Source: Candidatus Hecatella orcuttiae
GTDB lineage: Archaea > Thermoproteota > Bathyarchaeia > Hecatellales > Hecatellaceae
NCBI GenBank assembly: GCA_002011035.2
Contig: MTLY02000003.1
Location: 384,001 to 448,000, forward strand
Length of the DNA: 64,000 nucleotides
Direction: 5' to 3'
Shown: piece by piece, positions 1-64,000 of the stretch
How positions within the stretch are numbered: the stretch's first letter is position 1
Layout of the letters: each line of letters starts with the position of its first letter
The notes under the pieces: generated by a model
The model's database searches: none
What the model was told of the DNA's origin: nothing
The model's input: the letters and a program-made list of their open reading frames with translations, nothing else
Program-made: the position numbers and the translations under genes

Positions 1-38
1 CCCCGCTTCGACTTAGCCTCCCAGCCGAAGTGAGTCTT

Positions 39-1208
39 CTATTTCAGGTAGATTTCGATGAGGTCGCCGTCTCGGAGAGGGAAGTCCAGCCCCACCTTTT
101 CACCCGGATACTTGGCGGAGGGCCCCCAGAGCTTGGCGTATCGAAACCTTCTCCGCAGGTCGGTGTGGATTCTCGAAGCCGCGTCGGAAACCTTCTCACC
201 CCTCCTGAGGATAAGCGGCTTATCCGGCTCCGGCTGGCCGGGTCTTCGAGGGTAAACCCTCATGATGCCGAGGAAGTCGAAGAGTCTTCGCTTCAGTTCC
301 TCCAAGCCCCCTCCTTCTTTGGCTGAGACTTGGATGAGGGGAAGATTCTCCCCCTCAGATAGGGGGAGGTTTCCCGTATCCTCAGAGGAGGCCAAGTCCG
401 CCTTGTTTACGGCTACCAGCATCGGCTTCTGCACGGTCTTCTGGGAGAGAGCCAGTTTGACGTCTTCCTCCGAAGCTTCGTCCAAGATTTTTATGACAGC
501 GTTCCTGACGTCTTCCTCCGCAGCCAGCCGGGGGACATTCTCTAGGCTGCCGTGAAACTTGTTGGCGCAGAAAACTCTCACCCCGCCTGAGCTGGTGGGT
601 TGCACATCTATCCTAGGCTGCTTCCCTTTGCGGGGGTGGATTCCGAAAGCCTTCAACTCGTCTAGGAGGATTTGAAGCTGCAAGCCGAGGTCTTGGTCCG
701 CCGCCAGCACTAGGAGGATGCCGTCGGAGTTTCTGGCCAAACCTAGGACTTGGGGGCCCCATGCTTTTCCTTCGCTAGCGCCCTCCATGATGGCAGGGGC
801 TTCCACCAAGCTGAGCTGAATGTCTTGGTAGGGCATCATCCCCACCACGGGGGCGAGCGTGGTGTAAGGCCGGTTTCCTATCTCCACCGCCGCGTTGGTC
901 AGAGCTTTCAGCAGCTGACTTTTCCCAACCTGGGTTAGGCCTAGGATGAGGACTTGGGCAGCTCCTGTTTTCTTGATGTCGAAGGCCGTCCTCCCGCTGG
1001 CTCCAGCCTTGGAGCGCCTCCTGTTCTCCAGTTCTTCCCTGAGCTTCGCCAGCTTGGTTTTCAGATGGGACCGAAGCTTCATGGTTCCTTTATGCTCAGG
1101 AATAGACCCGATGTAGGCTTCGAGAGCTCTGATTTTCCCTTCCAGGCTTTTGGCCTCTCGATACTCTCGCTCCAGCTGGGTGCACTTGGCGGGAAGGTTG
1201 GTAGGCAT
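39..1208 (-). CDS. DRG/OBG-family GTP-binding protein with C-terminal TGS domain
   Basis: 389 aa; P-loop GLTQVGKS, PYTT, NKAD, SAK; TGS-like tail RIHTDL...AKLWG. Confidence 0.85.
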   Translation of the reverse strand: MPTNLPAKCTQLEREYREAKSLEGKIRALEAYIGSIPEHKGTMKLRSHLKTKLAKLREELENRRRSKAGASGRTAFDIKKTGAAQVLILGLTQVGKSQLLKALTNAAVEIGNRPYTTLAPVVGMMPYQDIQLSLVEAPAIMEGASEGKAWGPQVLGLARNSDGILLVLAADQDLGLQLQILLDELKAFGIHPRKGKQPRIDVQPTSSGGVRVFCANKFHGSLENVPRLAAEEDVRNAVIKILDEASEEDVKLALSQKTVQKPMLVAVNKADLASSEDTGNLPLSEGENLPLIQVSAKEGGGLEELKRRLFDFLGIMRVYPRRPGQPEPDKPLILRRGEKVSDAASRIHTDLRRRFRYAKLWGPSAKYPGEKVGLDFPLRDGDLIEIYLK

Positions 1209-1229
1209 GGTAGGCCAGAAGATAGGTAG

Positions 1230-1862
1230 CTAACTTTGGCTAATAAGCCTAGCTTCTAAGCAGACTAAGGTCTCAAAAAAGAACCGCTTCTCCTCCACCG
1301 TCCTCACGGAGAAACCGACCGCCTGCAGTCTCCGCACGGTTTCTTCAATTCCCCCAAGGGAGGACTGGACGAGGAGAACCCTTCCCCTGGGCTTGAGGAA
1401 GCAGCCTACCTCCCTGATAAACCTCTCCGTCACTTCCCAGCCTTTCTTACCTCCACACCAAGCCCTACTCAACCAGTCCTGAGGCTCCTTTCCATCAGAA
1501 GGTAAATAGGGAGGATTGAAAACTATCAAGTCGAATTTTTCCCCAAACCGAACCGGCTTGAAGAGGTCGCCCTGTCTAACTTCCACTCGGGCCTCCAAAC
1601 CGTTGGCTTGGGCGTTTGCCTTGGTTGCCTCCACCGCAAAAGGGTTCAAGTCCGTGGCCACAACCCGAGCTGCCTTCCGGGCCGCTAGGAGGGCTATGAG
1701 GCCGCAGCCGCAGCCTACCTCCAAGACCGTTTCACCCCTCTGAAGGAGGAGGTTCTCAGCCAAGAGGAAGGTATCCTCCTTCGGCCTGTAGACTTGGCTT
1801 GGCACCATGAGGGTGAGGCCGCTGTAGGTGAAGGTCCACCGGCCTTCAGGCGAAGATGGCAT
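1230..1862 (-). CDS. HemK2/PrmC-like SAM-dependent methyltransferase
   Basis: VYRPKEDT, LEVGCGCG and FNPPY motifs; follows ksgA in the usual archaeal order. Confidence 0.85.
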   Translation of the reverse strand: MPSSPEGRWTFTYSGLTLMVPSQVYRPKEDTFLLAENLLLQRGETVLEVGCGCGLIALLAARKAARVVATDLNPFAVEATKANAQANGLEARVEVRQGDLFKPVRFGEKFDLIVFNPPYLPSDGKEPQDWLSRAWCGGKKGWEVTERFIREVGCFLKPRGRVLLVQSSLGGIEETVRRLQAVGFSVRTVEEKRFFFETLVCLEARLISQS

Positions 1863-2643
1863 CTGAGACCTCTCCCAGCTCTTCAGGGGTGAGGGTGAAA
1901 ACCTTCCTTTCCAAGTAGGGGGCTTTCTCTAGGCTCAGAGGCCTCATCCTTGAAACCACCCGCAGGGCTTTGCTGAGCTTTCTGTTTTTCTGAGTGAACA
2001 AAAGCCTCACAGCTTCCTCAAAGGCGCCCCAGTTTTTCACTTGAAAGGGAGGCTTCTCCCTCGGCTTGATGCGCACCATCCAGGAGGACACTTGGGGCTT
2101 GGGGTAAAAGGCTTTAGGGGGCACAGGCTCCAGCAGCTCCACTTCCGCCTTGGTGTAGACCATGACGGAGAGCCTTCCGTAGGCTTTCTCCCCCGGCTTA
2201 GCCACCATTCTCTTGGCGAACTCTGTTTGAAAGGTGAAGACACCCAACTCGAAGCTTTCCTCCAGCAGTTTGAAAACCATGGGGGACGCTATGGAGTAGG
2301 GAGGGTTTGAAACAACCTTGTTATAGCAGCCCTTCAAGTTCATCTTCAGGAAATCTCCCCGTCTCAGATCGACTTTTCCCCAGTCCTTAAATTTCTCGGA
2401 GAGGTAACCGCAAAGCCTGGGGTCAGACTCCACAGCCATAACTTTTCCAGCTCTCTCAGCCAAGACTTCCGTGAGAAAACCGAATCCAGCCCCAACCTCC
2501 AAGACTACGTCGCCGCGTTGGAGCTCAGCATAATCAGCCAGCCGAGTCAGAGTTTCCCAGTCTACCATAAAGCTCTGGCCGAACTTCCTCCTCGGCCTGA
2601 CCTTCCACTGCTGGAGAAGTCTCTTAACCTGCTGCGGGGAGAG
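1846..2643 (-). CDS. rsmA: 16S rRNA m6,2A dimethyltransferase RsmA/KsgA; start codon uncertain
   Basis: VLEVGAGFG and SNPPY motifs. The frame stays open upstream of ATG 2568 and encodes RPRRKFGQSF; I placed the start tentatively at CTC 2643 behind GGAGG. Confidence 0.85.
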   Translation of the reverse strand, partial: LSPQQVKRLLQQWKVRPRRKFGQSFMVDWETLTRLADYAELQRGDVVLEVGAGFGFLTEVLAERAGKVMAVESDPRLCGYLSEKFKDWGKVDLRRGDFLKMNLKGCYNKVVSNPPYSIASPMVFKLLEESFELGVFTFQTEFAKRMVAKPGEKAYGRLSVMVYTKAEVELLEPVPPKAFYPKPQVSSWMVRIKPREKPPFQVKNWGAFEEAVRLLFTQKNRKLSKALRVVSRMRPLSLEKAPYLERKVFTLTPEELGEVSDAIFA

Positions 2644-2656
2644 CTGCCTCGCCTCC

Positions 2657-3211
2657 TCAGGGTTGACGGATGAACAGGCGGTACTTGGGAGTGGTGGTCA
2701 GCTCTTCCATAATCCTCTTCACCACCGCCTTCTGGGGGTCGGGCACAGAGGTTCGTTTCTGAAGGTCCGCAAAGCTTTCGAAGGGCTTTTTCTCCCTCTC
2801 GTTCACTATCTGCCACATGTATTTTTTCCCTATGCCTGGGAGCAGTTCGAAGGCATGCATCCTAGGGGTGACCGCTTGGGCTGTGTTGAAAAACTGGACG
2901 AATCTCTGCTCCTGCATTTTGACGATTTCCTCCACCACGTAGGGAAGCTCGCTTTTAGCCGTGGAGGTCAACTCCTCGTAGCTGATCCGGCCGAGGATGT
3001 GGTTGACTTTATCTCTTTTCTCCTTCCCTATGTGAAGGTATTCGTGGAGGTTGACAGTCACCCCCGGCTTGAGAGTAGCCTCTAGAAGGGTGAAATAGTC
3101 CTCCCCCACCAACTGAACCACCGGCTCCGCTACAAATTCGCGGCCGAACATTTTCCCTCGCGGGAGGAAATCTAGGACGAAAGCCATTTCCTCATAGCGG
3201 CGTTTTTCCAT
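2657..3211 (-). CDS. DUF655 family putative RNA-binding protein (HhH)
   Basis: AFVLDFL, FTLLEA, RMHAFELLPGIGKK; conserved position between rpo4 and ksgA. Confidence 0.85.
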   Translation of the reverse strand: MEKRRYEEMAFVLDFLPRGKMFGREFVAEPVVQLVGEDYFTLLEATLKPGVTVNLHEYLHIGKEKRDKVNHILGRISYEELTSTAKSELPYVVEEIVKMQEQRFVQFFNTAQAVTPRMHAFELLPGIGKKYMWQIVNEREKKPFESFADLQKRTSVPDPQKAVVKRIMEELTTTPKYRLFIRQP

Positions 3212-3349
3212 TAAAGCCCCTCAAATATGAAATCAGCCTATTGAAAATATATAAATTAACAGCCCCCCGTTCAGATAGGCAGGCAGCCTCCCCTCAGCAA
3301 TAGCTGGAAACGGACGGGGAAGTGTTCTCCTATCGGCATTTCCGCGTAG

Positions 3350-3676
3350 CTATTTTCTGTACTTATCTAGGAGGCTGAGCATTTCTTGGAGTTTCTCGGT
3401 TGGAATGAGCTTATACCGGGGGAAGAAAACTCTCAGCTCCTCCACGCTCTCAGGCATACAGTTGACTATCTGAACAGCCTCCTTGACCTCGAGGTCAAAG
3501 GAGGACACCAACTCTTCAACCAGCTTTTCCGCATCCTCCGCGTTAACCTTAGAGAAGACATCCAAGTACTCCAAGGTTTTTTTCTGAAACTGGTTTAACT
3601 CCCGACCTAGATTTCGGAGTATCTCCCTCGCCTTTGCGTGGGTGAGAAGCTTGTTTTCCGAAATTTTCAGGGGCAC
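3350..3676 (-). CDS. rpo4: RNA polymerase subunit Rpo4 (RpoF)
   Basis: 108 aa; KKTLEYL...AVQIVNCMPESVEELR; synteny with eL21. Confidence 0.85.
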   Translation of the reverse strand: MPLKISENKLLTHAKAREILRNLGRELNQFQKKTLEYLDVFSKVNAEDAEKLVEELVSSFDLEVKEAVQIVNCMPESVEELRVFFPRYKLIPTEKLQEMLSLLDKYRK

Positions 3677-3688
3677 CTAGCTTTCCCC

Positions 3689-3994
3689 CTAAACCTTGTT
3701 TTCGAAGGTTTTCAGGTGCTCAGGCCGAGCTATTATCTGTCTGGTTTTGCCTCCATCCTGAACTTGAACCACGTAGGCTCTCCCTCGCTGTTGGAGGATT
3801 ACCCCAACCTTGCCGTGGTAGCGCCGGTGAGGCTGTCCCTTATGCACCGCAGGGTCGATGGAGAGCACAACCTTGTCTCCTGTCCTGTATTTTCTCAGCA
3901 GGTATCCCAGAGGTTTGAGTCCCCGGCTTCTCCGAGGCTTTCTCAGCAGGTTCCTCGTCCTAGACCGGTAGCCCTTAGACTTCATCTTCCTCAC
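3689..3994 (-). CDS. rpl21e: 50S ribosomal protein eL21
   Basis: SKGYRSRTR...GQPHRRYHGK...RPEHL. Confidence 0.95.
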   Translation of the reverse strand: MRKMKSKGYRSRTRNLLRKPRRSRGLKPLGYLLRKYRTGDKVVLSIDPAVHKGQPHRRYHGKVGVILQQRGRAYVVQVQDGGKTRQIIARPEHLKTFENKV

Positions 3995-5312
3995 CGCCGA
4001 TATCTATCACGGAAAGCCTCAGGCATTTAACCTTTTTTCCCAGCACCTCGGCGATGCTGGGAGTCGTTCTACCCTCATCCCCGTCCACCAGTTCTTTTAC
4101 ATAGAGGCCGCCTTGACATTTTAGGGTTACTTCAAACCTGCTGTCTGAAAGCTTTTCAGCTTTCAAACTGTAGACCCGCCGCTCTCGCTCCTTGTCTGCT
4201 CTCCGGTGGAGCACCCTCCTGGGTGTGAGCTGTCGGATAACCCTATCTGTGAAGGCTTTTTCCACAGCGTCCAGGTCTTCCTCCGTCAGCCTCTCTGTTG
4301 ACTCTACTAGGAAGCGGTAGACTTTAGGGCTTGCCTCTGCCGCTTTGACCCTTCTGACAGCGTCTTTGCCTGCGAGCTTGAGGTCTAGAACCTCCACCCT
4401 GCCCCCTGCGTTCACCTCCCTCCTAACTCTTTCAAGGTCGATGAAGCGTCTTCGAGGGTTTTTCACCTCCACGACGAAGGGTCTTCCGCTGCCTAAAACC
4501 TGAGCGTCGATGTCTTCGCGGCCTCCTGCGTGGAATTCAGCGCCCTCTCCCTCCGTCAGCTTCAAGATGGGAGCTTCTAGGATTTCTTGAACTGATTCAG
4601 GGTATTTTTTACCTGTGCCCCCGCAGAAGCTACAGCCCTTGCCTCCGCATCTTCGGCAAAGCCAACGGGACTGAGGGATCCCCGTGACCAGTTTCCGGTA
4701 TCGACCTTCAACGAAAAGGGGGTTAGCCTTCAAGGTGAACTCGTTTTTGAAGGGGGAGACTGTGACCACGAGCTCCGGGTTGGCGAAGTCCGCCTGTTTA
4801 CCTGTGAGCTTCGACAGGGTCTTCCCGATTTCCCGGGTGAATTCGCTTTTCATGCTTTCCCCCCACTCCGCCCCGCACCGCGCCCTTACCGAGTCCTCCG
4901 CCTCCAGAAGCTGAGCGGGAATCTTGGCTCCCACCAGAAAGGTGTTGAATTCAAACTCCTTGGCTTTTTCAGCAATCTCCGCTGCGAGCTGGGGGATTTC
5001 TTGAATTTTTCCCCTGCAGAGCTGACATTTCTCTTTTTTCCCCTTTCCTGCTTCAACCCCCAGCCTCCGAAGGGTCTGCGCGGCGGCTTCAAACATGCCG
5101 TGAGCGGCCAGTTTTCTGAGAAGCCTCACCCCGGCTTTATCCTCTGCCTGAATCATGCTGTGGGCCTCTAGGAGGAGGGTGTTTTTCAGCGACCGGCCTC
5201 TCTCCGCATTGTCCATCCCATGGCCTAAGGTGGCGAACTGTCTTCCGAGGCAGTTGTCGCAGAGGCGGTATTCTTCCAGCAGTCTCTGAGCCGCGTCCAG
5301 TATTCCGCCCAC
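3975..5312 (-). CDS. pus10: tRNA pseudouridine(54/55) synthase Pus10
   Basis: LCDNCLGRQF, GRYRKL...QSRW, GREDID, GGLYVKELV. Confidence 0.92.
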   Translation of the reverse strand: MGGILDAAQRLLEEYRLCDNCLGRQFATLGHGMDNAERGRSLKNTLLLEAHSMIQAEDKAGVRLLRKLAAHGMFEAAAQTLRRLGVEAGKGKKEKCQLCRGKIQEIPQLAAEIAEKAKEFEFNTFLVGAKIPAQLLEAEDSVRARCGAEWGESMKSEFTREIGKTLSKLTGKQADFANPELVVTVSPFKNEFTLKANPLFVEGRYRKLVTGIPQSRWLCRRCGGKGCSFCGGTGKKYPESVQEILEAPILKLTEGEGAEFHAGGREDIDAQVLGSGRPFVVEVKNPRRRFIDLERVRREVNAGGRVEVLDLKLAGKDAVRRVKAAEASPKVYRFLVESTERLTEEDLDAVEKAFTDRVIRQLTPRRVLHRRADKERERRVYSLKAEKLSDSRFEVTLKCQGGLYVKELVDGDEGRTTPSIAEVLGKKVKCLRLSVIDIGGEEDEV

Positions 5313-5414
5313 TTCATGTCCCCCGTGAGGGTTTATCCTTCCAGTAGGTTTAGGTGGTGGAGAAATTTAAAGGGTAAAAGAGAAACCCCTCCACCAAGCC
5401 GGCTGGTTTGCTGT

Positions 5415-6644
5415 TTACTGGGAGAAGAGACCTCGAAGGTCCTCTATTTGGCTTAGGAATTCCGCCAAAGACTCCTTGTGAGACTTGTCCAGGTAGCTTC
5501 CATGCTTGCTGAGAGCGGCTCCGAGTTCGTAGAGAAGCCTGCTAAGCCTGCCGATGCCTATGCCGTTTAAGATTAAATCCTGCAGCCGTGCTCCCGTGTC
5601 TATATCCCCGCCCATCCAGCTTTTTTTCCACTTTTTTTCATACTTCTCCAAGGCCTCAGCCGAGCAGTCGCCTTCGCCTAAAGCCTCCGCCGCCACCTCC
5701 GCAGCCAGTTTACCGGAGAAGACAGCTGCCTCGTAGCCTGCTCCATCCATAGGGCAGACGAAACCCGCTGCGTCTCCGACGAGGAGCACGCCGTGAGCGT
5801 AGGTTTTCCCCTGAGGACCGTAAACGGGGACGGTGTGAACAGAGTGCTGGAACACGGTAGCGCCTTGGGTCAGCTTCCTTACTAGGGGGAAGTCCAAGAA
5901 GTTTGAAAGACGGTTTTCAATGCTTTCTTCGAGCACGTCGAGAGCGGAGCCTACTCCCACGCAGAAATCTTCTTTGGACGGGAAAATCCACCCGTAGCCT
6001 TTTGGTGAGATTTTCTCACTGAGGAATATCTTCAACTCTCCGCCATCGTTCTCGTCGCAAAACCTCCGAGTAATCTCCTCCTCAGACAGGAGGTAGGTGT
6101 GCTTGACGCAGAGGGCGAGGGCGTTAAGCGGCCACCTAGACCTGAGGCTTGCTTTCAATGCGACGGTGGAGTTGGAGCCGTCGGCTCCGATGACCACTGA
6201 GGAATAGAATTTCTCTCCCCCCTCAGCCGCCACGCCTACTACGTGGTTCTGTTTGTCGAAGAGCAGGTTCTCGACGAGGGTGGAGGTCTTCAGCGTAGCT
6301 CCTGCAGCCTCCGCAAAGCCTGAAGTCCACCTATCCCAGCTGGGTCTGTGCACGGTGAAGCCGTATTCCCCGTTTCGGCGGCTGAACTTGAGCTCAGTGA
6401 GCTTATCTTCGTGGAGAAAATGGAAGCCCCACTTGGTCATGGCTCTCTCCACCGGGCCTTCCTTCATCCAAGGGAACCTCTGGAATATGCTGATGGGGAG
6501 AAACTCGCCTCCCACGCTTTTGTCGCCGGGCTGCCTCCCCCGCTCTAGGAGGAGAACCTTCAACCCCTTTTCCGCGGCTGTTTTTGCCGCTAGGATTCCA
6601 GAAGGCCCGGCTCCCACCACCACAATGTCGTATTTTTCAGCCAA
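5415..6644 (-). CDS. Geranylgeranyl reductase-family FAD-dependent oxidoreductase
   Basis: VVVGAGPSG, GADG, GYGWIFP, LLVGDAAG. Confidence 0.75.
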   Translation of the reverse strand: MAEKYDIVVVGAGPSGILAAKTAAEKGLKVLLLERGRQPGDKSVGGEFLPISIFQRFPWMKEGPVERAMTKWGFHFLHEDKLTELKFSRRNGEYGFTVHRPSWDRWTSGFAEAAGATLKTSTLVENLLFDKQNHVVGVAAEGGEKFYSSVVIGADGSNSTVALKASLRSRWPLNALALCVKHTYLLSEEEITRRFCDENDGGELKIFLSEKISPKGYGWIFPSKEDFCVGVGSALDVLEESIENRLSNFLDFPLVRKLTQGATVFQHSVHTVPVYGPQGKTYAHGVLLVGDAAGFVCPMDGAGYEAAVFSGKLAAEVAAEALGEGDCSAEALEKYEKKWKKSWMGGDIDTGARLQDLILNGIGIGRLSRLLYELGAALSKHGSYLDKSHKESLAEFLSQIEDLRGLFSQ

Positions 6645-6818
6645 GGTTATGGCTCCGCGAAGGTGAAATTTTTTCGCTTAGAACTAGGATAAGTTTCGAA
6701 TATTAAAACTTAACAGCAACCTCAAAATCTCTGCCTACCAATTAAGTATAGGCAGCCACAGCGGAGGAGCAGCTGCCTTCTAGGAGTTTGACCGACCTCG
6801 AAGGGAAGGCTGAAGGCG

Positions 6819-8003
6819 ATGAAACTTGAGTTTCCCACCATGTGGGCGGAGGAAGGGAAAGCCAGATTCATGGTTCCCGCGTCCAAGCCTAAACCTCAAG
6901 GCCCGGGGTCCGCTGAGGCTCCTGTTTTCTACAACCCCGTCATGGAGTTGAACAGAGACTTCGCGGTGCTCTTCCTCCAAGCCTTCGGAACTTCAGCTTC
7001 CAGAGAGCTGGAAGTATGCGAGCCCTTAACTGGCTGCGGGGTGAGAGGCATCAGATTCGCCCTCGAAGTGGATAGGGTGAAAAAAGTGTGGGTGAACGAC
7101 CTAAACCCCCAAGCCGCAGCCCTAGCTCAACTTAACGTAAGGGAGGCTGGAGTTGAAGCTAAGGTCGAAGTATCCCGAGAGGACGCCAATGTCTTCCTCA
7201 GCAGCCATGGGAAACCCGGCAGCCGTTTTGACTACATCGACGTGGACCCCTACGGTTCACCCGTACCCTACTTGGACTCGAGTTTGAGAGCCCTCAAGGC
7301 GGGAGGGGTTCTAGCCCTTACCGCCACCGATATGGCTCCCCTCTGCGGAGTTCACCCAAAAGCCTGCCTGAGGCGTTACGGGGCGAAACCCCTCCGAACC
7401 GAATACTGCCATGAGTTGGCGGCCAGAATCCTTGTGGGCTCCGCAGTCCTCACGGCAGCCAGGGTGGACATCGCGCTTAAGCCTTTGTTCACCCATTCCA
7501 GCGACCACTACGTCCGAGCCTACTTGGCGATGGAAAGAGGAGCCGGTAAAGCGGACCGGAGCCTCAGCCAGCTGGGCTATTTTCACCACTGCTTTCGATG
7601 TCTGAGCCGCCGGCAGGCTCCGGGTCTTTTCCCAAAGCTGGAGGCTCGATGCAAAAACTGCGGAAGCCCCCTAGACTACGCGGGGCCTCTGTGGATAGGG
7701 AAACTCTGGAGCCGAGAAATCTTGGAGACGATGTTCAAAGCTCTTGGAAAGATGAGGCTGAGGCAGATGCACCGTTTGAAGGGGGTTCTCCGAAAAATCG
7801 GAGAAGAAGCCGATAGGGGTCCCGGCTACTACGTGGTAAGCCGGCTCTGCGAGCTGTGGAAATGCCCTCCTCCTCCCTTCGCTAAACTGCTTCAGAGGCT
7901 CCGAACCCTAGGCTTCCCAGCTGCGGGAACCCATTTCCACCCCCTAGGCTTGAAAACGGAGGCCCCCCTAGACCTGCTGAGAAGAGTCCTCACGGAAGCC
8001 TAG
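6819..8003 (+). CDS. trm1: tRNA (guanine26-N2)-dimethyltransferase Trm1
   Basis: VFYNPVMELNRD, GVRGIR, DVDPYGSP, TATD, Cys pairs, GPLW. Confidence 0.93.
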   Translation: MKLEFPTMWAEEGKARFMVPASKPKPQGPGSAEAPVFYNPVMELNRDFAVLFLQAFGTSASRELEVCEPLTGCGVRGIRFALEVDRVKKVWVNDLNPQAAALAQLNVREAGVEAKVEVSREDANVFLSSHGKPGSRFDYIDVDPYGSPVPYLDSSLRALKAGGVLALTATDMAPLCGVHPKACLRRYGAKPLRTEYCHELAARILVGSAVLTAARVDIALKPLFTHSSDHYVRAYLAMERGAGKADRSLSQLGYFHHCFRCLSRRQAPGLFPKLEARCKNCGSPLDYAGPLWIGKLWSREILETMFKALGKMRLRQMHRLKGVLRKIGEEADRGPGYYVVSRLCELWKCPPPPFAKLLQRLRTLGFPAAGTHFHPLGLKTEAPLDLLRRVLTEA

Positions 8004-8594
8004 GCCTAGGAAGTAGAGCTCAGAGCTTCTAGCCCGGCTGGCTTGGGGTTTGAAAACCCTCACCACCTCGAAGGCCTGCTTAAGCTCCCTTTGAAACTCT
8101 TTGGTCAGAGGGCCTTCGAAAACCTTGACCATGCAAACGCCCCCTTTCCGGAGGACTGCCTTAGCCAAGGTGAAGGCAGCCTGAGCCAGCTCTATCTGCC
8201 GGGCGTGGTCGACTTCCCAGACTCCTGAAATGTTGGGGGAAGCGTCGGATAGGACCACATCCACCTTGGTCTTGAAAGCTTCAAGAATCTTGGAGGGAAG
8301 ACTCGGGTCTAAGACATCGCCCACCATAAACCGGATGTTAGTCGCCTTCAGGGGGGCGACGGGTTTCACGTCTACGCCCAGCACCTCGCCTTTATCTCCG
8401 ACCAGCCGGCCGGCTGCCTGAAGCCAGCCGCCTGGGGCGCTACCGAGGTCTACAACCCTATCCCCCGGCTTGATGAACCTGTATTTTCCGTTGGCTTGAA
8501 GAAGCTTGTAGGCCGCTCGGCTACGGTAGCCTTCCGCTTTGGCTTTCTTGTAGTAAAAATCCCTCTTTCTCTCCTGCTTCCAGTTTCTACCCAT
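7968..8594 (-). CDS. rlmE: 23S rRNA 2'-O-methyltransferase RlmE/RrmJ (FtsJ family)
   Basis: YRSRAAYKL, DLGSAPGGW, SDASP, SRARSSELY. Confidence 0.92.
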   Translation of the reverse strand: MGRNWKQERKRDFYYKKAKAEGYRSRAAYKLLQANGKYRFIKPGDRVVDLGSAPGGWLQAAGRLVGDKGEVLGVDVKPVAPLKATNIRFMVGDVLDPSLPSKILEAFKTKVDVVLSDASPNISGVWEVDHARQIELAQAAFTLAKAVLRKGGVCMVKVFEGPLTKEFQRELKQAFEVVRVFKPQASRARSSELYFLGLGFREDSSQQV

Positions 8595-8958
8595 CCTGTT
8601 TTCTCCCAGCCTCCCTTTCCACCCACTGGTTCAGCCTTGGACATGTGCAGGGGGAAAGGGGGTTTCCGGCGCCGCATTTTTCTTGGAGATAGCAGAAGCC
8701 GCAGGGCAGCTCTATGAGGGTGTCCACGGTGATGGCTTTCTTCTTGGCCACCAGCTTGTAGGTCCATTTGCCTTCGTGGAGGATGCGCTGCCTCTCAACA
8801 AGCCCCGCTCTCTCCAGTCTCATGGAAATCCGAGAGCCTTCCCTGCTGGTGGCCTTTATCAGCTTCCAAAGCTGGCTTTGGAGGATCCCCTCTTGGCCTT
8901 TCTCCTTGATCATCCGAAGGATCTCGTATTCGAGATTCTCATGCCTCTTGCCGGACAA
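8587..8958 (-). CDS. TFE-beta / RPC34-like winged-helix protein with C-terminal Cys (Fe-S) motif
   Basis: GILQSQLWK wHTH plus PCGFC-x5-C-x7-PCTC-x5-W. Confidence 0.7.
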   Translation of the reverse strand: MSGKRHENLEYEILRMIKEKGQEGILQSQLWKLIKATSREGSRISMRLERAGLVERQRILHEGKWTYKLVAKKKAITVDTLIELPCGFCYLQEKCGAGNPLSPCTCPRLNQWVEREAGRKQDG

Positions 8959-9130
8959 GGGAAAGCTCCTGCTTCCAGCCGATGTTTCCCGAAATCCTAG
9001 GAAACATCACTCTTAAGATTTAATTGGAGGGCACGGTGTAAAAAGCTTTAGCCTAACAAACAGCAAACGCCACCCAACGCTTTAGACTTTTAGGAAAAAA
9101 TCTCCCCTAACCCTCCCCTGGGGTTAAAAT

Positions 9131-9580
9131 TCAGCTGAGCTTTGCTGTGGGAGGTAGGTCGAAGGCGATGGTGAGGAGGGATTTGAGTTTACCGAGAAGC
9201 TCGAAGACTTGAAGCCTATAAAGGTAGAGGTCTTTCTCCCCTTCATCCAAGTTTAAAAGTCTGCTGACCAAGGCTTTCTCAGCTCTGCCCCCTAGGATGA
9301 AGTATACGCCCTTCCCCAGTTCCAGTCTTCTCACAACCACGATGGGGAGAAAGAGGGAGCCGTGAAGCTCGGCAGGCATCACCTTAGCCACAGTTTCGAT
9401 GTCCTGCCGTCGGAAGCAGATTTTGCTTCCGTCCACAGCCTCCACTGAGGGTTCCTCCTCCCGGAGAAGCTGACCTAAGGTTTTACGGGTCTTGGGCAGA
9501 TGCTTGTTAAGCCTCTCCACCATGTGCTCCACTTGGGAGAGGTAGCGTTCATACCGTTGGTTCAGCCACACAGCTTCCAC
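9131..9580 (-). CDS. DUF61 (UPF0216) family protein
   Basis: LNKHLP..RKTL.QLL.EEEP....DGS pattern; LPIVV. Confidence 0.65.
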   Translation of the reverse strand: MEAVWLNQRYERYLSQVEHMVERLNKHLPKTRKTLGQLLREEEPSVEAVDGSKICFRRQDIETVAKVMPAELHGSLFLPIVVVRRLELGKGVYFILGGRAEKALVSRLLNLDEGEKDLYLYRLQVFELLGKLKSLLTIAFDLPPTAKLS

Positions 9581-9704
9581 CCCCTTCCCAGGGGGGCGCA
9601 GTCAAGATCTCCGTCCCCTTGGGAAGCTAAAGGTTTTACCCCGCCGGCTTTCAGCTGGGAACTTCTCCATAAATGTTTATGAGCATCTGTGGATATGAAA
9701 ACTC

Positions 9705-10337
9705 TTGGAGGCGGTTAACTTGTCGTGGGATGAGTTTTCTGAATGGTGGAAGCGCAGAAGGTTTCCCTTCCCAGGGTTCGGGCGATGGTTCTATGAAGGC
9801 TTCGAAGACATGATGAAGGAAATAGACCGCATGATGGAAGACCTGTTCAAAGGCTTCAAAAACATCCCCGAAGACATGATAAGGGAACGCAAGCTTCCCG
9901 ATGGAAGAACCATCCGAGAAATAGGCCCCATGGTCTACGGGTACTCCGTAACCATAGGCCCGGATGGAAAGCCTGTGATCAGAGAGTTCGGCAACATCAA
10001 GCCGTCCGCAAGGCCTAAGCTGGGCGGTCTAGGCCCGGGGTTAGACATAAAGACTGAGCGAGAGCCCTTGGTCGACGTGATCTCCGACGACGGGAACATC
10101 AAGGTCATAGCCGAGCTTCCCGGAGTGGAGAAAACCGACATCAAGCTTCACGCAACCTCAAACACGCTGACAATCCACGTGGATAACCCTCAAAGGAAAT
10201 ACTTTAAGGAGCTGGAGTTGCCTGAGGAGGTAGATCCGAAAACAGCTAAAAGCACCTACAGAAACGGTGTGCTCGAGGTAACGTTGGCGAAGAAGGAGAA
10301 AAAGAAACCGAAAGGGGAGCCCATCGCCATCGAATAA
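9705..10337 (+). CDS. Small heat shock protein Hsp20
   Basis: GPMVYGYSVTIGPDGKPVIREFGN, AELPGV, NGVLEV, C-terminal IxI. Confidence 0.93.
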   Translation: MEAVNLSWDEFSEWWKRRRFPFPGFGRWFYEGFEDMMKEIDRMMEDLFKGFKNIPEDMIRERKLPDGRTIREIGPMVYGYSVTIGPDGKPVIREFGNIKPSARPKLGGLGPGLDIKTEREPLVDVISDDGNIKVIAELPGVEKTDIKLHATSNTLTIHVDNPQRKYFKELELPEEVDPKTAKSTYRNGVLEVTLAKKEKKKPKGEPIAIE

Positions 10338-10414
10338 ACGGTCTCCGGGTAGAAGGCTCAAAGAACGGCTGCCAGCCAAAACCACAACAGCTTCTTTTCA
10401 ACCCAGCGAAAAAG

Positions 10415-10837
10415 GTGGAAAGTTTGAATGCTGGAATAACCTCCACGGAGAAATATCTTGAAATGCTGGAAAAAGACTTGGGGAAGCTGGAATACGACCT
10501 CCGAACCCTCAGGAAATGGGTTTACTTGGATAAGAAAATCTTCTTCGACTGCGAAACCTCAGACTTGGAAGGTCAGCTTAAACAACTTCTTGAAAGACGA
10601 GACCTGAGCAGGCATGTGGTTTTGGCTGTGGTTAAAAACCAGGCTCAAAGTCTCTCCCTGAGGAGCATCACTTACACTAACATCGGCAACAAGACCATTG
10701 AAGACTTCATAAAACACTTCACTTTAATCCTCAAGACTCCCATGACCTTAGAGCTTCAGCTTGAGGGCTTGGAGCTTGTGGACTGCGTAGGCTACAGCTA
10801 CGTAACATCGGAAGAAGCTGAATCCTTGGGAAGCTGA
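10415..10837 (+). CDS. Hypothetical protein
   Basis: 140 aa ORF filling the gap between hsp20 and rpl31e; family not recognised. Confidence 0.5.
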   Translation: MESLNAGITSTEKYLEMLEKDLGKLEYDLRTLRKWVYLDKKIFFDCETSDLEGQLKQLLERRDLSRHVVLAVVKNQAQSLSLRSITYTNIGNKTIEDFIKHFTLILKTPMTLELQLEGLELVDCVGYSYVTSEEAESLGS

Positions 10838-10852
10838 AAACCGGGTTTAACC

Positions 10853-11197
10853 CTACTGGGCAGCCTCTGCCAAGTAGGCTGTGGCTACACCCTTCCTGTC
10901 CTTGGTCACTCTGACCCTTATTTTTCTGGGAGGCTTTTCGATGCTTCGCCCCCAGATGAATTGGTTTAGCTTACCGTCAACCCGCACCCGGTCAACTTTC
11001 ATGTGTTTTTTGATGAAGTCTTTCAAGGCCTTTACAGCTTTAGGAGTGCGGTAAGGTCGGGGGGCATTCCACACTCTGCCAAACGGCACCACGTAGAGCC
11101 TTTCTTCTTCAACCTCTTCTCCAGCTTCTTCCTCTTCCTCCTCCCGCTCCTCGGCTTCATCTTCGCTGGGTTTAGAAGAATCTTCAGCCATAGACAA
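10853..11197 (-). CDS. rpl31e: 50S ribosomal protein eL31 with acidic N-terminal extension
   Basis: ERLYVVP...RTPKAV...IWGRSIEKPPRKIRV. Confidence 0.92.
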   Translation of the reverse strand: MSMAEDSSKPSEDEAEEREEEEEEAGEEVEEERLYVVPFGRVWNAPRPYRTPKAVKALKDFIKKHMKVDRVRVDGKLNQFIWGRSIEKPPRKIRVRVTKDRKGVATAYLAEAAQ

Positions 11198-11207
11198 CGC
11201 CCGCTGA

Positions 11208-11363
11208 TTAGATTTTTATCTTCGTCCTCCGCCAATGTCTTCGAGCAGGGCTTCTCCTGACTTTTCCTTTGGTTTTAGCCATAATCCAAGCTGGCACAGG
11301 CTTCGCTGCCTTCAACTCTTTGGACAGTCTCAGTTTTTTGGGGAAAACCTTGCGGCTTGTCAA
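11208..11363 (-). CDS. rpl39e: 50S ribosomal protein eL39 (absent from the ORF track)
   Basis: Manual translation from TTG: MTSRKVFPKKLRLSKELKAAKPVPAWIMAKTKGKVRRSPARRHWRRTKIKI, 51 aa; expected position upstream of eL31. Confidence 0.93.
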   Translation of the reverse strand: MTSRKVFPKKLRLSKELKAAKPVPAWIMAKTKGKVRRSPARRHWRRTKIKI

Positions 11364-11378
11364 AGGCTATTCAACCTT

Positions 11379-11711
11379 CTAGATTCTCCTGATGGTTATA
11401 TCTTTTCGGGTGGAGGTAAGTCTTCTTAGAAGCTCCTTCAGCTGCTGGTCTGTCAAGGGAGCCGGAACCCGCCCGGACTGAGCCAGCTGAATCAGCTGCC
11501 TCTCCAGCTGCTCGGCGAATTCAGGCCTAACCATCTTAATGTTGCTGAGCCTCAGCCTCGCCTCAGGAGTTAATATAACCCTGAGGAGGGCTTGCTTTTC
11601 ACTTTCAGCGCGAACCTTCGCCTCTTCAGCCGCTGCCTGTCTTCGCAGCTCCACCATCCTCTGCTGCTTCAATCTTTCAAGCTCCTCATCGTCGACGGAC
11701 AAGACTTCCAT
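11379..11711 (-). CDS. PDCD5-family dsDNA-binding protein
   Basis: DEELERL...[20 protein letters not shown]...QLIQLAQSG. Confidence 0.9.
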
Positions 11712-11712
11712 C

Positions 11713-12153
11713 TCACCTCTCAGGACTTTTCATCTCCTCCTTAATCTCCGCAGCCAGCCTGTCCAGGAGGCTTCTCCCTTTCCCGCTTAGCGCTCTTCCC
11801 TTCGAAGACTCTTTTCTAACTAGGCCGGCTTTCTCCAGCTGCTGGAAGATTTTTCTCAGAATGTTTCCGCTTCCCTTCTTGAAATGCTCAGGCCTCCTTT
11901 TACCTGTTTTTCTTCCGCCATATTCCAGCCTAAGCCGGGAAACCCCTACAGGGCCTCTCACGTAAAGCTTTCGGAGAACAGAGGCGGAGCGAACGTACCA
12001 CCAGTCATCCCTGTCCGGCGGCCTCTGTCTGGGGGCTCCAGTCTTTACGTATTCAGCCCAAGGGGGCGGACTGACTTCTTCCACATTCTCCATCAGATAT
12101 TTGGAGAGCTTCTCTATCAAGAGCTCTGGAGGAACATCGTACACCGACGGCAA
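11713..12153 (-). CDS. rps19e: 30S ribosomal protein eS19
   Basis: [31 protein letters not shown]. Confidence 0.95.
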
Positions 12154-12189
12154 GCCTGACCCTTCCCGAGTATGTATGGATGTAAAGTA

Positions 12190-12549
12190 TTACGGTAAAC
12201 GTTTCAAGTTAAACTTTTTGTCTGCCCGCCGCCCCCCGCTTTTAAAGGGAAGACGTTTGATGCGGCCACATTGCAGGCAAGTTATGGTCAGATGAGGCTC
12301 CCTCCGCTCCTGAATTCGCACCCTAGAGGTCAGGCCTGGAATGAGCAGCCTGTTACACGTCCGGCAGACCATGGTTCTCCAACGGGCGGGCAGACGGACC
12401 TTGTGCTTCATGGCTATCTTCCGAGCTAGGTGAACATAACGCTGGGCTAGATTTGGATGTTGGCGGTGTGTCTCTAACGCCAAGTTTAGCAAGATGTTGA
12501 CTCTTTCCCGGGCAATCTGCTTGGTTTCGCCTTTAGGAGTCTTCGTCAA
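12190..12549 (-). CDS. rnp4: Ribonuclease P protein component 4 (Rpp21)
   Basis: IARERV..L, LAQRYV.LARKI, CRTC..LLIPG, CLQCG. Confidence 0.88.
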   Translation of the reverse strand: MTKTPKGETKQIARERVNILLNLALETHRQHPNLAQRYVHLARKIAMKHKVRLPARWRTMVCRTCNRLLIPGLTSRVRIQERREPHLTITCLQCGRIKRLPFKSGGRRADKKFNLKRLP

Positions 12550-12618
12550 GCCACCCCCTTGGAAGCCAGCGGAGTTATTTTATAGAAGAAAACATCTGTT
12601 CCATTATAGGTTATCTGC

Positions 12619-13338
12619 TTGTTAACTTTTCTGCTGGCTGAAGCAGCCTTGGAGGTTATCCCGCCGGAGATAAGGAGACATCGCCAAGTTGTTGCTCTTT
12701 CCCGTAGGCTGGGGAAAAAAGCCGAAGTCCAGCTGCTGGATAAATCCTACCACTACAGAGCCATGGGAAGCTTGAAGGATAAGGAAAAAAGAGGGCGCCC
12801 TGACATCGTGCACCTAACTCTCCTAGAAGCCTTGGGCTCCCCCCTCAACCTCGCAGGCCTTCTTCGAACCTACGTCCACACCTACGACGACCGCGTCATT
12901 TTCGTTAACCCTCAGCTGAGGCTTCCTAGGAACTACAATCGATTCCTAGGGCTGATGGAGCAACTCTTTCAGGCGGGGAGGGTTCCCCCCGAAGAAGATA
13001 CCTTGCTAAAACTTGAAAACCTCTCCTTCCCGGAGCTTGTCGCCCACGTGAAGCCCACTCTCTTGGTTGCTTTAACCCGGAAAGGAAATCCGAAGACTCC
13101 CCTGGAGGTCGCGGAGGAACTCTCAGCCTCACCCCGCCCGGCTGTCGTGGTAGGTGGCTTCCCCCACGGCTGCTTCTCCAAGGCTGTTCTAGAAACAGCC
13201 GACTGGTCGGCTTGCATCGACCCGCAGAGTCTGGAGGCGTGGGTGGCTGCTTCGAGGATCATTTCCGCCTACGAAACAGCCATAGGGCTTCCGGAGAAAA
13301 GGCTGGAAACTTTGAGAAAATCGAAGACGCATAAGTAG
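12619..13338 (+). CDS. nep1: rRNA pseudouridine N1-methyltransferase Nep1/Emg1
   Basis: LLDKSYH, RGRPDIVH, RLPRNYNRF.GLMEQL, GGFPHG. Confidence 0.93.
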   Translation: MLTFLLAEAALEVIPPEIRRHRQVVALSRRLGKKAEVQLLDKSYHYRAMGSLKDKEKRGRPDIVHLTLLEALGSPLNLAGLLRTYVHTYDDRVIFVNPQLRLPRNYNRFLGLMEQLFQAGRVPPEEDTLLKLENLSFPELVAHVKPTLLVALTRKGNPKTPLEVAEELSASPRPAVVVGGFPHGCFSKAVLETADWSACIDPQSLEAWVAASRIISAYETAIGLPEKRLETLRKSKTHK

Positions 13339-13382
13339 GCTGAGGACGGCTGGGCAGCGTAGCTCTATCTTTCCCAGCCTCT

Positions 13383-13775
13383 CTACTTCTCAAGCATCTC
13401 CTGCCTAAGCATGTCCCATCGGCCGTCTAAGACAGCGGAGACAACCCAGCCTTTCTCCACGGTGATGTGCGCTGTGTGGGGAGTTACAACCGGAAGAAGC
13501 ACTTGACCGGTTCGGTCCCCATAGCCGGCATGTCGGCTGTGGAAGGAGAACACAAACTCCCAACGGCCGGGGGCATCGGAGCGCACGATCTCTACAAGCT
13601 TGAGAGTCTCCTCCATGCCATCAAATCGAAAGGTGGGACTGTTCAGCAAAAACTCCCGGGCTATTTCCAGGCTTTGTTCTTCATCCACCGCTCCGCCAGT
13701 GTAGGATAGTGCTGCGTAGACGCCGAGTAGCAGGGCGACAGCTGCGAACGCTACGGTCAATGTGAGGCTTTTCAA
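13383..13775 (-). CDS. Secreted or membrane-anchored hypothetical protein
   Basis: Hydrophobic N-terminal segment; SPTFRFDG...GYGDRTG...TPH...DGRWD. Confidence 0.6.
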   Translation of the reverse strand: MKSLTLTVAFAAVALLLGVYAALSYTGGAVDEEQSLEIAREFLLNSPTFRFDGMEETLKLVEIVRSDAPGRWEFVFSFHSRHAGYGDRTGQVLLPVVTPHTAHITVEKGWVVSAVLDGRWDMLRQEMLEK

Positions 13776-13895
13776 GGGAAAGCTTCCCCCGGCATTCCGG
13801 CGGGGTTTCTGGTGTTCTTTTGACTCATACGGACGTGGGCCTAAAACTTTATGTATTTTTTAAAAAATATAAAGAGCCTGAAGGTGCGTCGGGTA

Positions 13896-15857
13896 ATGCC
13901 TCCCTCCAAAACGGGAATAGACGTTCTGCTGAAAGAAGAGAGAATTTTTCACCCACCAAAAGACTTGGTGGAGCAGACCCATGTCAAAAAGTGGATGGAC
14001 GCTCACGGCATAAAGACCTACGAGGAACTGCTGGAAAAGGCCAAAGACCTAGAGTGGTTTTGGGGTGAAATCTCAAAGGAGCTGGTAGGTTGGTCTAAGC
14101 CCTACACCAAGGTTTTGGAGTGGAACCCCCCCTGGGTTAAGTGGTTCTTGGGCGCAGAGTACAACATCGTCTGCGATGCTTTAGACAGGCATGTGAAGAG
14201 TTGGAGAAAGAACAAAGTCGCCTACATCTGGGAGGGCGAGCCTGGAGACAGGGAAAAGCTGACCTACGCTGAACTGCATGGGAAAGTCTGCCAGGCTGCT
14301 AACGCCCTGAAAAGCTTGGGGGTGAAGAAAGGCGACAGGGTGGGAATATATCTGCCCATGATCCCCGAGCTTCCCATAGCCATGCTGGCATGCGCGAAGA
14401 TAGGAGCTTTGCACAGCGTTGTTTTCTCCGGTTTCAGCGCCCACGCCTTGAGAGACAGGGTTAACGACTCGGAGGCGAAGGTTGTCATCACCTGCGACGG
14501 CTTCTACAGGAGGGGGAAGACCGTTCCCTTGAAGAAGCAGACGGATGAGGCTCTTCAACAGGCGCCCAGCGTGGAGCATGTCATCGTCTACAAGCGGACA
14601 GGCGGCGAGGTTTCTTGGAATGAGAAAAGGGACCTCTGGTGGCATGAGGTGGTAGACGGCCAGAAGAAAACATGTGAGACGGAGATCTTGGACGCCAACG
14701 ACTTCCTCTACATCCTCTATACTTCCGGAACCACGGGAAAGCCCAAGGGGGTGGTTCATGCCCACGGAGGCTACGCCGTGGGGACAGCCTTCACCCTCAA
14801 ATGGGTTTTCGACTTGAAGGATGAGGATGTTTGGTGGTGTGCGGCGGACATCGGCTGGGTCACAGGGCACAGCTACATAGTCTACGCGCCTCTGATTTTG
14901 GGGGTTACCTCAGTGCTTTACGAGGGCGCGCCGGACTACCCGAAGCCTGACAGGTGGTGGTCCATCGTGGAGCGGTATGGGGTGACTGTGCTCTACACTT
15001 CGCCCACCAGCATCAGGCTTTTCATGCGCTATGGGGAAGAGTGGCCTGCGAAACATGACCTGAGCTCCCTGAGGTTGCTGGGCACGGTGGGGGAGCCCAT
15101 CAACCCCGAGGCTTGGATGTGGTACTACAAGCACATCGGAGGGGAACGCTGCCCCATCATGGACACCTGGTGGCAGACGGAGACGGGTAGCTTCTGCATC
15201 TCACCTCTCCCCATCACCCCCCTGAAGCCCGGCTCGGCTACAAGGCCTCTGCCCGGGTGGACGGCTGATGTCTACGATGAGGAGGGAAAACCCTTGGTGA
15301 ACCAAGGAGGCAACCTCGTCCTCCTCACCCCTTGGCCCGCTATGTTCCGCGGCCTCTACAAGGACCCTGAAAGATACAGGGAAGTCTACTGGAGCAAGTA
15401 CCCCAACGTCTACCTGGCGGGGGATGTAGCCCGCATCGACAGGGACGGCTACTTCTGGATCCAAGGGCGAGCCGACGACGTCCTCAATGTGGCAGGCCAC
15501 CGGATAGGCAACTCCGAGGTGGAGTCAGCCCTCGTCAGCCACGAGGCTGTGGCTGAGGCCGCTGTGATCGGGAAACCCCACGAGGTGAAGGGAGAAGCCA
15601 TCGTCGCCTACGTGGTCTTGAAGAGAGGCGTGGAGCCCACGGAGAAGCTGCGGGAAGAGCTGAGGGGGCATGTGGCCCGGGAGATAGGGAAGCTGGCGAG
15701 GCCTGAGGAAGTGTGGTTCGTCTCCGACCTCCCCAAAACCCGAAGCGGCAAAATCATGCGGCGGGTGGTGAAGGCGGTGGTCTTGGGGAAGCCGGCGGGG
15801 GACATATCCACCCTCAGCAACCCCGAGGCTGTGGAGGAGATAGGCAAAGCCCGGTGA
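13896..15857 (+). CDS. acs: AMP-forming acetyl-CoA synthetase
   Basis: [38 protein letters not shown]; start taken at ATG 13896 (ORF track opens at 13851). Confidence 0.95.
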
Positions 15858-15919
15858 AGGCTGGGCCAAATCTTCAACAGTTTTAAATCAGGTTCCACCA
15901 TAATCCTAGAAGGAGCCGG

Positions 15920-16012
15920 GCGGCCGTAGTCTAGCTTGGTTAGGACATCAGCCTGCCAACCTTGGGAGGCAGAACGCTGAGGACCCGGGTTCAAATCCCG
16001 GCGGCCGCACCA
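15920..16012 (+). tRNA. tRNA-Gly(GCC) with 16-nt intron at 37/38 (15959-15974), encoded CCA
   Basis: Acceptor GCGGCCG/CGGCCGC, anticodon GCC at 15955-15957, T-loop TTCAAAT; central helix CTGC/GCAG with 3-nt bulges CA^A and AA^C. Confidence 0.95.
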
Positions 16013-16037
16013 TTCTAGAGCTGAATAGGTACTTTTT

Positions 16038-16184
16038 TCATCGGTCTACTAGCGGCACCCATTTTAACGTCTCCTTCAGGGCTTGGCTGAGGGCTTTCAG
16101 TTGGTGGTCTTCCAGTTCTTGAGGGTTGATGTATACTCTGGCCGGCTGGGATAGGGCTTCTCCCGCGAGGATTTTCTTCAGCAA
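16038..16184 (-). pseudogene. Probable C-terminal remnant of a tyrosine integrase
   Basis: Frame LLKKILAGEALSQPARVYINPQELEDHQLKALSQALKETLKW directly preceded by an in-frame TGA, next to the tRNA 3' end; the resemblance to archaeal integrase tails is from memory. Confidence 0.4.
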
Positions 16185-16395
16185 TCATGCTTCTCATAGG
16201 CTCGGAGCCATTAAGGTGGTTGAAGACTGATCATGTTCACTCTAAACCAACTGCCTACATTAGGTATCTGTGGACTCTGCGGACTTGAATTCATCGCAAG
16301 GTTAATACTATCATGTGGACTAACTTGTGCAGGTTCTTTACCATACCAAGTTAGCCGGGACGAACGAAACCGTTGCCGAATGGTGGATGGTTTTT

Positions 16396-17625
16396 TTAAA
16401 TTCCAGCAGCTATTTTGGCTTCTGTCCATGCTTCAAAGTATTTGTCCCATATCGGTGGATCTGGGTGTTCCCAGTTGTAGAAGATTCCTTTCTCCAACAG
16501 GTCTTCAGGTTTATCCAATCCCAACAGTTTTATTATTTCGGGGTCCGCCAGTTCCCATCCTTTTACATTCGTGGATGCGTAATAGTAAACGTTGGTCAGA
16601 AATTGGCCTGTTCGAGGATCTAAGAAGGCATTTATGTAGTCATGGGCAAGCTCGTAGGTTCCTCTTTCTGGAGAGCCTTCTCCCACATTCATAGCGTAAG
16701 GCCAGATGAACAGAGCCTCTCCCGTCCTGTAATTGGCTCCAGGTGTAAGCCCCAGATAGACCACGTCCAAACCTTCAGCCAACCCTGCAGCGTACAATTC
16801 CGTCCACATGGTTGCAATGGCTACTTCGCCTTCTTTAAGACTTGCAAAAAGCTCATACTGGTCATCGTAGATAATTTTTGCTTGCTTAAACGCTTTCATC
16901 ACCGCATCTTTCCAAGCTTCTATCTGGTCATCAGTAGGATTTTTGAACTCTTCCACTGTAAACAATGCGTCGAACATAGGCCCAGCAATTTCAGAAGGAG
17001 CATCGTACATGGCCGTTCCTACCTCTGCATATTTTGGATCCCACAAGCACGACCAACTGTCAGGCTCTGGTAATCCCGCATCCCGGATTAGGTCTCTTCT
17101 GTAAATAATCGAAGTCATTCCCATATCCGTCACCAGCATATAGAGTTGGCCGTTGTGTCTGCCGTATTTTTCAACTAGTGCTTTAAAGAAAGGATGTACA
17201 TCTTGGTAGTTAGGTATCAAATCTAAGTCTATCGGCTCTAGCGCATCAAACTCCAAATATCTCTTGAAATGAGTCCAATAGCCGCCGAAGTTGGAGGCGT
17301 CAAACCTATCTCCAATCGCTATCCTTGCCAACGCTGAATCTTCATCAGGAAAAATGACGTGCGATACCTTTACATCCGGATGTTTTTCCCTAAACGCAAG
17401 CCACAGTTCTTCAACATCATACCCAGCCCACGTCCAAACTATTATCTCATTAGCTTTCGGTGGTGGTACTGGAGTTGGCGTAGGAGTTGGTGCGGGTGTC
17501 GGGGTTGGGGCTGGAGCGGGCCTTGTGGCCTGCCAAGCGGCGTAGCCGCCCACACCGGCCACCACCGCCGCAACCACGGCGGCGATGCCGTATTTCAGGG
17601 CCTTTCTTCGAGATTCATTACTCAT
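16396..17625 (-). CDS. PotD/PotF-like polyamine ABC substrate-binding protein with Tat-like signal and Pro/Thr linker
   Basis: SRRKALKYG plus hydrophobic helix, PAPTPT repeats, WTWAGY, PDSWSCLWDPKY, AHDYINAFLDP. Confidence 0.8.
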   Translation of the reverse strand: MSNESRRKALKYGIAAVVAAVVAGVGGYAAWQATRPAPAPTPTPAPTPTPTPVPPPKANEIIVWTWAGYDVEELWLAFREKHPDVKVSHVIFPDEDSALARIAIGDRFDASNFGGYWTHFKRYLEFDALEPIDLDLIPNYQDVHPFFKALVEKYGRHNGQLYMLVTDMGMTSIIYRRDLIRDAGLPEPDSWSCLWDPKYAEVGTAMYDAPSEIAGPMFDALFTVEEFKNPTDDQIEAWKDAVMKAFKQAKIIYDDQYELFASLKEGEVAIATMWTELYAAGLAEGLDVVYLGLTPGANYRTGEALFIWPYAMNVGEGSPERGTYELAHDYINAFLDPRTGQFLTNVYYYASTNVKGWELADPEIIKLLGLDKPEDLLEKGIFYNWEHPDPPIWDKYFEAWTEAKIAAGI

Positions 17626-17902
17626 TTTTATATATCTCTCCTAAAAGCGGCTGTTTATTATTCCGGTTCAGATTATATATAAATATTACGGTTTACTGAA
17701 CGATGTTGCTAAGATTTTTTGTTGGGCCGGATTTGCAAGCGTAATTTGCGGACTGCAGGGGTCAAGCTGATTGCTTCATGATTTAGGATCCTATTTATAA
17801 GTCTCTCTGTCACTGTAGAAACCCGGAAAACTCTCGACTAGGTTTTTCTGATTTTTCTAACTAAAGTCAACTTCTCAAATGCCTAGCTTTGAGTTGGCGT
17901 CT

Positions 17903-18679
17903 TCAGGCTGATATTCTTTCGATCATCCTCATCAAAAACGCAAGTCCGATGGCAAAAGACAATATGATGGAGGACATAGCCGTTAAGATTGGCACGAATT
18001 TTGGCAGTTTCATCAGCAAAGAGTAAATATACACAGGCGCTGTTTGCTCTGTCCCGGCAAGGAAAACCGCGAGGGCAACATCTTCCCACGAGATGATAAA
18101 GGCTAAAATGGCGGCCACCGCCACTCCTGGCATTATAAGAGGCAACGTTACTTTCCGAAAAGTGGTGAATTTACCCGCGCCCAAATCCATGGCAGCCTCT
18201 TCAAGACTTATGTCAAGAGCTATGAATCTGGAGGTTAAGACCAAGGTAGTGTAGGGTATGGTGATTAGAATATGACCTATAATGATGACTATTAACGATG
18301 GGTTTACCCCCATTTTTAATAAAAAGGACATCAAACTGAAACCCATGATGATGTAAGGTGTCACCATGGGCATCAGCAAGAGCCCTGTGAAAATTTTTTT
18401 CCCAGCGAAGTTTGTGCGCGCTAGTGCATACCCTCCGCAGATTCCGAAGATTACAGCGGCTCCCGTGGTAACGGAAGCGACCATGAGGGAGTATTTAACG
18501 GCATTTATAGCGGCTGGAAATCGGAGAAGTTCGATGTACCATTTGAGGGTGGGGAAGTTTCTTAAGGGCAGAGTAGAAGTTTCGTTGAGGGATAGCAGTA
18601 ACAGTATGGCGATGGGGAAAAATGTGAGTATCAACAAGAATCCAAGTACGACAATGAACATTATACTCGATTTCGTCAT
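17903..18679 (-). CDS. Polyamine ABC transporter permease (PotC-like)
   Basis: TLKWY, LEEAAMDLGA EAA loop, about 6 TM segments. Confidence 0.85.
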   Translation of the reverse strand: MTKSSIMFIVVLGFLLILTFFPIAILLLLSLNETSTLPLRNFPTLKWYIELLRFPAAINAVKYSLMVASVTTGAAVIFGICGGYALARTNFAGKKIFTGLLLMPMVTPYIIMGFSLMSFLLKMGVNPSLIVIIIGHILITIPYTTLVLTSRFIALDISLEEAAMDLGAGKFTTFRKVTLPLIMPGVAVAAILAFIISWEDVALAVFLAGTEQTAPVYIYSLLMKLPKFVPILTAMSSIILSFAIGLAFLMRMIERISA

Positions 18680-18680
18680 T

Positions 18681-19604
18681 TTAGAGACTCTCCATCAGCT
18701 TCCTGAAGCCGATTCTCCGATAAAGTAGGAAGACCGCTATGAAAGTTATAATCAGCAGATAAACAGTGAAAGCCGCGGCTACATCCCACCTAAACCCCTT
18801 GAGGAAGAAATCGTAGATCAGGTTTCCAAACAATATTCCGGTTCTGCCTCCCACTACTGCTGGAGCTATGAATTCTCCCATCGTCGGAATAAACACGAAC
18901 AAAACTGCTACGAAAACTCCGGGTAGACTCAGGGGAAAAGTAACTTTTAGGAATGTTGTAATGGGCGAAGCGCCCAGATCGTCTGAAGCCTCCAGCAAAA
19001 CTCTGTCTATTTTTTCCAGCGACACGAATATCGGCAGAATCAACCAGGGAAACCATGTGGCAGTTAAAACCAGCCAAACAGAAAATAGGTTGTACCCCAA
19101 TAGTTTGATGGGCTCGCTTATTAAGCCGAAATATAGGAGCAATGAATTTATTACTCCTGTGCTGCCTAACATCAACCGCCAAGCCAGCAATATCAGCATA
19201 TAGGTGGCAAAATAAGGCGCTTGAAACAGGAATAGAACAGTATACTTATTTTTTAAAACTCTAAAGGCTATAAAATAGGCTACAACATACGCGAACAAAA
19301 CGGATGAAGCTGTAACGGTAACCGCTATAAAAAACGTTCGAAGTAGAAGTCTGGCATAATCCGTTCGGATGAATAGTTTTGCATAATTGCTGAGTACGGG
19401 AAAATTAACAACAGTTCTTGTCACAGGACTTAATTCAGCGAAGCTCAAGATTAACACTGAAAAAACAGGAATGAAAAATACGATGATAATCCATAAGTAA
19501 GTGGGTAGAACTAGCAAAAGATCTTTTAACCTTGAGTTGGTCTGTGCCGTGAAAAAATTCCGGAAAGATTTCTTTATACTCATATTACCACTTCCGTTCG
19601 ACAA
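18681..19604 (-). CDS. Polyamine ABC transporter permease (PotB-like)
   Basis: GVINSLL, LLEASDDLGA, FPLSLPG, VFIPTMGEF. Confidence 0.85.
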   Translation of the reverse strand: MSNGSGNMSIKKSFRNFFTAQTNSRLKDLLLVLPTYLWIIIVFFIPVFSVLILSFAELSPVTRTVVNFPVLSNYAKLFIRTDYARLLLRTFFIAVTVTASSVLFAYVVAYFIAFRVLKNKYTVLFLFQAPYFATYMLILLAWRLMLGSTGVINSLLLYFGLISEPIKLLGYNLFSVWLVLTATWFPWLILPIFVSLEKIDRVLLEASDDLGASPITTFLKVTFPLSLPGVFVAVLFVFIPTMGEFIAPAVVGGRTGILFGNLIYDFFLKGFRWDVAAAFTVYLLIITFIAVFLLYRRIGFRKLMESL

Positions 19605-19624
19605 TGGCCTCCAATGGATTTAGC

Positions 19625-20680
19625 CTAGGTTATCAACTTGGAGTCTTTCTTATTCCAACCGATTTTTACCTTCTCCCCAATTCCAAAAATGCCTTCCATG
19701 CCGGGACTGGGCGCTACAACTGAAATGGAGGAACCATTTTCCAGCAAAACTCTGTAGGTGACGACTCGGCCCTGATAATAGGCCTCTTTAACTTCTCCAG
19801 CGAATATATTATCCAACGCGTTTAACTTTCTTCCGATGAAAATTTTCTCCGGCTTGATGGAGACTAAGACTGATCCTTTGGATAGCTGACACTCAGGTGT
19901 GACGGTGATTTTCCCCAGATTATCGACTTCCACTGCCCCATTCTCATACCTCCCTTTGAAAACGTTAGTTCCCCCAATAAAATTAGCCACAAACTCAGAG
20001 TTAGGCTGTTCATAAATCTCGATAGGCGAGCCGATCTGCATGATCTTTCCGGCTTTCATTACGGCTATTTTGTCGGACATCGTTAGAGCTTCTCCTTGGT
20101 CGTGAGTGACGTAGATGAAGGTAGTGCCGACTTCACGTTTAATTCTCTTCAGCTCGACAATCATTTCCTCCCTAAGTTTTAGATCTAATGGTCCCAAAGG
20201 TTCGTCTAGAAGCAATACAGTTGGTTTATTAACCAAAGCCCTTACAATGGCAATTCTTTGTTTTTCGCCGCCGCTCAATTGGCTTATTTTCCTCTTTTCA
20301 TAGCCTGGAAGTCTAACGAGGTCTAACATTTCTTTAACTCTTGCTTTGATTTCGTTTTCCGGTATTTTTTTTATTTTTAATCCGAATGCTATATTTTCAT
20401 AAACGTTGAGGTGAGGGAATAGAGCTAAGCTCTGAAAGACTAGGTTTGTAGGCCTCTTAAAGGGGGGTACATCCGCCATAGGTTCTCCTTCGATGAGTAT
20501 CTCCCCTTCGGTTGGCTTCTCAAAGCCGCTGATCATTCTGAGTATAGTAGTCTTTCCACATCCGGAGGGCCCTAAGAGAGAAAAAAATTGTCCCTTTTCC
20601 ACTTGAAAGGAAACATCGCTAACTGCAACAACATCTCCGAATTTCTTAGTTACGTTTTTCAGTTCAACATCGATCTTCAT
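19625..20680 (-). CDS. Polyamine ABC transporter ATP-binding subunit (PotA-like)
   Basis: GPSGCGKT, LSGGEKQR, LLLDEP, VTHDQ.EA, TOBE-like tail. Confidence 0.9.
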   Translation of the reverse strand: MKIDVELKNVTKKFGDVVAVSDVSFQVEKGQFFSLLGPSGCGKTTILRMISGFEKPTEGEILIEGEPMADVPPFKRPTNLVFQSLALFPHLNVYENIAFGLKIKKIPENEIKARVKEMLDLVRLPGYEKRKISQLSGGEKQRIAIVRALVNKPTVLLLDEPLGPLDLKLREEMIVELKRIKREVGTTFIYVTHDQGEALTMSDKIAVMKAGKIMQIGSPIEIYEQPNSEFVANFIGGTNVFKGRYENGAVEVDNLGKITVTPECQLSKGSVLVSIKPEKIFIGRKLNALDNIFAGEVKEAYYQGRVVTYRVLLENGSSISVVAPSPGMEGIFGIGEKVKIGWNKKDSKLIT

Positions 20681-20796
20681 CTTATCGGACCATTACTGAT
20701 ATATACAGGAAGAAGAATATAAAAATAATCGGTCAAGAAAAAGGCCAAAACATGGAAAGATTAAAACAAACTATGTTCCATTAGTGTTTATGAAAA

Positions 20797-22185
20797 GTGG
20801 AGGATACGCCTCATATGATTCTTTCGTTAGATGAAATTTATAGGAGGACTGAAGATGGTCCGATAGTGGAGGAGGAATATTTCGACAAAAAGCTTTTGCC
20901 CAGAAAACTTCGAGAACTAGCAAAGGAATATGATATTAATTACAATCCGGAAGAGCCCGTTCCAACTGACGACAAGTTAGCTGACGACGTTTTTGAGGCG
21001 GGGAAAAAGTTACTGTGTGATGTAGGTATTCTGTGTGTGGACACAGGTAGGTTGATAAAGTTCTCTGAGGATGAAATTAAAGAAGGACTTAAAGCAGCTC
21101 CAAATAAAATAACCATCGGGCAAGGTGAGAGATCCCGAGAAATAACTGAGAGAAAAGCAGAAGACAAAAAGATACCTTGGCTTGTTCCCGGCCCCAGCGG
21201 AATGCCTATATCAGAGGACTTGGCTAGCGTGATAGCTCAATCCATCGTTCAAGAACCGTTAGCAGAAGGTTACTGGACTCCAACTATTACGAAATATGGA
21301 GGGATGGAGGTAAAACTGCATTCTCCGTTGGAAGTTCTTGCATCAAGATATGAAATTATATCGGCCAAGGAGGGAGTCAGAAAGGCTGGTAAAGAAGGGC
21401 TTCCCATTGTTGGAGGAATGACAGGGTTAAGTCCAGCTGGATTCATCGCTTCTATATTTAATGGAGGATTTACGAGAGGGGACTGTCTTCTCGTAAGCTG
21501 CATGAACGAGTTGAAAATCAACTACGATATCATGACGAAAGTATGGTTCGTTTCAAAATGTAGCGACGTAAACCTGATGTATGATGCCACTCCTCTATTA
21601 GGCGGAATCGCAGGTGGACCGGAAGGCACTGCTTTAGTCTCAGTTGCTCAGGAAATAGAATGCCTGTTGCTGGGAGCAGACCTAAGCGGTGGTAACTCAA
21701 TCGATATTTGGTCTGGAACAAGCTCAGGCAGGAAGACCATGTGGGCCTCTAATTTATTCTTGAACGCCATGAACCGGAACGTCAACGCAATAGAGTATTG
21801 CTACCACTTTGCCGCAGCAGGACCTTGCACAGAAATGCTTCTCTATGAGGGGGCAGCGAAAACCATAAGTGTGGTGGCTGCAGGATACGATTTTCACTGT
21901 GGTCCTTTGGCCTTGAGAGCTGGGAAGGAAGATTACATTTCTCCGTTAGAATTTAGGCTCAGCTGCGAAGTCGCCCATGCCATGGCTGGAATTAAAAGGG
22001 AAAATGCCAATTACTTGATAAAAGAATTATTAGCAAAGTTCGAAGATAAAATTCAAAAACCGCCTCTTGGTAAAAGCTTTACCGAGTGTATGGACTTAAC
22101 TACGCTTCAGCCTTCCAAAGAATGGCAGGCTATCTACGAGAAAGTGAAAAAAGAATTAGAAGACTTGGGAATAAAATTCAAATGA
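20797..22185 (+). CDS. mtmB: MtmB-family monomethylamine:corrinoid methyltransferase homologue lacking pyrrolysine
   Basis: VPTDD.LADDVFEAG, GI.C.DTGRLIKF.EDEI, AGPCTEM, GKSF.EC.D; uninterrupted 462 aa, Val codon GTT (21409-21411) at the aligned Pyl site. Confidence 0.85.
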   Translation: MEDTPHMILSLDEIYRRTEDGPIVEEEYFDKKLLPRKLRELAKEYDINYNPEEPVPTDDKLADDVFEAGKKLLCDVGILCVDTGRLIKFSEDEIKEGLKAAPNKITIGQGERSREITERKAEDKKIPWLVPGPSGMPISEDLASVIAQSIVQEPLAEGYWTPTITKYGGMEVKLHSPLEVLASRYEIISAKEGVRKAGKEGLPIVGGMTGLSPAGFIASIFNGGFTRGDCLLVSCMNELKINYDIMTKVWFVSKCSDVNLMYDATPLLGGIAGGPEGTALVSVAQEIECLLLGADLSGGNSIDIWSGTSSGRKTMWASNLFLNAMNRNVNAIEYCYHFAAAGPCTEMLLYEGAAKTISVVAAGYDFHCGPLALRAGKEDYISPLEFRLSCEVAHAMAGIKRENANYLIKELLAKFEDKIQKPPLGKSFTECMDLTTLQPSKEWQAIYEKVKKELEDLGIKFK

Positions 22186-22246
22186 CCTTTGTATAAGGGG
22201 CGGTCAAAGAAAGTAGCAGGCTTGTCGCGATGCCGCTGTTTCTGGT

Positions 22247-23590
22247 TTACGAACCCCGTATATTTTTGAGAGTGTCATAAGTAGCCTGTATGGTCTTTTG
22301 TATATCTTCCGGCTCATGCATCGCCGAAACCATCCACTCCTCAAACCATGCTGAACCGCTCGGTATTATTCCTCTATTCAACATGTTGATCCAGTATTTA
22401 TTCCACATCGCCGCGTCGCAAGCTGAAGCTTCTCTGTAGTTTTTTGGAACCTTGTCCAATCCGAAGAAGATGCATCCCATCATGGTGCATCTGCCCACAG
22501 CGGCTTTTATACCTGTATCTGCTATGGCGTCTACAACTCCCTTGTACAACTCCTCGCCAAGGTTGTTAATTTTCGCATAGGCATTAGAGGTTAATACCTT
22601 TTTCAGGCAGGCTAAGCCTGCAGCTGTTGAAAGAGGATTGGCGTTATAGGTTCCGTAGTGCACAACACCGCCCAAAGGAGTTATCATCTCCATGTATTCT
22701 CTCTTTCCGCCGAACGCGGCCAGAGGTGATCCGCCGCCGATGGCTTTGGCGAAAGTTACCAAGTCGGGTTCAATACCGTAGAGTTGGCTTCCGCCCCCCT
22801 CAGCTAGATTGCATCCTGTCTTAACTTCATCCAATATTAACAAAATGCCATATTCATCGCAAAGCCTTCTAACTTCCCTGAAATAGTCTTTTTCCGGGGT
22901 TATGATCCCGCTGTTGGTAAGCACAGGCTCGGTTACTATCGCCGCAACTTCGTTTTCATGCTTTTTCAACACTCTTTCCAAGCCGTCGGCATCGTTAAAG
23001 TGAACCACCAAGGTCTGTTCGACGTTCTCCTTCGGTGTGCCCAGCGAGTCGGGAGTGGATGCAGGGTTATGTATCGATCCTAACAGGATGCGTCTTCTGG
23101 GTTTATCGCTTATCAGCAGCACATCGTTTGCTCCATGATAGGAGCCCTCCATCTTAACCACCTTAGTCCTCCCTGTGATTCCTCTGGCAAGCCTAACGGC
23201 ATAGAAAGTTGCTTCCATTCCCGTGTTCGCAAAGCGGAGCATCTCAACATACGGGTACCTTCTCATTATCTCTCTCGCCAATTCATCGGCCCCTTCCCCT
23301 TGAAATCCCAGCAACGTCCCCCGCTCCGCCTGCTCTTTTATCGCTTCAACTATGATGGGGTTAGCGTGACCAGCAGTCATGGCTCCGTAGGCCAGACAAT
23401 GGTCTACATACTCTCTTCCGTCTAAGTCCCATAGCTTGCCGCCCTTTCCCCTTGCCATGTAAAGCGGATAGGGCTTAAAGAATTGGATAGCTGTATTTAC
23501 TCCTCCAGGAATAATCTGAGATAGTTTTTCGAAAAACGCCTTTGAAGCTGGGGTGTTTTTAATATATATATCCTCTTCAGCCAATGCCAC
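22247..23590 (-). CDS. Class III PLP-dependent aminotransferase (GSA-aminomutase-like)
   Basis: IPGGV, DLDGREYVD, GSYHG, LILDEVKTG, TFAKAIGGG (PLP lysine), GTYNANP. Confidence 0.85.
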   Translation of the reverse strand: MALAEEDIYIKNTPASKAFFEKLSQIIPGGVNTAIQFFKPYPLYMARGKGGKLWDLDGREYVDHCLAYGAMTAGHANPIIVEAIKEQAERGTLLGFQGEGADELAREIMRRYPYVEMLRFANTGMEATFYAVRLARGITGRTKVVKMEGSYHGANDVLLISDKPRRRILLGSIHNPASTPDSLGTPKENVEQTLVVHFNDADGLERVLKKHENEVAAIVTEPVLTNSGIITPEKDYFREVRRLCDEYGILLILDEVKTGCNLAEGGGSQLYGIEPDLVTFAKAIGGGSPLAAFGGKREYMEMITPLGGVVHYGTYNANPLSTAAGLACLKKVLTSNAYAKINNLGEELYKGVVDAIADTGIKAAVGRCTMMGCIFFGLDKVPKNYREASACDAAMWNKYWINMLNRGIIPSGSAWFEEWMVSAMHEPEDIQKTIQATYDTLKNIRGS

Positions 23591-24033
23591 GTAAATTCAC
23601 CGTTTTCATTTAACAATCGATGTTTATTTAACATTTTCGACAGGGGGTAGAGGCGGGTCTTTTATTTAATTTTTCAGTTAAAAGGCATCGTCTATGTGCC
23701 GCAATTAATTTATTTCTATTCATAACAAAAATAGGCTCTCTCTTTACCAATTTGCCTTTTATCTTGTCTATACCATCAATTTTCTACTTAGAACTGTGCA
23801 GCTTGATGCATATCTCGGCATAAGTCAATGGACAAACTCCCCTTAAACAACAAGCATTGAGAAAAATATCAAACCTAACTTCAAGATAGACAACAGACTC
23901 CGAATAATTTTTTGGTTAAATTTCTCTCAAAGAAGAAAGGGGGAGGTAATTTGTTAACCCTGCGCATTGCTGAGCTTCATTTCATTTGATCTGCCTGCGG
24001 TGTTGGCAGGATTTTTGATTTGTCGGAGACTGC

Positions 24034-25440
24034 TCAAACTTTCGAGAGTTTCTCGAGGCGTTCTACACAATTAATTTTGATGCCGAGCAGTTCAGCGATC
24101 CTAACTTTAGCTTCGAGTCCTTTCGCTGCACCCGGTAAACCAGTTATAACACCGATGTCAAGTTTTTCCCTAAGCTTTCTCATAGTAAACTCATCACAAA
24201 GCTCTATTGAGGAGACACCTAGCTTTTTAGCGACGTAATCCTTCGCTTCAGGTAGTCTCATTTTCTTTTGCAACTGCATCCTACCAATCAGGTCGCCTGA
24301 TGTTCTGATGCTGCCTATGCCACCGGCTACCAGATGCCCAATGGGCATTCCAATGCAGTCTCCGACACCCACCTAAATGCCATCGACGCCGGCTATCTCG
24401 ATCATAGCTTTGTTCGCTCTAGTTACTGTATCCAACGGTGGTGTTTCTAACATGGGCACGCCGCCTACACCCATTCCCATGTTGGGGTGAACAGGGATAG
24501 TCGCTTCTCTCACGCATGCCTTGGTAAACGTAACCGCCCTGGAGAGATTCCATGGGAAAGTGAGGTGGGGTTTTGTATTTATCACAGGTCCAAATATGTC
24601 GACACCCGCTTTTTCCGCTACTTTAAGTTGTTGATGCGGCCACATTCCAGCCAAACGTTCTCCTGCATATTTCAATTCCGTGTGAAATCCGTGTACAGCC
24701 TCGGTAGCCATACCCATCTGGACAGCTAGGTCGGGGTACACCTTTTTCAATGACTCTGTAGCCGTAAGGGCTGCATAAAAGTCAGGATCTCCCGCCGCTC
24801 CTACTGTATCGATATTTATTCCATCCACGCCTACTCTTCTGAGATGTTTAGCTACATATATTATGGCATCATGACATTCTCGAGCAGCGCCCTCCATAGA
24901 TTTCCTCGCTTCGTCGTTCTTTCCTTCTCTGATCAGAGAGATCGGTTCAGGCCATTGACCATCAGGCTTATAGAAATAGCCTAAGTTGGGCATAGCCATG
25001 AATTCTAGAGGACTGATCGACGTGTGCAGAGTATTGTGGATAACATTCGCCAAATAGCTCACTATTACCTTTGCAGGCTTAAAGCTTCCATCCGATTCAG
25101 GAAATTGTAGTATATCAAGTCCAAGCACCCTTTCAGACAGCGCTCCTTGAGCAATGGAACGTTCAATCGGCATACCTAATCCACTAGTGCCAGAGTCAAT
25201 CCAGAAAGTCGAGCCTCCTGCATCAGCGGACAGGACGACCTCGCATCCATGTTTTACAGCCACAACCTTATTGGCGTCGATGATAATTTCATATAATGTT
25301 TCCAGATCTTCGCCGGTTAATTCGGGTATTTTCGCCCTTTCTGCAGCGTCTTTTGAACCCAATTCTAGGTCGTCTTTGATCTGTTTACCCGTCATGGTGA
25401 TCAGTCTACCATCGCCTCTTCTCGTCAAATGTTCTGGCAT
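24034..25440 (-). CDS. mtbB: Dimethylamine:corrinoid methyltransferase MtbB with in-frame amber (pyrrolysine) codon at 24373-24375
   Basis: Two abutting in-frame ORFs join as ...[22 protein letters not shown]...; TAG is codon 356 of a 468-aa product ending at TGA 24034; SD AGGAGGTGA upstream. Confidence 0.92.
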
Positions 25441-25476
25441 ACGTTCTCACCTCCTTTCTATTTTTATTTGTGAGCA

Positions 25477-26127
25477 TCATTTTTTTAGAAGGCAAGTGCG
25501 GGATGCAAGGAGTCTTTTAGCTTTAACTACAGCATCCATTGCGTCGGCACCCCATTCGTCGGCGCCGATCTCTTTTGCATGCAATTCGGTTGTTGCTCCT
25601 CCGCCCACCATTACTTTAACGTCATCACGAACTCCTGCTTCCTTCAGAGCATCAATTACCTCTCTTTGGGCGATGGCGGTTGTGGTCATGAGAGCGGAAC
25701 AACCTACAAATGCGGGTTTGTGCTTTTTAACTGCCTCTACAAATTTTTCAGCAGCAACATCTCGACCTAGATCGATGACATCGAATCCTTGAGCTTCCAG
25801 CATCGTGGCCACTATACTCTTACCGATGTCATGAATGTCGCCTTCAACTGTACCGATTATGAACTTGGCTTTTTCACCTCTTTTCTTCCTAGGCACTTTT
25901 TTAAGCAAAACGTCCGCAACCTTCTTGATGGCCTCGGCAGAAAGAACTACTTGTGGAAGAAATATCTCTGACCTACCGTATAGATCTCCTACCTGCCTGA
26001 TAGCCTCAGAGGCATGGTCCAACGCCCTTAAAGGTTCAATACCTGCTTTCAGACAAGCCTCAGCGATTTTAACAGCGCCCTCAACATCTTGATTTAAGAT
26101 CGCATTATAGAGCTTATCTAGTTCCAA
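25477..26127 (-). CDS. mtbC: Methylamine corrinoid protein (MtbC-like)
   Basis: B12-binding GTVEGDIHDIGK, SALMTTT, VMVGG; directly upstream of mtbB. Confidence 0.88.
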   Translation of the reverse strand: MELDKLYNAILNQDVEGAVKIAEACLKAGIEPLRALDHASEAIRQVGDLYGRSEIFLPQVVLSAEAIKKVADVLLKKVPRKKRGEKAKFIIGTVEGDIHDIGKSIVATMLEAQGFDVIDLGRDVAAEKFVEAVKKHKPAFVGCSALMTTTAIAQREVIDALKEAGVRDDVKVMVGGGATTELHAKEIGADEWGADAMDAVVKAKRLLASRTCLLKK

Positions 26128-26520
26128 AATTATGCACCCCCTACTTTTTTATATTAAAGTTTTTTTTAAACATAATGTTTCACCCTCTTTTTGGATCTTT
26201 ATTTCAAAATCACTAGCATCTGTCTTCACTTTACAACTTGTTATCGCGGATGTAGCAAATAATTCATTAGCCTACACCGCGGCCTGAAAATATCACTTCT
26301 ACATACTTATCGATGTAGTCCCCTAATTTAGTGGTGTTCATCATAGTCTCGTTGAGTTTTCTCGATCAAAAAATAAGTGAAACGAGTTTTCGGTCTTCTC
26401 GAGGAAGTACGGATATGGTTAAGAATCATAATTCGGCGAGAAAAGGAGTTCCTGTCGGCAGTTTCGCTGGAGAAAAGCATGTCGCCTCAATAATAAGTGG
26501 CAAGGAACTTTTACTAATTA

Positions 26521-26943
26521 TTATGCGCCCAGTTTTTTAACTGTTAATGCGCCTGTGGGGCACCATTCAACACATGCCGGAGAACCTTGACATAGGTCGC
26601 ATATCAGCGGTTTTCGACGTGGTTCATTCATCCTTATCGCCGAGTATGGACATTCTTCAACGCACAATTTGCAGCCTGTGCACTTTTCCTCATCGAGTAT
26701 AACAGCCCCGGTTTTCTCATCTTTTTGGAGTGCTTTCACAGGGCAGACTTGAATACAGGTGGCTTCTTCGCATTGAATGCACGCAACAGGATACACGAGA
26801 GTAGGCGGATAGCTTGTTGCAATGTGGATTCTGGATACTTTCGGATTAAACACTGAGGCTTTTTTGAATGAGCAGATAAGCTCGCATGTTTTACAGTCGG
26901 TGCATTTTTGGCCATCAATCAACAAGCGGATGGAGATAAGCAT
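26521..26943 (-). CDS. 4Fe-4S polyferredoxin subunit associated with AOR
   Basis: Four Cys clusters (CTDCKTC, CIQC..C..CP, CTGCKLC..CP, CDLC..C..CP); start near 26943 after GGAGGTG is uncertain. Confidence 0.85.
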   Translation of the reverse strand: MLISIRLLIDGQKCTDCKTCELICSFKKASVFNPKVSRIHIATSYPPTLVYPVACIQCEEATCIQVCPVKALQKDEKTGAVILDEEKCTGCKLCVEECPYSAIRMNEPRRKPLICDLCQGSPACVEWCPTGALTVKKLGA

Positions 26944-26951
26944 CACCTCCT

Positions 26952-28793
26952 TCACGTTACTAGGTCGGTAAGTTCCAATTCGATAAGCTTCTCCCTCGTA
27001 GGTTCGCCTTCTCGGTTCCACCCTCTCAGTTCATAGTACTCATCGAGCAGCTTAGTCATGTCGTCGGAGGTAACTTTGTGCCCCTTGGCCGGCCCTGAAG
27101 GCAGAGGTTCCCCGGTGAACCGCTTGGGTAAACAGTCGTCTTTCCGCGTAAAGCCTTCGCGAATGTTAAACATGCGGATCAAATTCCATACACGCTCACC
27201 TAGCTTCATAAATTCATCTGCACCTCCCTTCCACCCGGTGGCCAGCGACAACAACTCCGCATAGTGCTCAGGTTGAAGGCCTGTTCGGCTGAAATCGCAG
27301 CAGGGAAGCGTGCAAACAGCCGTAAGCCAATCCTGCTCCCACTTGACGATTTCAGCCTTACCCTTGAGCGAAAGCCGCTCCACGGTGCCGGAGGGTCCGG
27401 GGATTCCCTCAACCTCGTACGCGATCGGCCATCCCCGCTCATGGCAGCCGCCCCTGTCAGCTGTGGCTAGGGCCAGCGCCATTCCCGGGGCTCCCCTGGG
27501 AGGCCACGCCGGCGTCTCCAGCCCCTTGATGCTGACAGCTAAATCTAACGCTCGGCCGCCTATCTTTTCCGAAGCTTGCTTTACGCCTTCAGCCATCAGG
27601 TCGCCTATCCCTTCTCGGCGGGCTATTCTTTCAACAAGCTCAAGCACAGCTTTGGAGTTCCCAAACTTCGGGTTAACCCCTTGGAAATCCTCCGAGGTCA
27701 GAATTCCCTTTTCAAAAAGCTCCATGAAGAAACCTATGACGCCGCCGGTGGATATGGTATCTAACCCCAGTTCATCGCACAGGTAATTTGCGTAAGCCAC
27801 AGCGTCCAGATCCGTGATGCCGCAGTTGGCTCCCAGCAGGCCGGTGGTTTCATATTCCACACCGTCCACCACGGTACCCGCGTAGGGGCCTTTCTTTATC
27901 ATCAGAAGGTGGCCGCATCGAATGGGGCAGGAGAAGCAGGCAACCTTTCTAAAGCGGACGGCCTTGGACTGAATTCTGCCTGAAAGCTTTTCCGCCCCCC
28001 GGATGCTTCCGTCTTGAAAGTTTCTTGTCGGGAAGAAACCTTCAGAGTTGGCGAAATCCACAGACCCCGCGGTTCCGTATTCCGTCCACGTCGCTCGCAC
28101 AGCTTCGCTTTCAACCAGAGCCTTGTGCAGCTTTCTCGCAGCTTTCACAAATTCCTTTGGATTGGCCACCTCCACAGGCTTTGTTCCTCGAACGGCCACA
28201 GCCTTCAGATTCTTTGAGCCCATCACGGCTCCTAGGCCTCCCCTCCCCGCCTGCCGGTAGTCACAGCCGACGCACGCAAACCTGACAAGTCTCTCTCCCG
28301 CCGGTCCGATGCACGCTGTTTTCACCTCGTTGTCGCCGAGCTCTTTTTTGACGGCAAGGGCGGTCTGGGTTATGGTAAGACCCTGAAGGTGGCTGGCGTT
28401 TTTGATTTCCACATGCTCATTGTCGATCCAGATGTAGCTGAGTTTTTCAGCCTTCCCCGTGAGCACCAAGGCATCGTAGCCGGCGTATTTTAGTTCCTGG
28501 CTGAAATAGCCCCCAACATAGCTGTCGCAAAAGGTTCTCGTGAGGGGGGACTTGGAGACCACGATGCCCTTCTGAGCTGGAGCCAGCGTACCTGTCAAAG
28601 GCCCTGTGCTGAATATGAATATGTTTTCAGGGCCAAGGGGATCAGCCTTGGGGGGTAGCTCCTTATACAATATCGCTGCTGCTTGCCCTTTTCCACCGAC
28701 CAGTCTCCTAGCAACAGATAAATCCAATGGCTGCCGGAGTATTCGCCCTGTGGTTAAGTCTATGCAAAGAATATTCCCCTGATAACTATCCAT
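26952..28793 (-). CDS. aor: Tungsten-dependent aldehyde:ferredoxin oxidoreductase
   Basis: KSPLT, GRGGLGAVMGSKNLKA, CFSCPIRC, EYET, GLDTIS, RGGCH. Confidence 0.9.
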   Translation of the reverse strand: MDSYQGNILCIDLTTGRILRQPLDLSVARRLVGGKGQAAAILYKELPPKADPLGPENIFIFSTGPLTGTLAPAQKGIVVSKSPLTRTFCDSYVGGYFSQELKYAGYDALVLTGKAEKLSYIWIDNEHVEIKNASHLQGLTITQTALAVKKELGDNEVKTACIGPAGERLVRFACVGCDYRQAGRGGLGAVMGSKNLKAVAVRGTKPVEVANPKEFVKAARKLHKALVESEAVRATWTEYGTAGSVDFANSEGFFPTRNFQDGSIRGAEKLSGRIQSKAVRFRKVACFSCPIRCGHLLMIKKGPYAGTVVDGVEYETTGLLGANCGITDLDAVAYANYLCDELGLDTISTGGVIGFFMELFEKGILTSEDFQGVNPKFGNSKAVLELVERIARREGIGDLMAEGVKQASEKIGGRALDLAVSIKGLETPAWPPRGAPGMALALATADRGGCHERGWPIAYEVEGIPGPSGTVERLSLKGKAEIVKWEQDWLTAVCTLPCCDFSRTGLQPEHYAELLSLATGWKGGADEFMKLGERVWNLIRMFNIREGFTRKDDCLPKRFTGEPLPSGPAKGHKVTSDDMTKLLDEYYELRGWNREGEPTREKLIELELTDLVT

Positions 28794-28840
28794 ATCTTAT
28801 CATTACCAATTATCCGTTTAAAAAATTTAGTGGTAGAGAA

Positions 28841-28993
28841 TCGGCGCCCCCCCTGCCTACACCATGGCCTGAATATCCCTTCTACATACCCATTGGTGTA
28901 GTCCTCTCTCTGATAGCATTCGTCGTAGTCTCCTTGATAACTCGTCCAATACCAGAAGAAAGGCTGCAGAGATTTTTCCCGACCAAAAAGTAG
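28841..28993 (+). pseudogene. Orphan C-terminal fragment resembling a sodium:solute symporter
   Basis: IPIGVVLSLIAFVVVSLITRPIPEERLQRFF; no N-terminal part because it abuts the aor upstream region. Confidence 0.4.
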
Positions 28994-29274
28994 AAAATGA
29001 AAAGACTTTCCAACCCCCTCAAGAAAGTATACGTATGGCTGAGAATGATTGGTTCGACGAAAGAAAGAATCCCCTCAGCAACTTCGCCAGAGAAAAACAG
29101 CTACTCTAAATTTACCACGGACTACGGGGCTATGCAGGGTTTTTAAGAAACCTGTCAAGATTCCGAATGGCATCGGTGAAATCGATGAAGAATTATGTTA
29201 AATATGGGTAAGGCTGATAAACGCTTGATGAAGGTGTTTTATTAATTCAAAGCAGACTAATCTTAAGAATACGA

Positions 29275-30450
29275 TTATATTTTTGACAACTCTTTTTCTC
29301 TCAGGATTAGTACGGCTCCAGTGAACTGGTTGTCTTGATTTTCGATGGGGGTAGTGTAAATGAACGTTCTCAGAGGGCTTCCTCCTTTCTTCAGGAACTC
29401 AAATTCATGAACTTCATCGAACCTATGTTTCCGCCTGTTTTTTATGCTATGGAGAATTTTTCCCCATCTCTGACTGCAGAACTCCTCAAGATTCTTGCCC
29501 ACCATCTCCTTTGATGTGTATCCGAGCATCTCAGCAGTCCTTGGGCTGACATATGTAGTGTTGAACTCTGCGTCTACAAGCCATAAGCCTGTCTCTCCTT
29601 TCATGGCTGACGTCCTCTTTGGGGGAAGTTTTGTTTTTAACAGGGTATCCACAAGTTTAAAGGGGTCCGCTGAGCTCCACATTTCCTCGAAGAATCTTTG
29701 GTATAGCCTTGTCCAACCTTTGCTGTTCAGCCATATATCTCTACAGCAAGAGTTCGATGGCCATCTTTCCATGTCTATTGCTATTCCGACAATGGTCCAT
29801 TTATCATCAATAATCATCGTGTGAAAGGGGATTCTGGAAATTTGTCTTAACTCTGCAAACTTATTGCAGATTTCAACCTCGCGGATGATTGTCTCGTCAA
29901 CCTCCGTAAGTATCCTCACCGGCATCCTGTGAGAGCATTTTCTTAATATGTCAACGAGACCATGATACTCCGCCAGATAAAGACCTGCCCCTGGCACCAT
30001 GTAGTCTATTTTGTTTTCCGCCGATTTACATAATGCGATCTTTTTACTATAGACTTGTTTCATTCCAGTCAAAATTTGTATGCCTTCTCTTTCTTCTCTC
30101 TCTTCTTCTTTCTCCTCACTTACTGCTTTCAGAGCGTCGACGAGCCTAGCTTTGTTAGATGCTATTCTGTTCACTCTTTCTCTTTCAGCCGCTAATAACC
30201 AATCTACAAGCATCTCAGGTTTAACGGCTTTAAATTTTTTAGGCCGTTCCAATAAAGACTGGATAAGTTCCCGTCCTTCAAGCTTCTTAAGTATGCGGTA
30301 GACTTCAGGCCGAGGGATTCCTGCCCGACGGGCTAACTGGTTTGCGGTTAGGTCTGAGCTATATTTTATTAGTGTAACCAGTACTTTAATGTCGTTTCCA
30401 GATAAGCCGAACTCGCTTAGGTTCTGTACAATTTCTTGTTCTTTACTCAA
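29275..30450 (-). CDS. TrmB-family regulator with C-terminal PAS domain
   Basis: LSEFGLS...GIPRPEVYRILKKLE HTH; PLD-like IIDDK effector domain; PAS-like GLWLVD..TTYVSPRTAEMLGY. Confidence 0.8.
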   Translation of the reverse strand: MSKEQEIVQNLSEFGLSGNDIKVLVTLIKYSSDLTANQLARRAGIPRPEVYRILKKLEGRELIQSLLERPKKFKAVKPEMLVDWLLAAERERVNRIASNKARLVDALKAVSEEKEEEREEREGIQILTGMKQVYSKKIALCKSAENKIDYMVPGAGLYLAEYHGLVDILRKCSHRMPVRILTEVDETIIREVEICNKFAELRQISRIPFHTMIIDDKWTIVGIAIDMERWPSNSCCRDIWLNSKGWTRLYQRFFEEMWSSADPFKLVDTLLKTKLPPKRTSAMKGETGLWLVDAEFNTTYVSPRTAEMLGYTSKEMVGKNLEEFCSQRWGKILHSIKNRRKHRFDEVHEFEFLKKGGSPLRTFIYTTPIENQDNQFTGAVLILREKELSKI

Positions 30451-30506
30451 AATAATGTCCTTAACATTGTTATCGATGTTGTAACTTAAAAAGGTTACAC
30501 TACTTT

Positions 30507-30821
30507 ATGACAGATGACCGATTTAATACCCTTAATAAGAGAATGTTGGATTTGAAGATCGAGAAAATCGGAAAAACCACAACCGTAGCTGTGCTAATTT
30601 TGATATTCCAAGCCGGCTCCGTGAGGCATAGGGACATAGCTAAACATGTTCCAAGCAGAGGGGCTTTATCTTCAGCTCTGAACTCTCTGCTGGAAGAAAA
30701 ACTCGTAACACGTCAAGTGAACACCGAATCCATGCCAGCTCAAACCTACTACACCATAACCGAGAAAGGCAGGGAAGTGGCGAGAAGATTTGATGAAATC
30801 ATAGATATCTTAAAAGGCTGA
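30507..30821 (+). CDS. HxlR/MarR-type winged-helix regulator
   Basis: LSSALNSLLEEKLVTR....P..T.YTITEKG. Confidence 0.7.
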   Translation: MTDDRFNTLNKRMLDLKIEKIGKTTTVAVLILIFQAGSVRHRDIAKHVPSRGALSSALNSLLEEKLVTRQVNTESMPAQTYYTITEKGREVARRFDEIIDILKG

Positions 30822-30906
30822 AAAACATTCCCTTTCTTGTAACTATGATATCTGACAAACACAAGTTTTTGAGTATCCGACAATCATTAGATTATAGGTC
30901 TTAGAA

Positions 30907-31443
30907 ATGAATAAAACCTCCATTATTCACAATATTCAAAGTAACGAGCAAATGAAGATGAAAAATTTAAGATACGAACAGGAGATCATCGAGTTTTTCT
31001 CACTTTTTAGAGAGAATAAAGCGATCAGCATACCTCTTGAGGCCTTCATGGATTTCAAGAAGGCTTTAAAGGACTGTTTTGGCTCCGGGGGAGTTGTAAT
31101 CTTAAGTGAGATGGGAAAAGGCCATGGCATATATTCAACCAAGCGTTTACTGGATGAACATCCTAATAGACCCAGCTTGCTAGAAGTCATAACCAGCTAC
31201 AAGCAAAAGGAGGGATGGGGGAACATGGAATTTAGAATGAAACCTTCCGAAGCGGAAGTTATTATAACTAAAAGCTTCGAGGCGGAGTATCATGAGAGGT
31301 CCAAAGAACCTGTTTGCCACTTCTTGAGAGGCTACCTAGAAGGGGTCATAAGCCAAATCGTCGGCAAAGAGATAAAAGTTTCGGAAATCCGCTGCAAAGC
31401 AACAGGGAACGAGACCTGCGTTTTCAAAATACAACCGCCATAG
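30907..31443 (+). CDS. V4R (4-vinyl reductase) domain protein
   Basis: GWG, SFEA, PVCHFLRGYLEG, E..CKATG..TCVF. Confidence 0.85.
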   Translation: MNKTSIIHNIQSNEQMKMKNLRYEQEIIEFFSLFRENKAISIPLEAFMDFKKALKDCFGSGGVVILSEMGKGHGIYSTKRLLDEHPNRPSLLEVITSYKQKEGWGNMEFRMKPSEAEVIITKSFEAEYHERSKEPVCHFLRGYLEGVISQIVGKEIKVSEIRCKATGNETCVFKIQPP

Positions 31444-31603
31444 GGCGTATTGATAGTTCTATCATCATAGTTTTAGTAGTTTCCAGCAAACATCTATGAC
31501 CTGTTAATCTAAGCCCAACAGCATTTAAAAGAGAAAATTATAAAGAATTTAATCTCCAGCCAGCACCCATAAGTAAAATGGGTGAGGAACCGAACCTGAA
31601 GTT

Positions 31604-31704
31604 TGGAGCCCCGGGCGGGGTTTGAACCCGCGACCTTAGCCTTACCAAGGCCACGCGCCACCAGGCTGCGCCTACCCGCCCTTGCTTCGTAAGGGAACCG
31701 GGGC
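31604..31704 (-). tRNA. tRNA-Thr(GGT) with non-canonical 24-nt intron at position 8/9 (31673-31696), encoded CCA
   Basis: After removing the intron: acceptor GCCCCGG/CCGGGGC, D-stem GCGC/GCGC, anticodon GGT (31644-31646), T-arm GCGGG-TTCAAAC-CCCGC, T73; BHB geometry at both junctions. Confidence 0.9.
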
Positions 31705-31794
31705 ATCTGCTCCGGGGCTTCAGGCTACGCTTTAAGTGTAGGATAAAATGAATATAAGAATTAAGTTCAACTCCCCAGGGGGATGGGTTCTCGG

Positions 31795-34725
31795 CTAGGC
31801 TAGGTGGACGGATATGTAGTGAAGCTCCACCACGCCTCCCTCCGATATCAGGATGCCGAAGTTCACCGTGGAGTCTTCAACCCACATCAGCACCTTATTC
31901 GCATCCCAGCCCCACTGCTGTATGAAGGATAAGATCATCCCCCTAGTTAGGCTCCATTGGTCTGAGGAGAGGTAGGAGGTTTCCCCTTCATGGAAGGTGA
32001 CATCCGGGCTTATCGCCTCAGGCTTCACGACGGTCATGTTCTTCACCTCGTTGCTTTTGAACAGGTCTAATATGTCGCCTATTCTTTCTTCCAAGGTTTT
32101 CTCCTCCACCACAACGGGCTGCTCTGCTCCCGGCAGCTTGGCTAGGAAGGCTTTGAAGGCTTCTTCGCTGCTGTCTCCCAGCCCCACATAATATTCGGCT
32201 GTGAAGTAGGCTCCCACGCAGGCCACTTTGCCCAATGCGGTGATCACCGCTTCGCCGGCTGCCGGGGCGGTGTAGATGGGGATGAAATAGACGTCATGGT
32301 CGCCTACCCTGTAAAGGATGTTGTCTCCCACACGCGGGTCGCGCAGGAGGGTTCTTAGAACGCGGAAGTCAGGGTCTTTCTCCAGTGTTTCAATAGCCCC
32401 TGAGGGGCCCAGTAGCTTTATCGGCGCATCCTCAGCCACCCGGTAGTAGTGCATCTCACCCAAGTAAGGCCAATCGTTTCGCACTAGGATGTAGCCGACT
32501 AGGTTCTTCGTTATGGCGCCTCGACGTTCCAAGGAGAGGAGGCCGACAAATTCGGGTTCCTCGAAGTTCGGAGGCTGAGCTATGATGTAGTAGGTGTCCA
32601 GCCCTTCAGGCACTGCGAGGAATTCTTTGGCTTCGATGAAGGTTCTGGGGTCCGTGACATGGTAAGTATTGTACATGTCCACCCGCCACTCGAAAAGTTC
32701 CTTGGGATATCTTAACTGCTTTTCAAGCCACTCAGGCACCTCTGCGGTGACATGTTCTGAGTAAGTCCGCCGGAACAGGTCGCTGAAAAAGTCGTCTCCA
32801 AGGACTATCAGCCTAATGCTCCCCGTGTATATGTCGATGAGGGCATAGCCCACCAGCCTCATGAAAGGGTTTCGAACACTCCAAGGGACTTTTCCTGTGT
32901 CAAGGCTGACGATGAGGGGCATGAGGTAGTAAGTCCGCTCCCCGTCTGTCACCGGAAGCATGTCCACACGCTTCCCCATCCACTCGTATAAGACCACCCG
33001 TCTCGCTCCCCATTCATACACGAAATACGGGAAGAGCAGACTCATCCGGTCATAGACATCCCTATACCTGAGCACATGAATCGTTTTGTCACGGTAGGAT
33101 AGGAAAAATATGAAATCGAAAAACCAGCTTAAAGGCGGCGGAACACTCAACCCCCCTAACTTTCCGCCCACATAGGCAGAGGGCTTGTCGCGGTCGTAGA
33201 AATGACCCCCTAACTCGTCGCTTTTCGAGCGTTCGAGAGGATAGGCTGCCCAAACCTCCTTGAAAAGGCCGCCTTCGCCATAGTAGATCTTCCGCTGTTT
33301 GAAGAACTGCGAAGTGTCCACGATCACGCCTTCATGGCCGTCTAAAAGCAGGAAGCCGATGGGGGCGTGGGTGTAAACAAGATGCTCATTGTACCATCTG
33401 TCCTCTGGAAGCACTGTGGGAGGCAGGACGAGTTTCATGGAAGCGCTCCAATAGAGATTTCCGTGAAAGCGGATGATGTCTGAATCCTCATAGTCCAGGT
33501 AGGGTATCGGCCCGATTTCAGGCTTCAACTTTGCGAAGGCAGCGTCCCGGTCCCAAAGGCGTATTTTGCTCAGCAAGTTTCTGTGCTCTGAGACATAGGC
33601 GTCCATCTGGTCGCTGGCAACCGTTACGATGCTGACGTTATAAGGTATCTCCCTTACTCCCCGTTGAGGATGAGCCAGCTCCGCGAGTTCGCGGTTCACC
33701 GTAATCTGCTGGAGGGTGTAGGGGCCCCGCCACTCAACCTTTCGAGCGTCGGCGATGCTGTGGTTAACGGCCATGATGGAACTTACAACCAGCAGTATTA
33801 TGATGATGGCTAGAAAGCGGGTAAGAATAGGGCGCGGCGCTATCACTCTCAAGCCTCTGCCTTTAGCGCGGTCCATGTAGGCTAAAAGAGTGAACGCCAC
33901 ACCGGTTGCTCCAAGGCCTCCGACTGCATACTTGGTATTGTAGTCGATGTAGGCTGAGAAAAACACGTTGACCATGGACCAGAAAAGCGCTATGGCAATC
34001 AACGCTTCGATGGTTGAAACCCGCCAGCGAAACTGCAGCCGCTCCCCGCCCAACTCTCTCACGGAAGGCGTAGCAACCCTAATAATCTCTGTTACGCCTA
34101 CCAAGATGATCAGCCGGGCTCCCACTGCCCAAAGAACCGGCCTAACCACAAGGGTCAGAGCGGGTAGGAGAGGAATAACCGTCATCTGGGCGGCTGCGCT
34201 GTCCAAGCTGCCCGGGGAAACTACGAAGGGCAGCGTGAAAATTTCCCAGATTCGGCCTAGATTAGGATTCCAACCTTGTGTCATTCCAGCCACGGCCATG
34301 CCGAGAAACAGGTTTCTGAGCATCAGCATTCCGATTACAACTTTGGTAGCCTGCCAGGCAGCGAATTTAAACTTCGGCATCTGGAAAACTTTGAAGTCTA
34401 TGTAGTGGGCTGGTACAGCCTCCATGGCGCCGCGTTCCCGGATCGCCCTTAGGGCTAGCCGAACCGCCCACCAAGTGACGGATCTCCTATGTTTGAAGTC
34501 CACTCGGAAGAGGACGATGGGGGCGAGGATCAGTCCTCCTAGAAGGGAGAAGTAGATGGGGCGTATGTAGAGTTCTCCGAACTCCATGATGTTCAAAGCA
34601 AACCATACAACTTCATCTTGAACCGTCCATGCCACCAGCACGATCGCTAAGCCTGTGATTATTCGAATTAGACGCTGCTGGGCACGTTTGGAAATCCATC
34701 TGGACAGGCCGTATCTTTCGGACAT
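31795..34725 (-). CDS. UPF0182 family membrane protein
   Basis: 976 aa; N-terminal TM helices, KIRLWD, WYNEHLVYTH, IYYGE, LRYP..LF, YHVTDP. Confidence 0.8.
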   Translation of the reverse strand: MSERYGLSRWISKRAQQRLIRIITGLAIVLVAWTVQDEVVWFALNIMEFGELYIRPIYFSLLGGLILAPIVLFRVDFKHRRSVTWWAVRLALRAIRERGAMEAVPAHYIDFKVFQMPKFKFAAWQATKVVIGMLMLRNLFLGMAVAGMTQGWNPNLGRIWEIFTLPFVVSPGSLDSAAAQMTVIPLLPALTLVVRPVLWAVGARLIILVGVTEIIRVATPSVRELGGERLQFRWRVSTIEALIAIALFWSMVNVFFSAYIDYNTKYAVGGLGATGVAFTLLAYMDRAKGRGLRVIAPRPILTRFLAIIIILLVVSSIMAVNHSIADARKVEWRGPYTLQQITVNRELAELAHPQRGVREIPYNVSIVTVASDQMDAYVSEHRNLLSKIRLWDRDAAFAKLKPEIGPIPYLDYEDSDIIRFHGNLYWSASMKLVLPPTVLPEDRWYNEHLVYTHAPIGFLLLDGHEGVIVDTSQFFKQRKIYYGEGGLFKEVWAAYPLERSKSDELGGHFYDRDKPSAYVGGKLGGLSVPPPLSWFFDFIFFLSYRDKTIHVLRYRDVYDRMSLLFPYFVYEWGARRVVLYEWMGKRVDMLPVTDGERTYYLMPLIVSLDTGKVPWSVRNPFMRLVGYALIDIYTGSIRLIVLGDDFFSDLFRRTYSEHVTAEVPEWLEKQLRYPKELFEWRVDMYNTYHVTDPRTFIEAKEFLAVPEGLDTYYIIAQPPNFEEPEFVGLLSLERRGAITKNLVGYILVRNDWPYLGEMHYYRVAEDAPIKLLGPSGAIETLEKDPDFRVLRTLLRDPRVGDNILYRVGDHDVYFIPIYTAPAAGEAVITALGKVACVGAYFTAEYYVGLGDSSEEAFKAFLAKLPGAEQPVVVEEKTLEERIGDILDLFKSNEVKNMTVVKPEAISPDVTFHEGETSYLSSDQWSLTRGMILSFIQQWGWDANKVLMWVEDSTVNFGILISEGGVVELHYISVHLA

Positions 34726-34922
34726 TTTAAAACCTGTTCAGCTATTCCGCATAGATATACCTCCACGTTTATACTTAACCGTTTAGGGAGGCGAAAGTTT
34801 GAAGGGAATGAAAAGTTAAGCCGTAAGGAGGCTGCCCTCCATCCGTGGAGTCGCAGCCAGTCTCAAGCCTTCCCTAATTGTTTAAATTCTCTGACAGGGA
34901 ACCTATGGTGGAGGTTAGACCC

Positions 34923-35159
34923 ATGAGAGCCTACGTCCTGATCACCGCCAAGCCCGGGACCTCTGAGGAGGTTCTGAAGGCTGTTAAGGCCATGAGGAAA
35001 GTTAAAGGAGTGAAGGTGGCAGATTCCGTCTACGGCAGATTTGACGCCGTCATCGTCATCGAAGCCAAAGACCTGAAGGAACTTACCAAGGTTATCTACC
35101 AAGTCATCGAGAAGAATCCCAACGTAACCCACACTGAGACCCTCATAACCCTCTTCTAG
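34923..35159 (+). CDS. Stand-alone Lrp/AsnC ligand-binding (RAM) domain protein
   Basis: AYVLITAKPG...VYGRFDAVI...VTHTETLI; start taken at ATG 34923. Confidence 0.8.
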   Translation: MRAYVLITAKPGTSEEVLKAVKAMRKVKGVKVADSVYGRFDAVIVIEAKDLKELTKVIYQVIEKNPNVTHTETLITLF

Positions 35160-35377
35160 CCTTCACCGCCCACCGGCAGAAAGGCTGTGAGTAGGGAGGG
35201 GGTCTCTCACCCTATTTTTCAGCCTGAGCCTCGGGAGTTCGGGGTTTTCTTTCCCTCGCCATATGTTCAGCAGTTGGCGGTTATGTTGTTAAAATACACT
35301 TAATTATCTTTTTAATAATAAGTAGACCGAAGCTTGCTGCCGGTTGATGGAGACAGTTAAGAAACGGGAGGATATGG

Positions 35378-36439
35378 ATGGGAAGCGTAAAGGATCTGGA
35401 AATTGTAAAGAAGCCGACGAGAGAGGAGATGGGTATAGGGCGTTTCCATTTCTCCGATCGGTACTCGGTCTTCGACTGGGGGGAGATGCCGGATTTAATC
35501 GAAATGAAGGGTGCAGCTCTCTGCGTGATGGGCGCCTACTGCTTTGAGAAGCTGAAGGAAGACGGGATAAGAACGCATTACAGGGGACTGGTAACAACCG
35601 AGGGAAAGCTCGTCGAAACCTGCGAGCTGGAAAAACCTGTCAATGTCATGGAAATCGACCTCGTAAACGTGCTTCGCCCTCGCTCCTACAAAGAGGAGGG
35701 GAAACTCAAATACGATTACAGCATGTTCACCCCAAGCTTAACCAATTTCCTTCTGCCCTTGGAAATAATATACCGAAACGGGCTGCCGGAAGGGTCGTCG
35801 GTTTTCAGGAGGTTGAAGCAGGGGCTTAAGCCGGAAGACCTTGGGTTAGATCACTATCCCCAGCCGGGGGAAAAACTGGAAAAACCCATCTTCGATGTGA
35901 GCACGAAGTTGGAGGAAAAAGACAGATACGTCACCTGGCCGGAGGCCGAGGAAATAGCTGGCTTAACCGACGAGGAGATGGAGGAGGTCAAAAACAAGCT
36001 GCTCCGCATAGACAGCCTAATCAGCGAGATCGCTGCAAAAGCTAACCTAAACAACGAGGATGGAAAAATCGAGTTCGCATTCGACAACCGCAGGAGACTA
36101 ATGGTTGTGGACGTGGTCGGCACCTTGGACGAGTGCAGATTCACCTACAAAGGTTTGCACGTGAGCAAGGAGATTGCAAGGCAGTTTTACAAAAAAACGA
36201 AATGGTACAGAGACGTAGAGGAAGCGAAAAAAGAAGCCGACGCCAAAGGGATTAAAAACTGGAAAAGCATATGCAAATCCAAGCCGCCGAAGTTGAACCC
36301 TAAATTGAAGAGGATCATACGCAACCTCTACATGGCAACGGCGAACGAATGCACGGGACTCGACTTGTTTGATGCGCCTCGTCTCGCGGACACGGTGAAG
36401 GAATACCGAGAATATCTGGGTGAGAATGATGGACCGTAA
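35378..36439 (+). CDS. purC: SAICAR synthetase (long archaeal form)
   Basis: MGSVKD, FSDRYSVFDWG, STKLE, DGKIEF, DVVGTLDECRF, SKE. Confidence 0.9.
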   Translation: MGSVKDLEIVKKPTREEMGIGRFHFSDRYSVFDWGEMPDLIEMKGAALCVMGAYCFEKLKEDGIRTHYRGLVTTEGKLVETCELEKPVNVMEIDLVNVLRPRSYKEEGKLKYDYSMFTPSLTNFLLPLEIIYRNGLPEGSSVFRRLKQGLKPEDLGLDHYPQPGEKLEKPIFDVSTKLEEKDRYVTWPEAEEIAGLTDEEMEEVKNKLLRIDSLISEIAAKANLNNEDGKIEFAFDNRRRLMVVDVVGTLDECRFTYKGLHVSKEIARQFYKKTKWYRDVEEAKKEADAKGIKNWKSICKSKPPKLNPKLKRIIRNLYMATANECTGLDLFDAPRLADTVKEYREYLGENDGP

Positions 36440-37526
36440 ACTCATCCAAAAACTCGTAGCAGACTACAACCCCGAAGAGATCAGAGTAGGAGTGTTAGGT
36501 TCGCATTCTGCATTGGAGATCGGCTACGGAGCCAAACAGGAAGGGCTTGAGACGGTTGTCGTTTGTCAAGAAGGAAGAGACCGAACCTACACGAAATACT
36601 ACAAAAACCTGTTTGACCATATGTTGCTTTTAGACAAATTCTCCGACGTCGTCAACGGAGAAAACCAAGACAGGCTGAGGGAATTGAACACCATCTTCGT
36701 GCCGAACAGGTCTTTCTCGGTCTATGTAGGATATGATAACATAGAAGAACAGTTTTCCGTTCCGATTCTGGGGAACAGGTACATTCTGAGAAGCGAAGAA
36801 AGAAACGTTGCGAAAAATCAGTATTATCTGCTGGAAAAAGCAGGTATACGCACACCCAAAACATTCCGATCCCCCCAAGAGATAGATCGGCTGGTGATAG
36901 TGAAGGTTCCTGAAAAGAAAAGGAGAATGGAGAGAGCTTTCTTCTACGCTTCAACCCCCGAAGAATTTGAAAGAAAAGCTGAGGAGAGGATTGAAAAAGG
37001 AATAATCGACAGAGAAGACTTGGATGAGGCTGTGATAGAAGAGTACGTGATAGGGGCGAAGTTCAACGCCAACTATTTCTGGTCACCGATAACCGGCGAA
37101 ATCGACTTTCTCGGATTCGACAGAAGGATTCAAACCAACTTGGACGGAGTCCTAGACCTACCTGCCGAGGAACAGTTGGAGGCGAGAATACCGTCGCAAA
37201 ACATAGAGATAGGGCATATGGGAGCTACTATGAGGGAATCGCAGCTGGAGAAAATATTTGAAGCTGGGGAAAAATTCGTCGAAGTATGCAAAAAAGAATA
37301 CCCCCCCGGCATAATAGGGCTTTTCGCTCTGCAGGGAGCTATAACCAAAGACCTAGAATTCTGCGTCTTCGATGTGAGCCCCAGGATACCGGGATGCCCA
37401 TGCGTAGAGCCTACTTCCCCGTACATGAAGTACAAATACGGAAAAGAAATAGGCCCGGGGAGAAGAGTTGCAATGGAGATTAAGCAGGCGGTTAAAAAAA
37501 GTCGGCTTGAAGACATCGTTACCTAA
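36420..37526 (+). CDS. purP: PurP-family formate-AICAR ligase homologue (ATP-grasp)
   Basis: GSHSALEI, FVPNRSF, DRRIQTNLDG, GLFALQG. Confidence 0.85.
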   Translation: MRMMDRKLIQKLVADYNPEEIRVGVLGSHSALEIGYGAKQEGLETVVVCQEGRDRTYTKYYKNLFDHMLLLDKFSDVVNGENQDRLRELNTIFVPNRSFSVYVGYDNIEEQFSVPILGNRYILRSEERNVAKNQYYLLEKAGIRTPKTFRSPQEIDRLVIVKVPEKKRRMERAFFYASTPEEFERKAEERIEKGIIDREDLDEAVIEEYVIGAKFNANYFWSPITGEIDFLGFDRRIQTNLDGVLDLPAEEQLEARIPSQNIEIGHMGATMRESQLEKIFEAGEKFVEVCKKEYPPGIIGLFALQGAITKDLEFCVFDVSPRIPGCPCVEPTSPYMKYKYGKEIGPGRRVAMEIKQAVKKSRLEDIVT

Positions 37527-37629
37527 GACATTTTTGCGGCTGGGGTTTAAATTTCACCAAAAGGCGTAAACAGCGGAAAAGAGAAGATATGGGTGAAAGC
37601 TTCCCGCTTTTAAACTGGGTGGTGGTGGA

Positions 37630-38715
37630 ATGATTTCTAAAGATGAGATAGACGAGGTTTTGAGAAGCTATGATAAAGGTAAAATCTCCATAGGCACTCT
37701 CGGCTCTCACTCTGCGCTTAACATTTTCAAGGGCGCTCAAGAGGAAGGTTTTCGAACAGTTTGCATCTGCCGAAAGGGCGATGAGATTGTTTATCAGAGA
37801 TTTCCTGTGGCAGATGATATCCTCGTGGTGGAGGGCTTTAGAGATCTGTTAAACGATGATGTCCAAGAAAAGTTAAGACGGCTGAACACCATTCTAGTTC
37901 CCCACGGCTCCTTCACCGCCTACATCAGCACCGGCGACCTGATGAACGAGTTACGTTTACCCCTGTTTGGAAACAGGCAGCTACTCCTATGGGAGGCTGA
38001 CAGGGAAAAGCAAAGGGAATGGCTTGGGAGAGCTGGGTTGAATCTGCCTAAAATATTCAAAGACCCCGAGGACATAGAGGGTTTAGTCATCGTAAAATTT
38101 CCCGGCGCCAAAGGTGGAAGAGGCTATTTCCTCGCAAGCTCCCCTCAATCTTTTCACCAGAAGGCGAGAGACATGGTTGAAAAAGGGCTTTTAAAGGAAG
38201 AGGACTTGGCCAGGATTCATCTGCAGGAGTATTTTGTCGGTGTAAACGTCTACCCTCTGTACTTTCGCTCCCTAGTGGTAGGGGAGGTTGAGCTGCTGGG
38301 CATAGACAGGCGGTATGAGTCTGCGATAGACGGTATTGGAAGAATACCTGCGAGGGAGCAGCTTGAAGTTGGACTGAATCCCACCTACACCGTGGTTGGC
38401 AACATCCCTTTGACTGTGAGGGAATCGCTACTTTCGGAAATCCTCAGGATGGGCGACAGCGTAGTAAAGGTGTCTGAGGAAATAGCCCCGCCGGGGATCA
38501 TAGGGCCGTTTTGCTTGGAGACGGTTGTCACTGATGCCTTACGCATAGTCACGTTCGAAATATCCGCCAGAATAGTCGCAGGAGCAAACGTAGGCATTGG
38601 CATCTCCCCCTATTCGTATCTGAAACATGGGGAAAAAATGTACATGGGAAAGAGGATCGCCCGAGAAATAAGAGCTGGAATCGAAGGCGATAATCTGGAA
38701 AAAATCGTTTCCTAA
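37630..38715 (+). CDS. purP: Formate-dependent AICAR ligase PurP
   Basis: GSHSALNI, PHGSF, GAKGGRGYF, DRRYES, FEISARIVAG. Confidence 0.9.
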   Translation: MISKDEIDEVLRSYDKGKISIGTLGSHSALNIFKGAQEEGFRTVCICRKGDEIVYQRFPVADDILVVEGFRDLLNDDVQEKLRRLNTILVPHGSFTAYISTGDLMNELRLPLFGNRQLLLWEADREKQREWLGRAGLNLPKIFKDPEDIEGLVIVKFPGAKGGRGYFLASSPQSFHQKARDMVEKGLLKEEDLARIHLQEYFVGVNVYPLYFRSLVVGEVELLGIDRRYESAIDGIGRIPAREQLEVGLNPTYTVVGNIPLTVRESLLSEILRMGDSVVKVSEEIAPPGIIGPFCLETVVTDALRIVTFEISARIVAGANVGIGISPYSYLKHGEKMYMGKRIAREIRAGIEGDNLEKIVS

Positions 38716-38844
38716 TGTCTTTCAACTCTTCACTGTCAGTTTAGCCGGACGGTTTTTCTTTTTGAAAAGGTGAGAAATTTTTTATAATGAATGGTCCCCG
38801 CGTTTTTATGAGATTGTGAAAACAAGGTCGTTGCAAGGCTGGGA

Positions 38845-39870
38845 ATGTGGATGGGAAAAGAGGTTAAGAAAGCTGAGCGGAAAAAGACGCTGCGCAGGCT
38901 CATGGTCACCAAGTATGTTGCCTTATCCCAAGATCTGACCGTGGAGGAAGGAATAGGAAAATGGCGTGAAACAGTGCATGAGGCAAGAATCGCCTACAAT
39001 ATTTATGTTGTCGACTCAGAGGGCAGGCTTGAAGGTTTGCTGACCATGAGGGAACTGCTGGCCGCCAGCCCCCAGACTAAGCTGAAGGATATCATGAGGA
39101 AAAATTTCGCCTACGCATACGTGGACAGCTCTGTGGAGCAGGTGGCCTCCGTCATCATCAAAAATGACCTCTGCGCGGTGCCTCTCCTAAGTCGTAATCA
39201 TAAGCTTTTGGGCATCGTGTCAGCCGACGACATTCTGGACGCTATGAGGGTGGAAAGCGACGAAGACATCTACCGGCTGGCCGGCATACTCGGATTGGAG
39301 TTTAGGTTTCCAGCAGCGGGTTTAGAAGATCTTTCAATGATGGTGAAGTCGAGAATCCCTTGGCTGATCATCTGCGTGATCATCGGTGTGCTCGTTTCCG
39401 GAAGTGTGATAAAAAAGTATGAAGACGCCATCGCAGCGTTGCCTTTGATCGCTGTTTTCATCCCGGTCTTGATGGATTCAGGGGGTAACATAGGCACGCA
39501 AAGCTCTACCATAATCGTCAGGGCGTTGGCTTTGGGGCAGATGAGAACTAGCCGCGTCGCCGCGCATTTTCTCCTAGCCGACTTAGGAGCAGGCGCGATC
39601 ATAGGGTTCATCCTCGCCGTGTTTGTGGCAGCGCTGGCCGCCTTGTTGGGGGTCTACGACCTCATGCTGCTTTTCACGTTGTCCGCGAGTATGTTTCTCA
39701 TCCCCATAACAGCCATAGGCATCGGCTTCGTCATACCCTATTTGAGCTACATCTTCAAAGTTGACCCTGCAGTGACCTCAGGGCCTCTGGTCACGCTGAT
39801 CGCAGACGTCACAGCGCTGCTCATATACTTCCTGATGGTGATAACCCTCTACCTTCCCCGCATCGGCTGA
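38845..39870 (+). CDS. mgtE: Magnesium transporter MgtE (CBS plus TM, no N-domain)
   Basis: CBS pair, RIPWL, GGNIGTQS, DPA..SGP....AD. Confidence 0.88.
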   Translation: MWMGKEVKKAERKKTLRRLMVTKYVALSQDLTVEEGIGKWRETVHEARIAYNIYVVDSEGRLEGLLTMRELLAASPQTKLKDIMRKNFAYAYVDSSVEQVASVIIKNDLCAVPLLSRNHKLLGIVSADDILDAMRVESDEDIYRLAGILGLEFRFPAAGLEDLSMMVKSRIPWLIICVIIGVLVSGSVIKKYEDAIAALPLIAVFIPVLMDSGGNIGTQSSTIIVRALALGQMRTSRVAAHFLLADLGAGAIIGFILAVFVAALAALLGVYDLMLLFTLSASMFLIPITAIGIGFVIPYLSYIFKVDPAVTSGPLVTLIADVTALLIYFLMVITLYLPRIG

Positions 39871-39894
39871 AGGTCTTCGACGCACTTCATGAGG

Positions 39895-40137
39895 TCATTC
39901 CGGCGGATAGAACATGGTCAGCAGGGTTTCCGTGTGGACTACGTTGGGAGTTTTTTCCACCATCTCGTAGATTATCCTCGACAGCTCCTGCAAGTCTTTA
40001 GCTTCGATGACCACCACAGCGTCAAACCTGCCGAAGACGGAGTTCGCCATTTTCACACCTCGAATATGTCGGGCTTTGACGATTTCCTCCGAGGTGCCCG
40101 GTTTGGTGGTAACTAGGACGAAGGCTCTTATGGGCAT
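39895..40137 (-). CDS. Stand-alone Lrp/AsnC ligand-binding domain protein (paralogue of 34923-35159)
   Basis: AFVLVTTKPG...VFGRFDAVV...VVHTETL. Confidence 0.8.
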   Translation of the reverse strand: MPIRAFVLVTTKPGTSEEIVKARHIRGVKMANSVFGRFDAVVVIEAKDLQELSRIIYEMVEKTPNVVHTETLLTMFYPPE

Positions 40138-40258
40138 ATGTTCTCCCTCAGGTTAAGTTTGGGGGCTTCCTCCCTAATACTCTTTCTAAAGAGCTCTCTC
40201 CCCCAAGATAATCTTCAAATTCAACTTTCACGCTTCAAGAGAAGAGGGTAGCCGGGTA

Positions 40259-41938
40259 GTGGCCTCCGCGAAGCGGCTTATGTGGATTTTGAGGGTTCAA
40301 GTGTTCGTCAGCGGAGCCATGGTGATGGCTCTGGAGCTGCTGGGAAGCCGATTTCTCATCCCCCATTTCGGTAGCACCCTCTACGTTTGGGGAAGCCTCA
40401 TAGGCGTCGTCCTCGCCGCCCTAAGCCTCGGCTACTACCACGGCGGCAGGATCGCTGACAGAAGGCCGAGCTTCCAGGCTTTCGCCTTTATCATCTTCTC
40501 CGCAGGGGTCTACATTCTCTTCATCAATACCCTTGCCCCTATGGTTTTCGAGTTCGCCCTTTCCCTGAGGATGGGTGAAAGATTCAGCCCTCTAGCGGCC
40601 ACGGTTCTTCTCCTCGCCTTACCCAGCTGGTTGCTGGGGATGGTTTCCCCCTACGCCATAAGGCTGGGGGCTAAAACTCTCAAGGAGATTGGAAGCTTAG
40701 CCGGGAACCTTTACTCTCTCTCCACCGCGGGCAGTATAGTTGGGACTTTTCTTACGGCTTTCGTCCTCATCCCGGAGCTGGGGGTTGCCAAGACTCTCTA
40801 CGGTGTGAGCATCGGGCTTATGGCAGTCTCAACGTTAAGTCTTACCAACCGAGGCAAGTCTCTCGCTGTGGTGGTGATCTCGTTGGCTTTGGCCATGGCT
40901 TTCACCGCTCCGGTGAAAGCCAGCGGAGTGGTCTTCGAGGGGGAGTCCGCCTACCATCACATCGTGGTTATGGACAACAACGTTACTGGAGTTAGAACTC
41001 TTCTCTTAGACAACAATTTTCACAGCGCCATGGACTTAAGGGAGCCCAGCCGTATAGTATACACTTACACCGGGTTTTTCCACTTGGGCTTTCTCTTCAA
41101 CCCCGAGGTTGAGAATGTGCTCTTCATCGGGGGAGGTGGATTTTCAGGGCCCAAGCGCTTCCTAGAAGACTATGACTGGGTGAAAGTGGATGTAGTGGAA
41201 ATAGACCCTCAAGTTGTCAGGGTTGCTGAAGAGTACTTCGGATTGAAACCGGACCCTAGGTTGAAGGTTTACATTCAAGACGGCCGAGTTTACTTGGCGA
41301 GCTCCGAGAAGAAATACGACTTGGTGGTCATGGATACCTACGATAAGAGCTTCATTCCCTTCCACCTCATGACTCTTGAATTCTGGAGGGAGATGGAACG
41401 CGACCTGAAGCCTCAAGGGGTTGTGGTTTTAAACTTCATTTCATCCCTAGAGGGAGATGCCTCCCGCATCTTGAAGGCTGAACTGGCCACCATGTCTGAG
41501 GTTTTCCCTGAAATCTACCTGTTTCCTCTATCCCCCGGGATGCCCAGCCTCGTTCAGAACATCATCATCGTAGCCGTGAAGGCGGAGAAGAATTTCAGCC
41601 AAGAAACCCTAGTGGAAAGAGCGGAAGAGCTTCATTTCGTCAGAGTCCCCATCCAAAGCTATGCTAACCACCTTTGGGAACCCAGCTTCAAACTGGAAGG
41701 GGGAAGGGTCCTCACCGACGACAAAGCTCCTGTGGAGAATCTTCTAAACCCCCTTACAGGAAAGCCCCTGGTAAGGGAGGAAGGAGAGGCCACCGTCTTG
41801 AGGGAAAACGCGGAGGTTCCCCTCTCCACTAAACCCGTTGGCACCCCCACGGTCCTCAGCTTCCTTGCAGTCGGCTTAGGGATTCTCCTGGCCTTGGAAA
41901 TTTTCCTATTCGGCAGACAGCGTTCTACTGCAACATAA
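40259..41938 (+). CDS. Fused membrane domain / spermidine synthase-like methyltransferase
   Basis: SGAMVMALELLGSR...ST.GSIVGT TM region; VLFIGGGG, VEIDP, LTDDKAPVE. Confidence 0.8.
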   Translation: MASAKRLMWILRVQVFVSGAMVMALELLGSRFLIPHFGSTLYVWGSLIGVVLAALSLGYYHGGRIADRRPSFQAFAFIIFSAGVYILFINTLAPMVFEFALSLRMGERFSPLAATVLLLALPSWLLGMVSPYAIRLGAKTLKEIGSLAGNLYSLSTAGSIVGTFLTAFVLIPELGVAKTLYGVSIGLMAVSTLSLTNRGKSLAVVVISLALAMAFTAPVKASGVVFEGESAYHHIVVMDNNVTGVRTLLLDNNFHSAMDLREPSRIVYTYTGFFHLGFLFNPEVENVLFIGGGGFSGPKRFLEDYDWVKVDVVEIDPQVVRVAEEYFGLKPDPRLKVYIQDGRVYLASSEKKYDLVVMDTYDKSFIPFHLMTLEFWREMERDLKPQGVVVLNFISSLEGDASRILKAELATMSEVFPEIYLFPLSPGMPSLVQNIIIVAVKAEKNFSQETLVERAEELHFVRVPIQSYANHLWEPSFKLEGGRVLTDDKAPVENLLNPLTGKPLVREEGEATVLRENAEVPLSTKPVGTPTVLSFLAVGLGILLALEIFLFGRQRSTAT

Positions 41939-42070
41939 TTATTCGACGGCTTTTAATTCAGCTTCAACCGAAGGGCTCAGAAAACTCAGGCGAACAGCCT
42001 CCTTCGCATCAGCTATCCCTAACAGGAAAGAAAACCGTAATTAACCCGCTGGCTTCTCTAATAAACAGGG

Positions 42071-42547
42071 GTGCTACTGGTGAGGGTATATTTAGTTCAG
42101 CATGCCGAGGCCCTGCGGGAGGAGGAAGACCCGTCGAGGCCCCTGTCCCCAAAGGGCTTGGAAGACATCAGAAAGGTGGCGAAATACGCAGAGAAACACC
42201 TGCACATCACCGTAGGGCAGATACTCCACAGCGGAAAACTGCGAGCTAAGCAGACGGCTGAAATCCTGGCCGAACATCTTCGTCCCCCGAAAGGGGTGGA
42301 GGCGGCTGAAGGCTTTGAGCCCTCAGCTGACCCTCAGGTATGGGGAAACCGCCTCTCCGAAGCCGTGGAGAACCTTATGCTGGTGGGGCACCTCCCCCAC
42401 CTAGGTAAGCTTGCAGGTCTACTGCTCTGCGGAGACGAGGGCCGAGGGGCTGTGGCCTTCAAGACGGGCTGCATCCTATGTCTGGAGAAGGATGAGCGCG
42501 GCTGCTGGTCTATCCAGTGGCTGGTCACCCCTGAAATACTGCCCTAA
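42071..42547 (+). CDS. sixA: Phosphohistidine phosphatase SixA
   Basis: YLVQHAEA, RPLS, S.KLRAKQTA, LVGHLP. Confidence 0.85.
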   Translation: MLLVRVYLVQHAEALREEEDPSRPLSPKGLEDIRKVAKYAEKHLHITVGQILHSGKLRAKQTAEILAEHLRPPKGVEAAEGFEPSADPQVWGNRLSEAVENLMLVGHLPHLGKLAGLLLCGDEGRGAVAFKTGCILCLEKDERGCWSIQWLVTPEILP

Positions 42548-42561
42548 AAGGCTGAGTGAAA

Positions 42562-42945
42562 TCAGAGAATTTCAAACTTGACAGGTTCACCGTCCCGGTT
42601 GAAGACGGCTACATCCTCGAAACGGTAAGGGTATCCCACGATGACCATGATTCTCCCGTAGAAATTGTTCAAGTCTTCAGGCGACGGCTTCAGATGCCCG
42701 GAGGGGTGAGAATGGGCTACCCCTACGATGGAAGCGTCCATGGGAAGCGTGAAGAGGGGAAAACTTGAAAAGGCTCTTCCACGGCTGGCGAAGGGGGGTA
42801 TGACGATCTCCTCAACCATAATCCTATCCTTGGAGAGCTTTCCCCTCAGCAAGAGAATCCCCTCCTCTGGGTGTAAGTGGCGAGCGTAGTCCACAAGGCC
42901 TTGAACAACATCCCGGGCGATGAAAACAGCCTTACCCATCTTCAA
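42562..42945 (-). CDS. JAB/MPN/Mov34 (JAMM) metalloprotease
   Basis: HPEE...HSHPSG...PS.ED JAMM motif. Confidence 0.85.
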   Translation of the reverse strand: MKMGKAVFIARDVVQGLVDYARHLHPEEGILLLRGKLSKDRIMVEEIVIPPFASRGRAFSSFPLFTLPMDASIVGVAHSHPSGHLKPSPEDLNNFYGRIMVIVGYPYRFEDVAVFNRDGEPVKFEIL

Positions 42946-43216
42946 GTTTCCCAGAGTTAAACATACATCATTCGAATTAGATTCTTAAAAATCTATGGCA
43001 GAAGGCTCTTGGTAGCAATAGCTATATTAAAGGTTAAGACAAGCCTTTACAGCTTATTTTAGGTTTCGAGGATTATCACCGCTTTTATACGAAAAGTTTA
43101 TATATTAGAAGTATAGATTATGACTTAAGGAATAAGTCGAGGCTCCTTCTATATAAGCTCCTCCTATTTCTCGATGGGAACGGAGTTTTAAGGACCGATG
43201 ACGACGGAGGTGAAAC

Positions 43217-44155
43217 GTGCAGATGGAAACATCGTCAAGAGAAGTAGGCGCCGGTAGGGAATCCCGCTGCCCCGAATGCGGCAGCACCCTGATAGTGGAG
43301 AGTGGCGAAACCGGCGAGGTTGTCTGCGGCAACTGCGGCTTGGTGTTGAATGAGGTATCCTACGACAGGGGGCCTGAGTGGAGAGCCTTCACCCCGGAGG
43401 AGAAAGCTGGGAAAAGCCGGGTGGGTGGACCCGTTTCCATCCTTCAAGCTGATAAAGGTTTACCTACGGTGATAGACAAGGTTGGCAAGGATGCCTTCGG
43501 AAGGAAGGTTGACCTGCCAACCCGGAGGCAGATGCTCCGTCTCAGAAAATGGCAGACCAGAACCCAGTACCAGTCTCCTGTGGAGAGAAATCTCCTCCAA
43601 GCTTTAGCCGAACTGGACAGGCTTGCGGATAAACTTCACATCCCCGAAGATCTCCAAGAAGAGGCGGCTGAAATCTACCGAAAAGCCTTAGATAAAGGGC
43701 TGGTGCGAGGGCGCTCCATATCAGCCATCGTAGCTGCAGCCCTCTACGCAGCCTGCCGAGCGTACTCAAAGCCGCGTTCGTTGAAGGAAATAGCCTCGGT
43801 GAGCAGGGTTAAAAAGAAGGACATAGCTCGCTGCTACCGTCTTCTTCTGCAGGAGATAGACTTGAAGATGCCCATTCCTGACCCGAGGAACTACATTTCC
43901 AAGATAGCCACGAAGGCCAACATTCCGGAGAAAACGCGAACCAAGGCCATTCAGCTTCTCAGCGAAGCTGAAGAGAAAAATGCCATCGTAGGCAAAGACC
44001 CCGTAGGCTTGGCGGCTGCAGCCCTCTACATCGCCTGCGTCCTCACAGGGGAGAAAGAAACCCAAAAGGATATAGCTGAAGCCGCGGGTGTCACGGAGGT
44101 TACGGTGAGAAACCGTTACAAAGGGCTGAAGGAAGCCTTCAACCTCAACGTCTGA
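43217..44155 (+). CDS. tfb: Transcription initiation factor TFB
   Basis: CPECG zinc ribbon, GPEWRAF, two cyclin repeats, VTEVTVRNRY. Confidence 0.95.
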   Translation: MQMETSSREVGAGRESRCPECGSTLIVESGETGEVVCGNCGLVLNEVSYDRGPEWRAFTPEEKAGKSRVGGPVSILQADKGLPTVIDKVGKDAFGRKVDLPTRRQMLRLRKWQTRTQYQSPVERNLLQALAELDRLADKLHIPEDLQEEAAEIYRKALDKGLVRGRSISAIVAAALYAACRAYSKPRSLKEIASVSRVKKKDIARCYRLLLQEIDLKMPIPDPRNYISKIATKANIPEKTRTKAIQLLSEAEEKNAIVGKDPVGLAAAALYIACVLTGEKETQKDIAEAAGVTEVTVRNRYKGLKEAFNLNV

Positions 44156-44185
44156 CCGAAGAGACGACAACGCGGCCGGAAGCCT

Positions 44186-44863
44186 TCAAGGCAACTTTTT
44201 CTTAAGGTTAATGACTCTATCGGCTAGTTTAGCCATTTTTCTTCTATGCGTTGTGGCCAGTAGGGTTTTTCCTTTCAGGATTTTTCCCTTGAAAGAGGCT
44301 ACCATCATATCCTCGGTGAGGGGATCGAGGAAGTCCGTGGGTTCATCTAAAAGCAGAATCTCAGGATCGGAAATCATCGCCCTAGCGTAGGATACCATGC
44401 GGTTTTCTCCAACGCTGAGAGTTGCAACCTTCCGGTGGACGTAGTTAGAAATCCAGAAGCTCTCCAAAACCTCCTCCACGCGTCTTCTCCGTTCATCCCG
44501 GCTCATCCCCAAAAATACTAGGGGAAGTTCCAGGTTTTCGTAAACCGTTAAAGAAGGGATGAGGTTAGATACTTGGAAGACAACCCCCAGCTTTCTCCGC
44601 CTTAACTTTGAAACAACGTCCTCAGGAAGCTTCGTTATGTTCACTCCGTCGACGTAGATGTTTCCAGCTTGAGGCCTGTCCAAACCTGCAACCAAGTTTA
44701 TCAAGGTCGTTTTCCCGCATCCGGTGGGGCCTACGACGGCGAGAAATTCGCCTTTTTTCACCTCGAAGGATACGTCCTCAAACACTGGGAAAGATTTCCC
44801 ATGCCCGTCGTAGACTTTCCTCACATGCTCCACACGGATGGCGGAGTTACTCGACATGGGCAA
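44186..44863 (-). CDS. ABC ATP-binding protein (LolD/FtsE/MacB-like)
   Basis: GPTGCGKT, variant signature LSVGE, LLLDEPT, TTH. Confidence 0.8.
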   Translation of the reverse strand: MPMSSNSAIRVEHVRKVYDGHGKSFPVFEDVSFEVKKGEFLAVVGPTGCGKTTLINLVAGLDRPQAGNIYVDGVNITKLPEDVVSKLRRRKLGVVFQVSNLIPSLTVYENLELPLVFLGMSRDERRRRVEEVLESFWISNYVHRKVATLSVGENRMVSYARAMISDPEILLLDEPTDFLDPLTEDMMVASFKGKILKGKTLLATTHRRKMAKLADRVINLKKKLP

Positions 44864-45365
44864 ATATCTCCGCAGTCATTCGGTGAGATTTTTTCCACAC
44901 AGAATATGCTCCGAGAGCGGCTCCCGTAAAAATCCCCAGCAGGCTGAAGAGGAGAGCGAACCCCAAGGCTTCTGCCAGCGTCAGGAGGCTCCAGCCTTTC
45001 AAAGGCAGCAAAGCCGGCAACAGAACTAGGAGGCTTACCCCCACCAGCAGCCCTAGAAGGGCTCCTAAAAGCCCTGTGAGGAAGAGTTCGATCATGAAAG
45101 AGAGGGTAATGGTCTCCCTAGTGGCGCCCAACGCCTTGTACACGCCTAGGTCGTAGTCAACCCGGTCGGCTAGGTGGAGCATGGTAGCTGAGAGGGCTAC
45201 GATGGTCAAGATGAGGATGGAAGCCGCTGTAATGACGGCGCCCCACCCTTGAACCAGCATGGACAGAACCATGAAATCCGCTACAACGACGGCTAGAATT
45301 CCGATTATGAGTTTAACCTTAACCCACGTGGTTTGGAAACGTTTTAAAGCTAACCAAAGAGACAT
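44847..45365 (-). CDS. Minimal FtsX-like ABC permease
   Basis: Four TM helices, LGVYKALGAT...F.IE....G..G..LG...G; no extracellular domain. Confidence 0.7.
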   Translation of the reverse strand: MSLWLALKRFQTTWVKVKLIIGILAVVVADFMVLSMLVQGWGAVITAASILILTIVALSATMLHLADRVDYDLGVYKALGATRETITLSFMIELFLTGLLGALLGLLVGVSLLVLLPALLPLKGWSLLTLAEALGFALLFSLLGIFTGAALGAYSVWKKSHRMTAEIFAHVE

Positions 45366-45460
45366 GGAGTTCCCCCGACTTCCGCGGGGATACTAGGAAA
45401 GCCTAAAAAATGGATGTTTGGTTTGCGCGAACATCTGCAACATATTCAAGACGGAATGTT

Positions 45461-46138
45461 TCACTCTTCGTCAGTTTGGAGACGTACGACGAGGGGTTCC
45501 GCGGGGCTTCTCTCCTCTTTTACCTCAAGTTTCGGATATTCTTGGTTTTGGGGGACGGTTAAAGAGTTTAAGGTGGCTTCTATGTCTCTCTTCTCGTTTA
45601 TCGTGCTGTTGATCACCGATATCAAGTAGTCGCTGGCAAGCTTGTAGGTTTCGTCGCCCAGCTCTCCGGTTTTATGCTGAACCTTGAGGTGGCCTAGAAA
45701 TCTTTCCAAGTTTTTAACATGGTGTTCCAAGTCGGAGATTTTTCTGTTCAGAGACTCTATCAGGTTTTTATGGGCTTCTTCAAGCTTGGTCAAAGAGTCT
45801 TTATATTGCTGGCAAAGTTCTTCGTAGACATGGCTTGGGATCTCCTGGCTCTTCAAAAGCTCATCCAACGCTCGAAAACGACGCTGGGTTAAGTCGTTGT
45901 CTTTTTTGAAGTTTTCCGCTTCAATCTTCCATGAAGGCACTAGAATCAACGTATCGCCTTCGACTATTATCTGCGCTCTGGAGAACTCTTCAAAGCTTCC
46001 TCCTCGGTCAACTCCCACCGAATGAAGCTGCCCATCTGGGTCTAATGTCACACCTACCACGTAGCCTATGTACCGTCTGTAGGTGTCCCTCGCCGGTTTC
46101 CCTATGAACCTTTGAAGGGCTTCATATTGAAGACTCAA
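45461..46138 (-). CDS. cdvA: CdvA-like cell division protein
   Basis: N-terminal PRC-barrel-like FIGKPARDTYRRYIGYVVG, long coiled coil, GE motif, C-terminal EPLVVRL strand. Confidence 0.75.
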   Translation of the reverse strand: MSLQYEALQRFIGKPARDTYRRYIGYVVGVTLDPDGQLHSVGVDRGGSFEEFSRAQIIVEGDTLILVPSWKIEAENFKKDNDLTQRRFRALDELLKSQEIPSHVYEELCQQYKDSLTKLEEAHKNLIESLNRKISDLEHHVKNLERFLGHLKVQHKTGELGDETYKLASDYLISVINSTINEKRDIEATLNSLTVPQNQEYPKLEVKEERSPAEPLVVRLQTDEE

Positions 46139-46166
46139 CTGTCATCTCTCCCAGATTTTCTGAGAT

Positions 46167-46460
46167 TTAAAACAGTCTTCTCAGCTTATCGAAGAAGGAC
46201 TCCTTCTTAGGCGCGTCGTTGGACTGTGGGGAGATGGCTGTTTCGCCGGTGGTTGCTACTTCCACCATCGGTGATGGTTCTGAAACAGCGGGTGTCTCTT
46301 CTAGTTTTACGGCTTTCCTGAATTTATGTCCGCAGCTTCGGCAAGCGTATAGGGTGACTCGCATGGCTCTGCCTTTCCCGGATTTGGGCTTTACATCCCA
46401 CGACTTGTTGATGTTCAACTCTTCTCCTTTACATCGAGGACATACGGTCAACGATTTCAC
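46167..46460 (-). CDS. Cren7-like zinc-ribbon protein with linker and amphipathic C-terminal helix
   Basis: CPRC...KSWDVKPKSGKG..MRVTLYACRSCGHKFR; tail SFFDKLRRLF. Confidence 0.55.
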   Translation of the reverse strand: MKSLTVCPRCKGEELNINKSWDVKPKSGKGRAMRVTLYACRSCGHKFRKAVKLEETPAVSEPSPMVEVATTGETAISPQSNDAPKKESFFDKLRRLF

Positions 46461-46840
46461 CGCAAGTGTCTTCAGTGAAATAAAAATTAAGATTTACGTG
46501 TTGGATAAACTTCTAAATGGGCTTGAAAAGACCTTCGGGGAGCGTTAAACTTTGAAATGATATACATATTAGACTAAATGAAGCGCTGATTAAGCTTGTT
46601 GAATAAAAGAAACGTGTAAAAAAGAACGCTGGCAAAAGCCTTTATCGACGTTTTCAACGGGATTTTACCCGAAATATCGAGTAAAAAAGCGGTTTTTCCT
46701 TAAACATCCCCTTCAAGAGAAGATTGAATGAGGTTTACTATAAGATTCTGGATCAAAGTGTTTATTTTCCTCGCGAAAAGAAGGGCTTATTAAGGTTTCA
46801 TGGAAATAGAAAACCGTTCAGCCTTCGCGGGGAAGTTTCC

Positions 46841-48019
46841 TTGAAAAGAGTGTATCTGGACTACGCTGCATCCTCACCGGTAGATCCTCGAGTTGTTGAG
46901 GAAATGCAACCCTACTTCGGTAAAACCTTCGGCAACCCCTCCTCAGTTCACAGTTTCGGCTTAGAATCCAAGGAAGCCTTAGAACAAGCTAGGTCTAGGG
47001 TTGCCCAGTTGATAAGAGCGGAAAGCGCTGAGGAAATCATCTTTACCTCCGGGGGGACAGAGTCGAACAACCTAGCTGTACTGGGAGTGGCCTATCGAAA
47101 CAGAAACCGGGGAAACCATATCATCACCTCTACCGCCGAGCATATTTCCATCATGAACTTGGCTAAGCATCTTCAAAAGCTGGGTTTCCAGGTTACCTAC
47201 GTCCCCGTGGACAGGTATGGGGTGGTGGACGTGGGGAAGCTGGGAGAAGCGATCACCGACAAGACCATTCTCATTTCTCTGGCCTACGCCAACGGGGAGA
47301 TAGGCACTATTCAGCCTGTCAGGGAGATAGGGAAAATCGCCAGAGACCGCGGAGTATACTTTCACGCGGACGCCGTGGCAGCCAACGGGAAAATACCCAT
47401 CGACGTAGTCGAAGACCAAGTTGACCTTCTATCCCTTTCTTCCAACGACCTTTACGGCCCTAAAGGAGTGGGAGCGCTGTATGTGCGCAAAGGGGTGAGA
47501 ATCGAACCTATCATCTTCGGAGGAGGCCAAGAGAGAGGGTTAAGGTCCGGAACGGAGAACATTCCCAACATCGTGGGAATGGGTAAGGCTGCGGAAATCG
47601 CCGGGCAGGAGATGGGGTCTGAAGGAAAACGGCTCAGCGGGCTTCGAGACAGGCTTATCAAAAGCATCCTTGAGCAGGTAAAGGAGTCCTATCTGAACGG
47701 TCACCCTACTCGGAGGCTGCCTAACAATGTCCACCTCAGATTCAGCTACATTGAGGGAGAAGCCATGCTTCTAAGCTTGGACATGGAAGGCATAGCGGCC
47801 TCCACAGGCTCCGCCTGCACCTCCAAAACCCTTGAACCCTCCCATGTCCTGAAGGCCATAGGTCTGGCTCACGAGGAAGCCCACGGCTCTTTGCTGCTTA
47901 CCTTGGGGAGGTGGACGGTGGAGGAGGATGTGGACTACGCCGTCCAAGTCATACCCGGCGTGGTGGAGAGACTGAGGCGGATGTCCCCTCTGACCCCGAA
48001 GGACTTTTGGTCCGATTAG
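46841..48019 (+). CDS. iscS: Cysteine desulfurase IscS/NifS
   Basis: VYLDYAAS, GNPSS.H, FTSGGTESNN, RSGTEN, STGSAC; start taken at TTG 46841. Confidence 0.9.
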   Translation: MKRVYLDYAASSPVDPRVVEEMQPYFGKTFGNPSSVHSFGLESKEALEQARSRVAQLIRAESAEEIIFTSGGTESNNLAVLGVAYRNRNRGNHIITSTAEHISIMNLAKHLQKLGFQVTYVPVDRYGVVDVGKLGEAITDKTILISLAYANGEIGTIQPVREIGKIARDRGVYFHADAVAANGKIPIDVVEDQVDLLSLSSNDLYGPKGVGALYVRKGVRIEPIIFGGGQERGLRSGTENIPNIVGMGKAAEIAGQEMGSEGKRLSGLRDRLIKSILEQVKESYLNGHPTRRLPNNVHLRFSYIEGEAMLLSLDMEGIAASTGSACTSKTLEPSHVLKAIGLAHEEAHGSLLLTLGRWTVEEDVDYAVQVIPGVVERLRRMSPLTPKDFWSD

Positions 48020-48702
48020 GCTAGAAGATTTTCCAAAGCCTCTTCAGACAGCCTGTTCAGTCGAACTACCTTATCTGGAGCTTTTTTTCTCACGATGAAT
48101 CCAGCTAGGTCCAGCACCTTCCACGCCTTCTGGATGATGACTGAATCGCTGCTAGCCGCCAGTCTAGACCAAGCCAGTACGGAGGTGTCCCCTCTTCTAA
48201 CAGCCGTCGCGTCGCCCTCGAGTCCCCATGCCGCGAGAACCCTCCGGGTGAGGGCGGCTAATTCTCCGCTGCGGCTCAGCTGGGAGTCGTAGAACACTTT
48301 AACCGCTCCGATTCGGAGGCTTTTCAGGGTTTCCGCCATCAGGTTTAAAGCCTTCTCGGTCGCTGGGTTGATCCTGTATCTCCGGTGGACTTCCGAAAGG
48401 TCTCGGATAAACCCGTCATCGCAGTAAACCAGAAGCTTGCCTTGGAGGAAGCTCTCCAAGGTTATCAGGTTGTTGTAGCCGTCCACAGCCAACCTTCGAC
48501 CTTTCACAGCTTTAACGTCGGCCTGTTTTCTCCTCCGCGCAGCCGCTTCCTTTTTTCCGTAAACGCAGCGGTGGAGAAGAAGTCTTTCTTTCCCTGTCAG
48601 CTGATACCTGTCTCCGACGAATCTGAGAATGCTATCCCTCCGGTAGCCTCGGTCTGAGAACAGCCTAAAATCTTCGATGGCGCTTTTGATCCTTTTCTCC
48701 AA
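48016..48702 (-). CDS. DUF434 family protein
   Basis: RGY......FVGDRYQL, VDGYN.LIT.E, DGFIRDL, SSDSVII. Confidence 0.8.
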   Translation of the reverse strand: MEKRIKSAIEDFRLFSDRGYRRDSILRFVGDRYQLTGKERLLLHRCVYGKKEAAARRRKQADVKAVKGRRLAVDGYNNLITLESFLQGKLLVYCDDGFIRDLSEVHRRYRINPATEKALNLMAETLKSLRIGAVKVFYDSQLSRSGELAALTRRVLAAWGLEGDATAVRRGDTSVLAWSRLAASSDSVIIQKAWKVLDLAGFIVRKKAPDKVVRLNRLSEEALENLLA

Positions 48703-48716
48703 TCTTCAACCACAAA

Positions 48717-51605
48717 CTATTTCACGTAGATTCCCGGCCTGTAGGGCTCTGAAAGCGCGGCTTTCCGCTGGGGGTCGTAGGCTTCGGGGTCATCTGCCCT
48801 GTAAACAGCCACGGGGCAGCGGAACTCCTTTTCCAGAAAGGGCTTAGCCTCCTCCAAGTACGCCTTTTCATCCAGTTTACCGAGGAGAAGCCTCTTCTTC
48901 CGCATCTCCTCCGGCAGCTTAACCACCGCCTCTAAGGTCTTGTTTACAAACTTGGCGGCGGAGGCTCCTTTCTCTCGGAGGCTAGGCCTCGCCATCAACT
49001 CCCTGATTAGTGTTCCTCTTTCTTTCAGGTTTCCCCTCTTCAAGGCTTCTAGGTAGATTTCCCACTTCCACGGCTCCGCGGTGTAGTAGCAGATTTTTTT
49101 AGGTTTGATTTCCGTGACTTTGAGGATGTGCCGCGTGTCCTCCACCATAATCTTGATGGTGTTTTCCACCTCCTCAGCCTCCGCGTCTATCTTCTCCTCC
49201 CTGCAGGTAGGCCAGGGAAGGGTCGCTGCGAAGGGTTTCTTCCCCATGGTTTCCCATACTTCCTCGCAGGTGTGAGGTATAAAAGGCGTCAGCAGCCTAA
49301 TCCAAACTTCCACGGCCTCCCTCAGAGTAGGCTGATGGAAAAGGCTGTTCCTCCTCATGTACCAGCGGAGGTCGTTCCACACCTCGTAAAAGGCTGTTTC
49401 CAAGGCAGTTCTGGTCTTCAGGGCTTCCAAAGCCTTGGTAACCTTTTCCACCCGCCTGTTGAGGGTGCTTATCAGCCACCTCTCAACCCGCCCCGGAGTT
49501 TCTTTCCCCCTCAGCGCTCGGGCGGCGAGGACGAACTTGTGGAAGGCTTGAAGGTGGGCTTTCACTTCCTTGAGGCTGCTGGCCCGCCAGTCCGGGTCGT
49601 CCATGCCTTCAGCGGCCAAAAGCACAGCGCACCGAGTCGCGTCAGCTCCATGCTCCTCCACAGCCTTCCGCAGGGGGATGAAGTTTCCTTTGGACTTGTG
49701 CATCTCCTCCCCCTCTACCCGCATGAACCCGTTGACCCCGATGGCCTTAGGCCAGTGCTCCGGGGGAAACAACGCCGCGTGGTGGAAAATGTAGAAAGTG
49801 AGATGATTGGGAACGAGGTCCTTCCCCGAATTTCTCAGGTCCACAGGATACCAGTAGAGGAATTCCCTTCTCATGGCATCCAGAGTCTCAGGGCGTAGTC
49901 CTACCTTTCCAGCCGTCTCAAGGAGTTTCCCTTTTCCGTAGAAGATGTAGTCGAAAACTTCCTCGGTTAACTGTTCGGGGGCGATGTTCTCCTGTTGGAT
50001 ATACTTGTTCACTGTGTAGAAGGCTGGGTAGACCGTGGAGTCGCTTAGGGTTTCCACAATCCAGTCGGAAGCCCAAGGCAGTGGGGTGCCCAGCCCTGTC
50101 TTCCTGGCGCAAGCCCAGTCGTGAAGCCATTCGATGACAGCTTCAAACCAGCGTCTTGCATCCTCAGGGTAGACTTGCAGCTTGGACAAAAGCTCTCGGG
50201 CTTTTTTCTTCCATTCGGGGTTGGAGTAGTTTAGGAACCATTGGTCACGGAGAATCTTAATGGTGCAGGGAGTGGTGCAGCGGCAGACCACAGGCTGGGG
50301 TAGGTCGTACATGGCGTCGGCTATCTGTTTTTCCTTAAATTCTTGGGTAAGTCTCTCTTTCACCTCCGCGACGCTTCGACCCGCATAGGAGCCGCAGTTT
50401 TCCTTCAAAACTCCCTTGTGAAACTCTCTCTTGTAGACGAGTTGGGTGGCTTCCTCGGCCTTAGGGTCCTTTTGGTCTTTCACCCCCAACCGGTCTACGG
50501 CTTCTAAAGCTGGGTATTCTCCGAAGCCTTCCACCTTTATGATGGAAATGGGTTTAATCCTCTTCACATTTTCAGCCTTCATTCCAAACCTTTCCAGCAT
50601 GGCTGGGTTTTCTTGCAGGTCTTTCAAAGCCAGCCAGTCGTAGGGGGCGTGGGCTGGAACGCTGTAAACAACTCCGGAAGCGTCCTCCGGGTTTACAAAC
50701 CAGCCGGGAAGGAGGGGAAGCTCTCTCCCCATCAGAGGGTCGAGGCATTTTTTGCCGAGAAGCTGGGCGCCCTTAAACTCTTTCAGGATTTCAACTTCTC
50801 TCAACTGTTCCCGCAGTTTTTCCGCTGCTCTTTTGCTGATGATCCAGTGTTCCCCGTTTACAGAGGCTTCCACGTAGTCGGCTTCCGGGTTCAGCCAGAG
50901 GTTCGTCGCCCCGAAGATGGTCTCAGGCCTAAAGGTAGCAGCGGGAAGGTAGGCTCCGTTCATCTTGAATTTTATCAGCACGTATTCTTCGGGGGTTACA
51001 CCGCTTCCCTCCAGCCTGTCTGCTTCCCCGGTAGGGCTTTGACATTTGGGACACCAAACAACCGGATGGGTGCCTTTGACCACGTAGTTGCCTTCTTTCA
51101 ACTTCCTGTACTGCCAGTCCACGAAGCGGCTGAAGAAAGGGTGGAAGGAGGTGGTGTGAAACTCCCTCCTCCAGTCGATGGACAAGCCCAGTTTCTTCAC
51201 CGCTTCCCTGTTGTATTCGGTATAATACTTGGCCATGTAAACCGGGTCGGCGAACTTTTTCAGCTCCTCCTCAGGAACCCGGTCTACAACCTTCAAGGCT
51301 TGGATGAACTTCTCATCTCCAAGTTTGATTCGCTCAGAGGCTCCGGCCACAGTTTCACCAGTCCAGTGCCACGCCCAGGGGAAAAGCACGTTGAAGCCTT
51401 GCATTCGCTTGAAGCGGGCTATCACATCCACCCTGGAGCCGGTGTAGCCGTGACCTACGTGAAGCGGACCGCTCATGTAGGGGTAGGGGAAAGTTATAAA
51501 AAACTTGGGCTTTGAAGGGTCAGGGTCAGCCTCGAAAATCTTAGCTTCCCTCCACCGGCTCTGCCATTTTTCCTCCACAGCCTTCCACACTTTCTCCCAG
51601 CTCAT
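48717..51605 (-). CDS. leuS: Leucine--tRNA ligase (archaeal type)
   Basis: PYPYMSGPLHVGH, SVPAHAPYD, GKDLVPNHL, EMHKSKGN. Confidence 0.95.
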   Translation of the reverse strand: MSWEKVWKAVEEKWQSRWREAKIFEADPDPSKPKFFITFPYPYMSGPLHVGHGYTGSRVDVIARFKRMQGFNVLFPWAWHWTGETVAGASERIKLGDEKFIQALKVVDRVPEEELKKFADPVYMAKYYTEYNREAVKKLGLSIDWRREFHTTSFHPFFSRFVDWQYRKLKEGNYVVKGTHPVVWCPKCQSPTGEADRLEGSGVTPEEYVLIKFKMNGAYLPAATFRPETIFGATNLWLNPEADYVEASVNGEHWIISKRAAEKLREQLREVEILKEFKGAQLLGKKCLDPLMGRELPLLPGWFVNPEDASGVVYSVPAHAPYDWLALKDLQENPAMLERFGMKAENVKRIKPISIIKVEGFGEYPALEAVDRLGVKDQKDPKAEEATQLVYKREFHKGVLKENCGSYAGRSVAEVKERLTQEFKEKQIADAMYDLPQPVVCRCTTPCTIKILRDQWFLNYSNPEWKKKARELLSKLQVYPEDARRWFEAVIEWLHDWACARKTGLGTPLPWASDWIVETLSDSTVYPAFYTVNKYIQQENIAPEQLTEEVFDYIFYGKGKLLETAGKVGLRPETLDAMRREFLYWYPVDLRNSGKDLVPNHLTFYIFHHAALFPPEHWPKAIGVNGFMRVEGEEMHKSKGNFIPLRKAVEEHGADATRCAVLLAAEGMDDPDWRASSLKEVKAHLQAFHKFVLAARALRGKETPGRVERWLISTLNRRVEKVTKALEALKTRTALETAFYEVWNDLRWYMRRNSLFHQPTLREAVEVWIRLLTPFIPHTCEEVWETMGKKPFAATLPWPTCREEKIDAEAEEVENTIKIMVEDTRHILKVTEIKPKKICYYTAEPWKWEIYLEALKRGNLKERGTLIRELMARPSLREKGASAAKFVNKTLEAVVKLPEEMRKKRLLLGKLDEKAYLEEAKPFLEKEFRCPVAVYRADDPEAYDPQRKAALSEPYRPGIYVK

Positions 51606-54367
51606 CCGTGTCTGACCTCCAGTTGCTTGCGGATGATGCTCTCCAACTTCTCCAAAACATGGGGGATGAGCTCAGGCTTCGAGCTTCCTCCCTGTCCGAG
51701 GTAGGGTTTTCCCCCACCGCTTCCCTCAGCCTCCAAACCTAAGGCTGCTGCTGTTTTACCTGCATCAACTCCAGCTTCGACGGCTTTACTTCCGGCCATG
51801 ACCACGAACCGCGCCGCTTTGTTCTGAACCGAGGCAAGAGCTGCCACCAGTGTGGGTTCGGTTTTAACCAATTCTGAGCTTGTTTTAATCATCTCTTCTA
51901 CGGTCATTTCCGGGGCGAAAAAGTGAACAGCCTTGATTTTTCCAACATCTACAGCTTTGGGGAGAAGCAGAGAAGCCGTCAGTTTCGCCAGCCGCCCTTG
52001 GAGCTTTTCTATCTCCTTTCGGCTTTCTTTTCCCGCAGTCAGGAGGTTTCCCACGGCTTTTTCTAAACCCTCCACAGGGCTCTCTGTCAGTTCGGCTATT
52101 CTTCTCACCATGGAGGCTTCTCTTTGAACCTGTTGAAGGGCTGGGATTCCGGCTGCGAAGATGATTCTCTCCACCCCGTCTTGGATTCTCTCGGTTTTAA
52201 GTATCTTTATGAGGCCGATTTCCCCTGTGGTTTTACAGTGGGTCCCCGCGCAGGCCTCAGCGTCCAAGTTACCCACTTTCAGTATTCTTATTTCCTTCCC
52301 AGGGACGACTCCTCCTTGGTAGATTTTGAACCCGTATCGGGCTTCAGCTTTCTCCCTCGGAAGCCAAGCTGTTTCAACCTTCAGGTTATCCATAACCGCC
52401 CGGTTAGCCAGCTTCTCCAAGCAGTCCACCTGCTGGGCGGTGAGCCCTGCGTAGTGGGATATGTCCAGCCTAGCTTTGTCCACGTCCTTCATAGCCCCAG
52501 ACTGCCAGATATGCTCCCCCAAGATTTTTCGGGCTGTGCCCAAGATGATATGGGTGGCGGTGTGATGCCTCATCAAGTTAACCCGTCTATCCCAGTCTAT
52601 CTCCCCCCGAACCACGGTCTTGGGAGGGGGAGTGTTCCCTTTCACTTGGTGGAGGATCACACCGCCGATTTTCTGAACGTTCACCACCTCCACCTCGCCG
52701 CCTTTCCACCGTAGGTTTCCACGGTCGGCCAGCTGGCCTCCGCCTTCAGGATAAAAGGCTGTCTTATCCAAAATGACGTATTGCCGGTTGAAGACAGCCA
52801 AAACCCGGGCTTCAAACTCTCGAAGATACGAATTCTGGTAGTAGAGGGGAAGGGTTTCCGGAAGAGTTTTAACTTCCTCCTCCATCTTTTCCGGCCACTT
52901 TTTCTCAGCTTGAACCTTAGGAGCGCTCTCGTGGAGGCGGGCTATCTGTCCATAGAAGTCCTTGGGAATGAACACTTGAACACCTGCCTTCTCAGCGATC
53001 TGAGCCACATAATCAGGGGTCAGCCCGTGGGAGTCGTAGAGTTTCAAAAGAGCGTCTCCTGAGAGGCGGGCGGCTTTTTTAGCTTTCTCCTCAGCCACCA
53101 ATCTTCTAACCAAGACTTCTCCCCGCTTCAAGGTTTCCCTGTACTTGGCTTCTTCAACTCTCGCCATGTCGTAAATTACCTCCGCTCTCTCGCGGTATTC
53201 GCGGTAGTCTTGAGCTATCTCCTCCAGCTGAAGCCTCAGAACCTCCTCTAAGGAAACTGTCATCTCAAGGTTCGCCAAAATCCTCAGGATTTTTCTGATG
53301 AGCAAGCGGGCGAGGTAGCCGGCTTGAACGTTGGAGGGAACGATTCCGTCTCCCAGCATGAAAACTAAAGTTTTGGCGAAATCGGCTATAGCGTAGAAAG
53401 CCCCCGCCAAGTTTAATGTTCTTTCAAACTCCTCCAGCGTTATGCCGAATTTTTCCGCCGTTTGAGCTTTCAGGGAGCTGAGGTTTGTTTCTTCAAAGTT
53501 AAGCGTCCCTCTCAGTTTAAAAAACTCCGCCAAGATGGCTTTTTCAGGCGGCTTCAAGCCTCCCAACGTGTAGAGCTTCTGGATGACGGTGGGGAAGGCG
53601 GCGTCGTACACTGTGGGAGCTCCTAGGCTCAGCCAGACGATTCTCTCCAGCCCGTAGCCTGTGTCCACGGTCTGGTTTGGAGAAGGAATAAGCTGGCTGT
53701 CCGAGGTTTTGTAGTGCATGAAGACGAGGGTAGCCACCTCTATTCCGTCCACGACTACCTCCAAGTCTTCACCTGCATTGCCTCCTCCCGTCCACATGTC
53801 TTCGACAAAGTTGATCTTCTCCGTGTTGATCCCCATCTCCCGGGTGAAGAACTCGTAGCAGTACCGGGCTGTTTCATCATTCCAGTAGATTCGTCTTTCC
53901 GGGGTGTTGAAAGCGTGGTGGGCCATCATCTCGAAGCTGGTCAGATGCCTCCCCGACTTACCCACGAGGTCCATGTCCGTGAACCTCACGCAAGGCTGGG
54001 ATATGACCAAGGGGTTGGCGGGCGGAGGCATCAAACCTTCGGTAACCCAAGGTTGAAAATCGTAGATGGAGGCGCCTACAAAGTAGACATCGTCCCTCCA
54101 CCTAGCCACCACAGGATACTTGGACACCCTCCGGTGGCCGCGGTGTTCGAAGAAGGATAGAAATTTCTCCCTAGCCTCAGTTAGGCTGTAGCTTTTCTTG
54201 GTGGCAGGCCTTCCTATGAAGGCGTAGCTGACGCAAGGTTGGTCTCCGCAGTAGGCTCCTTCAGGGTCTAGGGTCCAAAAATGCCGGCCGCAGGAACGGC
54301 ATTTCCTCCTAACATGACCTTCCTCCCTGAAGAGGTCAACCTCGTAAATGGTGGGAAAGATTTGCAA
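51602..54367 (-). CDS. alaS: Alanine--tRNA ligase
   Basis: FEMMAHHAFN, DTGYGLER, FYPEGGGQ, HHTATH, CAGTH, GSGGG. Confidence 0.95.
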   Translation of the reverse strand: MQIFPTIYEVDLFREEGHVRRKCRSCGRHFWTLDPEGAYCGDQPCVSYAFIGRPATKKSYSLTEAREKFLSFFEHRGHRRVSKYPVVARWRDDVYFVGASIYDFQPWVTEGLMPPPANPLVISQPCVRFTDMDLVGKSGRHLTSFEMMAHHAFNTPERRIYWNDETARYCYEFFTREMGINTEKINFVEDMWTGGGNAGEDLEVVVDGIEVATLVFMHYKTSDSQLIPSPNQTVDTGYGLERIVWLSLGAPTVYDAAFPTVIQKLYTLGGLKPPEKAILAEFFKLRGTLNFEETNLSSLKAQTAEKFGITLEEFERTLNLAGAFYAIADFAKTLVFMLGDGIVPSNVQAGYLARLLIRKILRILANLEMTVSLEEVLRLQLEEIAQDYREYRERAEVIYDMARVEEAKYRETLKRGEVLVRRLVAEEKAKKAARLSGDALLKLYDSHGLTPDYVAQIAEKAGVQVFIPKDFYGQIARLHESAPKVQAEKKWPEKMEEEVKTLPETLPLYYQNSYLREFEARVLAVFNRQYVILDKTAFYPEGGGQLADRGNLRWKGGEVEVVNVQKIGGVILHQVKGNTPPPKTVVRGEIDWDRRVNLMRHHTATHIILGTARKILGEHIWQSGAMKDVDKARLDISHYAGLTAQQVDCLEKLANRAVMDNLKVETAWLPREKAEARYGFKIYQGGVVPGKEIRILKVGNLDAEACAGTHCKTTGEIGLIKILKTERIQDGVERIIFAAGIPALQQVQREASMVRRIAELTESPVEGLEKAVGNLLTAGKESRKEIEKLQGRLAKLTASLLLPKAVDVGKIKAVHFFAPEMTVEEMIKTSSELVKTEPTLVAALASVQNKAARFVVMAGSKAVEAGVDAGKTAAALGLEAEGSGGGKPYLGQGGSSKPELIPHVLEKLESIIRKQLEVRHG

Positions 54368-54411
54368 CCTCCCAGTTGACGGTGTTTTCTCTCGCTTTTA
54401 ATAAACTCCTC

Positions 54412-55533
54412 TCAGGTTTTTAGAAATATGGTGGAAGCCGTTAGATAAATGTTAGCCGCCTCAACTACCGAGGGAAGTTCAACATACTCGTTGGCTCCAT
54501 GTTCGTTTCCCCCTCTTGGTCCTAGGGTCACGGTCGGAATCCCCGCTCTGCCTACTAAGTAGTTTTCGTCGCCAACAGAAAGACCTATTCTCTTCCGGGG
54601 AATCTTGCCTCTGACCCTCAAACAGGCTTGCTCCACAGCTTGAAGGATGGGTTCGTTTTCCCCTATCCTGTAAGGTTTCATGTAGGGAGTCGGCCTCTTG
54701 AACAGTTTAACTTGAAACCTCGCTCGAAGGTGAAGGTTTTCGATGAAGGTTCTCACCTGGCTTAAAGCTTCTTCCACCTTCTCATCCACTCCTAGATGGC
54801 GGTCTAAAACCAACTTGCAAGAGTCAGGAACAGTCAAAAAATCAGTTCCGCCGTTTACGGATAAAACGGAAACCGACCCCCCCGCATCTAAAGGCAGCTT
54901 ATCTAGAGCGAGGATAAGCTTCGCCGCCTCCCTCACAGCGTTAGACGCATGTCTTTTATCCAACAGAGCTGCGTGAGCCGAGGAACCTTGAATTGAAATG
55001 TCGTAAACAACTCGGCCTCTCCGAGCGATGTCCATGAAGTCAAGCCCTGTAGGCTCAGCGGAAACAGCGGCCTGAACGCCTTTAAGTTTTCGAAGGCGAA
55101 TGAGAGTGTCGCATCCTCTGGAGTAAAGCTCCTCATCGCTGACGAGGGCGACGGTTAGGTTTCCCTTGAAATCAGCCTCAGCCAAGCGGCCGGCTGCCAA
55201 AAGGATGGCCGCGACTCCCGCCTTCATGTCGCAGGCTCCCAGCCCATAGACCCGGCTTCCCTCAACCACAGGTTTGAAAGGGGAACACCGCCAACCTTTC
55301 GTAGGCTCCACGGTGTCCAAGTGGCCGTAGAGCAGCAGCCCGCCTTCTCGGAAGCCTCCTCTAAAGGAGGCTAGAATGCTGGGGCCGCAGCCTGGGACCT
55401 CCACGGTTTCTATTTTGAGGCCGTAGTCGGAGAGAAAATCCGAGACATACGCAGCTATCTCATGCTCGTTACCGGTTACACTGGGGATTGAAATGAGTTT
55501 CCCGAGAAGAGGCTTAACTTGGCTTAGTTTCAC
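54412..55533 (-). CDS. M20 family metallopeptidase (ArgE/DapE-like)
   Basis: GHLDTV, GLGACDMKAG, DEE, EPT, HGANE. Confidence 0.85.
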   Translation of the reverse strand: MKLSQVKPLLGKLISIPSVTGNEHEIAAYVSDFLSDYGLKIETVEVPGCGPSILASFRGGFREGGLLLYGHLDTVEPTKGWRCSPFKPVVEGSRVYGLGACDMKAGVAAILLAAGRLAEADFKGNLTVALVSDEELYSRGCDTLIRLRKLKGVQAAVSAEPTGLDFMDIARRGRVVYDISIQGSSAHAALLDKRHASNAVREAAKLILALDKLPLDAGGSVSVLSVNGGTDFLTVPDSCKLVLDRHLGVDEKVEEALSQVRTFIENLHLRARFQVKLFKRPTPYMKPYRIGENEPILQAVEQACLRVRGKIPRKRIGLSVGDENYLVGRAGIPTVTLGPRGGNEHGANEYVELPSVVEAANIYLTASTIFLKT

Positions 55534-55573
55534 AGGGGTAGGAGTCCGCGTAGCTGTAAACCTCGGAAACAGG

Positions 55574-56191
55574 CTACTTTAACTCAACAGCCTCCTCTTT
55601 CATACCCTCGCCGGTGATGATAAGGAAGTCAGCTCCGTCGCCGCTTTGAATATCCCGCGCCGTCGCCACTTTGATGCTTCGGATGACAAGTTCCTTAGCT
55701 TCCTCGAGGGTCATGTCCTCCCGGTAACTGGACTCTAAAACACCTGTGGCGATTTCCGCCCCGGAGCCCACGCAAGCATATTTGTCTGGAATGAGGGAGC
55801 CCAAGGGGTCGAGGACGACGATTCGACGGCCTTCGTCGTCAACACCGCCGATGATAGTCTGGGTCAGCAAGGGGAAAAGCCTCCTTTCAAAAAGAATATT
55901 GGCCATGACTTTAGCCACAGCATTAACTGAGGCCGCCCGCCGGGTTTCCATGGTATGGAGGGACGCGTAGGCGGCGACTTCCTTGGCTAACATCTGCATG
56001 TCAGCCACCATCCCAGCGCAGGCTGCGCCTATCTTGTCGGTTAGCTTGAAGACCTTCTTCCCAGCCTTACTCAGGACTAGGTAGCCGTAGGCAACCCTCT
56101 TCTCCGCCGCGAGGATGACACCTTCCTTACAGACCACTCCCACGGTGGTTGCCCCGGGGATGAAGGGATATTCATGGGCCAAAGAGTACAC
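55574..56191 (-). CDS. psmB: Proteasome subunit beta (Ala at the Thr1 position)
   Basis: PGATTVG, AAEKR, AGMVADMQ, VGSG, RDIQSGDG. Confidence 0.9.
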   Translation of the reverse strand: MYSLAHEYPFIPGATTVGVVCKEGVILAAEKRVAYGYLVLSKAGKKVFKLTDKIGAACAGMVADMQMLAKEVAAYASLHTMETRRAASVNAVAKVMANILFERRLFPLLTQTIIGGVDDEGRRIVVLDPLGSLIPDKYACVGSGAEIATGVLESSYREDMTLEEAKELVIRSIKVATARDIQSGDGADFLIITGEGMKEEAVELK

Positions 56192-56435
56192 CTCAAAACT
56201 GTTTGAGTTATTAACCGCTCTCTTATAAATGTATAACGAAAAATAACCTTCTCCCCTCCTTGAATTCCAACGGTGGGGCAGGAGGATGCAAGCTTCAGGG
56301 CAGTTCCCCTTTTGAAGCGAAAGCTTCCTAGCCGGCCTTCCATGTCCTCGCTCAGGGCGAGAGGCTTTAGGTTTGAGGGAAAGGCATATACGTAGAAAAT
56401 CGGGATAATCCCTTCACACAGCCACGGGAACAGGG

Positions 56436-57593
56436 ATGAGAATCGTTCAGGTTAGGCAGAAGTTTCCGTTGGACGGTGGTGTGGAGGTTCACGTTTACCA
56501 TCTATGCAAAAAGCTGGTGGAGAGAGGGCATGACGTAACGGTTTTCGCCTCCGACCGGGACCTATTCTGGAGGCGGTCGTACAGCTGCGGCCTTCAACAC
56601 ATAGACGGCATCAAAGTTCGTAGATTCAGAGCTTGGGGAAAAGTCTTCAGAAACCTCCTCATCCCATCCATGTTCCGGGCTCTGATGAATGGGGACTTTG
56701 ACATCGTCCACGCTCACGGGCACTTCTACAACACCACGGAGATGGCGGCCCTCGCCAGCAAACTAAGCGGTAAACCCCTAGTTATCACCCCCCATTTTCA
56801 GCCCTACTGGGCCTACTTGGACAGGAAAGAGCGTCTAGCCCGCATGCTTTACGAGAGGTCCGTGGCACGGCCGGTGTTTCAGGCTGCCAAGAAAATCGTA
56901 GCGGTCTCTCCCTACACGAAAACCTATCTGGTCGAAAACTTCGGTGTCAAAGAGGAAAAAGTCCACGTGGTCCCTAACGGCCTTGACCTTTCAAGATTCA
57001 CGAACCTACCTGATGGCTGGGAGTTTAGGGAAAGATTCGGAATAAGCGGTCTGATGGTGCTGTTTGTGGGGCATCTTTCCCAGAGGAAAGGAGTCCGATA
57101 TCTGGTTCAGGCTATACCTCAGGTGCTGAAATCCATCCCCGACGCTGTGTTCGTCTTCGTCGGAGTTGACCGCGGAGAAAAGAGTCTTCTAGAATCTCTG
57201 ATCAAACAGTTTGGAGTCGACTCGCATGTGGTTTTCACAGGCTACATGCCCGACGAGGAGCTTACCTCAGCTTACGCCGCCGCCGACCTGTTTGTTCTTC
57301 CCTCCCTCTTCGAAGCCTTCGGCATCACTCTTTTGGAGGCCATGGCCTGCGGTTTACCCATCGTGGCGACGAAGGTCGGAGGTATCCCTCACGTCGTCCT
57401 TGACGGGCAGACGGGGCTTCTTGTCGAAGCTGGGGACGCCTCCCAGCTTGCAGACGCTTTGGTCACTCTGCTTTCGGACAGGGCGTTGGCCAAAAAGATG
57501 GGAGAGCTGGGTAGGAAGGTTGCGCAGGAATACGGCTGGAACACTGTTTGTGATAAAATCTTGAAGGTCTATGATAAGGCTCTATCAGCTTAA
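56436..57593 (+). CDS. GT4 family glycosyltransferase
   Basis: GGVE, HAH, VPNG, EAFGITLLEAMACG. Confidence 0.88.
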   Translation: MRIVQVRQKFPLDGGVEVHVYHLCKKLVERGHDVTVFASDRDLFWRRSYSCGLQHIDGIKVRRFRAWGKVFRNLLIPSMFRALMNGDFDIVHAHGHFYNTTEMAALASKLSGKPLVITPHFQPYWAYLDRKERLARMLYERSVARPVFQAAKKIVAVSPYTKTYLVENFGVKEEKVHVVPNGLDLSRFTNLPDGWEFRERFGISGLMVLFVGHLSQRKGVRYLVQAIPQVLKSIPDAVFVFVGVDRGEKSLLESLIKQFGVDSHVVFTGYMPDEELTSAYAAADLFVLPSLFEAFGITLLEAMACGLPIVATKVGGIPHVVLDGQTGLLVEAGDASQLADALVTLLSDRALAKKMGELGRKVAQEYGWNTVCDKILKVYDKALSA

Positions 57594-57624
57594 TCGCCAA
57601 AAAAAGGAGTTCGGTTAGATAGCT

Positions 57625-58170
57625 TTAATGTTCGTGGGGAACCAGTTCCTGCCGCTCTTCCTGCGTTATGAAGTAGATGTGCACGTCGTAATGGGGTTCT
57701 TCGAAACCGGGGTGGCCTTGGGGCAGAAACTCCACTGTTACATGGTCCACGTAGGTTTTCAACTCAGGCAAACCGAGCGCCAAGAAAGTCTCTTCCCCCT
57801 CGGGGCTTGGGATAGTTAGCTCTTGCATCATTTCTTGGGTGAACATGAACTCAACCCCTATGACTTCCTCATCGTGGACAAGGTAGATGGGTCCTAAGGG
57901 TAAGTCTTGAGGCCTAGCCCAATGCTCCCCCATCATAGGTACGAGTTCTGATAACTTCACAGCATCCTCAGGCAGTTTAGGAGCCGCTGTTTTCGCCAGC
58001 AAATCTTCCAGTTGCTGTTGAGCTCTTGCCAGGTCGTCTTGAGCCACATTCAGCTCTGACTGTAAGCCGGTAACTTGCGGTAAAGTAATCAGATACCCAG
58101 CAGCGATGCCGACAATTAGGCCTACGACCAATAAGACTGCTGATATTTTTCCGGTAGTCATTTTTTTCAC
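57625..58170 (-). CDS. Membrane-anchored DUF5602/TTHB210-like protein
   Basis: TM helix, coiled coil, PMMGEHW, GHPGFEEPHYDVHIY. Confidence 0.55.
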   Translation of the reverse strand: MKKMTTGKISAVLLVVGLIVGIAAGYLITLPQVTGLQSELNVAQDDLARAQQQLEDLLAKTAAPKLPEDAVKLSELVPMMGEHWARPQDLPLGPIYLVHDEEVIGVEFMFTQEMMQELTIPSPEGEETFLALGLPELKTYVDHVTVEFLPQGHPGFEEPHYDVHIYFITQEERQELVPHEH

Positions 58171-58351
58171 CGAGTTGCTGCCCTTTGTTGATGTATAAAT
58201 TTATTATAAATCTATTATATATTATATTTAAACTTTTAAAAATGAACCTACAGTCCACTTCCCCGATTATAGCGATTAGGTCTTCCGCCCTCAATCCTAA
58301 TCCCACGATGTCAATAAATAAGTTGCAGAGAGTAGTTTCTTCAAGGTTTGA

Positions 58352-59461
58352 GTGGGTGAAGTTGGAGGCAGCGCGGCCATGACCTATCACGGTGAGCCTT
58401 CAAAGGAGAGAATCCTCGAAGTCTTGGAAAAGGTCCTAGATCCCGAGCTGGGTGTAAGCATTGTCAAGATGAACATGGTCAAGGATGTGAAAATTGAAAA
58501 CGGCTTGGTGGAAATAACCCTCGCTCTCACCGTCTCTGGATGCCCCATGGTGGCCACCATCCGAACCAGCGTGGAAGAAGCCGTGCGGAAGGTGGAGGGA
58601 GTAAAAGCCGTTCGAGTTAACTTTGTGACCATGACCGAGGAGGAACGTAGAAAAGTTCTGCCCCCCGGATTCATCCCCGACCGAAGGCTGAAGCTTTTGA
58701 AACTGCCAAAAGGGGAGATCCGCCGCATGGTAGCCATAGCCTCGGGGAAAGGCGGCGTTGGAAAATCTTCACTCACAGCTCTTTTAGCTGTGGAGCTGAA
58801 AAGAGCAGGCTTGGAGGTAGGCATCCTAGACGGAGACCTCACAGGCCCCAGCATAGCTAAGGTCTTCGGCGTCGCAAGAGCGGAGGTCAATCCTTCGGGC
58901 ATTCGCCCCGCCCTCACCAGGTCTGGGATAAAGATCATTTCCATGAATCTTCTCTTGGGGGACGAGGAATTGCCTGTGATCTGGAGGGGGCCCCTCATCC
59001 ACAATGCCCTCCGCCAGCTCTACACCAACGTCCTGTGGGGAAGCTTGGACTACTTGTTGGTGGACCTTCCCCCGGGCACCAGCGACGCCCCCCTCACCGT
59101 GTTCCAGTCGCTTCCCCTCGACGGTGTGGTGGTGATTACAACCCCCCAAGACCTAGCTAGGATGGTGGTCATGAAGGCTGTCAACATGGCTAGGGGGCTG
59201 AGAGTTCCTCTTCTAGGAGTAGTGGAAAACATGGGCTACCTTCGCTGCCCTAAATGCGGAGAGAAAATCGAACTCTACGGGCCTTCTCACGCCCAAGACT
59301 TCGCCCGCACTGCCGCCGTGCCTTTCCTGGGAGCCCTGCCCTTGGACCCTGAGCTTTCCCTCCTCTGCGACCAAGGCCGAATAGAGGACTACCGAAACCC
59401 CGCCCTCATAGAAATAGTCAAGGCTATGACTTCGAGGATTAACCGGTATGTGGCAGGCTGA
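58352..59461 (+). CDS. Mrp/NBP35 Fe-S cluster carrier ATPase with N-terminal DUF59 domain
   Basis: V.DPELG..IV, GCP, SGKGGVGKS, DLPPGTSD, ENM....CP.CG. Confidence 0.9.
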   Translation: MGEVGGSAAMTYHGEPSKERILEVLEKVLDPELGVSIVKMNMVKDVKIENGLVEITLALTVSGCPMVATIRTSVEEAVRKVEGVKAVRVNFVTMTEEERRKVLPPGFIPDRRLKLLKLPKGEIRRMVAIASGKGGVGKSSLTALLAVELKRAGLEVGILDGDLTGPSIAKVFGVARAEVNPSGIRPALTRSGIKIISMNLLLGDEELPVIWRGPLIHNALRQLYTNVLWGSLDYLLVDLPPGTSDAPLTVFQSLPLDGVVVITTPQDLARMVVMKAVNMARGLRVPLLGVVENMGYLRCPKCGEKIELYGPSHAQDFARTAAVPFLGALPLDPELSLLCDQGRIEDYRNPALIEIVKAMTSRINRYVAG

Positions 59462-59469
59462 ACCTGAGA

Positions 59470-61596
59470 CTAGTGAGGGCAGTTGTCGGTGGGGCATCCG
59501 CCTGCAAACTCCGACTCCACCGTGACAGGTTCTTCAAGGTAAGGTTTCACTTCCAAGGGGCGAAGGCTGAGAACCTGCTCCCTTTTGCTCCCGTAACGGT
59601 AGACGGTGATGCCCTTGCATTTCAGCCTATAGGCCAGCAGAAAGGCTTTTCTCACCTCTTCCACGGAGGCCTCCGCGGGGAGGTTGATGGTTTTGGAGAC
59701 GGCGTTGTCCACGTGCTTCTGGAAGGCGGCCTGCATGCGCACATGCCACTCGGGGTCGATGTCCAAAGCCGTCACAAAAAGCCTCCGCACATCCTCCGGA
59801 ACCTCCCCCAACCCCCTCAAAGAACCTTTCTTGGCTAGGTTCATCATCAGTTCTCGGCTGTAGAATCCTCTGCGACGAGCTGTCTCCTCGAAGAGGCGGT
59901 TCACCTCCAAAAGCTTGGTTCCGCTCATGACGTTGCGGACGTAGGATATGGCGAAGAGAGGTTCGATGCCGCTGGACACCCCGGCGATGATGCTGATGGT
60001 TCCCGTGGGGGCGATGGTGGTGAGGGTGGCGTTGCGGAGGGCTTTAAATCCCCTCCCAGCCCAAAGGCTTCCTTCGAAATTTGGGAAAGAACCTCTCTCC
60101 TCCGCCAACTCCACCGACTTCTGACGGGCTTCTCGGGATATAAAACTCATGAGCCTTTCCCCCAGCCTCAAAGCTTCCTCGGAGTCGTAGGCAACCCCCA
60201 GTCTGATGAGCGCCTCAGCCCAGCCCATGATACCTAAGCCGATTTTCCTGTTGCCCTTGGTTATCTCTTCAATTTGGGGTAGAGGATACTTATTCACGTC
60301 GATGACATCGTCCAAAAATTGTACGGCAAGCCTCACAGTCTCCCTCAGCCTATCCCAGTCGAAGTCACCGTTTTCCACCATCCTGTCCACGTTGATGGAC
60401 CCTAGGTTGCAAGACTCGAAAGGCAGCAAAGGCTGCTCGCCGCAGGGATTGGTGCTTTCAATGGGTCCCAGCTGAGGTGTGGGATTATGCCTGTTGATCT
60501 CGTCGATGAAGACCAAGCCTGGGTCTCCGGTTTTCCAAGCCATGTCTCCCATGAGGTCGAAGACAGCCTTAGCCCTCACCCTTTTCGTTTCTTCCCCGTT
60601 CCGGGGGTTGATGAGGCTGTAGTCTTCATCCTTCTCCACAGCCTCCATGAACCTGTCGTCCACGGCCACGGAGATGTTGAAGTTCTCCAGAAAACCCTCT
60701 CGGCTTTTGGCGGTGATAAACTCCAAGATGTCAGGGTGGCTGACGTGGAGAATGCCCATGTTGGCCCCTCTCCGCCGTCCCCCCTGCTTGATGACATCGG
60801 TGGACACGTCGAAAATCCGCATGAAGGACAGAGGCCCGGAGGCTATCCCCATGGTGGACTGAACCACGTCGCCCGCAGGCCTCAGCTTGGAAAAGGAGAA
60901 ACCTGTGCCTCCCCCTGACTTGTGGATTAACGCCATGTACTTGACAGCGTTGAAGATGCCCTCCATGGAGTCTTCCACGGGGATGACGAAGCATGCTGAA
61001 AGCTGACCCACCTCTGTGCCGGCGTTCATCAGCGTGGGAGAGTTGGGGAGAAACTCCAACCCCGCCATCATCTTGTAGAAGCTGTTCTCAAGCTTCTCCA
61101 TTTCTTCAGCGGTTTTTTTGTAGCCTAGCTCCGCGGAGGCTATGGCCTTGGCCACTCTTCTGAACATCTGACTGGGGGTTTCAGCCACGTTTCCTCTCCT
61201 GTCTTTGAGAAGATACCTCCTTCTCAAGACAGCGACAGCGTTGACGCTGAGCTTCAAATCGTCGGTGACGCCCAGAAACTTCTTGCTCTCCCTAACCTCC
61301 GCTCTCTTCTGCCGGTATAGAATGTAGGCTTTAGCCACCTCGGTCAAGCCTTCTTTCATCAGAGCTGACTCCACCAAGTCTTGGATGTCCTCCACGGAGG
61401 GTATGTGTCCCTCGTCGAAGCGGGATTCCGCATCGGTTAAAACTCGCTGTGTTATCCTTTCCACAGCAGCCTCGTCGCCTTTGCCCGTGGCGGCCATGGC
61501 CCTGTAAATGGCGCGGGTTATCTTGGCCGGGTTAAAGTCTTCCAAACGGCCGTCCCTTTTCCGGATGAACCTCACCTTCATGAAAAACAACCTCAA
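59470..61596 (-). CDS. nrdJ: Adenosylcobalamin-dependent (class II) ribonucleotide reductase with ATP cone
   Basis: KRDGR ATP cone, PNSPTLMNAG, SACF, TNPCGEQ, APTGTIS, KGITVYR; no intein. Confidence 0.92.
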   Translation of the reverse strand: MRLFFMKVRFIRKRDGRLEDFNPAKITRAIYRAMAATGKGDEAAVERITQRVLTDAESRFDEGHIPSVEDIQDLVESALMKEGLTEVAKAYILYRQKRAEVRESKKFLGVTDDLKLSVNAVAVLRRRYLLKDRRGNVAETPSQMFRRVAKAIASAELGYKKTAEEMEKLENSFYKMMAGLEFLPNSPTLMNAGTEVGQLSACFVIPVEDSMEGIFNAVKYMALIHKSGGGTGFSFSKLRPAGDVVQSTMGIASGPLSFMRIFDVSTDVIKQGGRRRGANMGILHVSHPDILEFITAKSREGFLENFNISVAVDDRFMEAVEKDEDYSLINPRNGEETKRVRAKAVFDLMGDMAWKTGDPGLVFIDEINRHNPTPQLGPIESTNPCGEQPLLPFESCNLGSINVDRMVENGDFDWDRLRETVRLAVQFLDDVIDVNKYPLPQIEEITKGNRKIGLGIMGWAEALIRLGVAYDSEEALRLGERLMSFISREARQKSVELAEERGSFPNFEGSLWAGRGFKALRNATLTTIAPTGTISIIAGVSSGIEPLFAISYVRNVMSGTKLLEVNRLFEETARRRGFYSRELMMNLAKKGSLRGLGEVPEDVRRLFVTALDIDPEWHVRMQAAFQKHVDNAVSKTINLPAEASVEEVRKAFLLAYRLKCKGITVYRYGSKREQVLSLRPLEVKPYLEEPVTVESEFAGGCPTDNCPH

Positions 61597-61730
61597 GGAG
61601 GCTTAACTTTGGGGCTCTCCCCCTATAGTTAAATTTGCACTGGTGATTGAAAAACTTGGGGAATGTTTTCAACAAAGCATAAATGGGCTGCTAACTTAAT
61701 CAACATAAGTTTTGGAAGAGGGATCTTTCG

Positions 61731-62198
61731 ATGGAAAACCTTCTAGGAAAACTCCGGAAACAGGAAGAGTTTGAAAGGGTTAACGCTGAATTCCTAAGCC
61801 AAACGGTGGCGAAGATGAAAAACATCGTGGTCAAACTGCTTTTACATGGAATAGCCTTAGACTCCTTGAAGCATTCTGACATCCTAAACGCCCTCATCGG
61901 CTTGTTTTCAGAGCCTACGGCTCTCTCCGATGATGAGAGGAACATGCTGGAGGAGAATCTTCAGAAGCACATCGAATTTGAGGAGAAAATGCTTAACGAA
62001 TACGCGGAAATCGTCGAGGAAACCGAAAACAAGGAGGTAAAGTTTCTGCTGGAGTACATTCTATCCGACGAAAAGAGACACCACCAGACAATAAAGGAGA
62101 TCATGGAGCAGATCGTAAACAGGGAAACCATCACAGAGGAAGATTGGTGGGAGATACTGTACAAGGACGCCGTATCCCACGGAGCTCCCTCAGGCTGA
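61731..62198 (+). CDS. Ferritin/rubrerythrin-like di-iron protein
   Basis: IA.DS.KH, HIEFE, DEKRHH. Confidence 0.75.
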   Translation: MENLLGKLRKQEEFERVNAEFLSQTVAKMKNIVVKLLLHGIALDSLKHSDILNALIGLFSEPTALSDDERNMLEENLQKHIEFEEKMLNEYAEIVEETENKEVKFLLEYILSDEKRHHQTIKEIMEQIVNRETITEEDWWEILYKDAVSHGAPSG

Positions 62199-62228
62199 CC
62201 TCAGCTTTCTGCCAGGCTGGGAGACCGG

Positions 62229-63203
62229 TTGCACCTAGACTTAGGTATCACTACAGGTAACCCCGTGGAAAGAGGAAGCTGGCTTTTCTCTCTAGCGGAA
62301 AAAAAGAAACTTCACGGAATCTGGATAGGGGAAGACATCGACAGGCTTAACGACATCTTCACCGTGACCAGCCTCCCGCTGCTGGAAACCACCACCCCCC
62401 TAGTGGGGATAGGAATCACGAGCCCCCTCATTCGAAACCTTTCCACCCTCGCCCGAGCCGCCCTTGCTCTCCATGAACTGTCTCCCCACAGGTTCAGACT
62501 CGGCTTGGGCATCGGAGGCCTTCGTGACTTGGAGAAAAAAGGCATCCCCCTCTCCAACCCAACCCAAATCTTACGGGAGGCAGTAAGCTTGCTGAGGAGG
62601 ATGTGGTCAAAGGAAAAGGTTACCTCTCGAGGGCTGTTTCCGCTCAACGGCTACGAAGTCGGAGGCCGTGCGGAGATTCCCATATTTTTCGGAGTTAGAG
62701 GGCCTCGGCTGCTGAAGCTGGCAGGCGAGCTGGCTGACGGTGTCATCCTCAGCGGCCCCAAGTCCTATGTTAAAACAGCCGTGAGCTTGGTTAAGGAGGG
62801 ACTGGAGAAAAGACCTCAGCTTCCCAAGGTCTTCACCATCGTAGTTTGGATGCCCACTCTGCTGATTTTGAGGGAGGAAGATCTAGCCTTGGCCAGAGAG
62901 ACTGTGGCTGTGGTTTCCGCCGACGTTCCGGAAAAAGTTTTGGAGATGTCGGAGATAGACCGGGAGCTGGTGAAAACTGTGCGGAAAGCCGTCTTGAAAG
63001 ATGGCGTTCAACAAGCCGCCGGGCTGGTGACCGAGGAACTTTTAAAAGAATTCTCCGTCTCCGGAAGCGCCAGCGAAGTCTGCGGGGAACTTCGCTCCTT
63101 TAGGGAAAACGGTGTGGACGAGGTTGTCTTCGGGCCTCCCTATGGAAGAGACTGGAAAGCCTCCGTCACAGCCCTTGTGGATGCTTGGGGGAGCCTTCTG
63201 TGA
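62229..63203 (+). CDS. LLM-class (Mer-like) flavin/F420-dependent oxidoreductase
   Basis: IWIGED, GITSP..R, RF.LGLG.G, GPRLLKLAGELADGVI, FGPP. Confidence 0.8.
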   Translation: MHLDLGITTGNPVERGSWLFSLAEKKKLHGIWIGEDIDRLNDIFTVTSLPLLETTTPLVGIGITSPLIRNLSTLARAALALHELSPHRFRLGLGIGGLRDLEKKGIPLSNPTQILREAVSLLRRMWSKEKVTSRGLFPLNGYEVGGRAEIPIFFGVRGPRLLKLAGELADGVILSGPKSYVKTAVSLVKEGLEKRPQLPKVFTIVVWMPTLLILREEDLALARETVAVVSADVPEKVLEMSEIDRELVKTVRKAVLKDGVQQAAGLVTEELLKEFSVSGSASEVCGELRSFRENGVDEVVFGPPYGRDWKASVTALVDAWGSLL

Positions 63204-64000
63204 AGTACTGCCTTAACATCAACGCCAACATCCCCCTCAGCGAAGTTGTGAAGAAAGCCAAGGAAGCGGAGCGTTTGGGCTTCGAATGCCTCTGGATATG
63301 CGACGGTGTCACCCAGCGTTTCGGGCCTGTGGCAGCCTCGGCTGTAGCCTTCCACACAGGCAGCGTAACCGTCGGCTTGGGGCTCACGCCCTTCATTCAT
63401 TCTCCCCGCCAAATAGCCGCCGCTCTTCTCACCCTGATCCGACGTTACGGAGAACGCTTTGAACTCAGCTTGATTCCTGGGGACAAAAAGCTTCTCAGCC
63501 AGGTGGGCGTTCAATTGGCGGGGGTGAAGGCGGTTCCCCAGCGTATCTTGGAGGCTAAGGCTGAGGTGGAAAAGATCCTCCGCGAAAAGAAAGTTCACTG
63601 TTCAATTTGGGTTGGAGCTCAAGGTCCAAAGATGTTGAAGGCAGCCGCCTTGTTCGACGGAGTTCAGCTGAACTTCGCCTCCCCACGGATGATAAGATGG
63701 GGTCTTGAACAGCTCAGAGAAGCGGGAATGAGAAAGGAGTTTAAAGTGGGGGTTTTCGCCCCCGCCTACGTTTTCGAAGACTTTGAAGAAAAACTCTACA
63801 AGCGCATGGAGAAAGCTGCCTCCTTAGTCGCCTTAGGGGCCTCCAAGGCTCTCATGGAGAGGTTTGGGTTTTACGAGAGAATGCGGCTGCTGCAGGCTCA
63901 AAACCAAGGCCCAGAGGCCCTCAACGTTCCCTCCGATATACTGGAAGAGTTCTCCATATCCATGCCTTCCCAGCGGCTCGGTGACTACATCGCCCAGCTC
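63200..64000 (+). CDS. Second LLM-class oxidoreductase, truncated by the window end (absent from the ORF track)
   Basis: From GTG 63200: MKYCLNINAN...AERLGFECLWICDG...WVGAQGPKMLKAAALFDGVQLN; overlaps the previous stop (GTGA). Confidence 0.75.
   Translation, partial: MKYCLNINANIPLSEVVKKAKEAERLGFECLWICDGVTQRFGPVAASAVAFHTGSVTVGLGLTPFIHSPRQIAAALLTLIRRYGERFELSLIPGDKKLLSQVGVQLAGVKAVPQRILEAKAEVEKILREKKVHCSIWVGAQGPKMLKAAALFDGVQLNFASPRMIRWGLEQLREAGMRKEFKVGVFAPAYVFEDFEEKLYKRMEKAASLVALGASKALMERFGFYERMRLLQAQNQGPEALNVPSDILEEFSISMPSQRLGDYIAQL

Follow-up and report, generated by a model that had tools for sequence, protein, structure and literature searches.

In archaea, tRNA introns are regarded as tolerable at any site at which a BHB motif can form. 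Non-canonical BHB introns occur in the tRNAs of Thermoproteales, Thaumarchaeota and other archaea, and the accessible text of PMC4090602 lists positions 3/4, 20/21, 22/23, 25/26, 29/30, 30/31, 45/46, 53/54, 56/57 and 59/60. An earlier note on the locus described here placed an intron at position 8/9 and took this site to be outside the known non-canonical ones; this is borne out for the list in the accessible text of PMC4090602, from which position 8/9 is absent. The available part of a 2026 preprint, an intron census in Asgard archaea, refers to a few 'acceptor stem and junctions' insertions in tRNAs and gives no detail. Literature combining 'positions 8 and 9' with archaeal tRNA introns yielded modification papers only. 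A BHB motif made from the acceptor stem creates a folding conflict, of which we found no discussion in the accessible literature.

We analyzed a tRNA-Thr(GGT) gene on the minus strand of the window, by which we mean the whole stretch of 64,000 nucleotides of DNA under study. The pre-tRNA gene occupies positions 31604..31704, with G1 at 31704, the discriminator T at 31607 and an encoded CCA at 31606-31604. Read on the minus strand from 31704 to 31604, the sequence is GCCCCGGT / TCCCTTACGAAGCAAGGGCGGGTA / GGCGCAGCC...GGGGCTCCA (exon 1 / intron / exon 2), exactly as quoted in the earlier note. The 5' exon, tRNA bases 1-8, lies at 31697..31704 and is followed by a 24-nt BHB intron at 31673..31696 (T-CCCTT-ACGAAGC-AAGGG-CGGG-TA). 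The 3' exon (31604..31672) begins with G9 at 31672, comprises bases 9-76 and contains the anticodon GGT (31646-31644) and the 3' acceptor strand CCGGGGC (31614-31608). A split or permuted tRNA gene was ruled out, since both exons are collinear and contiguous inside 101 nt, and so was a canonical 37/38 intron, the anticodon loop being uninterrupted. Upstream of the gene, the leader contains a copy of the 5' acceptor strand, GCCCCGG (31712..31718), separated from G1 by the 7-nt spacer AGCAGAT (31711-31705). This copy is absent from the earlier note, and we judged it more interesting than the intron itself.

The gene sits in a 351-nt gap separating two ORFs, and the ORF upstream of it, on the same strand, is 976 aa long. 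It is the single tRNA-Thr(GGT) gene of a genome that is 97% complete, a second D/anticodon arm being absent in a search of the whole assembly. Identical DNA for the locus, with neither indel nor joint, was present in a contig of another run that is not flagged as source; no intron-free variant of the locus was seen in the DNA contigs from four DNA runs. A search for sequencing runs that contain the locus returned none of RNA.

The BHB motif has a central helix of 4 bp, in which C3-G6 (31702-31699) pair with intron CGGG (31678-31675; CCCG/CGGG). Two 3-nt bulges lie on opposite strands, G7-T8^T and T-A^G9 (GU^U and UA^G), to which the intron contributes the T at 31696 and the TA at 31674-31673, respectively. 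The 5-bp inner helix pairs CCCTT (31695-31691) with AAGGG (31683-31679) around the intron loop (31690-31684), and the outer helix G1C2/G10C11 (h1) has 2 bp, or 3 bp when a U.G pair with the leader is counted. Helix h1 is invariant and, with only 2-3 bp, competes with the D stem; in the predicted MFE structure the motif is of the relaxed kind on the outer-helix side. A local fold of the first 45 nt recovered the helix-bulge-helix core. The splicing endonuclease cuts after the second bulge base on each side. Removal of the 24 nt thus delimited (31696-31673) led ARAGORN to call a tRNA-Thr(ggt) of 77 nt, which has a 7-bp acceptor stem, U8, normal D, anticodon and T arms and the encoded CCA and matches intron-free orthologs, whereas the unspliced DNA of the locus gave no tRNA call. 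We also scanned blindly for strict hBHBh' motifs near T-arm-like seeds, 77 of them genome-wide, and passed every spliced variant to ARAGORN; an intron of 24 nt after base 8 was the only single-intron solution at the locus. Acceptance by ARAGORN leaves the junction unfixed when taken alone, because 434 of 1116 arbitrary deletions were also accepted as 'tRNA'. The predicted junction, GCCCCGGU-GGCGC, is placed by the BHB geometry together with the intron-free orthologs from the same family, which read GCCCCGGT-G/A-GC and have the identical junction.

The central helix, bulges and outer helices that had been assigned to the 8/9 intron from the letters of this locus were thus all confirmed, as was the restoration of a cloverleaf by cutting after the second bulge bases, and the intron is conserved in 29 genomes. 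The suspicion that tRNA scanners might mis-call the gene also proved right. ARAGORN in default mode missed it, ARAGORN -i invented a spurious 10-nt intron at position 32, and the Rfam tRNA match (31615-31672) was partial, covering model positions 9-63 only at 36 bits. With this essential gene overlooked or wrongly modeled by standard tRNA finders, annotations of the class will record a false absence of tRNA-Thr(GGU). The gene was recovered in 27 of 151 genomes with a simple covariance model.

For the survey of related genomes, a DNA search of 60 relatives identified the same insertion in nine other genomes. The ten precursors were aligned (A2) with hand-checked columns and converted into a covariance model (R1), with which 151 genomes from the class, probably Bathyarchaeia, were searched. 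R1 matched 27 of them at 78-129 bits over the full model, and the next matches reached at most 71 bits. Among 20 lower-scoring matches that were inspected, two further genomes (family f25) had the 8/9 intron along with extra introns, bringing the total to 29 of the 151 class genomes and 10 of 31 families. The Thr architecture with the 8/9 intron was found in 0 of 131 genomes of other classes in a phylum sample; one 69-bit match outside the class had a canonical intron only. The intron-bearing gene is tRNA-Thr(GGT) in 22 and tRNA-Thr(CGT) in 7 of the 29 cases. Some relatives carry a 37/38 intron besides the 8/9 intron. In the 27-gene alignment the introns measure 15 to 26 nt. Pairing in the central helix stands at 99% across these 27 rows; at two of its four pairs a double change from C-G to U-A is seen, and the inner helix has double changes at four of its five pairs; this alignment was fitted to the covariance model and is therefore biased toward the structure, and the hand-checked 10-row alignment agrees with it on both helices. 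Being conserved with compensatory changes in relatives, the motif is more than chance. A pseudogene with a chance insertion was likewise rejected, as it is countered by the single-copy status of the gene and by the compensatory changes in exons and BHB.

The genome encodes two EndA paralogs (C2:15570-16124 and C2:374733-375302; 184 and 189 aa), each with both domains. The nearest named EndA relative, with 72% identity, comes from a Candidatus Hecatellales MAG of the class Bathyarchaeia. The first paralog (C2:15570-16124) shows its greatest similarity to catalytic subunits from A. pernix, S. tokodaii and P. aerophilum and aligns without gaps through the Crenarchaea-specific loop, with Lys-Pro-Lys at the positions of K44-P-R46. 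According to the accessible part of PMC3241643, this loop and Lys44 of EndA confer cleavage at non-standard positions. By its alignment, the first EndA is predicted to be of the broad-specificity type, the crenarchaeal two-paralog kind. RtcB is present in the genome, as is RNase P RNA, with two matches. Judging from the sequence, its conservation and this enzyme set, we are highly confident that an archaeal BHB intron between bases 8 and 9 is real and that the gene is functional, its transcript being matured by EndA, RtcB and RNase P.

All 28 assessable intron-bearing genes have a leader copy of the 5' acceptor strand, 3-20 nt before G1, the copy of one gene lying 20 nt upstream; one of the 29 genes was cut by a contig end and left out. 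The copies share an upstream strand that starts G-Y-Y-Y-Y and is able to pair with GGGGC of the 3' strand. Applied to genes without the intron, this G.U-tolerant criterion is non-discriminating, since U-rich 5-mers occur in several of 18 control genes. A Watson-Crick copy of at least 5 bases was present in 0 of these 18 Thr genes, which are the best matches without the 8/9 intron in other relatives, and a leader copy is likewise lacking in same-family Thr(GGT) genes that are free of the 8/9 intron. The sharpest control for the association of copy and intron is the within-genome set of 14 Thr isoacceptor genes, taken from intron-carrying genomes and themselves free of the 8/9 intron. None of the 14 has the copy, and these genes share the acceptor stem or nearly so (GCCCCGA in Thr(CGT) of the present genome). 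One exception counts against a decoy role of the copy: the Thr gene of genome G036, which has no 8/9 intron, has GCTCTGG at -23.

The BHB motif uses the 5' acceptor strand and so competes with the acceptor stem, whose 7 bp would prevail over the 4 bp of the BHB helix. We propose that the leader copy acts as a decoy, tying up the 3' acceptor strand so that the BHB motif can form. The leader GCCCCGG would pair with CCGGGGC and leave the true 5' strand free, and in the precursor C3-G6 would pair with intron CGGG between the two 3-nt bulges. EndA, of the crenarchaeal two-paralog type, would cut after the second base of each bulge and RtcB would join U8 to G9. After splicing, the true strand would displace the decoy, and RNase P would remove the leader and discard the decoy with it. 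If the decoy is removed by RNase P after this strand takeover, splicing should precede 5' maturation. We infer the decoy from the joint occurrence of copy and intron, the way the copy is conserved, the predicted folding energies and the distance to the promoter, and estimate its probability at roughly 0.55.

Folding cost was defined as the energy needed to force the BHB central helix and was calculated for 26 genes. The median cost was 7.4 kcal/mol for transcripts starting at G1, 0.6 kcal/mol with the native leader and 3.6 kcal/mol with shuffled leaders. The native leader brought the cost below that of the leaderless transcript in 24 of the 26 genes and to 1 kcal/mol or less in 15 of them. Shuffled C-rich leaders recovered about half of the effect, which counts against the decoy. 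In ten genes examined for pairing probability, transcripts from G1 invariably gave 0.00 for the BHB central helix (10/10), the acceptor stem forming instead, and transcripts from the copy onward gave values of 0.04-0.97. The predicted MFE structure of the tRNA-Thr(GGT) transcript starting at the copy contains a 7-bp duplex of the copy with the 3' strand together with the BHB core, and includes the central helix, both bulges, the intron hairpin and the D, anticodon and T arms. The gain was incomplete elsewhere. Within family f16, the leader gave no gain in two of six genes (L084 and L087), which counts against the decoy, and helped only in part in L076 and L077, where a BHB cost of 3.0-4.9 kcal/mol remains; these exceptions are attributed to the spacer UUCC, which is predicted to pair with intron GGAA. 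A cost of 3.9-6.4 kcal/mol also remains in L079 and L083 despite the leader. Extension of helix h1 by the leader was considered and rejected, as it gains no more than one U.G pair in this tRNA-Thr(GGT) gene.

The main rival to the decoy is that the intron is spliced and the copy is a by-product of the origin of the intron, with no folding role, being either the ancestral 5' end left in place when a new copy and the intron were inserted or a target duplication. Related genomes are not independent, so that intron and copy may have one joint origin; joint inheritance from one event would make the co-occurrence among kin overstate the case for function. Also in line with a by-product, the copy has lost its match at positions 6-7 in families f3, f14 and f18, as decay would predict. 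Other observations speak against a by-product. The spacer between copy and G1 is unconserved and has fully diverged, and the copy is kept beside it in 10 families. The first five bases of the copy can pair with GGGGC in the 3' strand in 27 of 27 rows, and substitutions there, at positions 2-5, are C to U only (9 U.G cells), all of them G.U-compatible. In f25, whose stem is GCCTCGG/CCGAGGC, the copy reads GCCTCGG and so follows the changed acceptor stem. Three lineages have the true strand GCCTCGG with a compensating A in the intron, and their copy is still GCCCCGG; in G003, the true strand GCCCTGG is accompanied by a compensating intron change and the copy, GCTCCGG, does not match it. By these patterns of substitution, the copy tracks the acceptor stem and not the intron. 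Covariation of the copy with the 3' strand comes from f25 alone, because 27 of the 29 genes share one invariant 3' acceptor strand, and recent duplication or gene conversion could be another source of the f25 match. A mere by-product is also hard to reconcile with the lack of the copy in the 14 isoacceptor genes and in the same-family Thr(GGT) genes without the 8/9 intron. On this balance we regard a copy without any folding role as somewhat unlikely. The two accounts are compatible, since a relic can have been co-opted as a decoy.

A quite different assignment would make the upstream copy the true 5' exon, with an intron of about 38 nt removed, or would treat the locus as a decaying pseudogene. 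In this genome the two copies agree at all 7 bases, and ARAGORN accepts many alternative deletions, as expected under such an assignment. However, the copy lacks bases 6-7 in 9 of the 28 assessable genes and would give no 7-bp stem in these, no BHB can be drawn from it, and splicing from it would yield A8, not U8, in this genome. We found no motif that would place the upstream copy in exon 1 or within a BHB. Decay into a pseudogene is contradicted by the locus being the only tRNA-Thr(GGT) gene and by exons and BHB that are conserved with compensatory changes. We therefore consider both forms of this alternative very improbable and retain the upstream strand as a leader copy.

A decoy has to be transcribed, and the primary transcript probably begins at the copy or close to it. 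In an alignment of 26 loci anchored at the first G of the copy, A+T content peaked at -36..-33 (0.85-0.96) and at -29..-25 (0.81-0.88). BRE/TATA elements usually stand at such spacing before an archaeal start site. Families f16, f21, f22, f14 and f28 have, by eye, one clear box 21-25 nt before the copy, and in genes that lack the 8/9 intron, drawn from the same genomes, such a box stands equally far from G1. The copy thus lies, relative to the promoter, where the first base of the tRNA normally sits, a placement that also suits a by-product of intron origin. At the present locus, an A+T-rich candidate promoter region on the minus strand (31730..31757), delineated by eye and putative, contains the TATA-like candidates ttatatt (31757-31751), ttttat (31748-31743) and cttaaag (31736-31730). 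The last of these stands about 25 nt before G1 and counts against the decoy, since with cttaaag as promoter transcription would start after the copy. G001 and G003, from the same family, likewise have a second TATA-like box from which a start just before G1 is possible. A bacterial promoter and terminator scan of the locus, which is unsuited to archaea, returned nothing.

The position of the copy at or near the predicted start site would also fit a copy that is functional in some way other than freeing the 5' strand for the BHB, for example as a promoter-proximal or initiator DNA element, as a signal for RNase P or other processing, or as a brake on premature aminoacylation or CCA handling. 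The two f16 genes in which the folding model shows no gain from the copy point in the same direction. A DNA or protein-binding site, however, is unlikely to equal each tRNA's own acceptor strand, which has six different sequences in this genome; the tolerated changes are only those that keep RNA pairing, and the copy was counted as found only with introns that use the acceptor strand. We hold such other functions to be improbable, and prefer the decoy.

These six sequences, that of the present gene included, came from a survey of the tRNA genes of the genome. An extra copy of the gene's own 5' acceptor strand occurs within 40 nt upstream in 6 of 43 tRNA genes, where 0.42 would be expected from genome-wide frequencies, and the six copied strands are all different in sequence. 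In the census of the genome's own tRNAs by strict BHB removal, 21 genes were resolved. Three of the six genes have strict BHB introns that use acceptor bases, at 7/8, 8/9 and 9/10. The leader lowers the cost of the motif from 6.9 to 0.5 kcal/mol for the 7/8 intron of tRNA-Met(CAT) (C2:476912), from 6.0 to 0.0 kcal/mol for the 8/9 intron of tRNA-Thr(GGT) (31604..31704) and from 11.7 to 4.8 kcal/mol for the 9/10 intron of another tRNA (C3:675973). No strict BHB could be drawn near the copy for C2:30412, C3:346649 and C1:224747. Two of these three genes have an insertion straight after the second copy. The tRNA-Asn gene (C1:224747) has an 8-nt upstream copy and no 5'-proximal intron, which counts against the decoy and favors a by-product. 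Recurrence of the arrangement with five other acceptor sequences in one genome, on the other hand, speaks against a by-product. Outside this genome, the tRNA-Met of genome G080 reads GGGCCCG-A-GGGCCCGTA and has a 9/10 intron; its upstream reading is also given as GGGCCCG-A-GGGCCCGUA, again with the 9/10 intron. Whether the leader copy is a selected, general RNA-folding device for introns that borrow the acceptor strand, at about positions 4-10, is in our assessment evenly poised.

If the decoy is correct, it would account for the ability of introns to colonize the 5' end of tRNA genes and remain there, and intron gain at this end would need a second, coupled change. The order of maturation, with splicing first and RNase P second, would be imposed by the gene and hard-wired in its sequence, and tRNA maturation would include a built-in strand-exchange step that is so far undescribed in print. 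The pre-tRNA leaders of such archaea would then be functional folding elements and not mere spacers. Non-canonical BHB introns are well known; an acceptor-strand leader decoy was not found in print, our full-text literature search having returned no published description of a leader copy of the acceptor strand or of a decoy.

Compared with described systems, the tRNA-Thr(GGT) intron has the hBHBh' form, 3-nt bulges, 4-bp helix and short length of non-canonical BHB introns, and its host, like other hosts of such introns, has a two-paralog EndA with the Crenarchaea-specific loop and many interrupted tRNA genes. Unlike the introns listed in the accessible text of PMC4090602, it is inserted at the junction of acceptor and D arms. 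It further differs from other non-canonical introns in that acceptor bases 3-6 form its central helix, making motif and acceptor stem mutually exclusive, and in that a conserved leader copy of the acceptor strand accompanies it. The topology is identical to that of the canonical 37/38 intron: an exon helix is directly continuous with the 4-bp helix, bulge 1 consists of two exon bases and one intron base and is followed by the intron hairpin, and bulge 2 consists of two intron bases and one exon base. The exon helix is, however, G1C2/G10C11 (2-3 bp) here and the 5-bp anticodon stem there, and the rest of the cloverleaf cannot stay folded here while the motif exists. The split tRNAs of Nanoarchaeum equitans and the permuted tRNAs of Cyanidioschyzon merolae and Thermofilum pendens, as described in the accessible parts of PMC4090602, PMC4033280 and PMC3218864, resemble the present case in that extra sequence needed for the splicing fold is discarded. 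In those tRNAs the extra sequences form the BHB, whereas the present leader, under our proposal, would bind the competing 3' strand; and unlike them, the tRNA-Thr(GGT) gene is contiguous and would be spliced in cis.

Upstream copies of the tRNA's own 5' acceptor strand were observed at further tRNA genes of the Candidatus Hecatella orcuttiae genome (G000; contigs C1 to C3). The gene at G000:C2:476897-477050 (+) carries the leader copy AGCGGGG and a strict BHB intron, with the full hBHBh' motif, at position 7/8, and that at G000:C3:675958-676126 (+) carries the leader copy GGGCCUG, versus GGGCCCG in its own 5' acceptor strand, and a strict BHB intron at 9/10; both introns use acceptor bases. 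Another three tRNA genes in G000 are preceded by a perfect duplicate of their 5' acceptor strand. In two of them, at C2 ~30270-30412 (-) and C3:346649-346830 (+), an insertion follows the second copy and no strict BHB could be drawn; the third, a tRNA-Asn at C1 ~224590-224747 (-), lacks a 5'-proximal intron despite an 8-nt copy located 35 nt upstream.

Outside this family, the Thr-based covariance model detected a tRNA-Met(CAT) in genome G080 (G080:C1:449570-449806, locus L110), which bears the tandem GGGCCCG-A-GGGCCCGTA and a BHB intron of 23 nt at 9/10. A tRNA-Thr(GGT) gene of genome G036 (family f9, L115/L059) is without the 8/9 intron and has GCUCUGG 23 nt upstream. This heptamer is able to pair with the 3' acceptor strand, two G.U pairs included, and could be left over from an 8/9 intron that has been lost.

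In family f16 (L104-L107, L109 and L111), it is tRNA-Thr(CGT) that harbors the 8/9 intron; in these genomes tRNA-Thr(GGT) instead has two other introns, one in the D-loop and one canonical. From this distribution, the 8/9 intron has either shifted between the Thr isoacceptors or been lost differentially. In four of the six tRNA-Thr(CGT) genes of f16 (L076, L077, L080 and L084), the last four bases of the spacer that separates the leader copy from the tRNA are UUCC or UUCU. Their predicted partner is GGAA, which extends from the last part of the central helix into bulge 2, and such a pairing would compete with the BHB.

The sole tRNA called by default-mode ARAGORN over the window is a tRNA-Gly(GCC) at 15920-16012 (+), in which a 16-nt insertion adjoins the anticodon. 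Elsewhere in the 1.75-Mb genome, archaeal RNase P RNA gave two full-length matches of 189 and 178 bits, G000:C3:4813-5114 and G000:C2:470380-470771, both on the plus strand; the presence of two could reflect a true duplicate or bin contamination (estimated at 4.25%). ARAGORN also called a tRNA-Pyl at G000:C1:349861-349931, and Rfam PYLIS_2, a model of the mtbB pyrrolysine insertion element, scored 44.5 bits at window positions 24276-24375 (-). UAG is probably read as pyrrolysine in the methylamine methyltransferases of Candidatus Hecatella orcuttiae.
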